A stretch of DNA of 64,000 nucleotides from Octopus vulgaris (lineage: Eukaryota). The notes below the pieces were generated by a model. That model had not been told where the DNA came from. It did not search any database and saw only the letters and a program-made list of their open reading frames with translations. The stretch lies in assembly GCA_951406725.2 (NCBI GenBank), contig OX597814.1:169756001-169820000 (forward strand), read 5' to 3'. The translations under genes and the position numbers were made by a program. Positions within the stretch are counted from its first letter, which is position 1, and the number at the start of each line of letters is the position of its first letter. Positions 1 through 64,000 of the stretch are shown piece by piece.

Positions 1-162
1 ATAAATTCTAAATATTAACACAACTACAAAAATTAATTAAAAAAAACACCTCTATACCACAACCCACCCTACAACCCAATTTCCTCTCCACTCAAACCCA
101 CATACCCAAGGAAGATTTTAACTCTAACAGAGACTATACAAAGCCAACACTAACTTCAAAGC

Positions 163-214
163 ATTGCACTCTGATGATAGGTTAACTGGTCAAAACTTTG
201 AAGTCACTGTCAAT
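163..214 (+). ncRNA. Degenerate type I minimal hammerhead ribozyme in a Penelope-like terminal repeat relic
   Basis: CTGATGA (171-177), stem II-like taggttaactggtc, AAAA in place of GAAA (CpG decay of cGAAA), near-palindromic stem III acttTGaagt, GTC triplet (203-205), and 3' actgtcaat imperfectly complementary to upstream attgcact. Confidence 0.55.
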
Positions 215-274
215 AATAAGCTTGTTTAAGAATAATAAATATATATATATATATATATGATATATAATATATTT

Positions 275-380
275 ACATTCTGAGTTCAAATTCTGCCAAG
301 GTCGACTTTGCCTTTCATCCTATTGGGGATGATAAATTAAGTACCAGTTGTGTACAGGGATCGATCTAATTGAGTGGCCT
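275..380 (+). mobile_element. MetaSINE-type fragment
   Basis: gagttcaaatt B-box and gcctttcatcc..gataaattaagtaccag core, same as fuller copies at 34453 and 43563. Confidence 0.75.
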
Positions 381-416
<36 letters not shown>

Positions 417-442
417 GCACAAACACACACACACACATATAC

Positions 443-481
<39 letters not shown>

Positions 482-869
482 CTGAAATGCGTTTTTACCG
501 CTTGGATCACTTTCAATGCCACTACATCCCGTCCGATTCGTTCCAAAATTTACATGGACATGTAGAATGAGGCGACGATGCTCGGTGGCTGCCTTAGAAA
601 TCCCTATCTTAAAAGGTGTGGTTGCTAGGGGCCATCTTCCTCACTCACGCTATTTCCTCCAGTACCCTCTCACTCCTCTTCATGTATAACTTTGACAGTT
701 CCACTACCGTTATTTAAAGTATCTGTCACTCTCGCTATTTCCTCTCTTTTTCACTCACTCTGTTTCTTACCTTCCCATCACATCGGCTTTCTTTTATGTA
801 TCTGTCTGTCACCAACAACACATGAGCATGATAACAAATATTATGAATCAGATATTCTTGCATTCATTT

Positions 870-914
870 ATATGTGTGTGTGTGTGTGTTCTATATATAA
901 ATATGTATATATAA

Positions 915-945
<31 letters not shown>

Positions 946-1205
946 TCTATATATAAATATGTATATATAATGTATGTGTGTGTGTGTGTGTTCTATATAT
1001 AAATATGTATATAAAATGTATGTGTGTGTGTATGTGTTCTATATATAAATATGTATATATAATATATGTATGTGTGTGTGTGTGTGTTCTCTATATAAAT
1101 ATGTATATATAATGTATGTGTGTGTGTGTTCTATATATAAATATGTATATATAATGTATGTGTGTGTGTGTGTTCTATATATAAATATGTATATATAATG
1201 TATAT
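870..1205. repeat. Compound minisatellite, about 8 units of tatg(tg)n-ttctatatataaatatgtatatataatg
   Basis: Directly visible tandem units with variable (TG)n length. Confidence 0.9.
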
Positions 1206-1534
1206 ATACAAAGTGTATATATCTGTATTTATGTATATTAAACTTTTTCATACTTTTTCATAGTTATATATATTTTTAAACAAATTATAAATATAAGTTA
1301 ATAATTTTTATTTTCAATTTAAATAATTTAAATTTTTCAATTTTATATTTTCTATATTTTCTATATTATATTTTTTCTTTTTTGTTTTTGTTTTTGGTTT
1401 TTCTCTGTTTGATTTGCCTATTAGTGGTTTTATCTCTAATTTAATTTATACAGATATATATCTCATTTGTATACATTTGTATATATAATGCGTACACACA
1501 CACACATATATATACACACATATATATATATATA

Positions 1535-2694
1535 TAATGTGTGCCTTACGTAGTTGGTCGATTCAGCTGAAAATATGCACACCTATGTTAAAAGTGCTGG
1601 CAAGATTGCATGACAACTATTTTTTTTCCTCATCTTATAAAATGTGGCCCCAGTAGACCCGAATGAAATCGGGTTATATTAACCAAATTGTGAAAAGGGG
1701 TCTAAATGGGGCTGGAAGGGGATTAAAATTTTAAGGAGCGGGTGTTTAGGAATTCTCTGTTACATCAAGCTAAAAAATTTGCACCAGCCTTTTAATCATC
1801 AATGTGTTGCTGTCCATGATAAAGAAGTTTTGAATGCTTGCCATGGTGAGTCTACTGTCGTGAGAAAGAATCACTTCAAAACTTGGTGTTTACGAATTTT
1901 CTTTTACATCAAGTTCAAAATTTTATGCCAGCCGTTAAACTGTCAATACGTTGCTGTCCGTCGTTAAGAAATGCCAGCCATGGTGACTCTACTATCCTCA
2001 GATTCTATCCCTTCAAACTTTGGTTTCCAATATTTTATTATTTTTATTCAGCTCGCAAGTTCGTCTGTCCCTTTTAAATGTTAGCGTTTTGCTGTCTGCC
2101 TTGAAGCAGACCTTTCCATTGCCACTGCCTGATATTTATGATTAATCTTTCTAAATATTTTATTTCTCAACTTACTCAAGATCTTCTGTTGTTTATAAAT
2201 GGGAGAGAGATAGATAAATATAGAGAGTAAGAGAAAGCGAAGGAGAGTCCGAGAGAAAAGAAAAGTAAGAGAGTGGGAAAGTGAGAGAGAAAGGAGAGAG
2301 AAACAAATACGGAGAATCATCGTCATCATCATCGTTTAACGTCCGTTTTCCGTGCTAGCACAGGTTGGACAGTTTGACCGGGGTCTGGGAAGCCAGAAGG
2401 CTGCACCAGGCTCCAGTCTGATCTGGCAGTGTTTCTACAGGTGGATGACCTTCCTAACACCAACCACTCTGTGAGTGTAGTGGGTGCTTTTTTCGTGCCG
2501 CCGGCACAGGTACCAGGGGGGCTTGCAGCAGCAACGATCGGTTGGTGCTTTTTACGTGTCACCGGCACAGAAGCAAGTCAAGGCGGCGCTGAAATCGGCC
2601 ACGTTCGGATGGTGCTTTTTATGTGCTGATAGGAAGCAACAGAAAGTAACAACCACACTCTTACCCGCACGTAGAGCGGGTCACCTTCAGCTAG
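1535..2694 (+). mobile_element. Non-autonomous Helitron-like element interrupted by an RTE 3' end; 5' boundary uncertain
   Basis: 3' GC hairpin acccgc-acgtaga-gcgggt (2663-2681) followed by CTAG (2691-2694) then T; internal ~140-bp duplication (gccatggtga.tctact); TA-repeat flanks. Confidence 0.6.
2318..2625 (-). mobile_element. RTE LINE 3' end, 5'-truncated
   Basis: (CAT)n-cgtttaacgtccg terminus plus VNTR units, matching the 3'UTR of the ORF-bearing RTE at 18556-19525. Confidence 0.85.
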
Positions 2695-2708
2695 TATATA
2701 TATATATA

Positions 2709-2742
<34 letters not shown>

Positions 2743-2824
2743 GTTAAAGATGAGCCCTAGTAATCCATTACAGCACTTACACAGTGTAGCTAATCGTTTA
2801 GATCACCTTTGAACTAAACCCCCT

Positions 2825-3186
2825 CAAATTCGATCACTGGCACCCATGCCAGTGGAGTGCTAAGAGCACCAGCCAAGCATGATAATTGCCAGAGCAGCTG
2901 ACTGTCTTCCATGCCGGTGGCATGTAAAAATGCTGGTGGCACATGAAAAACATTTGAGCATGGCCATTGCCAGTTCCACCTGAATGGCTCTCGTGCCGGT
3001 GGCACGTAAAAATACCCACTACACTCACAGAGTGGTTGGCATTAGGAAGGGCATCCAGCTGTAGAAACTCTGCCAGATCAGACTGGAGCCTGGTGCAGCC
3101 ATCTGGTTCGCCAGTCCTCAGTCAAACCGTCCAACCCATGCTAGCATGGAAAGCGGACGTTAAACGATGATGATGATGATGATGAT
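2825..3186 (+). mobile_element. RTE LINE 3' end
   Basis: ccaacccatgctagcatggaaagcggacgttaaac-(GAT)n terminus. Confidence 0.85.
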
Positions 3187-3246
3187 ACACACACACAAAC
3201 ATATATATATATAGTCATCTGACAATCCACCACCCTTTGACTTATA

Positions 3247-3465
3247 TAACTCTTTAGCATTTCACAGCTGGACCAAATATTTTAGCCATTCTATGTTTGA
3301 ACTGGTCAGATCTTACCTCTTACATCTTCCCTACAATGTCATTAAAAAAATAAGCAATCACATCATCAAAATCTTGAAGCTACGAGATAATGTATGATTT
3401 ATTCAAAATAATATGAATAAATAAGCATTACACTGGACCATGCAATCTGAATGTTAAAGGATTAA
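3247..3465. mobile_element. piggyBac-derived MITE
   Basis: Ends taactctttagcatt ... aatgttaaaggattaa (degenerate TTAACCCT/AGGGTTAA); its two halves match the piggyBac ends at ~51304 and ~57840-57985. Confidence 0.65.
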
Positions 3466-3865
3466 TAATTAAAATATTGATTGTTGTAATTATCCCTTGC
3501 AAAATGATGATTATTTTCAAAATTAATTAAAACACAAATAGTGTAATTCATTAGAAATATAGTCACTTAGGATTTGTCCTTTAAAATGTGAATTTCTGTT
3601 TTTAGAGTAAGAGAGAAATTCATAGGAACCAATTTGTCTACTACAGAGTAATAGAATTATTGTTTTCTATCTGTAGTTGCAGATGTGTTCAAGAATCCGT
3701 TTGATAAAACTTTCTCTCCAAAGACAATTCTTCTGATAAAATATCTTTGAAGACAGATTAACTAAAACTTCTGAAAAAAAATATATATTGTCTCCATCAT
3801 TAATTATAATAATACATTCTAATATTAATAATGATTATTATTATTTTAGACATTAATAATAATAA

Positions 3866-3947
<82 letters not shown>

Positions 3948-3948
<1 letters not shown>

Positions 3949-5897
3949 TGCTTTCAGAAAGCATTAATGAGCACCTTGACAACTAGAATTTAGTACCAGA
4001 AGAGCAGAAGTGTTGCAGAAGGCAAGGAATACATGATCTGTTATATATAGACAAAGCAATTCTAAATGAAGTAAAAGCTAGTAAGAAAATTTAACAAGAG
4101 CATAGATAGATCATAGGAAGCCTATGACATGATCCCACACTCATGGATAAGTGAATGTCTGAGTATATTCAGTATATCAGATAACATAAGAGAATTAATT
4201 AGCTTTAGCATGAAGAAATGGAAAATAGATCTATACTCAGGTGACACACTCTTATGGAAAGTTAATATCAAAAGAGGAATTTTCCAGGGGAACTCGTTGT
4301 ACCCTTTAATATTTGTTCTATGTTTGATCCCTCTCAGTTTAGTATTAAGGAAGGTAAAGGCAGAGTATTAGTTCAGAAATAGTAATGGAAAAATTAACCT
4401 TTTGCTCTACATGGATGATCTGAAGCTTTTTAGTAAGAATGAAAAAGAGATAGATTCCTTAATACAGACTGTAAGACTCTTCATCAAAGATATAGGTATG
4501 GAGTTTGGCATAGATAAGTGTGCAATATTAGTCATGAGAAAGGGACAGGTAGTCAACAGTGAAGGCATCCAATTACCTGATGGCCAGATATTAAAATCAT
4601 TGAAAGGAGGAGAGAGTTATAAGTATCTAAGAGTATTAGAATCTGAGAGAGTACTAACTACAGAAATGAAGACGAAAATTGAGGAGTACATCAAAAGGGT
4701 GAGGAAGCTAATGAAGTCAAAGCTAAATGGTTCGAATCTAGTGAAGGCTCTAAATAGTTGGGCAGTATCATTACTTAGATACTCAGCAGCTTTTATAGAC
4801 TGGACAAAAACTGAATTAGCAAAGCTAGACAGAAGAACTAGGAAGGAATTTGATATGAATGGAGGACTCCATCCAAGGACAGGAGTAACAAGATTATACC
4901 TACCTAGAAAGGAAGGTGGAAGAGGGTTAATTTCAGTGGGAGACTGTGTGGAGTTAGCTAGAGAAGATATAGGCTCCTATGTAGGTAATAGTGAAGAAAG
5001 TTTATTAAAAGCTGCTTGAGTCACAGCAACACATAGGGAAATCAAAACACCAAACGAACTTAAAAACCAGAAAAAAGAACAGAAATTATCTGACTGGCAG
5101 AGGGAGACGTTGCATCAGCAAACAGCAGTAGTGAGATATGGTTATGGCTACAGAAAGGAAAGATGAAGTGGGAGACAGAAAGTTTGTTAGTAGCTGCACA
5201 AAATCAAGCATTAAGGACTAGTTGGATAAAAGCCAAAATAGACAAAAACCAAGTAGATTCCCACTGTAGATTATGCAAATCAAAAGAGGAAAGTGTTACT
5301 CATATAGTAAGTGAATATAGCATGCTGGCACAGAAAGAATACAAAAGACACAACAATCTAGAGAGAGAAATCCACTGGGAGCTTTGTAGAAAGCTAGGAC
5401 TTGAATGTACTGATAAATGGTATGAACATAAACCTAGTAAAGTACTAGAAAGTAAGAAGTAGAAGATGTTGTGGGACTTTAAGATTCAGACTGACAGAGT
5501 AAGAGAAGCTAGAAGGCCTGATTTGATAGTAGTAGATAAAGAGAGTAGAAAGTGCCAAATAATTGACTTTACAGTCCCAAATGATGAAAAAATTAATATG
5601 AGAAGCATAGAAAAAATAGCAAAGTACCAGGACCTAGCTATCGAATTACAGAGACTATGGAAAGTGTGAGTAAAATGTATCCCAGAAGTTATAGGTGCAT
5701 TGGAAACTATCCCTAAAGATCTGAACAGATGGATAGGGGAAATAGGCATAAAACCCAGTTTAGTACAGCTGCAAAAAACAGTGTTATTAGGGACAGCTAG
5801 GATACTTAGGAGGGTTCTTGGCATCTAAGGTTATTTGTTGTAGCCTGATAATAGGATCCTTTTCTTTTCCGAAAGTCTAATCTGTTGAGTGTATAGG
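3948..5897 (+). pseudogene. R4/Dong-clade non-LTR retrotransposon, 5'-truncated: RT plus CCHC finger plus restriction-like endonuclease, disrupted
   Basis: GIFQGNSLYP, LYMDDLKLF, GMEFGIDKC, CRLC..ESVTHIVS, LWDF..RRPDLIVVDK..IIDF..KY.DL, GTARILRRVL*; several stops; (TAA)/(TAG)n tracts on both sides. Confidence 0.92.
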
Positions 5898-5951
5898 AAT
5901 AATAATAATAATAGTAGTAGTAGTAGTAGTAGTAATAATAATAATAGTGGA

Positions 5952-6332
5952 TGGAAGCACTCCGTCGGTTAATACGACGAGGGTTCTGGTTGATCCGATC
6001 AATGGAACAGCCTGCTCGTGAAATTAACGTGTAAGTGGCTGAGCACTCCACAGATACGTGTACCCTTAACGTAGTTCTCGGGGATATTCAGCGTGATACA
6101 GAGAGTGACAAGGCCGGCCCTTTGAAATACAGGTACAACAGAAACAGGAAGTAAGAGTGAGAGAAAGTTGTGGTGAAAGAGTACAGCAGGGATCACCACC
6201 ATCCCTGCCGGAGCCTCGTGGAGCTTTAGGTGTTTTTGCTCAATAAACACTCACAACGCCCGGTCTGGGAATCGAAACCACGATCCTACGACCGCAAGTC
6301 CGCTGCCCTAACCACTGGGCCATTGCGCCTCC
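5952..6332 (-). mobile_element. Full-length tRNA-derived SINE inserted in the (TAA)n tract
   Basis: Minus-strand head ggaggcgcaatggcccagtggttagg (A box) ... ggtttcgattccc (B box); ~380 bp. Confidence 0.85.
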
Positions 6333-6386
6333 ACTAATAATAGTAATAATAATAAAATTAATAATAATAATAATAATAATAATAAA

Positions 6387-6469
<83 letters not shown>

Positions 6470-6474
6470 TAATA

Positions 6475-6700
6475 ACTGTTTCAGGAACTAGATGGGTAAT
6501 TACATGCATCAATGAAACCAGATGTAGAGGAAAGCAGGGCATTCAGGAGAGGGATCTGGGACCAACCTGTAGAGCATAATGATGAAGCGGAGTGGCTGCA
6601 TGATGTCCAAAATAGGCTAAGAAATATAGAAGGCCAAGAAGGCATAAAAATAACTACAGAAATGATAAAAAAGCATTTAAGAAAATTCCCAATATCAACA
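6475..6700 (+). pseudogene. R4/Dong fragment from the region N-terminal to RT
   Basis: KPDVEESRAFRRGIWDQPVEHNDEAEWL...ITTEMIKKHLRKFP resembles the pre-RT region of R4 elements; follows (AAT)n. Confidence 0.7.
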
Positions 6701-7825
6701 TAAAATTGAAAGGCATGGTAAAAAAAATTTCCAAACTATTTTAAGCCTATGACAATATAAAGTGAGAGTATTCAGTAATAATATTTTCTGTTTGTATTGT
6801 AGCTGGCAAAATATAAACTGAGAGATTTTGTTTACTTCTTGCCTCCCAATTTCATGTTGATAATGAAAAATATTAATCTGGATAACATCAGGTTTTTTTT
6901 TTTTTTATGTTGTGCAATGATCAAGAGAAAGTTATTGAAAGCTTCTTTTCTTTCTGAGTAAAAAACAAAAAAATATATCAGTTTGGAAAAAAAAATATTT
7001 CAGCAACATAATTGTAATCTACCTACTTGACAACCTAACACTGCAAAATGTCATTAAAATGTATTTCATGTTATTAAGAAAGCTATGAGGAAACAAAGTT
7101 GGTGGGGACACCAACTGTAGTTATGAGGATTGAAATGGATTTTGTATTGTGTATATTATTATGTATTCAGAGTTGTAAATCATTCAGGAAAGAAAAATCC
7201 CAAATCCAAAAAGTGTAAAATGTGAGCACTATTCAGTTTCATTTCATAATTTCATGAAAGGATATAGCATTTTTAAGCCACATGTGCACACGCTTGAAGA
7301 ATATTAATAAAAACATTAATAATAATATATATATATATTTGGTAAATTAATGTTGGAATGTTGGAAGTATAGATTTATATTTGGTTCTTTTATTTACCAC
7401 TTTTTTAACTTCTATTCTTGAACACATTTATTTAGCATCACTGCATATAATTCTCATTTCTTCACCTTGGTGTTCAACAAGAACAAGAAGTTAGAGGTAC
7501 AATATACATAATTCAACTGAAAGTAAAATATATTCATAGATATAAAATCCATAATGTTATATCACAAGTCCACCATAATTTAATTACGAGCTTAATATCT
7601 CACCCAATAATTCAAATGCCACTAATTTCCTGCTGTGCTGTTGCAAATAATCAAATCATAAACTTCCATCTAGATCTAATTAGATGTAAGACTCTAAAAA
7701 AACTTTAACATAAAATGAAACAACAACAGAAAGAGTAAAACTAAACCCAGTCCCAAACAGAAATGGGGATATAATCAATAAACTGAAGAACTTGCAAAAG
7801 ACTGAACTGCAAAGGGAACATATAC

Positions 7826-8077
<252 letters not shown>

Positions 8078-8399
8078 AATAAAAACAATTTTCATCTAAA
8101 TGAACCTAGACAGCCCATCATCAGATGCTCTATTGGAAATCATTAAGCTCATCAATTCTAGGGTGAATGGTTATCAATGCAAGTCACATGTCACCTTGCA
8201 CATATAGATAGCTTTTGTATTTCATTTTTATCCTTGCTAATGGAGAAAAAGCATTTTTCTATGAAAATATGTTGAGTTAAATGGAAGTGTGATGTGTAAA
8301 GTCTTCGGTGAGCTGATACAATGGCAATCTTCCATTTTGTGGTGCAGAAAAGTGAATCCGCTGAACTTGGCAGCTCTTGGCATAATAAAATTGCTTCAG

Positions 8400-8600
8400 A
8401 TTTTGGCAAAAGACCAGCAGTTTTTTAGGGGAGAGGATAAGTTGATTACATCAACCCCAGTTCTTGACTGGTACTTATTTTATCAACCCTAGAAAGGATA
8501 ATTGGCAAAGTCGACCACAGCAGAATTTGAACTCAGAATGTAAAGAGCTGGAAGAAAAAGTGTCAATAAAGTGTTTTGTTTGAAGTGTTAACAATTCTCT
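8400..8600 (-). mobile_element. Old MetaSINE-type copy
   Basis: ctggtacttattttatc..aaggat..ggcaaagtcgac..atttgaactcaga is the reverse complement of the Meta core and B box. Confidence 0.7.
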
Positions 8601-9359
8601 CACCTAAATGTCCTAATTGGCACAATAAAATGAAAGTAAAATAATGTTCAGCAACATTCAGCTAAAATTAAGCTACAAAAATACAAGAATTAAACTATAA
8701 AAATATTTTGCTTTGAAAGTGGAAATTTGTTTTGGAACACTAGTAGCATCGTGATCATTATCAAGAGAGGTACTACTTCTTAGGAATGGCGGAATGCCAC
8801 AGCCTTAGATATGATCTTGTGCCTAGTCTCCTGTTAAAGCACCCCAATTTTTGCCAGTTATTGGTCTGCATGCGTCATCAATCAACGATTTGATTTATAA
8901 TTGATATATTTGTGCACATCAGCAACTGCCAAACCACTCAAAGTTAAATCACAGTCTGCACTACGTTGATCCCAACCATACGACTTTACACATAAATACT
9001 ATAGAAGGACAAGGAAGTAAAATCGAACAGAAACACTGGGCAATCTCTTTAAAACTTATTTATGGGAATTTTGCAAGTGTTGTTCTCCTACACTGAAAAA
9101 TCTATGCCTTAGAGAGTATTAACCTATGTTATAATTTTATTTCGTTGCTGTGTGGTAAGAAGCTTGCTCTCCAGCCATATGGCTCCAGGTTCAGTCCCAC
9201 TGCATGGCACCTTAGGCAAGTGTCTTCTACTATAGCATCGGGCTGACCAAGGCCTTGTGATTGAATTTGGTAGATGGAAACTGAAAGCCTGTTGTATGTG
9301 TGCATGTATTTATACAGAAAAAGAGAGAGAAAGAGACACAATTTTTCAAATACCATATA

Positions 9360-9830
9360 TACATCAATTTTTGATTTATTAAAATTATCTCCATCTCTAG
9401 AGGAGCTCAAGAGTCAATAATTCTTCAGAGTCTACATGCCATTAAGGAAAGGAACAGGCTTATTGTCCAGAGATAAGAGGACTATTGTGGACATGTGTTT
9501 CTGACTAAACAACCATCATCAGCATGTTAACTGTCTGATCTTGTCTCCAGAAGCAAAGGGACTTAGACTTAGGCAAAAAAGGAATAGAACACATTTGGAC
9601 AAATTTCGTGTTGTTGATGGTTACTGAGCCTGAAACACACGTCCCTGACTGTCCTCTTATCTTCAGATGATAAGCATATTCTTTCCTTTATGGCATGTCA
9701 ACTTTGGTGAATTCTTGAATCTTGTGATTACCTTCCCTTCTCAAATGGTGATGGTTTTAATTACCATTTGATAATTATGATACAACTTCTATAAGTGGAT
9801 ACTGATTTTAATAAATCAAGAATTTATCTT
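9360..9830. mobile_element. Inverted pair of Penelope-like repeat fragments (minus ~9360-9535, plus ~9605-9830), each with a hammerhead
   Basis: Reverse complement of 9400-9526 aligns to 9607-9720 (gaaacaca.gtcc..gtcctcttatct..ataagc..ttcctt.atggcatgt). Confidence 0.7.
9486..9526 (-). ncRNA. Near-intact type I minimal hammerhead ribozyme
   Basis: Minus strand catg-CTGATGA-tggtt/gttt/agtca (5-bp stem II with G-U pairs)-GAAA-c-acat-GTC-caca; stem I weakened by apparent CpG decay. Confidence 0.65.
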
Positions 9831-10089
9831 GTATAGTATTTGATATATCTGTATTTCTCTATGTTGTTCTAACATACTGCTCGTTCCTCTGAGTTATTTC
9901 TCTTAACTCATTGTTTACACACACACATGCATCCACTCATGCATGCACATACACACACATACACACACACACACACACACATTTTCTTATGCTGGTTTCT
10001 GTGTTCTGAAATAAACTTCCAAACTTTAAGGTTCAAAGAAAACAAATCTTTCACTTTCATTTTACTGTTGAATTTCTAGTAAAGGATTG

Positions 10090-10650
10090 TTGCTGCAAGG
10101 TTCAGTGGTTTCATTTTCTGGTTTATCAAACGAAAAATTGCTGACACAGATTCACTCCAGAAGCTTTGAAAATTAGAAGGCTGGAAAAACATTTCCAAAA
10201 TAGCATCAGTTTTCATATCGATAATTTCTTCTTTTATATCTTGCAAATCTTCTTCAATATCAGACATAAATGGATTTGTTATTCTATTGTGATTTTTATA
10301 TGGAATCTCAGAGAAATTTTCAAACTTGAAGTAGTTACAATTTTTTTCTAGATCTTCAAGAAAGCAATTCATGGTAGCAGCTGTTGTTTCAAAGATAAAA
10401 AGTCTCGGAGTCTAGATGTGGAGCATATGACACTATTACATGCAGTAATAAATCATATGGAATGCAGTGTGGCACTTTGAGCAAGCACTCTCTCCTTTGT
10501 CCAAACTATTCCTGTTCATCTGTTGTCATTAACAAACAATGCTGTAATTGCATCTATGACAGAAAAGAGATATTTGCACCAAGTGAAACAGTTCAAGGAT
10601 GTCTATTGAAAGATGTATGTCAGCAATGTTAGTGAATTGTGGTAGCTGTT
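10090..10650 (-). pseudogene. hAT (Buster/Charlie-type) transposase relic
   Basis: RITNPF..EEIIDMKTDAILEMFFQPSNFQSFW resembles the C-terminal region of FAM200/GTF2IRD2-like hAT transposases; heavily decayed. Confidence 0.55.
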
Positions 10651-10943
10651 GAATTTCATAGCTGAGTGAGTGGTCTAAGCCCTTGCCACATGCACATTGA
10701 CTTTAGCTGTCTCATACCCACTCACTAATCACTAGAGGAATCATCTATGTACACCTGATGGTCTATTAAAAAAAAAAAAAGGTGCCAAAGAGAAAACTGT
10801 TAATGAAATTCCAGTATGTGGCTTTTCCAAAAATGGTTGGTATGACTGGGATTCTAATGAGATGAGCAAATGCCGAGTCTATTGTGCTTTTGCTGGTCAG
10901 CCCAGCTACTGGAAATAACTGATTTCTTAATGTTTTTACCATA

Positions 10944-11731
10944 GGTGCAGGAGTGGCTGTGTGCTAAGTAGCTTGCTAACCAACCACACAGATCCCGGTT
11001 CAGTCCCACTGCGTGGCATCTTGGGCAAGTGTCTTCTGCTATAGCCTCGGGCCGACCAAAGCCTTGTGAGTGGATTTGGTAGATGGAAACTGAAAGAAGC
11101 CTGTCGTTGCCAGCCTCGTCTGGCACCTGTGTCGGTGGCACATAAAAAACACCATCTGAGCGTGGCCGTCTGCCAGCCTCGTCTGGCACCTGTGTCGGTG
11201 GCACATAAAAAACACCATCCAAGCGTGGCCGTCTGCCAGCCTCGTCTGGCACCTGTGTCGGTGGCACATAAAAAACACCATCTGAGCGTGGCCGTTCGCC
11301 AGCCTTGTCTGGCACCTGTGTCGGTGGCACATAAAATCACCCACTACACTCTCGGAGTGGTTGGCGTTAGGAAGGGCATCCAGCTGTAGAAACACTGCCA
11401 GATCTGACTGGCCTGGTGCAGACTTCGGGCTCCCCAGACCCCAGTTGAACCGTCCAACCCATGCTAGCATGGAAAGCGGACGTTAAACGATGATGATGAT
11501 ATATATATGTGTGTGTGTGTGTGTTTGTGTGTCTGTGTTTGTCCCCCTAGCATTGCTTGACAACCGATGCTGGTGTGTTTATGTCCCCGTCACTTAGCGG
11601 TTCGGCAAAAAGAGACCGATAGAATAAGTACTGGGCTTACAAAGAATAAGTCCTGGGGTCGAGTTGCTCGATTAAAGGTGGTGCTCCAGCATGGCCGCAG
11701 TGAAATGACTGAAACAAGTAAAAGAGTAAAG
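10944..11731 (+). mobile_element. CORE-type tRNA SINE with a nested RTE 3' end (11107-11500, ~4 VNTR units)
   Basis: Head ggtgcaggagtggctgtgtg..ggttcagtccc, CORE-like cttgggcaagtgtcttct, tail gactgaaacaagtaaaagag; RTE sits at the internal TA tract. Confidence 0.85.
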
Positions 11732-12482
11732 AGAGAGAGACCTAAATGGTTAGCTGCTTGCTGATATCATCAATCCCTGACAAAATCCTGTTTAATATTT
11801 AGAACACAGTGCTTTGGCTTCATTTTCTTGACAATGAGCTGTTGTTTGGGTCTCTGCCAATATTCCTGCTACAATTCTAAGAGAATTTCAGACAATGTCT
11901 TCATTTTAAAGAATATCAATATTTTATATTTTTGAATTGACAATCAGTATAAAGATAAAAAAAAAGTAAAAATAGACTTAGCATTTTTAAACTCAAGAAA
12001 GAAAAATATCTTAAATTAAATACAATAGATTCTTAGCTCAAACAAAATAAAGTAAAATAAAAATGCTTTAAAAGGAATCAAACCATTAAGAACATTTATT
12101 CATTTTGCAAAATAGACTTAGGGGAAAGAGTATTCAGTAAATTTCCTATTAGACTTGATCTCAGATGAAAAAGTAGTCTGTTAGCTGCTGCAAGATTTTG
12201 CTTTTAAAAGGTAATTTGGTAGAGTTCTGATTGGAATCAACCATATAACCAGCTGAAACATTTTTGTTTTTCGTTGTCTTTGACAATTTCTTCAGATTTA
12301 GATACTTTCAACAGAGAAGATTACAAGTCTAGGGGGGAAAAAAATTCTATGTTACATTTCTTTTTTTTTAATTTCCACTTTCTATGTTTTATTATTATTT
12401 TTTTATTTGATTTGTGTATTTGCAAAAGTAGACATGAGTCTGCCAAATAAATTCAAGATTTCAAAATAACCATAGGGACCAT

Positions 12483-13290
12483 CATGGCTGTGAGGTCGAA
12501 AAGCTTGCTTTGCAATCATATGGTTTCAGGATCAGTACCACTGCATGGCACCCTGGGCAAGTGTCTTTTACTATAGCCCCAGGCCTACACATGCATTCTG
12601 AGTGAATTTGGTAAAGGCCTCCATGCCGATGGCACGTAAAAATCACCATTCAAGTGTGATCATTACCTGCGTTGCCTTACTGGCACTTGTGCTGGAGACA
12701 CATGAAAAAACATTCAAGCAAGGCCGTTGCCAGTGCCGCTAGACTGGCTCCTGTGCAGGAGACACATAAAAAGCACCACCAAGCGTGGCCGTTGCCAGTA
12801 CTGCCTGACTGGCCCTCATGTCAGTAGTACGTAAAAGCACCCACTACACTCTCGGAGTGGTTGGCGTTAGGAAGGGCATCCAGTTGTAGAAACTCTGCCA
12901 GATCAGATTGGAGTCTGGTGCAGCCACCTGGTTCGCCAGACCTCAGTCAAATCGTCCAACCCATGCCAGCATGGAAAGCAGACGTTAAACAATGATGATG
13001 AAACTGTGTGAAAGCCTGTTGTATATATATGTTGGTGTGTGGGGGGGGGTGCATATGTGTATGCATATGTACATGTATCTTTGTGTTTATGTTTGTCCCT
13101 CATCATCACTTGATGACTGGTGTTGGTTTGTTTATATTCCTGTAACTTAACGATTTGGTAAAAGAAGCCAATAGAATAATTACCAGACTTAGAATAAGTA
13201 CTGGGGTTAATATGTTCCACTAAATTCTTCATGACAGTACCCCAGCATGGCTGCAGTCCAATGACTGAAACCGGTAAAAGATAAGAGATA
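12483..13290 (+). mobile_element. Older CORE-type SINE with a nested RTE 3' end (~12615-13000)
   Basis: Same head and tail motifs, split by an RTE VNTR and (GAT)n tail. Confidence 0.8.
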
Positions 13291-13384
13291 AAAATGATTT
13301 TCGAAACTAAAAATGGTAAAAGTTAGAGCTAATTCTCCTTCACAGCACAAGAGAAATAACGGCAGCTTCTTTTATTTCTTCTCT

Positions 13385-13441
13385 GTGTGGGTGTGTGCAT
13401 GTGAATGCCTTTGTGTGTGAGTGCCTCTGTGTGTGTGAGTG

Positions 13442-13476
<35 letters not shown>

Positions 13477-13693
13477 ATCTGTGGGTGTGCATGTGTGTAT
13501 GTGTATGTATATGTGTGTGTATATGAGTGCCTGTGTGTGTGTCTGTGGATGCATTTGTGTGTGCGTGTGCATGTGCATCTGTAAGTGTACATCTGTGTGT
13601 ATGTGTGCATCTGTGAGTGTGCATCTGTGGGTGTGCATGTGTGTATGTGTACATGTGTGTGTGTGTACATGTGCATGTGCATCTGTAAGTATG

Positions 13694-13727
<34 letters not shown>
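13385..13727. repeat. Complex (GT)n/gcatctgt minisatellite
   Basis: Direct observation. Confidence 0.85.
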
Positions 13728-13728
<1 letters not shown>

Positions 13729-14216
13729 ACAAATGAATTATGAAAGTTTCTTTTCTTTTTTATGTATGCGTATAAAAGTACATTTATTATATGAAAATCA
13801 TACGGAAATATAGTAATAATATTATACTACTACCTTGATCTATATGTCCAGTACAACAAACAGCAAGTCTATATTAAGATTTTTTTAGAGAGAGAAAGAG
13901 ATTCTTTACACTTTCTTTCAATAATTTCTCTGTAAAATAAAATATAATGCCAGCGCTTTAACTCTCTCTTTCTCTCTCTCTGTCTGTCTCGCTCTCTCTC
14001 TCATTTTCTCCCTCTTATACACATGCTTATATATGTATATATGTACATGCAAGAAAAGAAACTTTCATAATTTATATGTAAAACTGAATTTATTGCAATG
14101 CCATCGCATTTACACAGACTCATATACTTACACTCAAACACATATACACTCAAACACATACACTCACACACACAAACACACATACATGTTCCCACACATG
14201 CAAACACATGCACATG

Positions 14217-14254
<38 letters not shown>

Positions 14255-14514
14255 TGCGTGCATACACATATGGAATTTTTAAAAAAATTAACAAAATTTG
14301 GCAGATCATATTTTTCACTTTTTCAAACATACATATAAAATACAAAATCTGAAAAAAAAAAAAAATCCCAAAAAGGTAAAACTTTGTAGGAAGGTAAAAT
14401 TTTTTTAAAAATAGAAATCTTGAAGTTTTTTTCTCACAGAACCATAATCTTCTCTGTTGAAAATATATATGTATATGTATATATAAATGTACTCACACAC
14501 ACACACCAACATTC

Positions 14515-14555
<41 letters not shown>

Positions 14556-14627
14556 CATATATATACACACACACAAACACACACACACACATACACTTAT
14601 ATACATATATATAAATATGTATGTGGG

Positions 14628-14670
<43 letters not shown>

Positions 14671-16735
14671 GGTGAATCCAAACAAAGAACAAACATGAAA
14701 AACAACAACACGAGGACACGGTACATGTAATGCATTATCAGGCATATATATATACATACATACATATATACATACATGCATATATATCTGTAGATATATG
14801 TTTATGTATAAATGTGTATGTATATATATATGTGTGTGTGTGTATGTGTGTGTATGTATGTATGTATGTATGTATGTATGTATGTATGTATGTATGCAAA
14901 GAAAGTGTTGTAAGAAAACTGGAGAGGTTAGAGCCAATTATATGGCGCGCTCTGAATATAACTTTACTTGTAATTTTATCATAAATTTTATAATTTTCAC
15001 TTCTATAATTTTATAATTTTATATGGTAAAAATGTCAAGGCAATCTTTCAAACTTTACACTTATAATATAACGGATCACTGTCAAAGTAGCTGCATTGAT
15101 TCAATGTGAAATGAATGCACTAATTGTCATCGTGTGAGTTTGTGTAACTATGCAGTGTGTTAGAATTGTATTATTTGAGTGCAGCTGTTTGGATGCTGGC
15201 AATTTGGCATGGATGACTGGACATAGAACCTGTGTTGGCAACAGTGCTTTTTTGGCACAGGAGGCAAACACACTTCCACATACACACATACACACATAGT
15301 CACTTGTGCATGCTGAAATATACATGAAATATACATGTGCAGATGCAGAAAGTGAAAGAGAGAGAGAGGGGAGAGAGAGATTACAATTTATTAATTGAAC
15401 ATGGTAGACATAAACACTTTGCGTCTTCTCATACATATAAAGAGAAATAAACTCACACATATAAAAAGAATGAGAGATAGAGATAGAGATAGAGATGTAT
15501 AGAAAGATAGATAAATAGATAGATAAATAGATAGATAGATAGAGAGAGAGAGAGAAAGAAGTGGAGGAGAGAGAGGAAAAGAAAGAGAATGAGGGAGACA
15601 GTAAAATGTCTGATGTCAAATAAGCCAATGTCTAATGTCAAATAAGCCAATGTCTAATTCGTGATTTTTGACTTACTGGCATCACCAAACCAGTTGTACC
15701 AAAACAGCTGTACGGTCATTTACCGTATATATAGCTACATGTGTGTATATGAGAGAGAGAAACAGAGAGAAACAGAGAGAGGGACAGACAGAAAGACAAA
15801 CAAATAGACAGACAAACAGACAGATAGAAAGATAGACAAACAGATAAACAGACAGCCAGACGGATGGACAATCAAATAGCTGCTTGTGTTGTAGTGTTGT
15901 ATACTAAATTGATTTGTATATTTTCTTTCTTGTCTTCTGCACTGAAAAACGTTCAGTTCCATAATTTATAAAAAAAAAAACAAAAAAAAAACAGAAACAA
16001 AAAGCAACAATATCAAAATAAAATATATCATACCCTTTTTAAGATAAGCTCTTTTAAAATATATTTTTTTTTTGCTGGTTATTAATAATTATTTGCTTGT
16101 CTATTACTTTCAGTTGTGCAGTTTGTTTCACTTTGACTGTCATATTATATGTACTACAAAGTTCAAATGGAGCCAGTGGTAATTATAGAAAATATGAAGA
16201 ATTTCTTATGTTTTCCCCCCAAATCAGTTTTCTGGAAAATAAAATATATTTGTCAAGCTGTTGTTGTGACTTACTGTTTCTGGCAATGAAGTTGGAAAAA
16301 ATACTACACTTTGATCTTAGCCAAAAAGCCAAGAAGCAATGAAGCTGAGAATAATGGAATGAGTTTTGGGATTATAATGAATGAATGTATGTATGTATGT
16401 ATGTATGTATGTATGCATGTATGTATGTATGTATGTTTGCATGCATATATCTATGCCTGTATGTGTATATGTATAAATGTGTATGTATGTATACATGTAT
16501 GTGGGTATGCACATATATAAGTCAAAACTACCAAGATAAACATATTGTACCAAATGCAAGTCTCGAAGCAAGTCATTTAAAAACAGAATTTAGCTGCAGA
16601 TCACCAGTGATTTCGTAATCAACGCAGTAGTTGCGTCCTTTACTTGTCGGTGCCAGCATGATTCAAGATTTATAATGAATGTACAAAATCAACATACCTG
16701 GCGAACAACTATATATATATATATACATATATAGG

Positions 16736-16777
<42 letters not shown>

Positions 16778-17013
16778 TATGTATGTATATATTTGTGTGT
16801 GTGTCTGTGTTTGTCCCACCACCACCACCACCATCACTCGACAACCGATGTTGGTGTGTTTTTTTCCCTTGTAACATTAGCAGTTCAGCAACAGAGACTG
16901 ATAGAATAAGTCCTGGAGTTGATTTGTTCGACTAAAGGCATTGCTCCAGCATAGCCACAGTCAAATAACTGAGACAAGTAAAAGATTAAAAATATTTGTA
17001 TATGTGTATGGAG

Positions 17014-17046
<33 letters not shown>

Positions 17047-17103
17047 TATACATATATATGTATATGCATATATATACACATATATTTATACACACACACA
17101 CAC

Positions 17104-17136
<33 letters not shown>

Positions 17137-17718
17137 TGTATGTATGTATGTATAAATATGTGTGTGTATGTGTGTCTAGAAAATATTAGAAAACCTATAG
17201 TCTGGGAAATGGGATTTGAAATCTTTTATCTCTGATTATCATTGACTTGATAAGTGAATGAATAGATAATTGAGTGGTTATTTCATAAGGAAATGAAGTT
17301 TATTCATAATTTTGATCCATTGCTTAGAGATGATAATCAAGGATAAGAGATTTGAAATCTTATTGTCCAGACAACAGGCTGTGTTTATATATTTGATGCA
17401 CAAATATTGCTCTCTATGAAATATTTTATACTCTATTTCATTTTGTAAAGTTTTAGAGTGCGCACCACACTATGTGTGTCATCCACACATACATACATAT
17501 GCATACATATATGCGTGTGTGTGTGTATATACACACACACACACACATACATTATATATACATATACATGCATACACACACTCACACACACACACATATA
17601 TAAATATATACGCATGTGTGCGTGCAAGAATATAGACTTTCAGACATTCATGTAAATATTAATACATACATAGACAGCTAAAAATTATTTGTTCTATAGT
17701 TTAACATCTAAATATAAA

Positions 17719-17759
<41 letters not shown>

Positions 17760-17817
17760 TATATATATATATATATATATATATCATCATCCTCATAGTT
17801 TAACATCTAAATATAAA

Positions 17818-17856
<39 letters not shown>

Positions 17857-17880
17857 TATATATATATCTATATCTATATC

Positions 17881-18117
17881 ATCATCCTCATCATCGTTGT
17901 TTAACGTCCGTTTTCCATGCTAGCATAGGTTGGACGGTTCAACCGGGGCCTGGAAGCCATGGAGACTGTCCCAGGCTCTAGTCTGATTTCGCAGTATTTC
18001 TACAGCTAGATGCCCTTCGTAATGCCAACCACTCCGTGGGTGTAGTGGGTGTTTTTTAGGTGCAACCGGCACAGGGGCCAGAGCAGGCTGGCATATGGCC
18101 ACGATTGGTTGGTGCAG
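17881..18117 (-). mobile_element. RTE 3' end
   Basis: (CAT)n..tttaacgtccgttttccatgctagc terminus. Confidence 0.85.
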
Positions 18118-18332
18118 GCCGTCCTGCGAGCCATATATATATATATAGATTCAGATGAATAAAATTATACTAATGTGTCCATCTGTTTTCATTTAACTAA
18201 ATTCTCTCTTTATGCAGCTGAGGATTGCTCTGCATTTAAATTGATTTAATGATTGTATTTTTCAATTAAATGGAGTTGCTTGAAACGATCATACTGCATT
18301 ACCTCTGGATATCCTTGTTGCTTATTTTGTCG

Positions 18333-18531
18333 CCTGGCACCTGTGCTGGTGGCACGTTACAAGCACCCACTACACTCACGGAGTGATTGGGGTTAGGAAG
18401 GGCATCCAGCTGTAGAAACACTGCCAGATCAGACTGGAGCCTGGTGCAGCCTCCTGGCTTCCCAGACCCCCTCAAACTGTCCAACCCATGCTAGCATGGA
18501 CGTTAAACGATGATGAGGATGATGATGATGA
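18333..18531 (+). mobile_element. RTE 3' end, tail-to-tail with the next copy
   Basis: ccaacccatgctagcatggacgttaaac-(GAT)n. Confidence 0.85.
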
Positions 18532-18555
18532 TACATACATGTACATATATATATA

Positions 18556-19525
18556 TCATCATCATCATCATCATCATCATTTAGTGTCCACTTTCCATGC
18601 TGAAATGGGTTGGACGGTTCAACTGGGGTCTGTGAAGCCAGGAGGCTGCATCAGGCCCAGTCTGATCTGGCAGTGTTTCTACGGCTGGATGCCCTTCCTA
18701 ATGCCAACAACTCCGTGAGTGTAGTGGGTGCTTTTTACGTGCCACCCGTACAGGTGCCAGACGGAGCTGGCAAACGGCCTCGGACAGATGGTACTTTTTA
18801 CGTGCCACCGGCACGGGGGCCAGGCGAGGCTGGCAACGGCCACGATCGGATGGTGCTTTTTACGTGCCACCGGCATGGAGGCCAGGCAAGGCTGGCAATG
18901 GCCACGAACGGATGGTGCTTTTTACGTGTCACCGGCACGGAGGCCAGTCGGGGCGGTGCTGGCAACGGCCACGATCGGATGGTTCACTTACTTGTCACCG
19001 GCACTGGTATCACAGCCGCAATTTCCATTGATGTTGATCGATTTCGATTCTGCTTTCTGATATCTGATTTGATTTGGTTTGATTTGATTTTTTTGATTTT
19101 CACTTGCCACAACGGGTCTTCACAAGTGGAGTTTTGTGTCCCAAGAAGGAAAGGTATGTATAAGTCAACTGGCTACATACCAGGTAGAGGCCACGGGTTA
19201 TGGTCTCACTAGTCTTGCTGGGTCTTCTCATGCATAGCATACTTCCATAGGTCTCGGTCTCTAGTCATTTCCTTGGTGAGACCTAAAGTTTGAAGGTCGT
19301 GCTTCACCACCTCATCCCAGGTTTTCCTGGGTCTACCTTTTCCACAGGTTCCCTCAACTGCTAGAGTGTGGCACTTTTGCACACAACTATCTTCAGCCAT
19401 TCTCGTCACATGACCATACCAGCGCAAACGTCTTTCTTGTACACCACAACTGATGCTTCTTAGGTCCAACTTTTCTCTCAAGGTACTTACACTCTGTCGA
19501 TTATGAACACTGACATTACACATCC
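18556..19525 (-). mobile_element. RTE-clade LINE, 5'-truncated: ORF2 C-terminus (19209-19525), 3'UTR with VNTR and (GAT)n tail
   Basis: [33 protein letters not shown] is a classic RTE C-terminus and runs straight into the abundant GAT-tailed repeat. Confidence 0.92.
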
Positions 19526-19602
<77 letters not shown>

Positions 19603-19675
19603 GATATAGCTATATATATGAATAGATACATATATACATATATATGTGTGTGTATATATACATATATATATATAT

Positions 19676-19940
19676 CATCATCATCATCATCATCATCATC
19701 GTTTAACGTCCGCTTTCCGCGCTAGCACGGGTTGGACGGTTTGACCGGGTCTGGGAAGCCAGGGGCCGCACCAGGCTCCAGTCTGAATCTGGCAGAGTTT
19801 CTACGGCTGGATGCCCTTCCTAACGCCAACCACTCCGTGAGTGGATTGGGTGCTTTTTACGTGCCACCTGCACAGGGGCCGGAGGGTCCGGCATCGTCAC
19901 GATCGGTTCGAGCATTTTAACGTGTCAGCGGCACGGGGGC
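19676..19940 (-). mobile_element. RTE 3' end (ccgcgctagcac variant) forming the 3' module of a putative composite element
   Basis: (CAT)n-cgtttaacgtccgctttccgcgctagcacggg; its 5' side joins unique DNA rather than (TA)n. Confidence 0.85.
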
Positions 19941-20657
19941 AACGAGGTCCGGGGTACTTTGGGGATCCAGGGTACTTTGGGGATCCGGGGTACTTAGAAT
20001 GAGTAGGGGGTATGTGGAATTGCTGCAGAAAGCAGCCCGGGTCTTTGTAGTCACAGCATTTATCGTCACTGAGTAAGGAAGGGTTGGTGTAGGTTCCTAA
20101 GAAATAAAGACATTCGTTATCGTCACTGAGTAACGTTATTAGGTAGAGGAAAGAATACAGATATTCTAGAGTTGAGTTGGGGAGGGGGGTCCAGTTGGGG
20201 TGGGTAATATAGGGAAGCAACCAGTGGGGAAGGTTGGGGTAAGGAGGAACGATGGCAGGAAGGGTTGGTGTAGGTTCCTAAGAAATAAAAACGTAGGATA
20301 TTACGAGGCGGGAGGGTGCTAAAGGGGGATAGTCGGAATGAAGCAGTGTCAGGAGGAAGCGTAAGATCGGTGGGCAGTTGATGAGCTATGGCGCTAGCAG
20401 CTTGTCTTTTCACAGTGAAAGCATATGAGGAGAAGGGGTAGTGGGGGGAGGAGGAGGGAGTAGGGCGTACCCGGTGTAGATGAGTAAGGCGTATCCGGTG
20501 TAGATGGTGAGGACAGGGTATACTGGTATTGGTGGTGGGGGGTGAGGAACAGTGTTCACCAGTATTGGTGGTGTTGGCGGTGAGAACAGTGTTCACCGGT
20601 ATTGGTGGTGGGGGTGAGAACAGTGTTCATCGGTGGTGGGGGTGGGGGGGCGGGCGC

Positions 20658-23600
20658 ACCGCCAATGGCTGAAAGATGGAAAGAGAAGGGAAGAGATGGG
20701 ATTACGGCTTGAGGTAGCCTAGCCTAAGGTTAAATTTTGTAGAGAGAGAGATAGAAAGATAAATCAAGTTATGGCGAAGGCTTGAAAGTAGCCTTAAAAG
20801 GTTAAATTTTCGTAACAATGTATGAATAAACGTAGTAACAACGAATAGAAATATTAAGATAAATTTTTAAAGAACTTGCTGCGGACATCGGTCGGGAGTT
20901 GAAATTGAAGAAGTAAGTTAGTTGAATTGGGAATTTAAATTGTAGAATCGTAATGGTAAGAGGAGGAAAAAAGACCGCCAAATGGCTGAAAGATGGAAAG
21001 AGATGGGAAGAGATGGGATTACGGCTTGAGGTAGCCTAGCCTAAGGTTAAATTTTGTAGAGAGAGAGATAGAAAGATAAATCAAGTTATGGCGAAGGCTT
21101 GAAAGTAGCCTTAAAAGGTTAAATTTTCGTAACAATGTATGAATAAACGTAGTAACAACGAATAGAAATATTAAGATAAATTTTTAAAGAACTTGCTGCG
21201 GACATCGGTCGGGAGTTGAAATTGAAGAAGTAAGTTAGTTGAATTGGGAATTTAAATTGTAGAATCGTAATGGTAAGAGGAGGAAAAAAGACCGCCAAAT
21301 GGCTGAAAGATGGAAAGAGATGGGAAGAGATGGGATTACGGCTTGAGGTAGCCTAGCCTAAGGTTAAATTTTGTAGAGAGAGAGATAGAAAGATAAATCA
21401 AGTTATGGCGAAGGCTTGAAAGTAGCCTTAAAAGGTTAAATTTTCGTAACAATGTATGAATAAACGTAGTAACAACGAATAGAAATATTAAGATAAATTT
21501 TTAAAGAACTTGCTGCGGACATCGGTCGGGAGTTGAAATTGAAGAAGTAAGTTAGTTGAATTGGGAATTTAAATTGTAGAATCGTAATGGTAAGAGGAGG
21601 AAAAAAGACCGCCAAATGGCTGAAAGATGGAAAGAGATGGGAAGAGATGGGATTACGGCTTGAGGTAGCCTAGCCTAAGGTTAAATTTTGTAGAGAGAGA
21701 GATAGAAAGATAAATCAAGTTATGGCGAAGGCTTGAAAGTAGCCTTAAAAGGTTAAATTTTCGTAACAATGTATGAATAAACGTAGTAACAACGAATAGA
21801 AATATTAAGATAAATTTTTAAAGAACTTGCTGCGGACATCGGTCGGGAGTTGAAATTGAAGAAGTAAGTTAGTTGAATTGGGAATTTAAATTGTAGAATC
21901 GTAATGGTAAGAGGAGGAAAAAAGACCGCCAAATGGCTGAAAGATGGAAAGAGATGGGAAGAGATGGGATTACGGCTTGAGGTAGCCTAGCCTAAGGTTA
22001 AATTTTGTAGAGAGAGAGATAGAAAGATAAATCAAGTTATGGCGAAGGCTTGAAAGTAGCCTTAAAAGGTTAAATTTTCGTAACAATGTATGAATAAACG
22101 TAGTAACAACGAATAGAAATATTAAGATAAATTTTTAAAGAACTTGCTGCGGACATCGGTCGGGAGTTGAAATTGAAGAAGTAAGTTAGTTGAATTGGGA
22201 ATTTAAATTGTAGAATCGTAATGGTAAGAGGAGGAAAAAAGACCGCCAAATGGCTGAAAGATGGAAAGAGATGGGAAGAGATGGGATTACGGCTTGAGGT
22301 AGCCTAGCCTAAGGTTAAATTTTGTAGAGAGAGAGATAGAAAGATAAATCAAGTTATGGCGAAGGCTTGAAAGTAGCCTTAAAAGGTTAAATTTTCGTAA
22401 CAATGTATGAATAAACGTAGTAACAACGAATAGAAATATTAAGATAAATTTTTAAAGAACTTGCTGCGGACATCGGTCGGGAGTTGAAATTGAAGAAGTA
22501 AGTTAGTTGAATTGGGAATTTAAATTGTAGAATCGTAATGGTAAGAGGAGGAAAAAAGACCGCCAAATGGCTGAAAGATGGAAAGAGATGGGAAGAGATG
22601 GGATTACGGCTTGAGGTAGCCTAGCCTAAGGTTAAATTTTGTAGAGAGAGAGATAGAAAGATAAATCAAGTTATGGCGAAGGCTTGAAAGTAGCCTTAAA
22701 AGGTTAAATTTTCGTAACAATGTATGAATAAACGTAGTAACAACGAATAGAAATATTAAGATAAATTTTTAAAGAACTTGCTGCGGACATCGGTCGGGAG
22801 TTGAAATTGAAGAAGTAAGTTAGTTGAATTGGGAATTTAAATTGTAGAATCGTAATGGTAAGAGGAGGAAAAAAGACCGCCAAATGGCTGAAAGATGGAA
22901 AGAGATGGGAAGAGATGGGATTACGGCTTGAGGTAGCCTAGCCTAAGGTTAAATTTTGTAGAGAGAGAGATAGAAAGATAAATCAAGTTATGGCGAAGGC
23001 TTGAAAGTAGCCTTAAAAGGTTAAATTTTCGTAACAATGTATGAATAAACGTAGTAACAACGAATAGAAATATTAAGATAAATTTTTAAAGAACTTGCTG
23101 CGGACATCGGTCGGGAGTTGAAATTGAAGAAGTAAGTTAGTTGAATTGGGAATTTAAATTGTAGAATCGTAATGGTAAGAGGAGGAAAAAAGACCGCCAA
23201 ATGGCTGAAAGATGGAAAGAGATGGGAAGAGATGGGATTACGGCTTGAGGTAGCCTAGCCTAAGGTTAAATTTTGTAGAGAGAGAGATAGAAAGATAAAT
23301 CAAGTTATGGCGAAGGCTTGAAAGTAGCCTTAAAAGGTTAAATTTTCGTAACAATGTATGAATAAACGTAGTAACAACGAATAGAAATATTAAGATAAAT
23401 TTTTAAAGAACTTGCTGCGGACATCGGTCGGGAGTTGAAATTGAAGAAGTAAGTTAGTTGAATTGGGAATTTAAATTGTAGAATCGTAATGGTAAGAGGA
23501 GGAAAAAAGACCGCCAAATGGCTGAAAGATGGAAAGAGATGGGAAGAGATGGGATTACGGCTTGAGGTAGCCTAGCCTAAGGTTAAATTTTGTAGAGAGA

Positions 23601-26600
23601 GAGATAGAAAGATAAATCAAGTTATGGCGAAGGCTTGAAAGTAGCCTTAAAAGGTTAAATTTTCGTAACAATGTATGAATAAACGTAGTAACAACGAATA
23701 GAAATATTAAGATAAATTTTTAAAGAACTTGCTGCGGACATCGGTCGGGAGTTGAAATTGAAGAAGTAAGTTAGTTGAATTGGGAATTTAAATTGTAGAA
23801 TCGTAATGGTAAGAGGAGGAAAAAAGACCGCCAAATGGCTGAAAGATGGAAAGAGATGGGAAGAGATGGGATTACGGCTTGAGGTAGCCTAGCCTAAGGT
23901 TAAATTTTGTAGAGAGAGAGATAGAAAGATAAATCAAGTTATGGCGAAGGCTTGAAAGTAGCCTTAAAAGGTTAAATTTTCGTAACAATGTATGAATAAA
24001 CGTAGTAACAACGAATAGAAATATTAAGATAAATTTTTAAAGAACTTGCTGCGGACATCGGTCGGGAGTTGAAATTGAAGAAGTAAGTTAGTTGAATTGG
24101 GAATTTAAATTGTAGAATCGTAATGGTAAGAGGAGGAAAAAAGACCGCCAAATGGCTGAAAGATGGAAAGAGATGGGAAGAGATGGGATTACGGCTTGAG
24201 GTAGCCTAGCCTAAGGTTAAATTTTGTAGAGAGAGAGATAGAAAGATAAATCAAGTTATGGCGAAGGCTTGAAAGTAGCCTTAAAAGGTTAAATTTTCGT
24301 AACAATGTATGAATAAACGTAGTAACAACGAATAGAAATATTAAGATAAATTTTTAAAGAACTTGCTGCGGACATCGGTCGGGAGTTGAAATTGAAGAAG
24401 TAAGTTAGTTGAATTGGGAATTTAAATTGTAGAATCGTAATGGTAAGAGGAGGAAAAAAGACCGCCAAATGGCTGAAAGATGGAAAGAGATGGGAAGAGA
24501 TGGGATTACGGCTTGAGGTAGCCTAGCCTAAGGTTAAATTTTGTAGAGAGAGAGATAGAAAGATAAATCAAGTTATGGCGAAGGCTTGAAAGTAGCCTTA
24601 AAAGGTTAAATTTTCGTAACAATGTATGAATAAACGTAGTAACAACGAATAGAAATATTAAGATAAATTTTTAAAGAACTTGCTGCGGACATCGGTCGGG
24701 AGTTGAAATTGAAGAAGTAAGTTAGTTGAATTGGGAATTTAAATTGTAGAATCGTAATGGTAAGAGGAGGAAAAAAGACCGCCAAATGGCTGAAAGATGG
24801 AAAGAGATGGGAAGAGATGGGATTACGGCTTGAGGTAGCCTAGCCTAAGGTTAAATTTTGTAGAGAGAGAGATAGAAAGATAAATCAAGTTATGGCGAAG
24901 GCTTGAAAGTAGCCTTAAAAGGTTAAATTTTCGTAACAATGTATGAATAAACGTAGTAACAACGAATAGAAATATTAAGATAAATTTTTAAAGAACTTGC
25001 TGCGGACATCGGTCGGGAGTTGAAATTGAAGAAGTAAGTTAGTTGAATTGGGAATTTAAATTGTAGAATCGTAATGGTAAGAGGAGGAAAAAAGACCGCC
25101 AAATGGCTGAAAGATGGAAAGAGATGGGAAGAGATGGGATTACGGCTTGAGGTAGCCTAGCCTAAGGTTAAATTTTGTAGAGAGAGAGATAGAAAGATAA
25201 ATCAAGTTATGGCGAAGGCTTGAAAGTAGCCTTAAAAGGTTAAATTTTCGTAACAATGTATGAATAAACGTAGTAACAACGAATAGAAATATTAAGATAA
25301 ATTTTTAAAGAACTTGCTGCGGACATCGGTCGGGAGTTGAAATTGAAGAAGTAAGTTAGTTGAATTGGGAATTTAAATTGTAGAATCGTAATGGTAAGAG
25401 GAGGAAAAAAGACCGCCAAATGGCTGAAAGATGGAAAGAGATGGGAAGAGATGGGATTACGGCTTGAGGTAGCCTAGCCTAAGGTTAAATTTTGTAGAGA
25501 GAGAGATAGAAAGATAAATCAAGTTATGGCGAAGGCTTGAAAGTAGCCTTAAAAGGTTAAATTTTCGTAACAATGTATGAATAAACGTAGTAACAACGAA
25601 TAGAAATATTAAGATAAATTTTTAAAGAACTTGCTGCGGACATCGGTCGGGAGTTGAAATTGAAGAAGTAAGTTAGTTGAATTGGGAATTTAAATTGTAG
25701 AATCGTAATGGTAAGAGGAGGAAAAAAGACCGCCAAATGGCTGAAAGATGGAAAGAGATGGGAAGAGATGGGATTACGGCTTGAGGTAGCCTAGCCTAAG
25801 GTTAAATTTTGTAGAGAGAGAGATAGAAAGATAAATCAAGTTATGGCGAAGGCTTGAAAGTAGCCTTAAAAGGTTAAATTTTCGTAACAATGTATGAATA
25901 AACGTAGTAACAACGAATAGAAATATTAAGATAAATTTTTAAAGAACTTGCTGCGGACATCGGTCGGGAGTTGAAATTGAAGAAGTAAGTTAGTTGAATT
26001 GGGAATTTAAATTGTAGAATCGTAATGGTAAGAGGAGGAAAAAAGACCGCCAAATGGCTGAAAGATGGAAAGAGATGGGAAGAGATGGGATTACGGCTTG
26101 AGGTAGCCTAGCCTAAGGTTAAATTTTGTAGAGAGAGAGATAGAAAGATAAATCAAGTTATGGCGAAGGCTTGAAAGTAGCCTTAAAAGGTTAAATTTTC
26201 GTAACAATGTATGAATAAACGTAGTAACAACGAATAGAAATATTAAGATAAATTTTTAAAGAACTTGCTGCGGACATCGGTCGGGAGTTGAAATTGAAGA
26301 AGTAAGTTAGTTGAATTGGGAATTTAAATTGTAGAATCGTAATGGTAAGAGGAGGAAAAAAGACCGCCAAATGGCTGAAAGATGGAAAGAGATGGGAAGA
26401 GATGGGATTACGGCTTGAGGTAGCCTAGCCTAAGGTTAAATTTTGTAGAGAGAGAGATAGAAAGATAAATCAAGTTATGGCGAAGGCTTGAAAGTAGCCT
26501 TAAAAGGTTAAATTTTCGTAACAATGTATGAATAAACGTAGTAACAACGAATAGAAATATTAAGATAAATTTTTAAAGAACTTGCTGCGGACATCGGTCG

Positions 26601-28159
26601 GGAGTTGAAATTGAAGAAGTAAGTTAGTTGAATTGGGAATTTAAATTGTAGAATCGTAATGGTAAGAGGAGGAAAAAAGACCGCCAAATGGCTGAAAGAT
26701 GGAAAGAGATGGGAAGAGATGGGATTACGGCTTGAGGTAGCCTAGCCTAAGGTTAAATTTTGTAGAGAGAGAGATAGAAAGATAAATCAAGTTATGGCGA
26801 AGGCTTGAAAGTAGCCTTAAAAGGTTAAATTTTCGTAACAATGTATGAATAAACGTAGTAACAACGAATAGAAATATTAAGATAAATTTTTAAAGAACTT
26901 GCTGCGGACATCGGTCGGGAGTTGAAATTGAAGAAGTAAGTTAGTTGAATTGGGAATTTAAATTGTAGAATCGTAATGGTAAGAGGAGGAAAAAAGACCG
27001 CCAAATGGCTGAAAGATGGAAAGAGATGGGAAGAGATGGGATTACGGCTTGAGGTAGCCTAGCCTAAGGTTAAATTTTGTAGAGAGAGAGATAGAAAGAT
27101 AAATCAAGTTATGGCGAAGGCTTGAAAGTAGCCTTAAAAGGTTAAATTTTCGTAACAATGTATGAATAAACGTAGTAACAACGAATAGAAATATTAAGAT
27201 AAATTTTTAAAGAACTTGCTGCGGACATCGGTCGGGAGTTGAAATTGAAGAAGTAAGTTAGTTGAATTGGGAATTTAAATTGTAGAATCGTAATGGTAAG
27301 AGGAGGAAAAAAGACCGCCAAATGGCTGAAAGATGGAAAGAGATGGGAAGAGATGGGATTACGGCTTGAGGTAGCCTAGCCTAAGGTTAAATTTTGTAGA
27401 GAGAGAGATAGAAAGATAAATCAAGTTATGGCGAAGGCTTGAAAGTAGCCTTAAAAGGTTAAATTTTCGTAACAATGTATGAATAAACGTAGTAACAACG
27501 AATAGAAATATTAAGATAAATTTTTAAAGAACTTGCTGCGGACATCGGTCGGGAGTTGAAATTGAAGAAGTAAGTTAGTTGAATTGGGAATTTAAATTGT
27601 AGAATCGTAATGGTAAGAGGAGGAAAAAAAGACCGCCAAATGGCTGAAAGATGGAAAGAGATGGGAAGAGATGGGATTACGGCTTGAGGTAGCCTAGCCT
27701 AAGGTTAAATTTTGTAGAGAGAGAGATAGAAAGATAAATCAAGTTATGGCGAAGGCTTGAAAGTAGCCTTAAAAGGTTAAATTTTCGTAACAATGTATGA
27801 ATAAACGTAGTAACAACGAATAGAAATATTAAGATAAATTTTTAAAGAACTTGCTGCGGACATCGGTCGGGAGTTGAAATTGAAGAAGTAAGTTAGTTGA
27901 ATTGGGAATTTAAATTGTAGAATCGTAATGGTAAGAGGAGGAAAAAAGACCGCCAAATGGCTGAAAGATGGAAAGAGATGGGAAGAGATGGGATTACGGC
28001 TTGAGGTAGCCTAGCCTAAGGTTAAATTTTGTAGAGAGAGAGATAGAAAGATAAATCAAGTTATGGCGAAGGCTTCAAAGTAGCCTTAAAAGGTTAAATT
28101 TTCGTAACAATGTATGAATAAACGTAGTAACAACGAATAGAAATATTAAGATAAATTTT

Positions 28160-28160
<1 letters not shown>
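20658..28160. repeat. Tandem array of a 317-bp monomer, ~23.7 near-identical copies
   Basis: accgccaaatggctg starts at 20658, 20974, 21291, 21608 ... 27314, 27632, 27949; last copy ends after ~212 bp at (TA)n; only a few variants noticed, in terminal copies. Confidence 0.98.
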
Positions 28161-28209
<49 letters not shown>

Positions 28210-28951
28210 GGTGGGTATGTACATACATTACACATATGCAGACAAATACATGACATAGTTGAATAGTTGAAAATTTAAAAAAAGAATATTTTGTGTGTTA
28301 TTTACAATGAAAAAAAATTATACTAAATTTTGAAAAAACAAAAACAGTTTCTCAAAAATAATTTTAAAAAAACTAAACATATACAGGTGCATTTTTACTT
28401 TGGTTGTTGTTGTTCTTGTTGTTTTCTGACTTGAATCTTTATCTCCAAAAACCAGCTGGGCTTAGATTTAAATATTCTTAGATTAGAACAAAGTTTACCA
28501 ATTTTAGTAATCCATCTTAATGGCAAACCGTTATTTCATAGCAATTTATTCAAAAGCCATTTTTTAAAGGATTATTGGTTGTGGGGGTGGTGGTGATTGT
28601 GGAAGTGAGCATACAGTTGTTTACATGTATGACTGTTCCAGTATGAAAGCATGCATATATGTGTGTGTCTATGTATGTTTATGTGTGTGTGTGTGTCTAT
28701 GTTTATGTTTATGTGTTTGTATATATATATATATACTAGTGTATATATACATATATATATGTATATATATATATATATATATTTGGTGTTTATACATGTG
28801 TGTGCTTATGTTTATCTATATATATATATGAGTGCGTGTGTGTAGGTGTGATACCTTAAACTTAAACAGTACATGCTTGTGTGTATAAATATGTGTGTAT
28901 ATATATTTATATATATATATGTATATATATATATATACATATATATATACA

Positions 28952-29001
<50 letters not shown>

Positions 29002-29187
29002 TATACATATATGTATATATATGCATATATTTACATATATATATTTATACATACATGCATACATACATAGATACAAACATAGACAACCACACATACACAC
29101 ACATACACACATACATACTTATATATACATACTGTATAGTGTTCATGTATTCATATTTACCATATAACTATTTTTATATCACAAGGT

Positions 29188-29703
29188 ATCATCATCATCA
29201 TCATCATCATTTAGCGTCCGTTTTCCATGCTAGCATGGGTTGGACGGTTCAACTGGGGTCTGGGGAGCCCGAAGGCTGCACCAGGCCAGTCAGATCTGGC
29301 AGTGTTTCTACAGCTGGATGCCCTTCCTAACGCCAACCACTCCGAGAGTGTAGTGGGTGATTTTATGTGCCACCGACACAGGTGCCAGACGAGGCTGGCG
29401 AACGGCCACGCTCGGATGGTGTTTTTATGTGCCACCGACACAGGTGCCAGACGAGGCTGGCAGACGGCCACGCTCGGATGGTGTTTTTATGTGCCACCGA
29501 CACAGGTGCCAGATGAGGCTGGCGGACGGCCACGATCGGATGGTGTTTGTTATGTGCCTACATCACAGAGGCCAGTCGATGCGGTACTGGCTACGGCCAC
29601 GTTCGGATGGTTTTCTTGTGTGCCACCGGTACTGGTACCACAAAGATACAAATTCCATTGATGTTCATCTATTTTGATTTGGTTTGATTTGATTTGATTT
29701 GAT
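29188..29703 (-). mobile_element. RTE 3' end with ~4-5 VNTR units and (ATTTG)n
   Basis: Same VNTR variant as 11107-11500. Confidence 0.88.
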
Positions 29704-30729
29704 ATATAGATATATTTACATTTCTCACTACCACCTGTCTTGTTTACCTTTATTCATTTTGCTATGGAAAATATGACTTCTATCAAATGTAGAAGCTATT
29801 TTTTTTTTGTTAACACATTTGTTTTTTAACATACATATATATATATGCATATATACATATACACGCACATATATGTATTTATGCATGTATATATGTATGT
29901 GTGTATGTATGTTTGTATGTATCTATGAATGTGTTTGTGTGTATGTATGCAAGTCTGTATGTGTGCATGTATGTATGTATGCATGTACATATGTGCATGT
30001 ATATGTGTGTATATATGTATGTTTGTATGTATGTATATATGTATGTGTACATGTATGTATTTATGTATGTATGCGTGTATGTATGTTTTATATTTGTATG
30101 TAAGTATGTTTCTATGTATGTGTATATATATATGTGTACACATGTCTTTTTTAGTTCTTTTCAGAATCAACATATTTTGTCTGTAATTTTTTAGACATCC
30201 ACTTTCATACTTATTGATTCTCTTTAAAGTTTTCACATAAATCCCCTGTATTTTGTTTACACTTTCTAAATGTTTTGCTTACAAATAAGCACCTGACATT
30301 CGACACAGGGTGTGTATATAAGTTCATCTGAACTATATTTTCTTTTTCTGTCATTGGATTATTACCATGCAGTACCACTCCCAGAGGGATTTCTGTCAAT
30401 TATATCACCTACTGTTGCTACAGTCCTCTCTGTGGTTACTGACTATTCTTTAATGAATGTCTAAGTTCACCAGAGTTATGTCCCTTCTCTCAGTTATCTC
30501 GTTTATAAATTTAAATACCATGAAACACACACACACATATATATTTGGATGTCTTTGTGAAAATAGCTTAATGTAGTTTTTAAATATAAAGGGGAATTTT
30601 TTTTAGCCATTTCTTTTTTTAAAGTTATAAATTCTTTTTATAGGATGTTAGTAACCTTTTGGAAGAATTTTTTCCCTAGTGTGGGTAGAGCACTTTCAAT
30701 TAACCTTTTCAAACACACTTACATATGTA

Positions 30730-31034
30730 TTGTTGTTTGTTCCTTCTCGAGCCATGCCTGGCTCATAAGGTCCGGTTTCCCGGTTTCTTGGTGTATAGGT
30801 TCCCCACCTGGATGGGATGCCGGTCCGTTGCAGGTGAGCTGCAAGATGCAGGAGGAAAGAGTGAGAGAAAGTTGTGGCGAAAGAGTCAGCAGAAGTTTCG
30901 CCATTAGCTTCTGCCGGAGCCACGTGGAGCTTAGGTGTTTCACTCATAAACACACACATCGTCTGGTCTGAGATTCAAACTTGTGATCCCTCGACTATGA
31001 GTCCGCTGCTCTAAACACTAGGCCATGTGCCTCC
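30730..31034 (-). mobile_element. tRNA-derived SINE (head like 5952-6332, different tail)
   Basis: ggaggcacatggcctagtg head, acacctaagctccacg body, gaaaccgggaaaccgg..(AAC)n tail. Confidence 0.8.
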
Positions 31035-31081
31035 ACACACATATGTATGTATGTATACATAATAATTGATGAAAGAAATGA

Positions 31082-31414
31082 AAGATAGATTTAGCACTAG
31101 TCTCTATTCAGTACAACAATCATTTTGGCCCATCCTGCAACTGTCTGTTATGGGTAGGATTTTATGCATCTAATTGTGTTCCATCAATCCGTGTTGTTGG
31201 TGTCACATCAGGTACATGCATAAAGAAGGGGATGTCCTATTAGGTATACTGAGATGTGCTGGGCATGTTGTTTGTGCCTGCTGTATTTTGGTTATGATTG
31301 GCTACAGTTGATGCAACACAACTAGATGCACAAAATCCTACCCATAACGGATAGTTGCAGGATTGATCAAACTGGTCATCATACTGAATAAAGACTAGTA
31401 CTAAAATCTATCTT
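31082..31414. mobile_element. Fold-back MITE with ~100-bp terminal inverted repeats
   Basis: aagatagatttagcactagtct..atcctgcaact..ttatgggtaggattttatgcatcta mirrored by tagatgcacaaaatcctacccataa..agttgcaggat..agactagtactaaaatctatctt. Confidence 0.8.
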
Positions 31415-31572
31415 CCATTTCCTTCACCAATTATTATTATCTCACTGTGGAATTCCTGATGTGTATCCAGCAGAAATATACCCCAACCATGGATGACACC
31501 AGGTAGCCCAATCTGTGAATGTGCTTTATTCAACACACTAATTGACATATACCCATTGCTCCAAAAAATTAC

Positions 31573-31644
<72 letters not shown>

Positions 31645-31649
<5 letters not shown>

Positions 31650-32175
31650 AAAGATTATTTTCCAACATAAAGTGGCAATCGAATGTTACTGCTACTTAGT
31701 ACCAGGAAACATCATTTCCAGCTGGCTATACAACACACTATCTGTGTCCTTATATTTTCGAACAAGGGAGTTTAGAATCCCCGCTCAACACAAAACAATA
31801 TCTGTGCATCGCGATTTCTGGGTTATTTCTCTTCATCAGCACAGAATAACTGTTCACCTAGAGACTGCGCTGCTAAATTCTTGTTTGAAATATAGTTTTC
31901 AAAGTGACACACAGTCACCGATCTAATAAAATAAAAAAATTTCTATTTGTAAATCTCTCATCGACAGACATTCAGTAACAGTACTCTAGAGTAAAGATTA
32001 TTTGCCAACATAATGTGGCAGTCGAATGTTACTGTTATTTAGCTCCAGGAAACATCGATATTTCCTGAGGCTAAATAACAGTAACATTTTACTGCCACAT
32101 TACGTTGGTAAATAATCTTTACTCTAGAGTGCTGTTACTGAATGTCTGTCGATGAGAGATTTGCAAATAGAAATT
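31645..32175 (-). mobile_element. Penelope-like pseudo-LTR: partial direct repeat (period ~343 bp) plus ~119-bp inverted arm
   Basis: agagtaaagattattt..aggaaacatc at 31645 and ~31988; palindrome centred at 32056/32057; internal hammerhead. Confidence 0.75.
31801..31845 (-). ncRNA. Degenerate minimal hammerhead ribozyme
   Basis: Minus strand tctgtg-CTGATGA-agagaaataaccca-GAA-atcgcgat (palindromic stem III)-g-cacaga; 6-bp stem I intact, cleavage-site base is G, stem II damaged. Confidence 0.6.
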
Positions 32176-32398
32176 ATATAAATATATATATGATTCTCCA
32201 TGATAGATTGCTAGACACTACACATTCTTTATTTTCTCTCCTTGTTTCTTTCTGTGTTCCTTTCTGTTGAAGAGCATAGGCTCGAAATGTTAAAGACTTT
32301 TTCACTTCCTGAATGTTATAGTAATACATCTGTTTGTTGTCTACAGCACCTGACTTCGTCTTTTGTTGTTTTTTGTAAATTCTCACCTATATATATAT

Positions 32399-32588
32399 GC
32401 AGGTGGCACGTAAAAAACACCCACTACACTCGCAGAGTGGTTGGCGTTAGGAAGGGCATCCAGCCGTAGAAACACTGCCAGATCTGACTGGGCCTGACGA
32501 AGCCTTCCAGCTTCACAGACCCCAGTTGACCCGTCCAACCCATGCTAGCATGGAAAACGGACGCTAAACGATGATGATGATGATGATG

Positions 32589-32589
<1 letters not shown>
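32399..32589 (+). mobile_element. RTE 3' end
   Basis: GAT-tailed terminus between TA tracts. Confidence 0.85.
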
Positions 32590-32627
<38 letters not shown>

Positions 32628-32638
32628 ATGTATGTATA

Positions 32639-32681
<43 letters not shown>

Positions 32682-32802
32682 ATAAGTAAATGTATGTATA
32701 TATGTGTATATATATATGTATATATATATATATATATATATGTGTATATATATATATATGTATATGTATATATGTATATGTATATATGTATATATATATG
32801 TA

Positions 32803-32885
<83 letters not shown>

Positions 32886-34452
32886 TATATATATATATAG
32901 ATAGATAGATAGTAAAACCATAAAGAATGAAAATGCATCATCAATGATATATTTTACTTACGCATGTTTCAAATAGTTCAGCAAAATTCATCTATCTATT
33001 GCACATTGAAGCGTGCATGCTCAACCAGTCTATCAGTTGACTAATTGATTAACCAAAGTTACAAAGCTGTTGACAACAAATTCATTCATTTTTGCTAGAT
33101 TTCTTTACAATGAGACCTTGTGGAAGAGGTTTTTTATAAACTATACATAACAGATCTATGTCCTTATTTTATCACTCAGTGTCTCTTCTAGAGTCCTGGA
33201 AGGTAGTTTTTATATCAGATGCTATTAATTAAATAACTGCTACAGAGAGAGATAGCAACAGTATTTGGTTCTTGTCAAAATAAATTTGTACCTTAGTTTG
33301 TGATGTTCTTAAGTGCAAAATAATATAGTTAAAGGCAGAATGTATTGTCAAAAAGAATGCAAATTTAAAGGAAACTAATATCTATTAAGATTATTAGGGA
33401 ATTACAGAATTTTGGCTGTATTTACATTGGATAAATTTGTATTAAGTTCAATAGCATTAAATAATATGTATGTCATTGTTCAGTTTTATTTCAAGATTTC
33501 TTGCCAATAGAGAAAGAGCCGGTTTCTAAGCAAGATCCAAGGCTCCTTCGCTGGAATTTCAACATCAACAACAGGGTATTTTGTTTGTATGTATGTAAGT
33601 ATGTATGATGTATGTATGTATGTATGTATGTATGTATGTATGTATGTATGTATGTATGTATGTATGCATGCATGCATGTATGTATGTATGTATGTATGTA
33701 TGTATGTATGTATGTATGTATGGATGGATGGATGGATGGATGTATGTATGTATGTATGTATGTATGTATGTATGTATGTATGTATGTATGTATGTATGTG
33801 TGCAGAGTTGTATGTTTTGCTTTATGTATGTCTTCTCATATATGTAGTTGCATATCTAGACATGCTCATGTATATTAAAATGCTAAACTTCTGGAAAGTT
33901 TTACAGATTTTTATAGTTATGTATGTATGTATGTATGTATATGTGTGTGTGTGTATGTATGTATGTATATGTGTGTGTGTGTGTGCATGTATGTATGTAT
34001 GTGTGTATGTATGTGCATATATATGTACATGTGTAAGACAGTGAGCTGGCAGAATCATTAGCACATCAGGCAAAGTGCTAAGTGGTATTTTGTCTGTCTG
34101 TAAAGTTCAAATTCTGCCAAGGTTGACTTTGCCTTTCAGCCTTTCGAGGTCGATAAGATAAGTACCAGTTGCACACTGGGGTCAATGTAATCGACTTAAC
34201 TCCTCCAGGGTAAGAGTATAAAAACTGCACCCTTCTGACATCTCATGTCAAGACAGTGTTGCAGAGTAGTCTCATCAAACCAGTATGATCTCAAACTTAA
34301 ATTCATGGCCTCCACATCAGACCACGGTTGGTGGGGAGAACATGCTGAAGCATTTATCCTGCAGCGGATTGAACATGGGCAATCCAGTCCATTTCAATGT
34401 ACATATGAATGTATATATACTATTGAAAAGACAAGTTAAATAGTGAAGCTTT

Positions 34453-34667
34453 AGCTGGCAGAAACATTAGCACGCCAGGCGAAATGCGTAGCTGTACTTT
34501 ACATTCTGAGTTCAAATTCTGGCAAGGTCGACTTTGCCTTTCATCTTTTCGGGGTCGATAAATTAAGTACCAGTTATGCACTGGGGTCGATATAATTGAC
34601 TTAATCTGTCTGTCTGTCCTTGTTTGTCTTCTCTGTGTTTAGCCCCTTGTGGGTAGTAAAGAAATAG
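34453..34667 (+). mobile_element. MetaSINE-type tRNA SINE (another partial copy at ~34043-34205)
   Basis: agctggcagaaac head, gagttcaaatt, Meta core, tail agccccttgtgggtagtaaagaaat. Confidence 0.85.
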
Positions 34668-34669
34668 AT

Positions 34670-35072
34670 TAGTGGTCCCCAAACTGTTTCAGACTGCCGT
34701 CCCCTTGGCACCTATGTCACACTCCAAGAACCCCCCACACACATCCTCAGCACCACAAACATAGTCCATTTTCTGCAGCAAATTCACAACAGTAGCATTT
34801 CACAAATAAGACTTAACCTAATTAATCCATTATTTTAGCTGGTTTTACGATATGAAAAAGCAAATTTACTTCCCACTTGTAACGATGTTGTTTTCATATT
34901 TTTAATGTGATGGACGTACACTGTGTGGGGATATCAGCTTCTTGACATCCAGCATTCAATCATTTTCAGTGTTTCTTTACTTAGAAAAAATTTGGGCAAC
35001 AGCACTGAAGCCCCATTCTATAAAACATGATGTTGGGAAGGCAAAAAGTACATCATGACTCTGTTCCACAGT
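34670..35072 (-). pseudogene. hAT (Charlie/SCAND3-like) 3' terminal fragment
   Basis: FAFPTSCFIEWGFSAVAQIFSK*RN dimerisation-domain-like motif; TIR-like tagtggtccccaaact. Confidence 0.6.
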
Positions 35073-35369
35073 GAAGGGGGTCTCTAAAGTCTAATGACTT
35101 TCTAACACCATTAGGTTATTTCAAAGGTCTGCCCCATTGAGCAGTGGAAATCAAATCAGACTGATGGAATAGGGAAAGAAGAGTCATTTGCTACATGGGT
35201 GGTAGTGGATGTCTCTTGAAAGTTTTCTACCTAGAAGTGGGAAAAAGAGAAATGGATGGTGGCAGAAACGGCAAGAGAAACAGCTGAGGTTAAAATCATT
35301 GCTAGTGCTTTTGCAGTGTCCAGACATCACCACTCACAGCTCATGGAATGTTTAGAGTGGAAGCAAACA

Positions 35370-35413
<44 letters not shown>

Positions 35414-36085
35414 ATAATTATTCTGTAGCCATGAATAATTGTCACATATTACATTTACAGATAAATTCCTCTATTTACATATTGAGGTCTCTTCCTTTCT
35501 TTTGTTGTCTTACCGTTTTTGTCAATATATATACATAAAACAGGTGGTGATGGTGGTTGTGGTGGTGGTTGTGGTGGTGGTGATGGTCAGCAGCAGTGGC
35601 GGTGTTGTCACCGTTGTGATAACAATGATGATGAGGATGATGATGATGATGATTAATAGAGTTTGGTGGCTTAGCACAGCTAACAGACCAAGCAGCATTA
35701 ACAGATCAAAAAACTAATCCAAAATATGCCATACAATGGAGTGCTGGATTTGAGTGGTCCAACCTGGGTTTGAAATGTTATTTAGACTTGTTCTTTTAAA
35801 TCCTGGGTTCAAATCCTGTTAGAGTTAACTTTGCCTTCCATTAATCTCAAGGTCAGTCAAGTACCATTCAAATGCTGAAGATGGTTAAATTTGAGCCATC
35901 CACCCAACTTCTGTCAGTGAACTCAGTGAAAGTTTGTGGCTTAGTGGTTAGGGTATTCAGCTTATGATCGTAAGGTCATGAGTTCAACCCCTCCTCCCCC
36001 CAGTGGCACATTGCATCCTTGAACAAGACACTTTATTTAATATTATCCCAGTCCACCGTGGAAGCATATGCCTTAGTGGTTAGGA

Positions 36086-36585
36086 CAGTGTTTCTCAACC
36101 TTTTTACCCATGCATAACCCTTAAAATAAATTACATATCTCAAGGAACCCTTGCACAAAAAATTATATACCATATTTTTCTCCAATTTAAAAAAAATCAT
36201 AGTTCATATGGTAAATATCATATATATACATACGTATATATATACATACGTATATATATATACATATACACACACACACATAATTATATATATATATATA
36301 TATATCATCATCATCATCATCATCGTTTAACGTCCGTTTTCCGCGCTAGCACAGGTTGGACGGTTCGACCGGGGTCTGGGAAGCCAGAAGGCTGCACCAG
36401 GCTCCAGTCTGATCTGGCAGTGTTTCTATGGCTGGATGCCCTTCCTAACGCCAACCACTCCGCGAGTGTAGTGGGTGCTTTTTACGTGCCACCTGCACAG
36501 GTGCCAGAGGGGGTCTGGCATCGGCCACGATCGGTTGGTGCTTTTAACGTGCCACCGGCACGGAAGCCAGGCAAGGCGGTGCTGG

Positions 36586-36617
<32 letters not shown>

Positions 36618-36817
36618 GGTTGTCCATAAATTACAGACATCACTAAATATATCCCCAATGGTTGTTATATTTTTTTGATAACATAATAAGTTTGATAGGA
36701 TGATGTCTATATTACAATAACCAATAATATGTTGTGTATTGATAGTAATATTACGATCATGAAATTAGCATTAGCTTATCTCACTCTTTCTTGTGGAAAC
36801 CCTGGGAAGCTTTTTGC
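36086..36817. mobile_element. hAT (Charlie-like) MITE with a nested RTE 3' end (36306-36587), itself inside a tRNA SINE
   Basis: cagtgtttctcaacc terminus; homologous to 50361-50941. Confidence 0.75.
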
Positions 36818-37324
36818 TACTTCATGATTGTAGTTTCAATTCCTGGACTGGGTGACACATTGTGTTCTTGACCAAAAAACACTTCAATTCAGGTTGGTCC
36901 AGTCCACTTAGCTGGCAGAAATGAGTAATCCTGCAATGGACCAGCATTATATATATATAAATATATATGCCATGGAAACTGGGAAACTGGCCCTTATGAA
37001 TCTACATAACTCAGGAAGGAACTCTACTTCTTTTTACCAGTTCACTCAGCTGGTGAAATGTGTAGTACCTGTATTTCAAAGGGCCAGCCTTGTCACATTC
37101 TGTGTCATGCTGCATCTCCTTGAGAACTACATTAAGGGTACAGATGTCTGTGGAGTGCTCAGCCACTTGTATGTCAATTACACAAGCAGGCTGGATGTGT
37201 GTTCCAGCAGATTCAATCTGCTGGAACACTCATCATCATAACCAATGGACTGCCAGTTAGTAACAGTAAAAATAAAGTTTCATTCTCGAATCATACCACC
37301 CAATGAGGGCCAGTTTCCTGGTTT

Positions 37325-37820
37325 CATCATCATCATCAGCATCAGCATCACCCTTTAGCATCTGCATTCCGTGCTGGCAAGGGTTAAGATGGTTTGACTG
37401 AAACTTGTAAGCTAGAGGGCTGCACCAGGTCCCAATCTGATTTGGTATGGTTTCTCTGACTGGATGCCCTTCCTAACACCAACCACCCCAAGAGTGTAAT
37501 GGGTGCTTTTTACATAACACCGGCACAGGTGCCAGTTACCTGACACTGGCATATGCCATGACTATGATTTCACTAGGCTTCATGTGTTTTCTTAATCATG
37601 GCATATCACCAAAGGTTTCAGTCACTTATCATCGCCTCCATGAGGCCCAATGTTTGAAGATTGTACTTCACCACTTTGTCTTCCTGGGTCTACTCCTTCC
37701 ACAGGTTTGCTCCACAGTTAGAGGTCAGCACTTCTTTACACAACTGTCCTTGTCCACATGCATCACATGACCATAGCAACACAGTTGTCTCTCTTACACA
37801 CCATGTCATATGCCTTTTAT
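37325..37820 (-). mobile_element. Older RTE 3' portion
   Basis: Decayed LRWYGHV/GRPRKT-type region at 37660-37800 plus CAT-rich tail. Confidence 0.75.
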
Positions 37821-37827
37821 TCCCATA

Positions 37828-38228
37828 GGCACAGGAGTGGCTGTGTGGTAAGTAGCTTGCTTACCAACCATATGGTTCCAGGTTCATTCCCACTATGTAG
37901 CACATTGGGCAAGTGTCTTCTACTATAGCTTCGGGCTGAACAAAGCCTTGTGAGTGGATTTGGTAGATGGGAACTGAAAGAAGCCCATCATATATATGTA
38001 TATATGTGTATATGTTTGTGTGTCTGTTTTTGTCCCCCCAATATCGCTTGACAACCGATGCTGGTGTGTTTACGTCCCCATAACTTAGTAGTTCAGCAAA
38101 AGAGACTGATAGAATATATACTAGGCTTACAAAGAATAAGTCCTGGGGTCGATTTGCTCGACTAAAGGCAGTGCTCCAGCATGGCCGCAGTCAAGTGACT
38201 GAAACAAGTAAAAGAGTAAAAGAGTAAA
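37828..38228 (+). mobile_element. Full-length CORE-type tRNA SINE (other copies or fragments near 9147, 16790, 40860, 47545, 51990, 59660, 61005, 61705)
   Basis: Head, CORE-like segment, internal TA/TG tract and (AAAGAGTA)-like tail all present. Confidence 0.9.
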
Positions 38229-38294
38229 CTTTTCGCTCAAGACGCTTACACTGTCCTACATGCACACAGACATTGCACATCCAGCAAAGCATAC

Positions 38295-38500
38295 AAGCTT
38301 CCATGGCATATATATTATTCCCCACATAGACAGGACACTGGTTCATTGCAGGGTTACTCATTTTCGCCAGCTGAGTGGACTGGAGCAATGTGAAATAAAG
38401 TGTTTTGCTCAAGAACATGGTGTCACCTGGTCCAGGAATCAAGACCACAATCTTATGATTATGAGCCCAGCACCCTAACCACTAAGCCATGCACCTCCAC
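38295..38500 (-). mobile_element. tRNA SINE with ttgctccagtccactcagctgg core (related copies near 35935, 36820, 44555, 48580)
   Basis: gtggaggtgcatggcttagtggttagg head and shared core. Confidence 0.75.
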
Positions 38501-38619
38501 AGAGCCAGTAAGGGAACATGTGTGTACCGAATACCGCAAATAAATAAATAATTAACTCGGCTAATTCTTTCCAGGTCTTCATTTAAACACATTTATTCCT
38601 TCTCATAGAGGACAAGGAG

Positions 38620-38697
38620 AAGAAGAAGAAGAAGAAGAAGAAGAAGAAGAAGAAGAAGAAGAAGAAGAAGAAGACGAAGAAGAAGAAGAAGAAGAAG
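38620..38697. repeat. (GAA)n microsatellite
   Basis: Direct observation. Confidence 0.97.
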
Positions 38698-39247
38698 CTT
38701 CTTTGAGCTTTACTCATGAAATATGAACATGATGGTGCAAGTGAGAGGTGGCAGCTGTCTTTCTCAAGTATGTGACCTTTTAATTTAGTGCCAATGTTAA
38801 TTAGATTAGATTATATTGTCTTAATTTAGACTATTCCCACTACATACACAGCACACACAAACACGCACACACACACATACACAAACATACACATACACAT
38901 ATGCATACACATACACATACACACACAGAGATGCACTATCTTTTAAAATGCTATCTTTGATACAAGATCTCCTGATCTCATAACAAATTCCATTCTATTG
39001 ATTCACAGCTATTGAACAGCTTGGCCGGTTGGCTAGCTGGCTGGCCGGTTGGCTTGGCTGGTTACAGCTAACAATGCATGACCTCTTAACCTATTCCTCT
39101 AATTCTCATTACTACTCTTAGGTGTTAGTAACCAGAAGCTGGGATGAAAGCCTGGAAGAGGCCATACATATGTACATGCACATATACATGCATGCATACA
39201 TACATACATACATACATACATACATACATACATACATACATACATAC

Positions 39248-39301
<54 letters not shown>

Positions 39302-39411
39302 TATATAAATGAGGATGATAATGATATATATATATATGCATATATTTGTATATGCGTATAAATGCATATGTTTATATATATGTATGCATGTGTGTATATA
39401 TATACATACAA

Positions 39412-39442
<31 letters not shown>

Positions 39443-39445
39443 GAT

Positions 39446-39480
<35 letters not shown>

Positions 39481-40132
39481 CATACACATACATACATACA
39501 TATACTATGCATTCGCAGACAGTGTGTGAATTCCCAATCTATATATTGTGGTATCTTAGCAAGTAAACCTACATACAAGCAAATATCACTAACAAATTTA
39601 TTACCAACATTCGCAGACTCCCTGAAGACTTATTAAACTCGGTGCCCTTCATTAATGCAGAGAGCAATATACCGAAATCTTTCGAAACGATCAAGTCAAA
39701 ATGTTTAGCTTCCAAATGTTTGATTCTATGATTCTATCAATATTTCTTCATGTAAATGAACTCTCATAAATGGTTGCAGATCTGTGTTATAATATTGTTA
39801 AAACTCACTGTGTCCATAATGCATGCAACATCCATTTACTGGCGCTGGAATAAACATGAAAGAGCCAGAATACAACTGACAGATTCTACTGAAAATTTTT
39901 GACTCTGCAAAATTTTCGAAATGAAAATTCAGATAAATCACTAAAGTTGTTGTATGAGGGGGCATGGGGTTGTGGTGGTGACAGTGGTAGGGGAAAATAA
40001 AAAAAAAAAAGCAAAAGCAAAAACAACATCCCCTCCCCCACCGCCATCCAAAGAGATAAAAACATTGCCAAAACAAAACAAAGGCAAGAACCAAACAAAG
40101 ATTTTATTTACATAGTTATTGAGCTGTGTGTC

Positions 40133-40169
<37 letters not shown>

Positions 40170-41127
40170 ATGATATATCATCATCATCATCATAGATGTC
40201 AAGATCATCATCATCATCCCCGCCACCACCACCACCACCACCACCACCACCACCACCACCACCACTACCATCATCATCATCATTATCTGTGATCTTCCGC
40301 CTTCTCTTCATTATTATTTATATATTCCACTCATCATTTTAATCACCATTCCTTAATGGTGACAAACCAAGTCAGTATTAAAAATCAAACGATTTTTATG
40401 AATGAAATCTTCGTTTTATAAATAACGAGGGATTCTTTTGTACCGGGAGTGAGAAAACCCTACTCAATCATGAATGAAATTTCCACCAAATTCAACTTTG
40501 AAGCCACTTCTTGCTGAAATCTCAACAAAAAACAAAAAAAAAACCTTCTCAAAATAACAAAGCAAAACATTTTAAAACTTGTTTTGCTTCGTTATTTCGA
40601 CAAAAACAGTAATTAAAAACAAAATCAGTAATTTAACATAAATTGCACATCTAATGAATTTGTAAAATTAATGACTCGTTCATTTTCTCAGCAAGGATAT
40701 CATTCCTCACCGACCCCTACAGGTGCAATTTGCCCCCTAATATAAATACGGTTTTCCATCTCTCCTCAGTGCAGTTACTTGACCTTTTAGGAATAGTACC
40801 TTAAAAAGGGTACAATTAAAAGGTACTGCTATTTTTAAAAAAGTAAGATATTTTTTATCATTCACTTGTTTCGGTTACAGGGCTGTGGTCATGCTGGGGC
40901 ACCACCTTCAAGGGTTTAGTTGAACAAATCAACTGCCAGTACTTATTTTTTAAGTGTTATACTTACTCTGTCTTTTTGCTCATCTGCTCAGTTACAGGGA
41001 CATAAACAAACCAATACTGGTTGCCAAGCAGTAAAGTTGGGGGCACAAACATGAACATACACATATACATTCATACACACATACACACATAAATACATAC
41101 ATAGATACCTAAACACATACATGCATG

Positions 41128-41167
<40 letters not shown>

Positions 41168-41535
41168 TAACAGGCTGGATATTGTTGTTTGGGTCAGAGA
41201 GGCAAAGGTATGTACCATTATAGAGGTCAGCTGCCCTGCAGATATAAATATCTCTTTCAAAATTAAAGAAAAGGAGGATATCTATGGACAACTGTTTTGA
41301 AACCTCTAGCTTCTATATTAATAATAATTGGACCACTAGGTTTTGTTAGTAAATGCTTAAAGGAGAATCCGGATAAACTGGGATTTTCAGACAGAGAAAT
41401 AAACCAACTAATTCATACATTACAAGTGCAAGACATTTCTCAAGTTCCAAATGTGAATTTGTCTGTGTTAATTACATCCCAAAGATGGAGCCTTGTATCT
41501 TTGTTGGAAACTGGATCCCTCCTCAGTGGAAGATT
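41168..41535 (+). pseudogene. RLE-type non-LTR retrotransposon 3' fragment between (CA)n tracts
   Basis: NRLDIVVWVREAKVCTIIEVSCPADINISFKIKEKEDIYGQL..IIIGPLGFV is a PD-(D/E)xK restriction-like endonuclease signature. Confidence 0.75.
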
Positions 41536-41558
41536 TATAATAATTAAAAAACAGAAGA

Positions 41559-41598
<40 letters not shown>

Positions 41599-41699
41599 TA
41601 CATATATGCATGGATGCATACGTACATAAATACATACATACAGACATACATACACACACACACATACATGCATGGATGCATACATACATAAATACATAC

Positions 41700-42102
41700 A
41701 CACATACATACATACATACATACATACATACATACATACATACATACATACATACATACATACATACATACATACATACATACATACATACATACATACA
41801 TACATACATACATACATACATACATACATACATACATACATACATACATACATACATACATACATACATACATACATACATACATACATACATACATACA
41901 TACATACATACATACATACATACATACATACATACATACATACATACATACATACATACATACATACATACATACATACATACATACATACATACATACA
42001 TACATACATACATACATACATACATACATACATACATACATACATACATACATACATACATACATACATACATACATACATACATACATACATACATACA
42101 TA
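41700..42102. repeat. (CATA)n microsatellite, ~400 bp
   Basis: Direct observation. Confidence 0.98.
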
Positions 42103-42502
42103 AATAAATAAATAAATAAATAAATGTATATATAACTCTAAAGCCAAATGCAGAAAGTAAAACTGATACAAAAACTGACTCTATAGAAATATAAAAATGG
42201 CATTGAATAATGATCCAAATACTGGAAAGTTCTATTATATTCAAACTTTGCAGAACTACTAGCAGTTCATAAATTATGGTTGGTATGGGCAACTTCAAGA
42301 TTGTTTGCTGGATCAATGCAAGTGCCTTATTGAGCTACCGAGACTCAATCAAATATATTAATATTGCCTTATCAACTGCATTTTTTCCTCAACTTTTCAA
42401 AAGCATATCGTTCTCCTTATCCTATTTAAGGTCGTCTTTATGTTTTATTTTCATTTTATAAAGGAATCATTTCCTAGCTTGTAGCTCCCCATTGACTACA
42501 TA

Positions 42503-42888
42503 CAGTGCTGGATTAACCATTAAGGAAAATAAGCACATGCTTAGGGCATCAAGGGCTGGAGGGCTACCACAGGAATTGTAAATGGTTTACAGCACAAAAG
42601 AAATCACTTCAAACTTGCTAAAATAATATTCGAGATGCCTTTATGTGTTACCTATGACTAATTTTGAGGATCTGATCAAAGACTTTGCAATTCAAAAAAG
42701 TAGGAGGAAATTTTTGAAATATAGATAAAGTAGAAGTATACAAAAATAAACATTATTTTCCCTTTTACTGTTTTGTTTCGTTTTGAAAAATAAAAATTTA
42801 TTTTATGGTTTGTTATTGTTTATATTTTGAATTAGATAATCTTTTATGAGAGCACCAATGGGTCTCAATGGGTTTTAATCTGGACCTG
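42503..42888 (+). mobile_element. Non-autonomous hAT (Tip100/Blackjack-like)
   Basis: TIRs cagtgctggattaa / ttaatctggacctg; 8-bp TSD actacata/acaacata; residual EDLIKDFAIQKSRRK C-terminus. Confidence 0.75.
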
Positions 42889-43562
42889 ACAACATACTTT
42901 CATTCATTTTCTATACACACTATAAGGCCTACTCACTTCATTCCGTGACATTGTAAGAGAGTTTCTATGTTTACAACTCATGAATTCCAAAACCTCAACA
43001 CCAGTCATCAAGTCTCTCCAAGATATATGCAAAATTTGTCAAAACACTTTTACTGAAAACGCTTCAACTGATTTACATATTTTCAATATAATGTCCATAT
43101 TTCACAGCCACACAACAAAATACACAGGAGACATGTTTTGAAATTAAATATTTAATGTCATTTTTTTTTATGCGATTGAGACAATAGTAAAGATTGTAAT
43201 TTTCTAAAAGACATTCATTTATGATTCCTAAATTCTGTTTCCAGTTTTGTCCTCAAGATTTGAATCTCACTTTAACATGTTGCAGGATATTTAAAGGAAG
43301 CTATGTTTTCCTAAGTTTTACCATATACCACTATCGTAGGTTCCATGTGAGGCATTAATTCTAGGACAGAGCTGATAAAGAATAACAGTTTTACTCAGAT
43401 TTATACATCATAATCATCATCATCCTTTAATGCTTATCTCCTATGTTGGCACGGGGTGGATGGTTTGACATGATCTGACTAGCCTGAGTGTTTGGAAGAC
43501 TCCAGTACCTGCTTTCTACAGCTGGATACCCGTCCTAACATCAACCACTTTGCAGAATGTAA

Positions 43563-43797
43563 AAGGCAGCAAGCTGGCAGAAATGTTAGCATGCCGGGCG
43601 AAATGCTTAGTGGTATTTCGTCTGCCGTTACATTCTGAGTTCAAATTCCGCCAAGGTCGACTTTGCCTTTCATCCTTTCCAGGTCGATTAAATAAGTACC
43701 AGTTACGCACTGGGGTCGATATAATCGACTTAATCCCTTTGTCTGTCCTTGTTTGTCCTCTCTTGTGTGTAGCCCCTTGTGGGTAATAAAGAAATAA
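43563..43797 (+). mobile_element. Full-length MetaSINE-type element inserted in an old RTE tail
   Basis: Head, B box, Meta core, tail gccccttgtgggtaataaagaaat; agaatgta on both flanks. Confidence 0.88.
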
Positions 43798-46271
43798 GAA
43801 TGTATTAAGGACTTCTCTGTGACACCAGCACTAATAAGGTCACCAAGTAATTCACAGAACATGACCCTTTGCTAGAGTGGTGCTGAGGGAGTGGGCTGTG
43901 TACCAGGTGTTGAGAGGCTAAAGTATGAAAGAAGAACAGTTGTCTTGCTGTAGAGGAGATACGTGGTGATCCCAGTAGGAAAGGGAAAAAAGGGCAGTGG
44001 AGATGAAGATAAAAGAAAGCTGAACAGAGAGAGAATGGCTGGGAGAGTAAGTTCATGAGAGTGTGAAGGGAGAATGATTAACAGATGAGATGAAGACAGA
44101 AGTGAATACAGTGAATGGTGACCATGGATGGCAGCATGGATAATGGCAAGTTTCAGTTTGAGGAGAATGCAAGGAAAATAGAAGTGAGTCACAGAAGATG
44201 AGGTGATAGGTGTTAATATATACATAAGTGTTGTAGTCCAATGCCAGACTGCTGTAACGTCCACTCCAGTATAGCAGTACAGTTAGTTAGACAAGTAAAG
44301 ACATGACTATCTATGACCACTTGACTTCCTACATCACAGTATTTGTAACGACTAGCACATACCACTTATCATGTGGGAGGAGTGTTCCATTATTATTATT
44401 ATCCCCATAAGAAGAAGAAAGGAGAAGTGTGGAGAACTGCAGGATAATAAAAACTGTAGACAGATGAGAATTAAGGCGATGGGGAAGAAGCACAAGGACA
44501 GAGACAGAGGTTAGAAGTATATAGGGTATAAGGTTGGATAAAGTGAGTTACAAGTGGGTGGCTTAGTGATTAAGGTGTTGGATTGTGGTTTTGATTCCTG
44601 GACCATTGTGTTCTTGAGCAAAACACTTTATTTTCACGTTGCACCAGTCCACTCAGCTGGGGAAAATGAGTAATCCTGCAATGGACCAGCGTCCCATCCA
44701 GGTGGGAAATATATGCACCATAAAACTGGGAAACTAGCCCAGGTAATTTTATCTCTTTATCTTATGGCAGATATGAGAGGGTGTTCAGGGGAAAGAGGCA
44801 TTTTCTGGATATATAATGGTAAGTGATAATGCTGGGAGCGTGGGATGGAGAGAAAAAAAGCGATTCCAAGAAGAGGCATAACTAGTGGCACATGAATGGG
44901 AAAGGAATATGTGCAGTTCTGTTCTCATATAATTACAGTAGCTGAGAAATAAAGCATTTATATATGTGTGTATATATGTATGTATGTGCATGTATATGTA
45001 TGTATATACTTATATATATATATATATATATATTTGTCCATATGTATATATACACCCACGCACATACACAAATATATATAGACATATATACAAATATATA
45101 TATATAAATATATATGAAGCAACCTTAACAATAGCTAATACCTTTAATGTGTATAAAATTTTTCCTTTCTGAATCAGTTCATAAAATAAATCACATCCTA
45201 TATTGCATATATTTCCTGTGCTTTTTTTTTTCTCCTTAAAATTTCTTTTTATCTTTCAACATCAAAACTATAAACCTGAAACTGTTTTAATCAATAAAAA
45301 TGCTCCAATTTGCACTTTTCTCTGCTACTTAACAAGAGAGATAGAAGCAGAAGCACATATTTCTTCTTGAGCTGATTGCTTATTTCAACAGACTTATCTG
45401 TAATCCAAGCCTAGCTGTCTAATCCAATACGATAAATGCAGATGCTGTTTATTTTCATGGTGAAAATCTTTAGAAGACTCACTTTGACGTGTGTCACATT
45501 TTCAGGACACTCAAACCAGTGGAGAAGCAAGCAATCTCACTTATAGAATGTTGACTGACCTTTATTGTCAGTAAAATCAGTTAATTTTGGTATATTTGCT
45601 TCTAACTTGAGTAAACACAAATAGGATTCTAACTACAAAATACAGCTATCAGTTGTTGACACTATGTACACAGCTGAAGTTAAACTCAAGATGGAGTACT
45701 GCTCTTGTGTACGGGATACTGCTGCAGTTATTACTATGAGTACTACTACTGCTCCTACTACTGTTATTCAGATAACTGTCTTAAGATTTGAATTTAAAGA
45801 GAAAACTACCTGACAAATTACAACCTCTAGTGTGTCAACATGCTATCTCTATCTTTCTTCTGATAATTCTACTGACATTACAATGGCATCTCCTTCTCAG
45901 AGTTACTTAAGCTTTTTGAAACATATTCATCCTTTCCTCTGTTATCAATCCAACTGCATCATATACAGATATGCATATATATTTATATACACATACTCAC
46001 ACACACACACACACATGCACAAACACAATCATCATCATCATCATCATCATCATTGTCGTTGTCGTCGTCATCACCAATGTTTTAATGTCCACTTTTCTAT
46101 GGTTGCCTGGGATGAAGAGAATTGGCGGAGGCAGATTTTCTATTGGATGCATGCCCTTCTAGTCACTAACTCTCACCTGTTTCCAAGTAAGGTAATATTT
46201 CACCATAACCAGACATATTTATACAGAAGATTAAAAAATGTCAAGGTACATATATATATATATATATGTGT

Positions 46272-46328
<57 letters not shown>

Positions 46329-46410
46329 GGAATTAGTGGCACAACAAAGTACCAATTTTTATCCTGCTTTATTTTGATAGAAAATAATACTATTGTATTG
46401 TAATAATATT

Positions 46411-46442
<32 letters not shown>

Positions 46443-46722
46443 CACACGCATATATATATACATACATATACATACATACATACATATACAAATATATATG
46501 TGTGTGTCTGTTTGTCTATTTGTGCCTGTGTATACATATTTTTTTTTTCTTAATATTTAGCAGAAGTAACAGTGACTCAAGGTCTGAGTGTTTTGTGCAT
46601 TGGCACTTATTGAACAAGTCACAGGTCGAAGGCCCATGAGTTTATGTTACTGTTGATCAATAAATAAATAAATAATATATTTTCCTAAATGATAAGCACA
46701 CTCTAAGATATAGAGCGATAGA

Positions 46723-46845
46723 ATATTTAGAGAAAGATAGTTATGGTGAGTTCATTGGTTACCCAGGGTTTTGCGTCCAAGCGCTTTATGGACTTGAAAC
46801 CCTGGGTAACCCAATGAACTGGCCATAACTGCCTTCTCTAAATAT
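46723..46845. repeat. ~120-bp hairpin or small MITE
   Basis: atatttagagaa..gttcattggttacccagggttt ... aaaccctgggtaacccaatgaac..ttctctaaatat. Confidence 0.8.
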
Positions 46846-47270
46846 ACACACATATAGGCTTTCACTTCATACACGCCAGATAAATTTGATTTGTTTTCAG
46901 CTGAAAGACACCTGTTGTTATTTCTTGCTGTTTGTATTCCTAATTGTGTACCATGTTCTCCGATTTTTTGTTTGTTTGTTCTATTTTGTCTTTGTTGCCG
47001 TACACATTTGCTAGCTTTTTTACAAAGGGGTCTAATACTCTTAGCTTACAATTTGATGGAGGTGGGGGGGGGGGCAACCAGTTCGAACCATCGCAAGTGT
47101 AACTGCCCGAAATGGTTGTGACTTCTGGAACTTGACTGAGGAAAGAAAGCCACGAATGTCCCATATTTTTTTCACCTGTCCTTCTAATTGCTGTTTCTCT
47201 TGTCTGCCTTTGTATCAACTATATGTCCGAATGTTTTAATGTCCTCTATTGCGTTTTTGTTTCATTTATA

Positions 47271-47490
47271 TACGAGGGGGTGCTGAAAAGTCCTGGTTTT
47301 GGGTAAAAGAAAATACAGGAGGATCAGTTAATTATGATTTTATTGAACATGTTTCCTTCTTGGATTCACACACTTATTGCAGTAGTCCTTCAGCTTTTCT
47401 AAGTTCTGTAAAAGAACTTGGAAGGTTGGTCCTCCAACCGAGCCTTTTGTGATACCTGTTAAGCCAGGAACTTTTCAGCACACCCTCATG
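47271..47490. mobile_element. Tc1/mariner MITE
   Basis: TIRs tacgagggggtgctgaaaagtcctgg / ccaggaacttttcagcacaccctcat; TA at the left flank. Confidence 0.8.
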
Positions 47491-47503
47491 CATACATACA
47501 TGC

Positions 47504-47547
<44 letters not shown>

Positions 47548-48174
47548 GCTGTGTGGTAAGTAGCTTGCTTACGAACCACATGGTTCTGGTTCAGTCCCAC
47601 TGCATGGTACCTTGGGCAAGTGTCTTCTACTACAGCCTCGGGCTGACCAAAGCCTTGTTACTGGTATTGGTAGACAGAAACTGAAAGAAACACGTCGTAT
47701 ATATGTGTATATATATATATATATCTTTATATATGTATGTATGTATGTATGTATGTGTGTGTGTGTGTGTTTGTGTGTCTATGATTGTCCCCCCAACATT
47801 GCTTGACAACCGATGCTGATGTGTTTACATACCCATAACTTAGTGGTTTGGCTAAAGAGACCGATAGAATAAGTACTAGGCTTACAAAGAATAAGTCCTG
47901 GGGTCGATTTGCTCGACTAAAGGCAGTGCTCCAGCATGGACGCAGTCAAATGACTGAAACAAGTAAAAGAGTAAAAAGAGTATATATAAATATACACACA
48001 CACACTCATAATACCATCAACTCCTTGTCTGTTCCAAGTTCTGTTCTTGGATGTTTCCTGAAGTATATCAGCTCTGTTATTGTTTTTTCCCCTTGTTTTC
48101 CTTTAATGTTTTCCTTTGGAAGATAAAGGATTGTGAGACTCTCCAAAATTTCTCATAGTGCAACATACCCAGTT

Positions 48175-48226
<52 letters not shown>

Positions 48227-50360
48227 CATCTCACAATATTTAACTGGTACTTAATGTATCAACACGGAAGGATGAAAGGTAAAGTTAACCTCAGTGTGCA
48301 AACAGTAGAACAAATATTATGTGTGCTGCACAGTTTTTTATGTTATAATCATTTCCATGGGTGGTAGAGATATTGAATTTTAAAAGATGAATCATGATGG
48401 AGAATAATTCCTCCTTCCAACTCAATATAACTCTTACATCTCTCAGTCTAGTGCATGTTTGTGTATGCATGTATGTTTGTGTGTGCTTATGTAGGTTTCT
48501 TTGTGTGTGTGTAAGTGTATGCACGTGTGTGTATTGTGTGTTAGTATTTGTGTTTGCGTACTTAGGTATATATAATCTAGGTATGTGGCTTCATGGTTAG
48601 GGTATTTGACTCACAATCATAAGGCCATGAGTTCAATTCCCAGTAATGCGTTGTGTCCTTGAGCAAGATACTTTATTCCACATTGTTCCAGTCCACTCAG
48701 CTTTTTACTTCATGGTGCATTAGAGAGAAAATTAAAAAATACTGTTCTCAGGGAAAATTAAAAAACATTAAATTTTGAAATTCATCCTCTTAAAAAAAGA
48801 AGAGGTCACATAATGTGATCTTGTGTTCCCTGTACATTGGAAAACAGACAGGTTTGTCATGGCTAGAATGCCTTTGGTCATAGGTATACTCATAGAGCCA
48901 AGCTGGGGCTACACAACAACAACCACTTGGTCCAGCCTTTTGTTACGTTTTCTCATGATGTTGGATATCATATGATCTAACTTCATTTATTCTTCTCGTG
49001 TCTTTCTCTATTATAGACACCTTTGTAGTCAAATGTGTTTATGACTCATTGCTACATGTCCATCCATCACACATTGTCCATTTATCACTTACTGATACCA
49101 GCTGAGTTCTTTACTCAGCCTTTAATACTCAATCATTTTCTCAGTTCATATGTTTGCCTACCCTCTGTACAAATATTAACAAGCTTATCACTTTTATATG
49201 AATAGAATGGCCTCAACTGCTGCTACCAAGTATTGTGCTGTAGTGTACTGGTTCACTGCAAGAGTTATCTGGGTGTGTGCTGTGATTCTTAAAAATATAA
49301 TTTAAGACTTCAAAAACCCTGTACTAAGTTGTGAACATCTTAGAAAATGTGTTTATTGAAAAATTTTTTCATATGCAAGTATGATTAATAATTTTACCTT
49401 GTTGTGTCGTGTTCCTGCTTTAGCAGGAATGATTTAAATGTCATCTCTGCCGGATTCCCACAAAAAGCAGTAATAAGCAGCATACGTAGAAAAAGAAGAT
49501 ATAATTCTAAACTCAGTCAGCTGATCACATATTGCAGCTTTGTAGTCAAATGTGTTTATGACTCATTGCTAATGGTCCCCTCCATAGCTGTTACTCCTTT
49601 TGGTTTTTAATCAAAAAAGCCCTGATTTTGTGATGAGGCGAGTGTGTAATGAACCCAACACTTCATCTTATAAACAAGCAAGGCCTAGACTCTTTGCAGT
49701 TGAGGAAATTACTCATTTCGTTTAATATCCGCTTTCCATGCTAGCATGGGTTGGACGATTTGACTGAGGACCAGTGAACCATATTTTTTCTTCAGACAAA
49801 GAATTTACACTTACACCAGCAATGAGAGTGATTTTGACAATCAAACAGGTGAAAGAGATGGGGTAAGTAGTGATTCAGGTGAACAAATATGGTAGATGAG
49901 ATATAGACCTATATTGTTATTCTCCTTAATTTTTTTTTTTTGATTCTGTTCATCAGTTTGCCTAATAAATATGGCATTCAAGAGAAAGGTCTATTATTGT
50001 TATTTTTCTGAATATTTTTGAAATTTTGTCCATTCGTTTACCTGCGCTTGTTAATCTTGAGCTGTATAAGCAACCATTTATTTTTGTTCAAGAGCCCAGG
50101 TGGAGGATAAAGTTTAACACAAGGGCCCAGGTCTGAGAAGATTAAATTTGGATACAAGACCAACAATTTCAGTGGGAGGGGCTAGTCAAGTGTACCGACC
50201 CCAGTACTATATTGGTATTTTATTTTATTGGCCCCAAATGAATGAAAGGCAAAACTGACCTCAGTAAGATTTGAGTACATCACATAAGGAACTAGAAGAA
50301 ATATTGTTAAGTACTTAGTTCAACATGTTAATGTTTCTGCCAGCTCACTATCTTTACAGG

Positions 50361-50941
50361 CAGTGTTTCTCAACCTTATTACCCTTGCATAACCTTTAAA
50401 ATAAATTACATGTCTCAAGGAACACGTGCACAAAAAAAAAATTATATACCATATCTTTCTCATATTTTTTCATCTTAGTTCACATGGTAAATGTCATATA
50501 TATCATCATCATCATCGTTTAACGTCCGTTTTCCATGCTAGCATGGGTTGGACAGTTCGACCAGGTTCTGGGAAGCCAGGGGCCTGCACCAAGCTCCAGT
50601 CTGATCTGGCAGTGTTTCTACAGCTGGATGCCCTTCCTAACACCAACCACTCCATTGAGTGTAGTGAGTGCTTTTTACATACCACCTGCACAGGGGCCAG
50701 GGGAGGCTGGCAACGGCCATGATCGGTTGGTGTTTTTTACATGCCACCAGCACAGAAGCCAGTCAAGGCAGCGCTGGCATTGGCCACGTTCAGCTGGTGC
50801 TTTTTACATGCCACCGGCACGGGTATCACAACTACAATTTATATATATATATATTATGATCATGAAATTAACATTAGCTATCTCACTCTTTCTCGCAGAA
50901 CCCCTAGGAACTTTTTGCAGAAGCCCAGTTGAGAAATGCTG
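50361..50941. mobile_element. hAT (Charlie-like) MITE with a nested RTE 3' end (50504-50838)
   Basis: TIRs cagtgtttctcaac / gttgagaaatgctg; 8-bp TSD tttacagg/ttcacagg. Confidence 0.85.
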
Positions 50942-52309
50942 TTCACAGGTATAATAAATAAAACAACAGTAAGCTACAGTTTTTTATATTTTTTTCTAAA
51001 TTTCAAAATTTAAAACAGTTCTTTTTTGTTTAACTTTCCCTGTGAAGAGCACCAATACTTTTTATTTGATCTCCAGTGTGCCATAAAGTTAAAATAAAAA
51101 CAACCTAAGATCAGAAAGCAGTAGCATAACTAATAACAGTTGTATTATAAATTTTAAAACAATAAAGCAGCAATTGAAAAAAAAGTCTTGTATACGGTAT
51201 AATGTTGTTAAGTATTGACTGTAGAAATATTAACATATTTTGGAAGAGCCATATTAAAACTGATAGACAAACTGCTTGTTTCTTACCATAAGGTAAATTT
51301 TCTTTAACCCTTTATTGTTCAGATTAATTTGTCAAATATAATGCTTATCTGTTCACATTAATTTTGATTTATTCAGGTTCAAGTGGGGTATTCACAATAT
51401 TTGCTTGTAACTTTGTTAATTTTCTACATACAGATTTGAAATTTTGTAAATGGGTGCTTATATGCCAGTGGTTTATAGTTACATAATTTTAACTGATCAT
51501 TCTGATTAAATTTGAATTTTATGGACAGGTAAATTTAATTAAAAGGTGTAAAAACAATAACATTATGAATAAACACTAAAATTCATATTCTTAATACATC
51601 TTACCTGTTTAATTTGTTACTAAAATTATCCCAGATGTCAACTGCCAACAATTTTACATTTTACAAGATAAGGTACATTAATTTGAATTAATAAAAATAC
51701 AGGTGTAATCAGTACAAGATTTTATTCTTTCTCTATATTTTATTCAAACATTTTCATTGAAAATAATGTACAAAACTCTTTTACAAGTCAATATAGCATT
51801 AGCTGTGTACTCTTATACAATTTAATGAATTCATTTACGTAACAGAATGCAACTAATAAAAGAAAGCTCATTAACAGGTGAGACAAAGGTGAATACAGGT
51901 GTGTAACATACTGAAAATTAATATGTATTTCTCACTTCCACATATTATTTATAATAAAATGAAAAGGAATATATGACAAAATAATATCTTTTTCTTTTAT
52001 CTTTTATCTTTTACTTGTTTCAGTCATTTGACTGCGGCCATGCTGGAGCACCGCCTTTTAGTCAAGCAAATCGACCCTGGGGCTTATTCTTTGTAAGCCC
52101 AGTACTTATTCTATCGGTCTCTTTTGCCGAACCGCTAAGTGACGGGGACGTAAACACACCAGGGGAACAAACACAGACACACAAACACATACACACACAT
52201 ATATATATATGCATATATATGACAGGCTTCTTTCAGTTTCCATCTACCAAATCCACTCACAAGGCTTTGGTCGGCCCGGGGCTATATATAGTTATAAAAT
52301 AATATAGTT

Positions 52310-53909
52310 ATGACATATTTCTGCATGAAACTGTCCAAAGCACCCTTTACAGAAAGGCACTGCAAAAAGAACACATATATGAAGTCTTAATCTGATACCC
52401 TATTGCAGTTTTTCTTTTTTGCAGTAAACACAGTCTGCAAACTTTCTTCCATTTATCTTTTCGACTTTATGAAAGTCAATATTTTCTCTATTGACATCCA
52501 CCTCAGTTAATTTTGCTTTTCTCCCTGTTCTGTGCTTTCTAGAAGAAAAAGCCCTCACATAACTGAGATGCAATGTCAGCTTGAAAGTTCAAATGGTTGT
52601 AGTCCTTTGGTGGCTTTTTACATTTACAATATATGAATTAACTATAGTTAAATTAACTAAAAACCGCAAAATGTACCTCTACCATTTCTTCCCAGGTTGA
52701 CCGATATTGGTCAGATTTATCAACCCCACCCATATATTTGTTACAACAAATATTCACTAGGGGTTTTCTCTAGGCACCAACACCAGGTTGTTCATTAGTA
52801 GACAGAAATAAAATTTGTCTTTTGTCTTTGAAAGCAGTAGCTAATAAATTTTCCTTTTACATTTGTAAAATGTCCCCTCTTTTTTGTAATTTTGTTTTCA
52901 TTTCACAGGGTAAACCTTTACAGTTGCTCATAACAGTACTGCACATGTAAGTACTTACACGGGCAAAATTTTCTGCCAAAGCCACTGAAGTAAAAAAATC
53001 GGTCAAAATAGAGGTGTCAGTGCTGATGGTGAAATGGTTCAGTAAGAGACCCTACTACATCATGTCCTAATCCATGTGGTCTGTTTCTATTATATTTTTT
53101 ACCTGTATGAACATCAAAATTTACACAATATCCTATGTCTGATTCACAAACTTCTTATACCTTGATCCTCCATTTAGTGGGTTTGGCAGGCATGTACTGC
53201 AGAAAATGTACTCTGCCCTTATAGCCTATCATGGCTTCATCTACACTGAGATTTTTCCAAGGTAGATACACAGTTTTATAACTATTAAGGCGTAAATCAA
53301 TTACAGGGGATTATAATTTGGGTCATTTTTCCTGGGGGCATTAACAGAATCAAATGTAAATTCTGAGATATTTTCGAATACCTCATCTTTGACATTATAC
53401 TTGAGATATGGATCACCATATCTTATATCAGGACTCCAGTAGTTTCACAGTCAAGGAAGCTGTTTAACACCAAACATAATATTGATTGTGAAAAACTCTC
53501 TCATTTCTGCAGAATAAGTTGGCTGCCTTAGTGGAACGTTTCTTCCACAAATAGAAATTAGACGTTGTGCATATTTGTTTGTTTCCTCCATAACATTTTC
53601 AAAACAACTTTCCGGTAAAAGTAAAAATAGATAGTCCAATGGTTGAGCATCAGGAGGTAAATTGTGTTGTGGACCAGTGTTTTCTGTGAAATCAGGAATA
53701 GTGATTGGTGTTGTAATCTTTGACCATCATGCCATGTTTACGATATCATTTTCATCACTTTTGTTTCCAAAATCTTCCTCGTCCAATGAATATTCGCTAA
53801 TATTGATATCAGATTCATCTGAAGACAAAATACCCTTGTTTTCATTTATATTTTCTATATCATCAAGAGTAAAACCTTCAAAGTTGGAATCATTACCTGC
53901 TGACGCCAT
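52310..53909 (-). pseudogene. piggyBac (PGBD4-like) transposase pseudogene
   Basis: Acidic N-terminus MASAGNDSNFEGF; ETNKYAQ; catalytic triad LSVDEAM, LYFDRFF, VGVDKSDQ; YMPAKPTKW; C-terminal CRLC..CSFC Cys-rich domain; many stops and frameshifts. Confidence 0.92.
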
Positions 53910-53962
53910 TTCATTAAAAACTAAGGTACAGACTTCTCTTCAAACATTGAAAAAAAACCCAT

Positions 53963-56026
53963 TCTTTTAAGGGGCCGACAAAGAGGTGACAACACAAACA
54001 CATGTGGGGACATATAACATAAAAATAAATAAATATTCAAAATAAAATTAAAATTTTGATAATATGAATGAATAACGAAAATGAACAAAATGGAAACGCA
54101 CTGCTTGCCCCACCTCAAGCAGCATCATTTACTTCCTTTTATCTTGGGAGTCCTTTTAACATGTTCAAGCTGAGTTTTTCTAACAGTTCCTTATAACCAA
54201 TAGGATCTTTTCAGTTTGAACGGCAGTTTTTTCTAGCGGTGTCATATGAAATTGTCACCCATAATTATGACCCTAGTATCGATCTATTGCATTTCAATCT
54301 GTTTTAGGGTTAGGGTTAGAGTTAGGGTTAGTTAGGGTTAGGGTGAGGGAAGGGTATCTTTTTTCCTTCAGAAATGTAAATAAACCCAATCTGTTTTTTA
54401 AACGAGGGACATATTCATATGGCACAGAATGTTTTCACCTCAATAGACGTCATTGATTGGTTGAAATTGCAGAAACTGAAAAAAAAACAACAACAAATAT
54501 CTTACAAACTATAGAATTTTCTCAATAAAGCCAAGAGAAAAAGATGTTTTATAAACACATTCTACCAGTATACGAAGTTTAAAAGTGTTTAGCTACGTGG
54601 AAATTATTTTAAAAAACTGCCGTTCAAACCGAAAAGATCCAACCAATATTGTCCATTATCCTTTACAAGTCTGCATAAATTTTCCAATATATATAACCTT
54701 CTTTATATTTCTTTACTTTTTCCATTTGTTTCTCCGGAAGTAGCACCCACGTGTGCCACCCTACTGTGTTGGATATCCTTCAACGTTCACAAATTTCCCT
54801 GTTTTCCATTCTGTTAGCTTACAAATCAGTTCCTTGCTCTCCCTATCCATCAAAAAACATACATAACTAGATTCACAGGGAGGGGAGTTTTGTATATTTT
54901 GTTGTGTTTTCTTTCTCTTTTTTTTTTGGACTGTGTAGGATGGAAATGGGTGGGTTCGGTGTCTGTAGGGGGAGGGTGAATCTGAGATGGTGTGGGTGGG
55001 GTGGATATGGCTTGGGGTTCCACTTCACAGAGTTCCTTCTTCCTCTGTTACTGTCCACATTTCTTCCTTTTTCTTTTCTTCCTCCTGTACGGCCTCTTGC
55101 TTATTCTCTAACTCCTATTCAGCTTTTTCCAGATTTTGCTTCTGTAGAGGACAGTGTACTCTAATGTGGCGAAAAAGGCCACCTTTAAAACAACGAGGGG
55201 TTCTGCCCTCTACCCACACTTTCAAAATCATGTCACTGATAGTAACCGTCTCTGCCAATCTTTCCAGGGTTTCTACCTTGGCCTGTACAATGAGGTCTAG
55301 CATTTTTCCTTTCCACATCGACCCTTCCGTTTCGGTGACCTGGAGGATGGCCACTTCCTAGGAGGACAGCTGCCGCAACCCATGTCACACTATATCTGAA
55401 GGGGCACCCTTCACCCTAATCTTGGAAGTTCTTCTACCAAGATAAGTAGGTAGAAGGAACACTTTGTCTTCACTGTTTATGGCTTTCCTCTTTGCTGTTC
55501 CCTTTGTTCTGAATTGTATGACGACTGTCCCGTACCTGCTTCCTCTTGCCAAAAACTCTACATCCCTCCATACCATGCACAACGCATTCTCAATTATTTG
55601 TTCTTCCATGTGTTCGATCTTTTATCCCTCCACCGAGTAGACTTTGTATCCTATGGTTTTCTTAACCATGTCATCCATTACTTTCTGGGGTGGGGACAAC
55701 TTTACATCACCACCCACTCTGCTTGCCATCTTTTGATATCTTTTCATGCTTGACATGTCTATCTCCTTCTTCTTCACTTCTGTCACTTCTGCAAAACTTT
55801 TCCTTTCCAAGCACTTGTCCGTCCTATCCACAGCCATAACGAGTTCCTCCTCCGAAGAAGACAACTCCTAAAACCACTCAGGTCTGAATAACACATCCTT
55901 CCACAAGCCATTGCTATCCCTCATTCATATGGAGAGAAAGCACAATCAAAAGCCGCTGCAGAGCAGCAACAAATTTTCACTTCCAATACTTACAACCAAC
56001 AGCATCAAAAGAGCATGGAGACACAT
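53963..56026 (-). mobile_element. ORF1-only Tx1/L1-like non-LTR retroelement, copy B
   Basis: Disrupted ORF1 from 55864 (LLPTYLGRR..VWVEGRTPRCFKGGLFRHIRVHCP, zinc-knuckle-like); T-rich 3'UTR ending ggcccctt-aaaaga; no RT/EN seen. Confidence 0.75.
54203..54640. mobile_element. Merlin-like MITE carrying internal (TTAGGG)n
   Basis: 30-bp TIRs ggatcttttcagtttgaacggcagtttttt / aaaaaactgccgttcaaaccgaaaagatcc; exact 8-bp TSD aaccaata; telomere-like hexamers at ~54303-54345; superfamily inferred from GG ends and TSD length. Confidence 0.8.
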
Positions 56027-56045
56027 AAACATTGAAAAAAACCAT

Positions 56046-57766
56046 TGATTTTTTTTATTACCCACAAGGGGCGAACACAGACGGGACAATACATAACATG
56101 TGGGGACATATAACAAAAAAACATATAATAAAAACCATGTGGGGATATAAAACAATAAAAAAAAATAAAATCAACATAGAGAATATGGGATGATAATGAA
56201 AATGAGAAAAATGCAATGAAACTACCCGGCCCCACCTCTTAGCAATTCCATTTCTGCCTTTTAACACCTCTTTATACCTTGAACCTTCTAAACTATCTTC
56301 ATCATGTTCTTCCAACAATTTTTCATTTGCTAAAAGGTCTGGTAGTTTGTTCCAATCAAGTTCCACTTCCCACCAATCATATCCACTTTCATGCCTTGCC
56401 AACCTCACCTTTGTTCCTCTGTGGTTACCACACATTGGTGCCGCCTCTTAACATTGTCATACCCCTCTGTTTCCACTTCTTTATACTCTTCCCATGTCAT
56501 TACCGCCTTACATAATTCCTCATTTGAATCATCACACATTATTACAATACATTTTTTCTTTTCTGCTTGGCTGGAGGGAGCTTGACGGTTTTTGTGTGTA
56601 CTTGTTTCCTTTTCCTTTTGTTTTTGTGTTGGAGGGGAATGAGTAGGCTTGGTGTCTGCGGGGGGAGTGGATGTATGTAGGGGTGTGTGTCTTGGGGTTT
56701 AGAGTTCGAAACACTTGCGTTCTTTCTCTTTCTTCCAGCGACTTTTTCCCACTTGTTCTCCATTGCTACTATTTCCTCCTCCTTTTTGGTTTCTTCCACT
56801 TTTCTGGAACGCTCCAACCTCTCTTCCTTTTTCTCCTCCATATTCCTTAGTTGCTTCTCCTCTGCTTTTTTGGTCTGTGAAGGGCAGTCCACTCTAATGT
56901 GGTTCATTTAGGCCACATTTAAAGTATCTGGGGACTCTGCTCTCCACCCTGACCATCATTATCACATCATCCATAATTATTGACTCTGTAATATTTTCCA
57001 GAGTCTTGGTTGATCCCTGAACAATCAGATTCAGTGTTTGTCCCTTCCATATCATGCTTTCCTTTTTTGTGGCCTGGAGAACCACCTATGTTGTCCCCAT
57101 TTCCAAGAAGGGCAGCGTCTGCTATCCAGACCACATCAGTCTCTAGCAGAATTCCTTCTATGCTGATTCTTGTTGCTCTTAGTCCTCGGTAAGTGGGCAG
57201 AAGCACCACTTCCTCACTCTTGATGAATGTCGCTGCTTGCTTCCTTGCTGTTGCCACATCCTCTACTACTCCAAACATCAAACCTCTTGCGAGGTACATG
57301 ATATGACTCCATATCAATCTCAGAGCCTTTTCCACCTGGTCCGTAGTCACAATGTCAATTTTTCAATTACTCATGGAAAAGGTTCGGTACTTTATTGTCC
57401 TTTCCTTATGTGTCTCTTGGGGTGGGGGGACAGCTTCACCTCAAAACCATCCCGACTTACTAAATTTTTATACCTTCCAAATTTTCCAATATCCATTTCT
57501 CCTGGTATTTTGCCACGTCAGCAAAATTCCTCTTCTCCTTCTTCAATTGATCATCCATCTTCAGGACTGCCTCCAACAATTCCTCTTCCGACTACGATAT
57601 GTCTGAGAAGCTATAGTCTTCAACACACATTTTTTTACTAAAGCTATCTCTCCTCTCACGAGAAAAGAAAGCGCAAACAAACAAACAAACTGCTGCAAAG
57701 CAGCACAACAAGTTCAAATACTATAGAAAAAAAACACCAGTACAAAAAGCAAAGTATAAAATATAC
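56046..57766 (-). mobile_element. ORF1-only Tx1/L1-like non-LTR retroelement, copy A
   Basis: Disrupted ORF1 homologous to copy B (LLPTYRGLR..VRVESRVPRYFKCG..HIRVDCP); 3' end gccccttgtgggtaat-poly(A). Confidence 0.78.
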
Positions 57767-58593
57767 AAACGTTGAAAAATCCATGTGGTCTAAACAATTT
57801 CACAGTATTTATACTTGAATAATGGCAGGAAAGGCTTCATCTCGCATTATCTCAAAGCTACGAGAATTCAATTACATGATTTGTTTATTTTTTTAATGAT
57901 TTTGTAGAGCAGTCTGATACGGCCGGATTTGGCCAGTTTGAACAAATACAGGGGAATTAATTTTGGCTGGTTTGAACACTTATCCTGTAACCTTCTTGTT
58001 AGGTTTATAGGCTTGAAAGTGAAAATCTTCCAACGTATACTATATTTGATGGCATAAAATAAAATTAAATAAAAGTTAACCTCAGTGGAATTTGAACACA
58101 AAGCACTGAGGTTGGAACAAATACCACAAAGCATTTTATTCAATACTCTGATGACTCTGCCAGGGAGAATAATTTAAATATGCATACCTACAAACAAACA
58201 TAGATATGTTTTATCAATATCGTGTTTGTTTTTATTTTTAGCAGACTAAACTTATATGGCTTTGTTAAGAATTCCTTGCACTCTTACAAGTGGCTACTGG
58301 AAGCTGAAAATGTGGTATTGCAAAGAATGTACTGATAATGAGAGAAAGCATTCTAGCTTAGATTAATAGGTTTTGACAGAAATGACAAACAAGCGTGAAA
58401 ATCCACTTAAAGAGAAACATTAAAAAGTAAAAAAACTTTTACTATTTTGCAAGAAATTATATCAACAGCAGCAACAGCAGCAGTGGCAGCAGCAAACAAC
58501 AATATAATACATGCTAGTAAGAGAGCTTTGCACAAATGTTTGACTATTAAGAGTAGCAAATAACTCTCTCTCTCTCTCTCTCTCTCTTCTTCT

Positions 58594-58894
58594 TAAGAGC
58601 TGTTCTTCACTCCTGCTCCAGAGCATCGGCTGCGGGGTCATTCTGAAAAGCTCTACCTGCGACGATTTCATCTCAATCGAAGGAGAGGAGCTTTCTCCGT
58701 CCGGGTTGCGGATCCGTGGAACAAGCTGCCAGACGAGATGGTGAAGATGCTGACGACCGCTTTGTTCAAAGCCTCCCTTGACCTCAAGTGGCCTGAACTC
58801 TTTACATGAACACCACCCTGTACTTAACTCCATGTCCCCCTACATGGCCTTGCTATTTGCTTTTGAGCCAAAATAACTAACTAACTAACTAACT
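58594..58894 (+). mobile_element. CR1-type LINE 3' end
   Basis: Plus frame LRGHSEKL..RRGAFSVRVADPWNKLPDEMV..FKASLD*; (TAAC)n tail. Confidence 0.88.
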
Positions 58895-58995
58895 CTTTCA
58901 AGAATACTCCATCATCTTAGAAAAGAATTCATTGGATAATCTGGTTCTGGATTCCCAACCTATGGATAAAATATGAGTTGGTCACAACTTGGAAT

Positions 58996-59330
58996 AATCA
59001 TCATCATTGTTCGACCATGGTCGAGACAATGGAATTTACCATGCTACGCCAGACTTCACGGTCCATCATAGCATTACGGAGGTCCTGTTGCTGGATGCCT
59101 GTATCCCTGGAGATTACATCAGGGTAGGAGAGTGTGTGCCCTCTGGTATTGCGAGTAAATGGCTTCCAGAGGAGAAGAGTAGAAATTGCCTCGTTTTCAG
59201 CTCTACAACAATGTCCAGCAAACTGGACTCTCCTACCTTTCACAAGAGATGACACAGGTGGTAGTTCCCCATATATTTGCATTTTGGTTGGATGACGCTT
59301 CCACGAGAGATTTTGAGCTCTCATAAGGAG
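58996..59330 (-). mobile_element. Second RTE-group LINE family, 3' end
   Basis: NLSWKRH..RRVQFAGHCCR..LLLWKP..AMMDREVWR; short (TGA)n tail. Confidence 0.85.
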
Positions 59331-59334
59331 GAAT

Positions 59335-59550
59335 ATTAATGGTTTCAAATTTTTGCACAAGGCCAGCAAATTTCAGGGAGTGGGTAAGTCAACTTCATTG
59401 ACTCCCCCGTGTTCAACTTGTTCTTATTTCATTGACCCCGAAAGGATGAAAATTAAAGTCAACCTTGGCAAAATTTGAACTCAGGATATAAAGGTAAACA
59501 AAATGCTGCTAACCACTTTGCCCAGCATGCTAACAATTCTGCCAGCTTGC
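59335..59550 (-). mobile_element. MetaSINE-type copy (similar at ~50160, 58070, 62695, 63595)
   Basis: Reverse complement of the Meta core and head. Confidence 0.75.
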
Positions 59551-59590
59551 TGCCCTGGCACCTGGAATAACGATACAAGCCAATGAAGGA

Positions 59591-59624
<34 letters not shown>

Positions 59625-60281
59625 ACATGCACGCTTGTATATGTGCACATGTATTTCATGGAATTTCAATTTCCGTCTTCCAAATTCACACACAAAGTTT
59701 TAATTGGTCAAGGGTTATAGTTGAAGACAGGTGTGGTGAATAGAACTGAACCTAAGACCACATGATCAGAAAGTAAGTTTCTCAACTGCACAGCCATATC
59801 TGCATATTAATAACAATTGTTTTTTATTGGTTTGTTGTAAAATTATAACTTTAAAATTGAAAATTTCACACAAACTAATTATATCTGCAATCTACATGAT
59901 CAAATCTGCAATTTTCTAAAGCAATTTTGAGAAAGCTGTACCCAGATAAAGAAAAAGTGACAAAAGAATAAATAATTCTAGGTAAATTGTCGGTAAAAAT
60001 ATGTAATGATTTGAATCATATACAAAAACAAAAAAAAAAGCTCAAGTGGAAATTTTCACAATTTTTTGTAAAATTTATTTCTCTTTCTTTCATTATCAGA
60101 GTATTGCAGTATTATGAAAATAGATTGTTAAACAGTAGTATTGTTATTCATCACATATTTCTTGCAAATATACAATTGAAAAATTTGTTTTTAATCTTAT
60201 TTTGAGTTAGTCACCACCATTTCATCATCATCATCATCATCAGCATCATCATCGTCATCGTCATCGTCATCGTCATCATCG

Positions 60282-60327
<46 letters not shown>

Positions 60328-60602
60328 TTTAACATCCACTCTTCTATGCATGCATGAATTGGATAGTTTATTGAGGCAAATTTTCTATGGTTGGATACCC
60401 CACTTCCTGTCATCAACCCTTATTTATTCCCAAGCAAGACAATGTTTCCCTATAGCTTGACATGTTTTCTCAGAATATTTGAAATGACATTCATTTACGA
60501 CAATTATGTGATGCCAAGGCAAGGAAACACCCACATCCATACAACGATACTTACACACATATACATGCATCTCTATCTATATCTATCTATAATTTATATG
60601 TA

Positions 60603-60830
60603 TGGCCGATGCCAGATCCCTCTGGCACCTGTGCAGGTGGCACGTAAAAAACACCCACTACACTCGCGGAGTGGTTGGCGTTAGGAAGGGCATCCAGCTG
60701 TAGAAACACTGCCAGACTAGACTGGAGCCTGGGGCAGTCCCGAGCTCCCCAGACCCTGGTCGAAACCGTCCAACCCGTGCTAGCGCGGAAAACGGACGTT
60801 AAACGATGATGATGATGATGATGATGATGA
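60603..60830 (+). mobile_element. RTE 3' end (gctagcgcgg variant)
   Basis: caacccgtgctagcgcggaaaacggacgttaaac-(GAT)n. Confidence 0.85.
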
Positions 60831-60831
60831 T

Positions 60832-60911
<80 letters not shown>

Positions 60912-61259
60912 ATATATATATGTATGTATGTATGTATGATCATATATACATACAAACACATACACGTACTTACATACACACACACGCACACACATACACA
61001 ATAGGCTTCTCTGGGTTTCTGTCTATCACATCCACTGACAAATCTGTAGTTGACCCAAGGTTATAATAGAAGACACTTGCCCGAGGTGCCCTGCAGTGGA
61101 ACTGAACCTGAAACCATGTGATTGGGAAGCAAACTTTTTATCAAAACTGTCACACCTGAGCAATAGTTTAAGTTAATAAAGCTTATTATTTTCAAATTTA
61201 GATTAATTTTTCTCTATATATAAACACCAGGTAACTTCAAGTAAAATTATTATTATCAT

Positions 61260-61620
61260 AGCTCAGCCTGGAAGTCAGTTTCCATAAGTGAGTCGAGGAC
61301 CTTCTGTGATTCACACTGGATGTAGATAATGGTGTTAAAATGGTGACCTTTGAGCTGCCTTTTCATCTTGTGGAAGAGAAGGAAGTTCACAGGTGCTAAA
61401 TCAGGTGAATAGGGTGAGTGCAGAAGTGATTCCATGTTGTTTTTAGTGAGAAACTCATGAATGAGGAAAGCTCAGTGACAGGGTTCTTTATCATTGTGAA
61501 GAATTCAATTCTTCACGCTCCACAGATCCAGTCACTTTTGCCAAATGTTCTCCTTCAAACACAGTAGAACTTTCGATTAACAGTCTGGCTCTGGGGGATG
61601 AATTCTTGATACACGTGTCC
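61260..61620 (-). pseudogene. mariner transposase fragment
   Basis: ILHNDKEPCH..HSPYSPDLAPVNFLLFHKMKRQLKGHHF is a decayed HDNA/YSPDLAP motif pair. Confidence 0.85.
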
Positions 61621-62921
61621 GGGGATGATGCTAGTGGCAGGTATTCCCAATCATTCATCATTTTTCAGGGATGTTGTTCCACTTTTGAAGTGCCTGTACC
61701 CCTCTCTCTCTTTTATTCTTTTACTTGTTTCAGTCATTTGACTGTGGCCATGCTGGAGCACCGCCTTTTAGTCGAGAAAATCGACCCCAGAACTTATTCT
61801 TTGTAAGCCTAGTGCATATTGTATTGGTATCTTTTGCCGAACCGCTAAGTTATGGGGACATAAACACACCAGCATCGGTTGTCAAACAATGCTGTGGGGG
61901 TGGGAACAAACACAGACACACAAACACATGTACAAACATATATATATATACATATATATGATGAGCTTCTTTCAGTTTCTGTCTACCAAATCCACTCACA
62001 AGGCTTTGGTCAGCCCAAGGCTATAGTAAAAGACACTCGCCCAAGGTGCCACACAGTGGGACTGAACCCGGAACCATGTGGTTGGTAAGAAAAACATTGC
62101 ATACAACCCATTGCCTCATTGCTGTAAGTTTGCTGAAGCATGCTCAATGTCTCTGTAGAAGAGTTCCTGGTGGTGGTGGTGGTGGTGATGATGATGATGA
62201 TGATGACAATGACGGCTTTGGTGATGGTGTAATTATTATCACTGCTGTCGTTACTATTTTTGATGGATTTGTAGTTGTTGATGCTGTTGTAGTTGCAAAT
62301 TTTCTCTACAGAAGTTCCCATATTTTTTATTGCAATATCTAAACAAGATTCACTGTTTTTCTCATTTGTCATACTCCATACTTCTGTCATAACATCTGTT
62401 ATGCTCACTCCTCCTCTCTCTTTGTTAAGTAATTCTCTCCTAAACATTATGACTGTGCTGCTGCCATTTGCCATTTTTAGAATGGATTCAAACTCAACCC
62501 AGTGCAAGTTCAAAGACAAAATTTGATTAGACTCTTCCAGATCCAGCTGGTCTTATCTATACCAAAATTTCCCAAATAACTAAACTCTTTCTTGTCAAAA
62601 GAGTTGATATTCTGTGAAGATCCTTAGATCCAGTCTTGTCTACACCCCGGCAGAATACTGGCAATAACAATAACAACAACAACAATGATAATAATGGTTT
62701 CAAATTTTTAACACAAGGCCAGCAATTTGGGGGAGGAGCTAAATTGACAATATGGACCCCAGGGATCAATTGGTAATTATTTTATCGACCCTGAAGGATG
62801 ACAGACAAAATTGACCATGATGGAATTTGAACCCTGAATGTAAAAATTTACACTTAGCATTTTGTTTTAAAAATTCTGCCAGCTTGCAGCCATAAAATTA
62901 GTAATAATAATAATAATAATG

Positions 62922-62974
<53 letters not shown>

Positions 62975-62975
<1 letters not shown>

Positions 62976-63590
62976 GAGGGAGAAAATGTAATGATTCTTT
63001 GGGACTTTCCAGTATGTACAAACTGCATCATCAAAGCAAATAAATCAGATATTGTTGTGAAAGACCAAAACAATAAAGTTTGTTTATTGATTGACATAAG
63101 CAGTTCCTGTAACCATAATATCTCAGCAAAAGGAATTTGATAAGCTCAGACAATATAAAGATTTGTTAAATGAAATAAAAAAAGATGTAGCATCCCAAGA
63201 CAGTTACAATACCAGTGATTGTAGGAGCACTTGGAAAGATTAAAAAAGGAACTGAAAATTATTTAAGAATGATCCCTGACTTACCATCCATACAGGAAGT
63301 GTAAAAGATTGTCTTAACTGGTACGTCATACGTCATACGTATTGAGAAGAGCATTGTTGCTGTGAATTTTCTTTCCTTTTCCCCCCTTTATTTGTTTATT
63401 TTTTATGCCTGCCTCTTTTACTTTTTATGTCTTCCCCTTTTTCTCTGTCACATGACTTTGTAAATGAACAATCTGGTGTGTATATTTTTATGGCCTACTA
63501 ATGTATACAAGTACGTTTCTCTGCCCTAGGTGCCAGGAAGATGCTCGGCAAGAAATGGAAACAGAATTGAAAGAAGAAGCTAATGAAAAT
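62975..63590 (+). pseudogene. R4/Dong 3' fragment (RLE domain plus 3'UTR), a different subfamily
   Basis: ILWDFPV..ANKSDIVVKD..CLLIDI..YKDL..IPVIVGALG; directly follows (AAT)n. Confidence 0.85.
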
Positions 63591-64000
63591 AATAATGGCT
63601 TCAAATTTTGGCATAACGCCAGCAATTTTGGGGAGGAGGGGAATCGAATATAATCAACCTCAGTGTTCAGCTGGTACTTATTTTATCAATCCCAATCCTA
63701 TAAGGATGAAAGGCAAAGATGAACTCAGTAGAATTTGAACTCAGAACATCAAGACAGATGAAATGCTATTAAAAATTTTGCCCAGCATGCTAATGAATCT
63801 GCTACATTTACAAAAACAGCAACAACAACAGCAACAACAGCAGCAGCAGCAACAACAACAATAAGTAGAAGAATTCACCTCTGGAAACATGGGTGTTTTG
63901 CTCATCATCCTTAAAAGAAAGCTTATTCAGGGACCTTTTGAGTGGAATGGGCTGCACAACATGAATGGGTTACTCAGCTAAGGAAAATGAAGAAGGTGAA

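Follow-up and report, generated by a model that had tools for sequence, protein, structure and literature searches.

An 8.5-kb satellite array composite with an RTE-like LINE tail in the octopus genome: a candidate non-autonomous retroposon

Precedents exist for tandemly repeated sequences that are carried by non-LTR retroelements: the TCAST satellite in CR1-3_TCa, the monomers of mouse L1, and SVA. In the CR1-3_TCa element of Tribolium, the TCAST satellite occupies the 5'UTR, where, in the available part of that report, it is proposed both to serve as a promoter and to provide a route by which the satellite disperses (PMC3411249). The satellite carriers shown so far also include Helentrons, MITEs and LTR elements, and the spread of satellite arrays to new loci has usually been argued from old, decayed cases; the non-LTR precedent, as far as the same portion of the report extends, carries only 1.2 monomers (PMC3411249). 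If our reading of the locus described here is correct, a family this young, in which monomers vary in number and subtype and the LINE tail is clear, would permit a direct test of whether arrays spread in the form of RNA or lengthen at their destination, and a multi-kilobase, length-variable class of insertion would be added to octopus genomes, in which RTE activity is already discussed.

Anatomy of the composite

The locus lies within a 64-kb stretch of Octopus vulgaris DNA (hereafter 'the window') and consists of 8.5 kb of non-coding sequence, with the element on the minus strand. Read on that strand, it opens with (TA)n and a 213-bp partial monomer, continues with 23 monomers of 317 bp and a linker of 712 bp, and closes with a hairpin-bearing LINE 3' tail, (GAT)9 and a second (TA)n. 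This order had been given, with coordinates, in a preliminary description, and repeat calls reproduce it (array at 20658-28161, period 317, 23.7 copies; (TA)n and (GAT)9 in place). The (TA)n run at 19526..19675, on the 3' side of the element, is also the 5' flank of a neighboring LINE fragment and is the probable insertion target; its counterpart on the 5' side lies at 28160..28206. The element is bounded exactly by the (GAT)9 microsatellite (19674..19700, minus strand) at its 3' end and by a monomer at the other; (TA)n adjoins it on either side, and it brings no additional flank from a donor. Neither inverted nor direct terminal repeats were found on it (its ends match only over 7-11 chance letters).

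Flanking by (TA)n is a trait of the tail family, on both sides. Of the 13 motif-detected tails, the composite's among them, 6 are directly followed by at least two AT units, versus 2.4% of 760 background GAT positions, while an alternating TA run of at least 8 lies within 40 bp of the 5' end in 5 of 13 other tail copies, versus a background of 8%; an earlier remark had it that many tails in this region are surrounded by TA-rich repeats. A target-site duplication is unreadable inside (TA)n.

The 23 whole monomers (20658..27948, minus strand) are pyrimidine-rich on the element strand, and 21 of them are identical. The partial monomer (27949..28161, minus strand) forms the 5' end of the element, and its last two bases (TA) fit the flanking run as well. 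Differences within the array are limited to two in copy 1, one extra A in copy 22 and one private substitution in the partial monomer, so that the two terminal units, 7% of the array, account for three of the four (P=0.0013, calculated post hoc). The ratio of observed to expected CpG is 1.33 in the monomers versus 0.38 elsewhere in the window, and the monomer includes a YY1-like word, which matches only in part and lies approximately 200 bp from the 5' break. The array does begin mid-monomer, as had been pointed out, but the proposal that this is a sign of 5' truncation did not hold up as a diagnostic argument, because nearly any array end will land mid-monomer once the other end sets the phase.

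The linker (19946..20657, minus strand) is 41% C on the element strand and harbors an 18-bp repeat in 2.7 copies (19948-19995), a 36-bp duplication (20076-20111 and 20257-20292) and a 24-bp repeat in two copies with a 34-bp minisatellite in 4.1 copies (20458-20648). A coding role for it was rejected: its 167-aa frame has no match in 1.84 billion representative proteins, its 126-aa frame matches 0 of 197 candidates, and a Pfam search of the linker returned nothing. The monomer reading frames likewise have no coding match, and no ORF was found in the composite; such a lack of coding capacity in linker and monomer frames, as seen here from the array to the 3' end, is a property of non-autonomous retroposons. 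The linker had been described as some 720 bp of unique DNA. Within the window it is indeed single (nhmmer detects no second copy in the 64 kb), but it is not unique, being present in many copies in public runs from the organism.

The shared tail, its partner LINE and public sequencing runs

The LINE 3' tail (19701..19950, minus strand) comprises a conserved core of approximately 170 bp and about 1.5 diverged 62-bp units, and its homology to other copies extends to about 19945-19955. The same tail ends a neighboring, 5'-truncated LINE that lies outside the composite (18555..19525, minus strand) and retains the C-terminus of an ORF (19212-19517, minus strand) followed by a complete 3'UTR of approximately 650 bp with tandem 62-bp repeats, thereby tying the tail of the composite to a coding LINE. 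The composite's tail is 87% identical to that of this neighbor, 94% identical to a copy at 36304, and between 78 and 94% identical to the 13 other copies in the window, which belong to insertions of 166-945 bp. Upstream of the core, the tail copies in the window diverge from one another.

The end of the neighbor's ORF is 60% identical to an RT protein, the longer relatives of which (120 listed) are RT proteins with a median length of 1,042 aa, in many of which the chain also includes an AP-endonuclease domain; the relatives of the partner LINE are single proteins of about 1,040 aa with endonuclease and RT (and PHD) domains. A single endonuclease-RT protein is the RTE layout. The octopus element RTE-2_OV displays that same layout (PMC9115989). 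The partner LINE may accordingly be termed RTE-like, an assignment made by protein layout. One published 5' primer for RTE-2_OV has no match in the 64-kb window.

A two-helix hairpin (19707..19738, minus strand) lies near the 3' end, with all 10 of its pairs kept in the composite. Over 14 copies, 97% of cells are paired, a value that none of 500 shuffles attained and that compares with 21-43% for slid controls (the structure having been drawn from the composite itself). For two-sided changes in the hairpin, CpG decay is a possible alternative origin. The description of this region as a LINE 3' end with (GAT)n is upheld by the (GAT)9, by the intact hairpin and by the tail held in common with the neighboring RTE-like LINE. 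A 3' end shared (at that 87% identity) with a coding LINE present in the same genome, and a microsatellite 3' terminus combined with a 3' stem-loop, are features of RTE-mobilized non-autonomous retroposons.

At least half of the linker's sampled words are contained in each of 19 public runs from 7 studies. Four of the 24 listed runs were aligned in detail, over 19665-20985; those set aside include X20 (share 0.06) and X21-X24 (0.00). All 30 bins of this interval have coverage in each of the 4 runs. In run X2, one contig of 103 bp matches the linker exactly and has a depth of 2,188, whereas 5 of the 8 listed X2 pieces have a depth of 14-40. Two listed contigs, from two independent studies, run across the junction between tail and linker and have over 31 letters to either side of it: 19852-20059 in X18, at a depth of 61, and 19847-20076 in X3, at a depth of 63. 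Among the pieces listed, none crosses it in X2, and two in X1 extend only 21-30 letters past it. The junction between linker and monomer is bridged, under the same 31-letter rule, by none of the 32 pieces listed (of 70,542), and in X1 three contigs with deletions in the minisatellite extend no more than 9-12 letters into monomer sequence, joints so short being often repeat-derived.

The median depth of the monomer relative to the linker is 7.7 in X1 and 7.5 in X2, both of DNA type, versus 63 and 20 in two runs guessed to be RNA, a contrast that amounts to no more than a hint of transcription driven by the monomers, contig depth being a measure of neither copy number nor expression. Relative to the tail, the linker stands at 0.008 and 0.002 in the two latter runs versus 0.022 and 0.006 in the DNA-type runs; there is no enrichment of the linker over the tail in these RNA-guess runs, and thus no indication of a dedicated transcript. 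Scans of metagenomes returned 0 hits for a word from the linker and 0 for one from the monomer. Because linker words occur in 19 runs, a linker contig reaches a depth of 2,188 and the tail-linker junction recurs in two studies, we infer that the composite belongs to a family of roughly 10^2 copies and is not a 'one-off'; linker and monomer are both multi-copy.

Origin of the composite

The reading that we prefer, at a probability of about one half, is that the composite is one insertion of a non-autonomous retroposon family, copied in trans by an RTE-type LINE, with an array that was probably lengthened and homogenized in place. By analogy with the monomers of mouse L1, the CpG-rich monomers would serve as a repeated internal promoter, and an RNA would begin inside a monomer and finish in the tail. 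The RTE protein would bind the 3' hairpin, as the common tail and its hairpin suggest, and reverse transcription would be primed at a nick in (TA)n, aided by pairing with the GAT end. The copy would end inside a monomer, either at the start of transcription or by truncation, with two bases of microhomology; slippage or unequal exchange would then expand a single monomer variant to 23.7 copies, with small differences remaining in the two units at the ends. For the mobilization of a non-autonomous composite by RTE that had been put forward, the recurring tail-linker join, the multi-copy linker and monomer at a depth ratio of 7.7 and 7.5 and the RTE-like tail with its hairpin remain in support, while the 'uniqueness' of the linker and the mid-monomer start as proof of 5' truncation do not.

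Growth of the array in place, either after insertion or shortly before it, is probable because the 13 other insertions measure only 166-945 bp, because the differences cluster in the end units, and because an interior substitution at monomer position 31, absent in all 4 runs from the variants listed at or above 5%, looks for that reason to have arisen at this locus. The same observations weigh against a single reverse transcription event spanning all 8.5 kb, from a donor whose array was already long, even though a mean monomer-to-linker ratio near 7.5 implies that multi-monomer arrays may be usual, and near-identity of the monomers would suit a copy made very recently from a homogeneous donor; we consider such an event improbable, and less likely than later growth. 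The length of 8.5 kb, nine times that of the longest other insertion in the window, speaks also for an RTE tail that landed a single time next to a satellite and its flank, after which the combined unit spread by DNA-level events (segmental duplication or re-integration of a circle). That history predicts the recurring junction and the steady monomer-to-linker ratio equally well, and several monomer length variants are present in the runs; however, the unit halts exactly at (GAT)n without donor flank, both of its ends adjoin (TA)n as do ordinary insertions of the tail, and terminal repeats are lacking in either orientation, so that we rate it as rather unlikely, if slightly less so than one-piece copying.

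A somewhat stronger claim, although still an unlikely one, can be made for the linker and array as the variable 3'UTR of an autonomous RTE subfamily, of which this copy was 5'-truncated within the array and lost its ORF. The 62-bp repeats in the neighbor's 3'UTR and the differences among tail copies upstream of the core are in keeping with such variability, plant RTEs combine variable and conserved 3'UTR parts in the available portion of one report (10.1101/2022.11.04.512097), and the family is seen only from its array downstream, without its 5' end. On the other hand, the neighbor's 3'UTR measures about 650 bp in its entirety, neither linker nor monomer has a match among 127 LINE-like proteins, the monomer is CpG-rich and promoter-like, and the loose ends upstream of monomers, among those listed (there are 442 more), resemble monomer variants. 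We consider it very improbable that the length of the array, or its join to (TA)n, is an artefact of assembly or polishing: 21 identical copies could stem from consensus polishing, (TA)n joins are error-prone, and the comparison with reads spanned 19665-20985, short of the junction at 28161, but the window contains no N, the tail-linker join is present in independent runs, and the states at 20914 and 20919, common to all copies, are at odds with 50-100% of the monomer depth across the runs, which polishing against the pool would not yield.

The preferred reading of a retroposon copied in trans has a bolder and more tentative extension, to which we would assign a distinctly lower probability: an active, protein-free, kilobase-scale octopus retroposon, with a satellite array as its 5' promoter, may plant a self-expanding, transcription-competent array at each RTE-driven insertion into (TA)n. 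Were this so, satellite seeding would renew itself in a non-LTR system, at about a hundred or more polymorphic loci at which satellite birth and concerted evolution could be watched; if the copies are instead clustered duplications or a 3'UTR repeat, the locus becomes an ordinary item of repeat annotation.

Comparison with known systems

Several established identities were tried and set aside. For a Pol III SINE, there is no tRNA, Rfam family or match to box A/B motifs; for a retrozyme or ribozyme satellite, there are three chance-level Rfam matches (E 0.5-0.8, none beyond chance in the monomer), no hammerhead core motif and no excess of folding (z-scores of 0.71, -1.02 and -1.51, the first for the monomer, which folds no better than its shuffles). 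A mouse-L1-type LINE with a monomeric 5' promoter would have ORFs after the tether, where here the linker passes directly into the tail, and SVA or LAVA (hexamer, Alu-like part, VNTR, SINE-R and poly(A)) are incompatible with an element that ends in (GAT)n and has no AATAAA on its strand. No DNA-transposon ends were found, and a Helentron HINE or MITE with central repeats, in which subterminal or terminal inverted repeats and a 3' palindrome would surround the array, is at odds with an array that ends directly in (TA)n and with the lack of inverted repeats, although a truncated relic of one is conceivable.

The closest systems, as characterized in the available parts of the cited sources, each share some traits with the composite. 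Like CR1-3_TCa, it joins a satellite monomer, in 5' position, to a non-LTR element, but CR1-3_TCa belongs to the CR1 clade, with two ORFs and its 1.2 monomers, as opposed to an RTE-like tail, no ORF and 23.7 monomers (PMC3411249). With mouse L1 it shares tandem CpG-rich monomers, the first of them partial, a non-repeated spacer that follows, and monomer subtypes across loci; mouse L1, in contrast, is autonomous, with monomers of about 200 bp that have demonstrated promoter activity, and ends in poly(A) (PMC6454616, PMC5381506), whereas in the composite no ORF follows the linker and the promoter role of the monomer is putative. The Bov-A, RTESINE, WALLSI and AviRTE SINEs are similarly non-coding, with an RTE 3' tail and a microsatellite and, in some cases, heads of unknown origin, but the tabled bipartite RTE derivatives and RTE-tailed SINEs are 200-600 bp long, with a piece of RTE 5'UTR and often a tRNA or 5S head (PMC5786205, PMC4844689), unlike a composite that is kilobases long and that showed neither a tRNA nor a Pol III box. 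SVA and LAVA of apes are likewise non-coding composites that a LINE mobilizes in trans, and they too combine a tandem part that varies with a pyrimidine-rich repeat at the 5' end; SVA, however, has no parts in common with the composite, is about 2 kb long, is driven by L1 via poly(A) and has an internal VNTR (PMC4859970), as against a 5'-terminal array and a LINE-derived tail. Finally, the Cg_HINE Helentrons of oyster (PMC7492417) and the arrays of Lathyrus LTR retrotransposons (PMC7004042) provide examples, within the same limits of those sources, of short arrays that are borne by mobile elements and sometimes expand in place into satellites; their carriers are rolling-circle or LTR elements, while that of the composite has a non-LTR tail.

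Anatomy of the composite

The order claimed in the preliminary description, in which a satellite array, a linker and the 3' end of a LINE (the 'tail') form one composite, is present on the minus strand at 19674-28161. Read in that orientation, (TA)n at 28206-28160 on the 5' side is followed by a partial monomer of 213 bp, 23 whole monomers of 317 bp each that reach down to 20658, a linker of 712 bp, the tail (about 19950 to 19701), (GAT)9 and, on the 3' side, (TA)n at 19675-19526. The whole monomers are identical in 21 of 23 cases, and the array holds four differences: the copy next to the linker has two, copy 22 carries an additional A, and the partial monomer differs by a single substitution. 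CpG o/e is 1.33 for the monomer versus 0.38 for the remaining window. No further copy of monomer or linker was found in the 64-kb window; the composite has no ORF with relatives, and no tRNA, Rfam family, Pol III box, hammerhead core or terminal repeats were found in it. At the family level the composite is a genuine feature, and the chance that its array length or its array-(TA)n join is an artefact is very small.

The tail and its partner LINE

The tail shares 78-94% identity with 13 other copies in the window. One of these, a 5'-truncated LINE at 18555-19525 (-) outside the composite, extends upstream into the end of an ORF with 60% identity over 101 aa to a reverse transcriptase (RT) protein; this ORF has seven protein matches, one of them named as O. 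bimaculoides. Among the 120 longer relatives listed for the RT protein (of 1,160 matches; median length 1,042 aa), RVT_1 is present throughout, with AP-endonuclease and PHD domains in many of them. RTE elements have a single-ORF layout matching that of these relatives, and the partner LINE is classed as an RTE on this protein layout rather than on a tree with named RTEs. The same layout is found in RTE-2_OV, of 1,109 aa (PMC9115989).

A two-helix hairpin at 19707-19738, its structure taken from the composite itself, has 97% of its 138 cells paired across 14 tail copies, exceeding 500 of 500 shuffles and six of six slid controls (21-43%); all ten pairs are retained in the composite, and two-sided change in the hairpin is also an outcome of CpG decay. 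The tail family prefers (TA)n: at least two AT units directly follow six of 13 tails (background 2.4%), and a TA run lies at the 5' end of five of the 13 other copies (background 8%). The 3' microsatellite of RTE elements has been proposed to guide cleavage or priming (PMC6007223).

Four tail-bearing insertions occupy 2.1 kb at 17878-19950, an insertion hotspot at TA runs, where 18336-18532 (+) and 18555-18820 (-) stand tail to tail over a short TA-rich gap. SINE-like elements at 10990-11500 and 12600-13001 (+) share a common head, which we take to be tRNA/CORE-like, and carry repeats of 62-65 bp and the LINE tail seen in the composite, so that other non-autonomous elements already make use of this tail. 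The head is matched again at 52254 and 61993, and a primer for an Octopus vulgaris lncRNA (PMC9115989) matches a SINE in the window three times with two to three mismatches (0 of 100 shuffles). Together with the O. bimaculoides protein match, this makes an Octopus origin of the window probable.

Elsewhere in the window, charged open frames of 121 and 131 aa with ORF1-like character at 56545-57362 (-) have no Pfam match, nor the second an Atlas match, and a 122-aa frame at 59004-59372 (-), again with no Pfam match, resembles by eye the C-terminus of another LINE protein. A broken fragment of another LINE at 4264-5462 (+) (RVT_1 E 1e-6, weak zf-RVT) is presumably R4/Dong-like in appearance. A long palindrome at 31926-32187, with arms of 2 x 131 bp that are 89% complementary and have no spacer, is MITE- or foldback-like, and about eight interstitial TTAGGG-type units lie at 54304-54349.

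Linker and monomers in public sequencing runs

The linker, initially described as unique, is single-copy in the window but forms a multi-copy family across public runs: at least half of 104 sampled words of 19900-20990 are present in 19 of 24 listed runs, from seven studies of one organism. Four of the 24, all contig sets, were compared with 19665-20985 (X1 and X2, of DNA type, together with X3 and X18), and all 30 bins are covered in each; the best DNA run may come from the window's own source. In X2 a linker contig of 103 bp, identical to the window, reaches a depth of 2,188, against 14-40 for five of the eight listed X2 pieces; if the latter represent single loci, the linker would number on the order of 10^2 copies, depth itself being no copy number. 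The tail-linker join recurs among the 32 listed pieces (of 70,542): in X18 and in X3 a contig spans it by over 31 letters to either side, two listed X1 pieces extend 21-30 letters beyond it, and none of the listed X2 pieces crosses it. No such bridge of the linker-monomer junction was found among the same pieces; three contigs of X1, in which the linker minisatellite has lost 33-36 bp, enter the monomer by 9-12 letters, a weak signal.

In median summed depth the monomer exceeds the linker 7.7-fold in X1 and 7.5-fold in X2, which fits modest-length arrays attached to linkers, alongside which short free arrays may exist; these ratios do not agree with a giant free satellite. At 20914 and 20919, where all composite copies have T, each of the four runs carries a different letter at 50-100% of depth. 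Further monomer types are indicated by shorter wraps (from 20831 to 20664 and from 20957 to 20684), by a form lacking 35 bp and by a loose end at 20959 common to X2, X3 and X18; this loose end, which we take to contain a second YY1-like word, suggests a longer type at other loci. Among variants listed at 5%, none of the four runs shows the interior substitution of monomer position 31, and a loose end in X3 carries the form with two As that the linker-side copy has, so that the interior type seems to have arisen at this locus or in its donor.

Of the four runs, the two guessed to be RNA likewise cover the whole of 19665-20985; DNA or intronic RNA could be the source of this cover, contigs carrying neither strand nor start information. 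Linker/tail depth is no higher there (0.008 and 0.002) than in the DNA-type runs (0.022 and 0.006), and monomer/linker depth (63 and 20) lies above the DNA-type values.

Origin of the composite and its relation to known systems

With a probability of roughly 0.5, the composite is a non-autonomous element that borrows an RTE-type protein and whose array expands after insertion. It would recruit that protein through the hairpin and GAT end and insert into (TA)n, the copy terminating inside a monomer; the monomers would be its putative promoter, and array expansion would follow insertion. Anatomy, tail sharing, preference for TA, the repetitive linker and the recurrent tail-linker join are direct observations, and retrotransposition of the unit, a promoter function and the time of array growth are inferences. 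It is rather unlikely that linker and array are instead a variable 3'UTR of an autonomous RTE, and slightly less likely again that the composite spread at the DNA level.

The preliminary description envisaged one-piece copying, with the entire 8.5 kb reverse-transcribed at once. Three of the four array differences, however, are concentrated in the two end units, which make up 7% of the array (P=0.0013, post hoc), as expected for an array homogenised in place, and the other 13 tail-bearing insertions span only 166-945 bp. Combined with the derived interior type, these observations favour, short of proof, a short insertion that later grew, and one-piece copying appears improbable.

No description of the octopus composite family was found in the literature, including the accessible parts of PMC9115989, PMC8967140 and PMC13282606; the supplement of the last holds 176 RTE and 80 satellite families, known here by count, and the family may stand unnamed in a repeat library or in the supplements of PMC9115989. 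Related arrangements are on record: the CR1-3_TCa 5'UTR holds 1.2 TCAST monomers, with dispersal by retrotransposition proposed (PMC3411249), Helentrons and LTR elements carry arrays (PMC7492417, PMC7004042), and satellites derived from elements have been reviewed (PMC9659126). SVA has been defined (PMC4859970), short RTE-tailed elements catalogued (PMC5786205, PMC4844689), and monomer promoters with partial first monomers described (PMC6454616, PMC5381506). The composite belongs to neither SVA, the RTE-tailed elements nor mouse L1; its monomers are mouse-L1-like, and its mode of action would resemble that of SVA-type or RTE-tailed non-autonomous elements.

Follow-up and report, generated by a model that had tools for sequence, protein, structure and literature searches.

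The window, a stretch of 64,000 nucleotides of Octopus vulgaris DNA, contains a degraded piggyBac transposon on its minus strand (51308..57980; ~2.65 kb when empty). The assignment to piggyBac is based on a transposase (PF13843 on its frames), CCC...GGG ends and a TTAA duplication, the window copy lacking the 5'-terminal bases. The host termini were defined by comparison with sister copies, which end in TTAA-CCCTTTAGTGTTC. In the window the 3' TIR is kept, with the CCCTTTA/TTAA end at 51304-51314 (TTAA at 51304-51307). The 5'-terminal TTAA-CCCTTT is lost, so that, contrary to what a first-pass annotation of this DNA had supposed, the ends are not intact and hitch-hiking through intact ends is impossible for this copy. 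The 5' region (57785..57980, minus strand), comprising the inner TIR and a predicted promoter, is 84-92% identical to the 5' ends of 39 other loci among the matches listed; in empty copies it adjoins a single target motif. It contains TATAAATA (57806..57813, minus strand), a sequence predicted to serve the transposase gene as TATA box; its start lies 29 nt upstream of the target. This putative promoter element was found in 31 of the 37 piggyBac junctions that match an exact anchor. The transposase gene itself (52290..53909, end approximate, minus strand) carries stops and frameshifts.

On the minus strand the order is piggyBac 5' part, motif, element A, motif, element B, motif, 32 nt and the transposase ATG (53909). 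A and B are each flanked by copies of an 18-21 bp sequence of the piggyBac 5' UTR, all on the minus strand: copy 1 or 5' duplication, ATGGATTTTTCAACGTTT (57767..57784), copy 2, common to both elements, ATGGTTTTTTTCAATGTTT (56027..56045), and copy 3 or 3' duplication, ATGGGTTTTTTTTCAATGTTT (53942..53962). A motif search with AAACRTTGAAAAA gave exactly three occurrences, all in the same orientation (positions 53942, 56027 and 57767); with one mismatch allowed the mean expected by chance is 0.78, and 4 of 100 shuffles reach three. The threefold motif in register around two stacked elements, described in the first-pass annotation, was thus recovered with the same coordinates and order.

Element A (56046..57766, minus strand) is a full-length ORF1-only retroelement with a broken ORF1 (~57630-56255), a CCHC remnant near 56900-56930 and a 3' UTR in which a G-loop hairpin near 56235 precedes the A-rich tail. 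Element B (53963..56026, minus strand), of another subfamily, has a broken ORF1 starting at ~55911, a CCHC remnant near 55160-55190 and the hairpin near 54113. The poly(A) noted earlier is not a long one: both elements finish in a fixed A-rich stretch (...GTGGGTAATAAAAAAAATCA in A), which in B is partly deleted. A 438-bp MITE (54203..54640) was later inserted inside B; it has 30-bp TIRs (GGATCTTTTCGG...), an 8-bp duplication TATTGGTT and internal TTAGGG repeats. Its copy number is high, with 39 other copies at 93-95% identity among the 40 candidates scored out of 3768.

ORF1-only elements and their autonomous relatives

A and B are L1-group LINE derivatives of ~1.6-1.7 kb with a CCHC ORF1 and no RT; their relatives form units of 1.62-1.72 kb, with intact tandem copies at two loci (L161/L165). 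ORF1 gives a PF00098 match and RRM/CCHC look-alikes, and is 41-45% identical to an ORF1 lying upstream of an APE-RT-zf-RVT ORF2 in autonomous relatives. The ORF2 of the latter contains PF03372, PF00078 and PF13966 (APE, RT and a C-terminal zinc domain), and its best PDB match is human L1 ORF2p (E 5e-70). In uninterrupted copies of the short elements the tail lies ~450-850 nt past the ORF1 core, with no ORF2 match between. ORF1 is under purifying selection between subfamilies, with a dN/dS of 0.12-0.34 where dS is measurable (it is saturated in other pairs) and 0.59 within one subfamily. The elements are likely of Tx1 type within the L1 group; no Tx1 element is named among the homologs listed. 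The Tx1 clade prefers multicopy targets and makes duplications of roughly 15-23 bp.

Over its final 25-31 nt, A matches two autonomous tails (L164/L158) at 90-92% identity, and both A and B have the G-loop hairpin in common with some autonomous 3' UTRs. In the alignment 76% of the cells of this hairpin are paired and 7 of its 8 pairs show double changes, which beats shuffles and slid controls, the helix having been picked by eye from the same sequences and the controls leaving relatedness in. RNAalifold on a MAFFT alignment missed it. We infer from these common features that the short elements would be mobilised in trans by the ORF2p of a partner.

The search for such a partner, proposed earlier to have the same 3' tail, succeeded as to type, since APE-RT elements with a homologous ORF1 and tail were found, and failed as to place. 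Neither tail-plus-target patterns nor four piggyBac searches (best 40 candidates each) revealed an autonomous occupant of the piggyBac site. The patterns are insensitive, one of them recovering 4 junctions but not L002, L005, L008, L097 or the window. The sole autonomous-type sequence found there is a truncated tail of 118 nt (L185) without duplication, whose relatives occupy many unrelated sites. Elsewhere, autonomous relatives have (TC)n flanks at 4 of the 4 tails shown for one family, and two of them (L164, L290) lie at a common repeat target. One autonomous tail family is promiscuous, entering diverse sites with duplications of 11-18 bp.

Occupancy and specificity of the site

We sampled 77 piggyBac junctions from this genome. 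Twelve are filled, two are unresolved, and the 63 others are empty with one motif, the single-motif copies that the first-pass annotation had called for; the motif therefore belongs to the host and not to the 5' end of the element. A and B are homologous yet strongly diverged, as noticed earlier (67-83% identity in blastn blocks). Their non-CpG divergence of 0.32 far exceeds that between host copies (~0.07-0.11) and they fall in different clades, so that they did not arise by local duplication.

Target preference was examined in the flanks of relatives of both elements. All seven A-type loci found (best 40 of 849 candidates in one search), two of which are a duplicated pair, lie at the piggyBac site, and in a search with the A 5' end, in which 22 of 22 candidates were scored, the six that extend across the 5' terminus of A are without exception piggyBac sites. 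For comparison, Kojima takes an insertion as site-specific when >20% of flanks are one repeat; here the piggyBac target flanks 7/7 A-type loci. B-type elements occupy the site in the window and at L097, and L092 and L093 (76-78% identity) lie elsewhere. Because its nearest relatives are mostly at other targets, B probably does not represent a piggyBac-specific family.

At least three separate lineages occupy the same piggyBac site: forcing the piggyBac-site elements into one clade lowers the log-likelihood by 622 (p-AU 1.9e-5; 9 rows against 50). A second stack, in reversed order, is present at C3:121.8 Mb. At L215 and L218, variants private to the host copy occur in both duplicated target copies, which argues for independent insertions. 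Filled hosts are also scattered over the host tree, which is star-like. Filled sites are more frequent in one piggyBac subfamily (11/44 against 1/31, p=0.012, or 0.068 without three loci ascertained through the element), an excess that is suggestive only, the subfamilies being assigned by hand and the excess being confounded with age.

The other targets of the group include Mariner, an LTR element and SINE heads, with about ten recurring targets in all. Searching Rfam with seven target loci gave microsatellite-driven or sub-threshold matches only. Mapping the target on the tree required 19 changes, against a mean of 37.9 and a minimum of 33 in 500 shuffles, none of which came as low; these trees comprise 53 of 121 rows, elements at unique or unresolved sites and the long-branch row L231 +4095 having been left out. 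Subfamilies therefore keep their targets but switch them. In one element (L116) the 5' end holds two copies of the Mariner target, the duplication that encloses them being a different one, and old target copies are also seen at the 5' ends of L098 and probably L214/L215.

A TATA box starts at -29 (piggyBac), -29 (Mariner) and -30 (LTR) from the duplication, with a background of 4% per 10-nt window. This spacing was noticed post hoc. Of 25 sites tested, 5 show it, two of these trivially, in (TA)n runs. It is absent from 8 of 8 truncated autonomous-tail sites, from the autonomous L290 site and, except for one (TA)n run, from the SINE-head targets, which lie 14-22 nt inside the SINE. A pre-stated test on 39 new tailed elements yielded mostly SINE-head targets (26 + 4), one more Mariner site and a unique site that lacks a TATA box; none belongs to a new host class. 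A general homing to start sites is unsupported, because truncated autonomous-tail sites and most unique sites have no TATA at -30 and no new host class appeared.

Discussion

The reading of this locus as two successive retroelement insertions at one piggyBac target is supported. A and B, as ORF1-only L1-group elements, were very probably inserted in succession, through target-primed reverse transcription with the enzymes of a full-length relative. This relative would recognise the piggyBac site and supply both endonuclease and reverse transcriptase, the common 3' hairpin and tail serving for mobilisation in trans. By analogy with Tx1L, whose own endonuclease has been shown to be specific and chooses the site (PMC1950540, in the part available), the partner's endonuclease would pick the target. 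Stacking would follow because each insertion leaves two intact copies of the target. More tentatively, the attraction of the piggyBac site may be that transcription is predicted to begin where the target does: a sense-oriented, promoterless element might there be transcribed from the host promoter and terminated at its own AATAAA, cutting off the transposase.

An origin of A and B by old local tandem duplication, or of the motif as the start of the element itself, can hardly be true. Former targets do survive at the 5' ends of some relatives, but the empty sites and the tree refute both ideas, the motif being present in the 63 empty junctions, the A-B divergence (0.32) standing against ~0.09 in the host family, and A and B each having closer relatives elsewhere. 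We also give very little credence to one or two chance insertions that were amplified by composite piggyBac transposition, with no real site specificity. The 5' junction is common to the A copies, A-A divergence (0.08-0.105) equals that between hosts, and the star-like host tree has little power. Some A copies could therefore have been copied along with piggyBac. This process could not account for the whole pattern and is largely refuted by the three or more lineages and the truncated tail at the same nucleotide, by the two stacks of opposite order and by the host-private variants in both duplications.

A less remote, though still unlikely, alternative is that RNA and promoter rather than a dedicated endonuclease mainly set the site: transcripts starting at the host start site would have the target as their 5' end, and their cDNA, by annealing to a matching target, would complete insertion preferentially there. 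All subfamilies could then be served by one partner of loose specificity. It would agree with the use of many unrelated targets by close relatives and of the same targets by distant ones, with TATA at -29 to -31 in three hosts, with the old targets at 5' ends and with the promiscuous autonomous tail family; co-transcription with the target has been proposed by Kojima as strengthening specificity (PMC4494074, in the part seen). Against it speak the variants private to the recipient at L215 and L218, since they occur in both duplicated copies and thus neither was copied from donor RNA; for the same reason templating of the 3' duplication by read-through was rejected. Nor are the SINE-head targets downstream of a TATA box, and the 5'-truncated L185 lies at the same position without a target copy.

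The targeting of DNA transposons by Tx1 elements and ORF1-only LINEs are each already known. The Tx1L/Tx1D precedent cited in the first-pass annotation is in print: according to excerpts of PMC4494074 and PMC1950540, Tx1L of Xenopus laevis lies at one site of Tx1D, a non-autonomous piggyBac, and the octopus elements resemble it as non-LTR elements at a single site of a piggyBac-type transposon. In contrast to what these excerpts give for the autonomous Tx1L, the octopus occupants encode ORF1 only, several lineages use the site, and the host encodes a transposase. The available part of PMC4494074 also describes crocodilian SINEU-3, a non-autonomous element that with Tx1-Mar occupies the Tx1 partner's target in Mariner-N4_AMi. 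There, as here, tandem insertions sandwich one duplication, hitch-hiking was considered and transcription from the flank was proposed. SINEU-3 is a short, non-coding, snRNA-derived SINE, with many copies antisense at ~position 240 (PMC4494074, same part), whereas the octopus elements are protein-coding, 1.6-1.7 kb long and in sense, start 29 nt past the TATA box and have about ten recurring targets. In organisation they resemble HAL1, HeT-A and Ag-Sponge, which combine a LINE 5' part with a 3' tail and encode ORF1p only but derive from the L1, Jockey and CR1 clades; no Tx1-derived case is among the ORF1-only examples given in the portions of PMC5753468 and PMC5786205 at hand.

The combination of an ORF1-only element with transposon targeting was not found in the literature searched, and Repbase/Dfam entries or paper supplements may already list such families. 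HeT-A targets telomeres, and HAL1 is not known to be site-specific. The octopus elements show that ORF1-only LINE derivatives can parasitise other transposons site-specifically, with convergence of unrelated lineages on a single nucleotide. Many natural target switches have occurred in one genome, the old target sometimes being fossilised at the 5' end, and the shares of endonuclease and co-transcription in Tx1-type specificity thereby become testable. Provided that the promoter placement holds, such insertions would also give retroelements a way to shut down DNA transposons, given that in one piggyBac subfamily about one quarter of the copies sampled are interrupted at the site.

A bolder and doubtful reading would see in octopus a long-lived radiation of promoterless ORF1-only parasites homing to the first transcribed nucleotides of piggyBac, Mariner and LTR elements, 29-31 nt past the TATA box. 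They would be transcribed from the host promoter and silence the host gene by a poly(A) signal that they bring along, and the target copy at the 5' end of their RNA would help to pick the next site and record past ones. Specificity would then be heritable yet switchable, although the elements themselves encode no endonuclease.

The 3' region of the window piggyBac also contains, as a gap in comparison with empty copies, a short and unrelated SINE-like repeat (51987..52286, plus strand), which recurs elsewhere within the window (D13/D17).

Insertion of two elements at one piggyBac site

A motif search of the window returned three exact matches to AAACRTTGAAAAA on one strand, at 53942, 56027 and 57767 (mean chance expectation 0.78 with one mismatch), confirming the three copies in register reported by the first-pass annotation. 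The copies are 18, 19 and 21 nt long on the minus strand, in line with the predicted duplication of about 19 bp. The order on this strand is the piggyBac 5' region, element A (56046-57766), element B (53963-56026) and the transposase ATG (53909), which lies 32 nt beyond the last of the intervening motif copies. The transposase frames match PF13843. Sister copies of this piggyBac end in TTAA-CCCTTTAGTGTTC; the window copy retains its 3' end and has lost its outermost 5' bases, so the earlier assumption of intact ends did not hold. Element A is 1.72 kb long, and B measures about 1.62 kb of its own because a 438-bp MITE (54203-54640, 8-bp duplication, 30-bp TIRs) was later inserted into it. The TIRs of this high-copy MITE (3768 first-look candidates) begin with GG, and TTAGGG repeats lie inside. 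In a small sample (L004, L005, L008, L097 and the window), the T run is shorter in the 5' than in the 3' duplicated copy.

Occupancy of the site was compared at 77 piggyBac junctions (63 rows, 13 loci and L219). Sixty-three are empty with a single motif, as had been anticipated, 12 are filled, and two have lost their upstream side. A occupies the window, L004, the duplicated pair L005/L008, L219, L220 and L218, the last being a second stack in which a B-related element stands in front of A. B-related elements fill L097, L214, L215 and L217, and L185 contains 118 nt of an autonomous-type tail without duplication. All seven A-type loci (identity at least 82%, best 40 of 849 candidates scored) lie at this site, and a search with the A 5' end found none elsewhere (22 of 22 candidates scored). 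B is less faithful than A: two of the three nearest long relatives of B lie outside it.

ORF1-only nature of A and B

A and B have one broken ORF each, in which a CCHC knuckle remnant survives, and both lack a reverse transcriptase. The ORF of a better-kept relative (L007, 391 open codons) matches PF00098, and, as a lead only, a young relative that is intact shows similarity to RRM/CCHC clusters in the Atlas. The nearest named proteins are from Octopus bimaculoides. The ORF shares 41-45% identity with ORF1 of the full-length elements L157 and L164, whose ORF2 has APE, RT and zf-RVT domains and whose best relative of solved structure is human L1 ORF2p. In the short elements the tail directly follows ORF1, and A shares 90-92% identity with two autonomous tails over its final 25-31 nt. 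The 3' UTR contains a G-loop hairpin in which 7 of 8 pairs have changed on both sides among 18 short elements, the helix being picked by eye and the count still including their relatedness; it also folds in three of the six autonomous UTRs shown. The dN/dS of ORF1 between subfamilies is 0.12-0.34 for pairs with measurable dS. These sequence features, namely an ORF1 without reverse transcriptase, its homology, the shared tail, the hairpin and the dN/dS values, identify A and B as L1-group LINEs that are non-autonomous and ORF1-only; they likely belong to Tx1. The GGGG loop might form a pseudoknot with a CCCC further downstream, close to the tail (A, B and autonomous 3' UTRs; window 56235 and 54113).

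Evidence for independent insertion and a proposed mechanism

Non-CpG divergence between A and B is 0.32, whereas host piggyBac copies differ by about 0.07-0.11 (0.23 in one misaligned pair), which excludes an old local duplication; divergence among A copies is 0.08-0.105. Occupants of the site split into at least three groups in the ORF1 tree, and constraining them to a single group was rejected (p-AU 1.9e-5). The initial reading of two successive site-specific insertions by homologous, strongly diverged lineages is upheld. Some A copies could have hitch-hiked with piggyBac, since they are as old as the host, whose tree is star-shaped; however, at L215 and L218 a host-private variant is common to both duplicated copies, which argues for independent insertion there and shows the duplications to derive from the recipient.

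Most likely, the ORF2p of an autonomous relative mobilises the short RNA into the piggyBac site. It would bind the RNA at the shared 3' end, nick piggyBac at CCAC/ATGG and prime reverse transcription there, and a staggered second cut would duplicate 18-19 bp. Because every insertion would leave two targets, later elements could stack in front or behind; both orders are seen (window and L218). The endonuclease step is proposed by analogy with Tx1L, whose endonuclease makes nicks confined almost to its own target (PMC1950540). Neither tail-plus-target patterns nor the piggyBac junctions revealed an autonomous partner at this site. The main rival is guidance of site choice by the 5' target copy of the RNA, but as sole cause it conflicts with duplications derived from the recipient and with the truncated L185 insertion.

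Targets of the wider family and TATA spacing

More diverged relatives occupy other recurring repeats, with duplications of about 13-30 bp: a Mariner 5' UTR (PF17906 downstream), a repeat presumed to be LTR-like from the adjacent gag-like frame (DUF7083), two repeats that have the appearance of SINE heads, several unnamed repeats and, in further cases, the 5' end of another LINE. Across 53 labelled rows the tree requires 19 changes of target label, against a mean of 37.9 with shuffled labels (0/500 shuffles at 19 or fewer). Subfamilies keep their target, yet one target reappears in distant clades. In the L319-L382 set, 26 of the 39 elements with a tail belong to a large ORF1-only lineage that hits one position about 22 nt into a SINE head; in another SINE head, insertion is at about +14. 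L116 (1419-1480) lies at a unique site, yet its 5' end starts with two Mariner target copies. These record where earlier insertions took place and suggest that transcription of the donor begins at the duplicated target.

Elements in the piggyBac, Mariner and LTR hosts lie in sense, and the duplication starts 29, 29 and 30 nt past a TATA box (background 4% per 10-nt window), a spacing noticed post hoc; near -30 in a fourth repeat stands a word resembling TATTTAAG. A prediction fixed beforehand met a test set mostly of SINE-head insertions; this set yielded a further Mariner match, a unique site lacking the TATA box, and no additional class of host. The spacing is absent at the eight truncated autonomous-tail insertions examined. 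It therefore applies to these three hosts without being general. At the predicted start site, a promoterless copy would be transcribed by the host and the transposase would be cut off.

Known systems and further elements

Direct precedents are Tx1L of Xenopus, likewise a non-LTR element in a piggyBac-type transposon, Tx1D (PMC4494074, PMC1950540), as the first-pass annotation had noted, and crocodilian Tx1-Mar and SINEU-3, similarly stacked around one duplication in a DNA transposon, Mariner (PMC4494074). ORF1-only LINEs are described in the L1, Jockey and CR1 clades (PMC5753468 and PMC5786205). In a recent annotation of Octopus vulgaris, 13 L1-Tx1 families are given as recently active; its main text lacks the word 'target' (PMC13282606). 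Outside Repbase Reports, Dfam and most subscription journals, our literature search found no report of ORF1-only Tx1-type elements and no site-specific case in molluscs. Our analysis adds that the elements are ORF1-only, that several lineages converge on a single nucleotide, that the family as a whole uses a set of transposon targets, and that promoter capture may be the logic behind this.

A young autonomous family (L151, L152, L155 and L157, the last with an intact 1138-aa ORF2) has (TC)n microsatellite flanks, resembling the preference described for Kibi (PMC4494074). Full-length autonomous elements of different subfamilies form head-to-tail stacks (L232, L158, L160). A second ORF1-only lineage with the same tail forms young tandem arrays (L161, L162, L163 and L165, e.g. 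L165:9-8200) and keeps ORF1 open over 481-511 aa; the flank upstream resembles ORF1 from a different LINE and shows no clear duplication. Head-to-tail arrays are also formed by a SINE-like repeat (about 180-270 nt; L228:1300-2100, L229:7095-7400), which shares this 3' tail and so probably depends on the same group of LINEs for its mobilisation. At L245:1501-1616 and L262:1501-1616 (minus), the end of an autonomous-type element lies in sense orientation 32 nt before a histone H3 ATG; this may be a single insertion duplicated along with the histone repeat.
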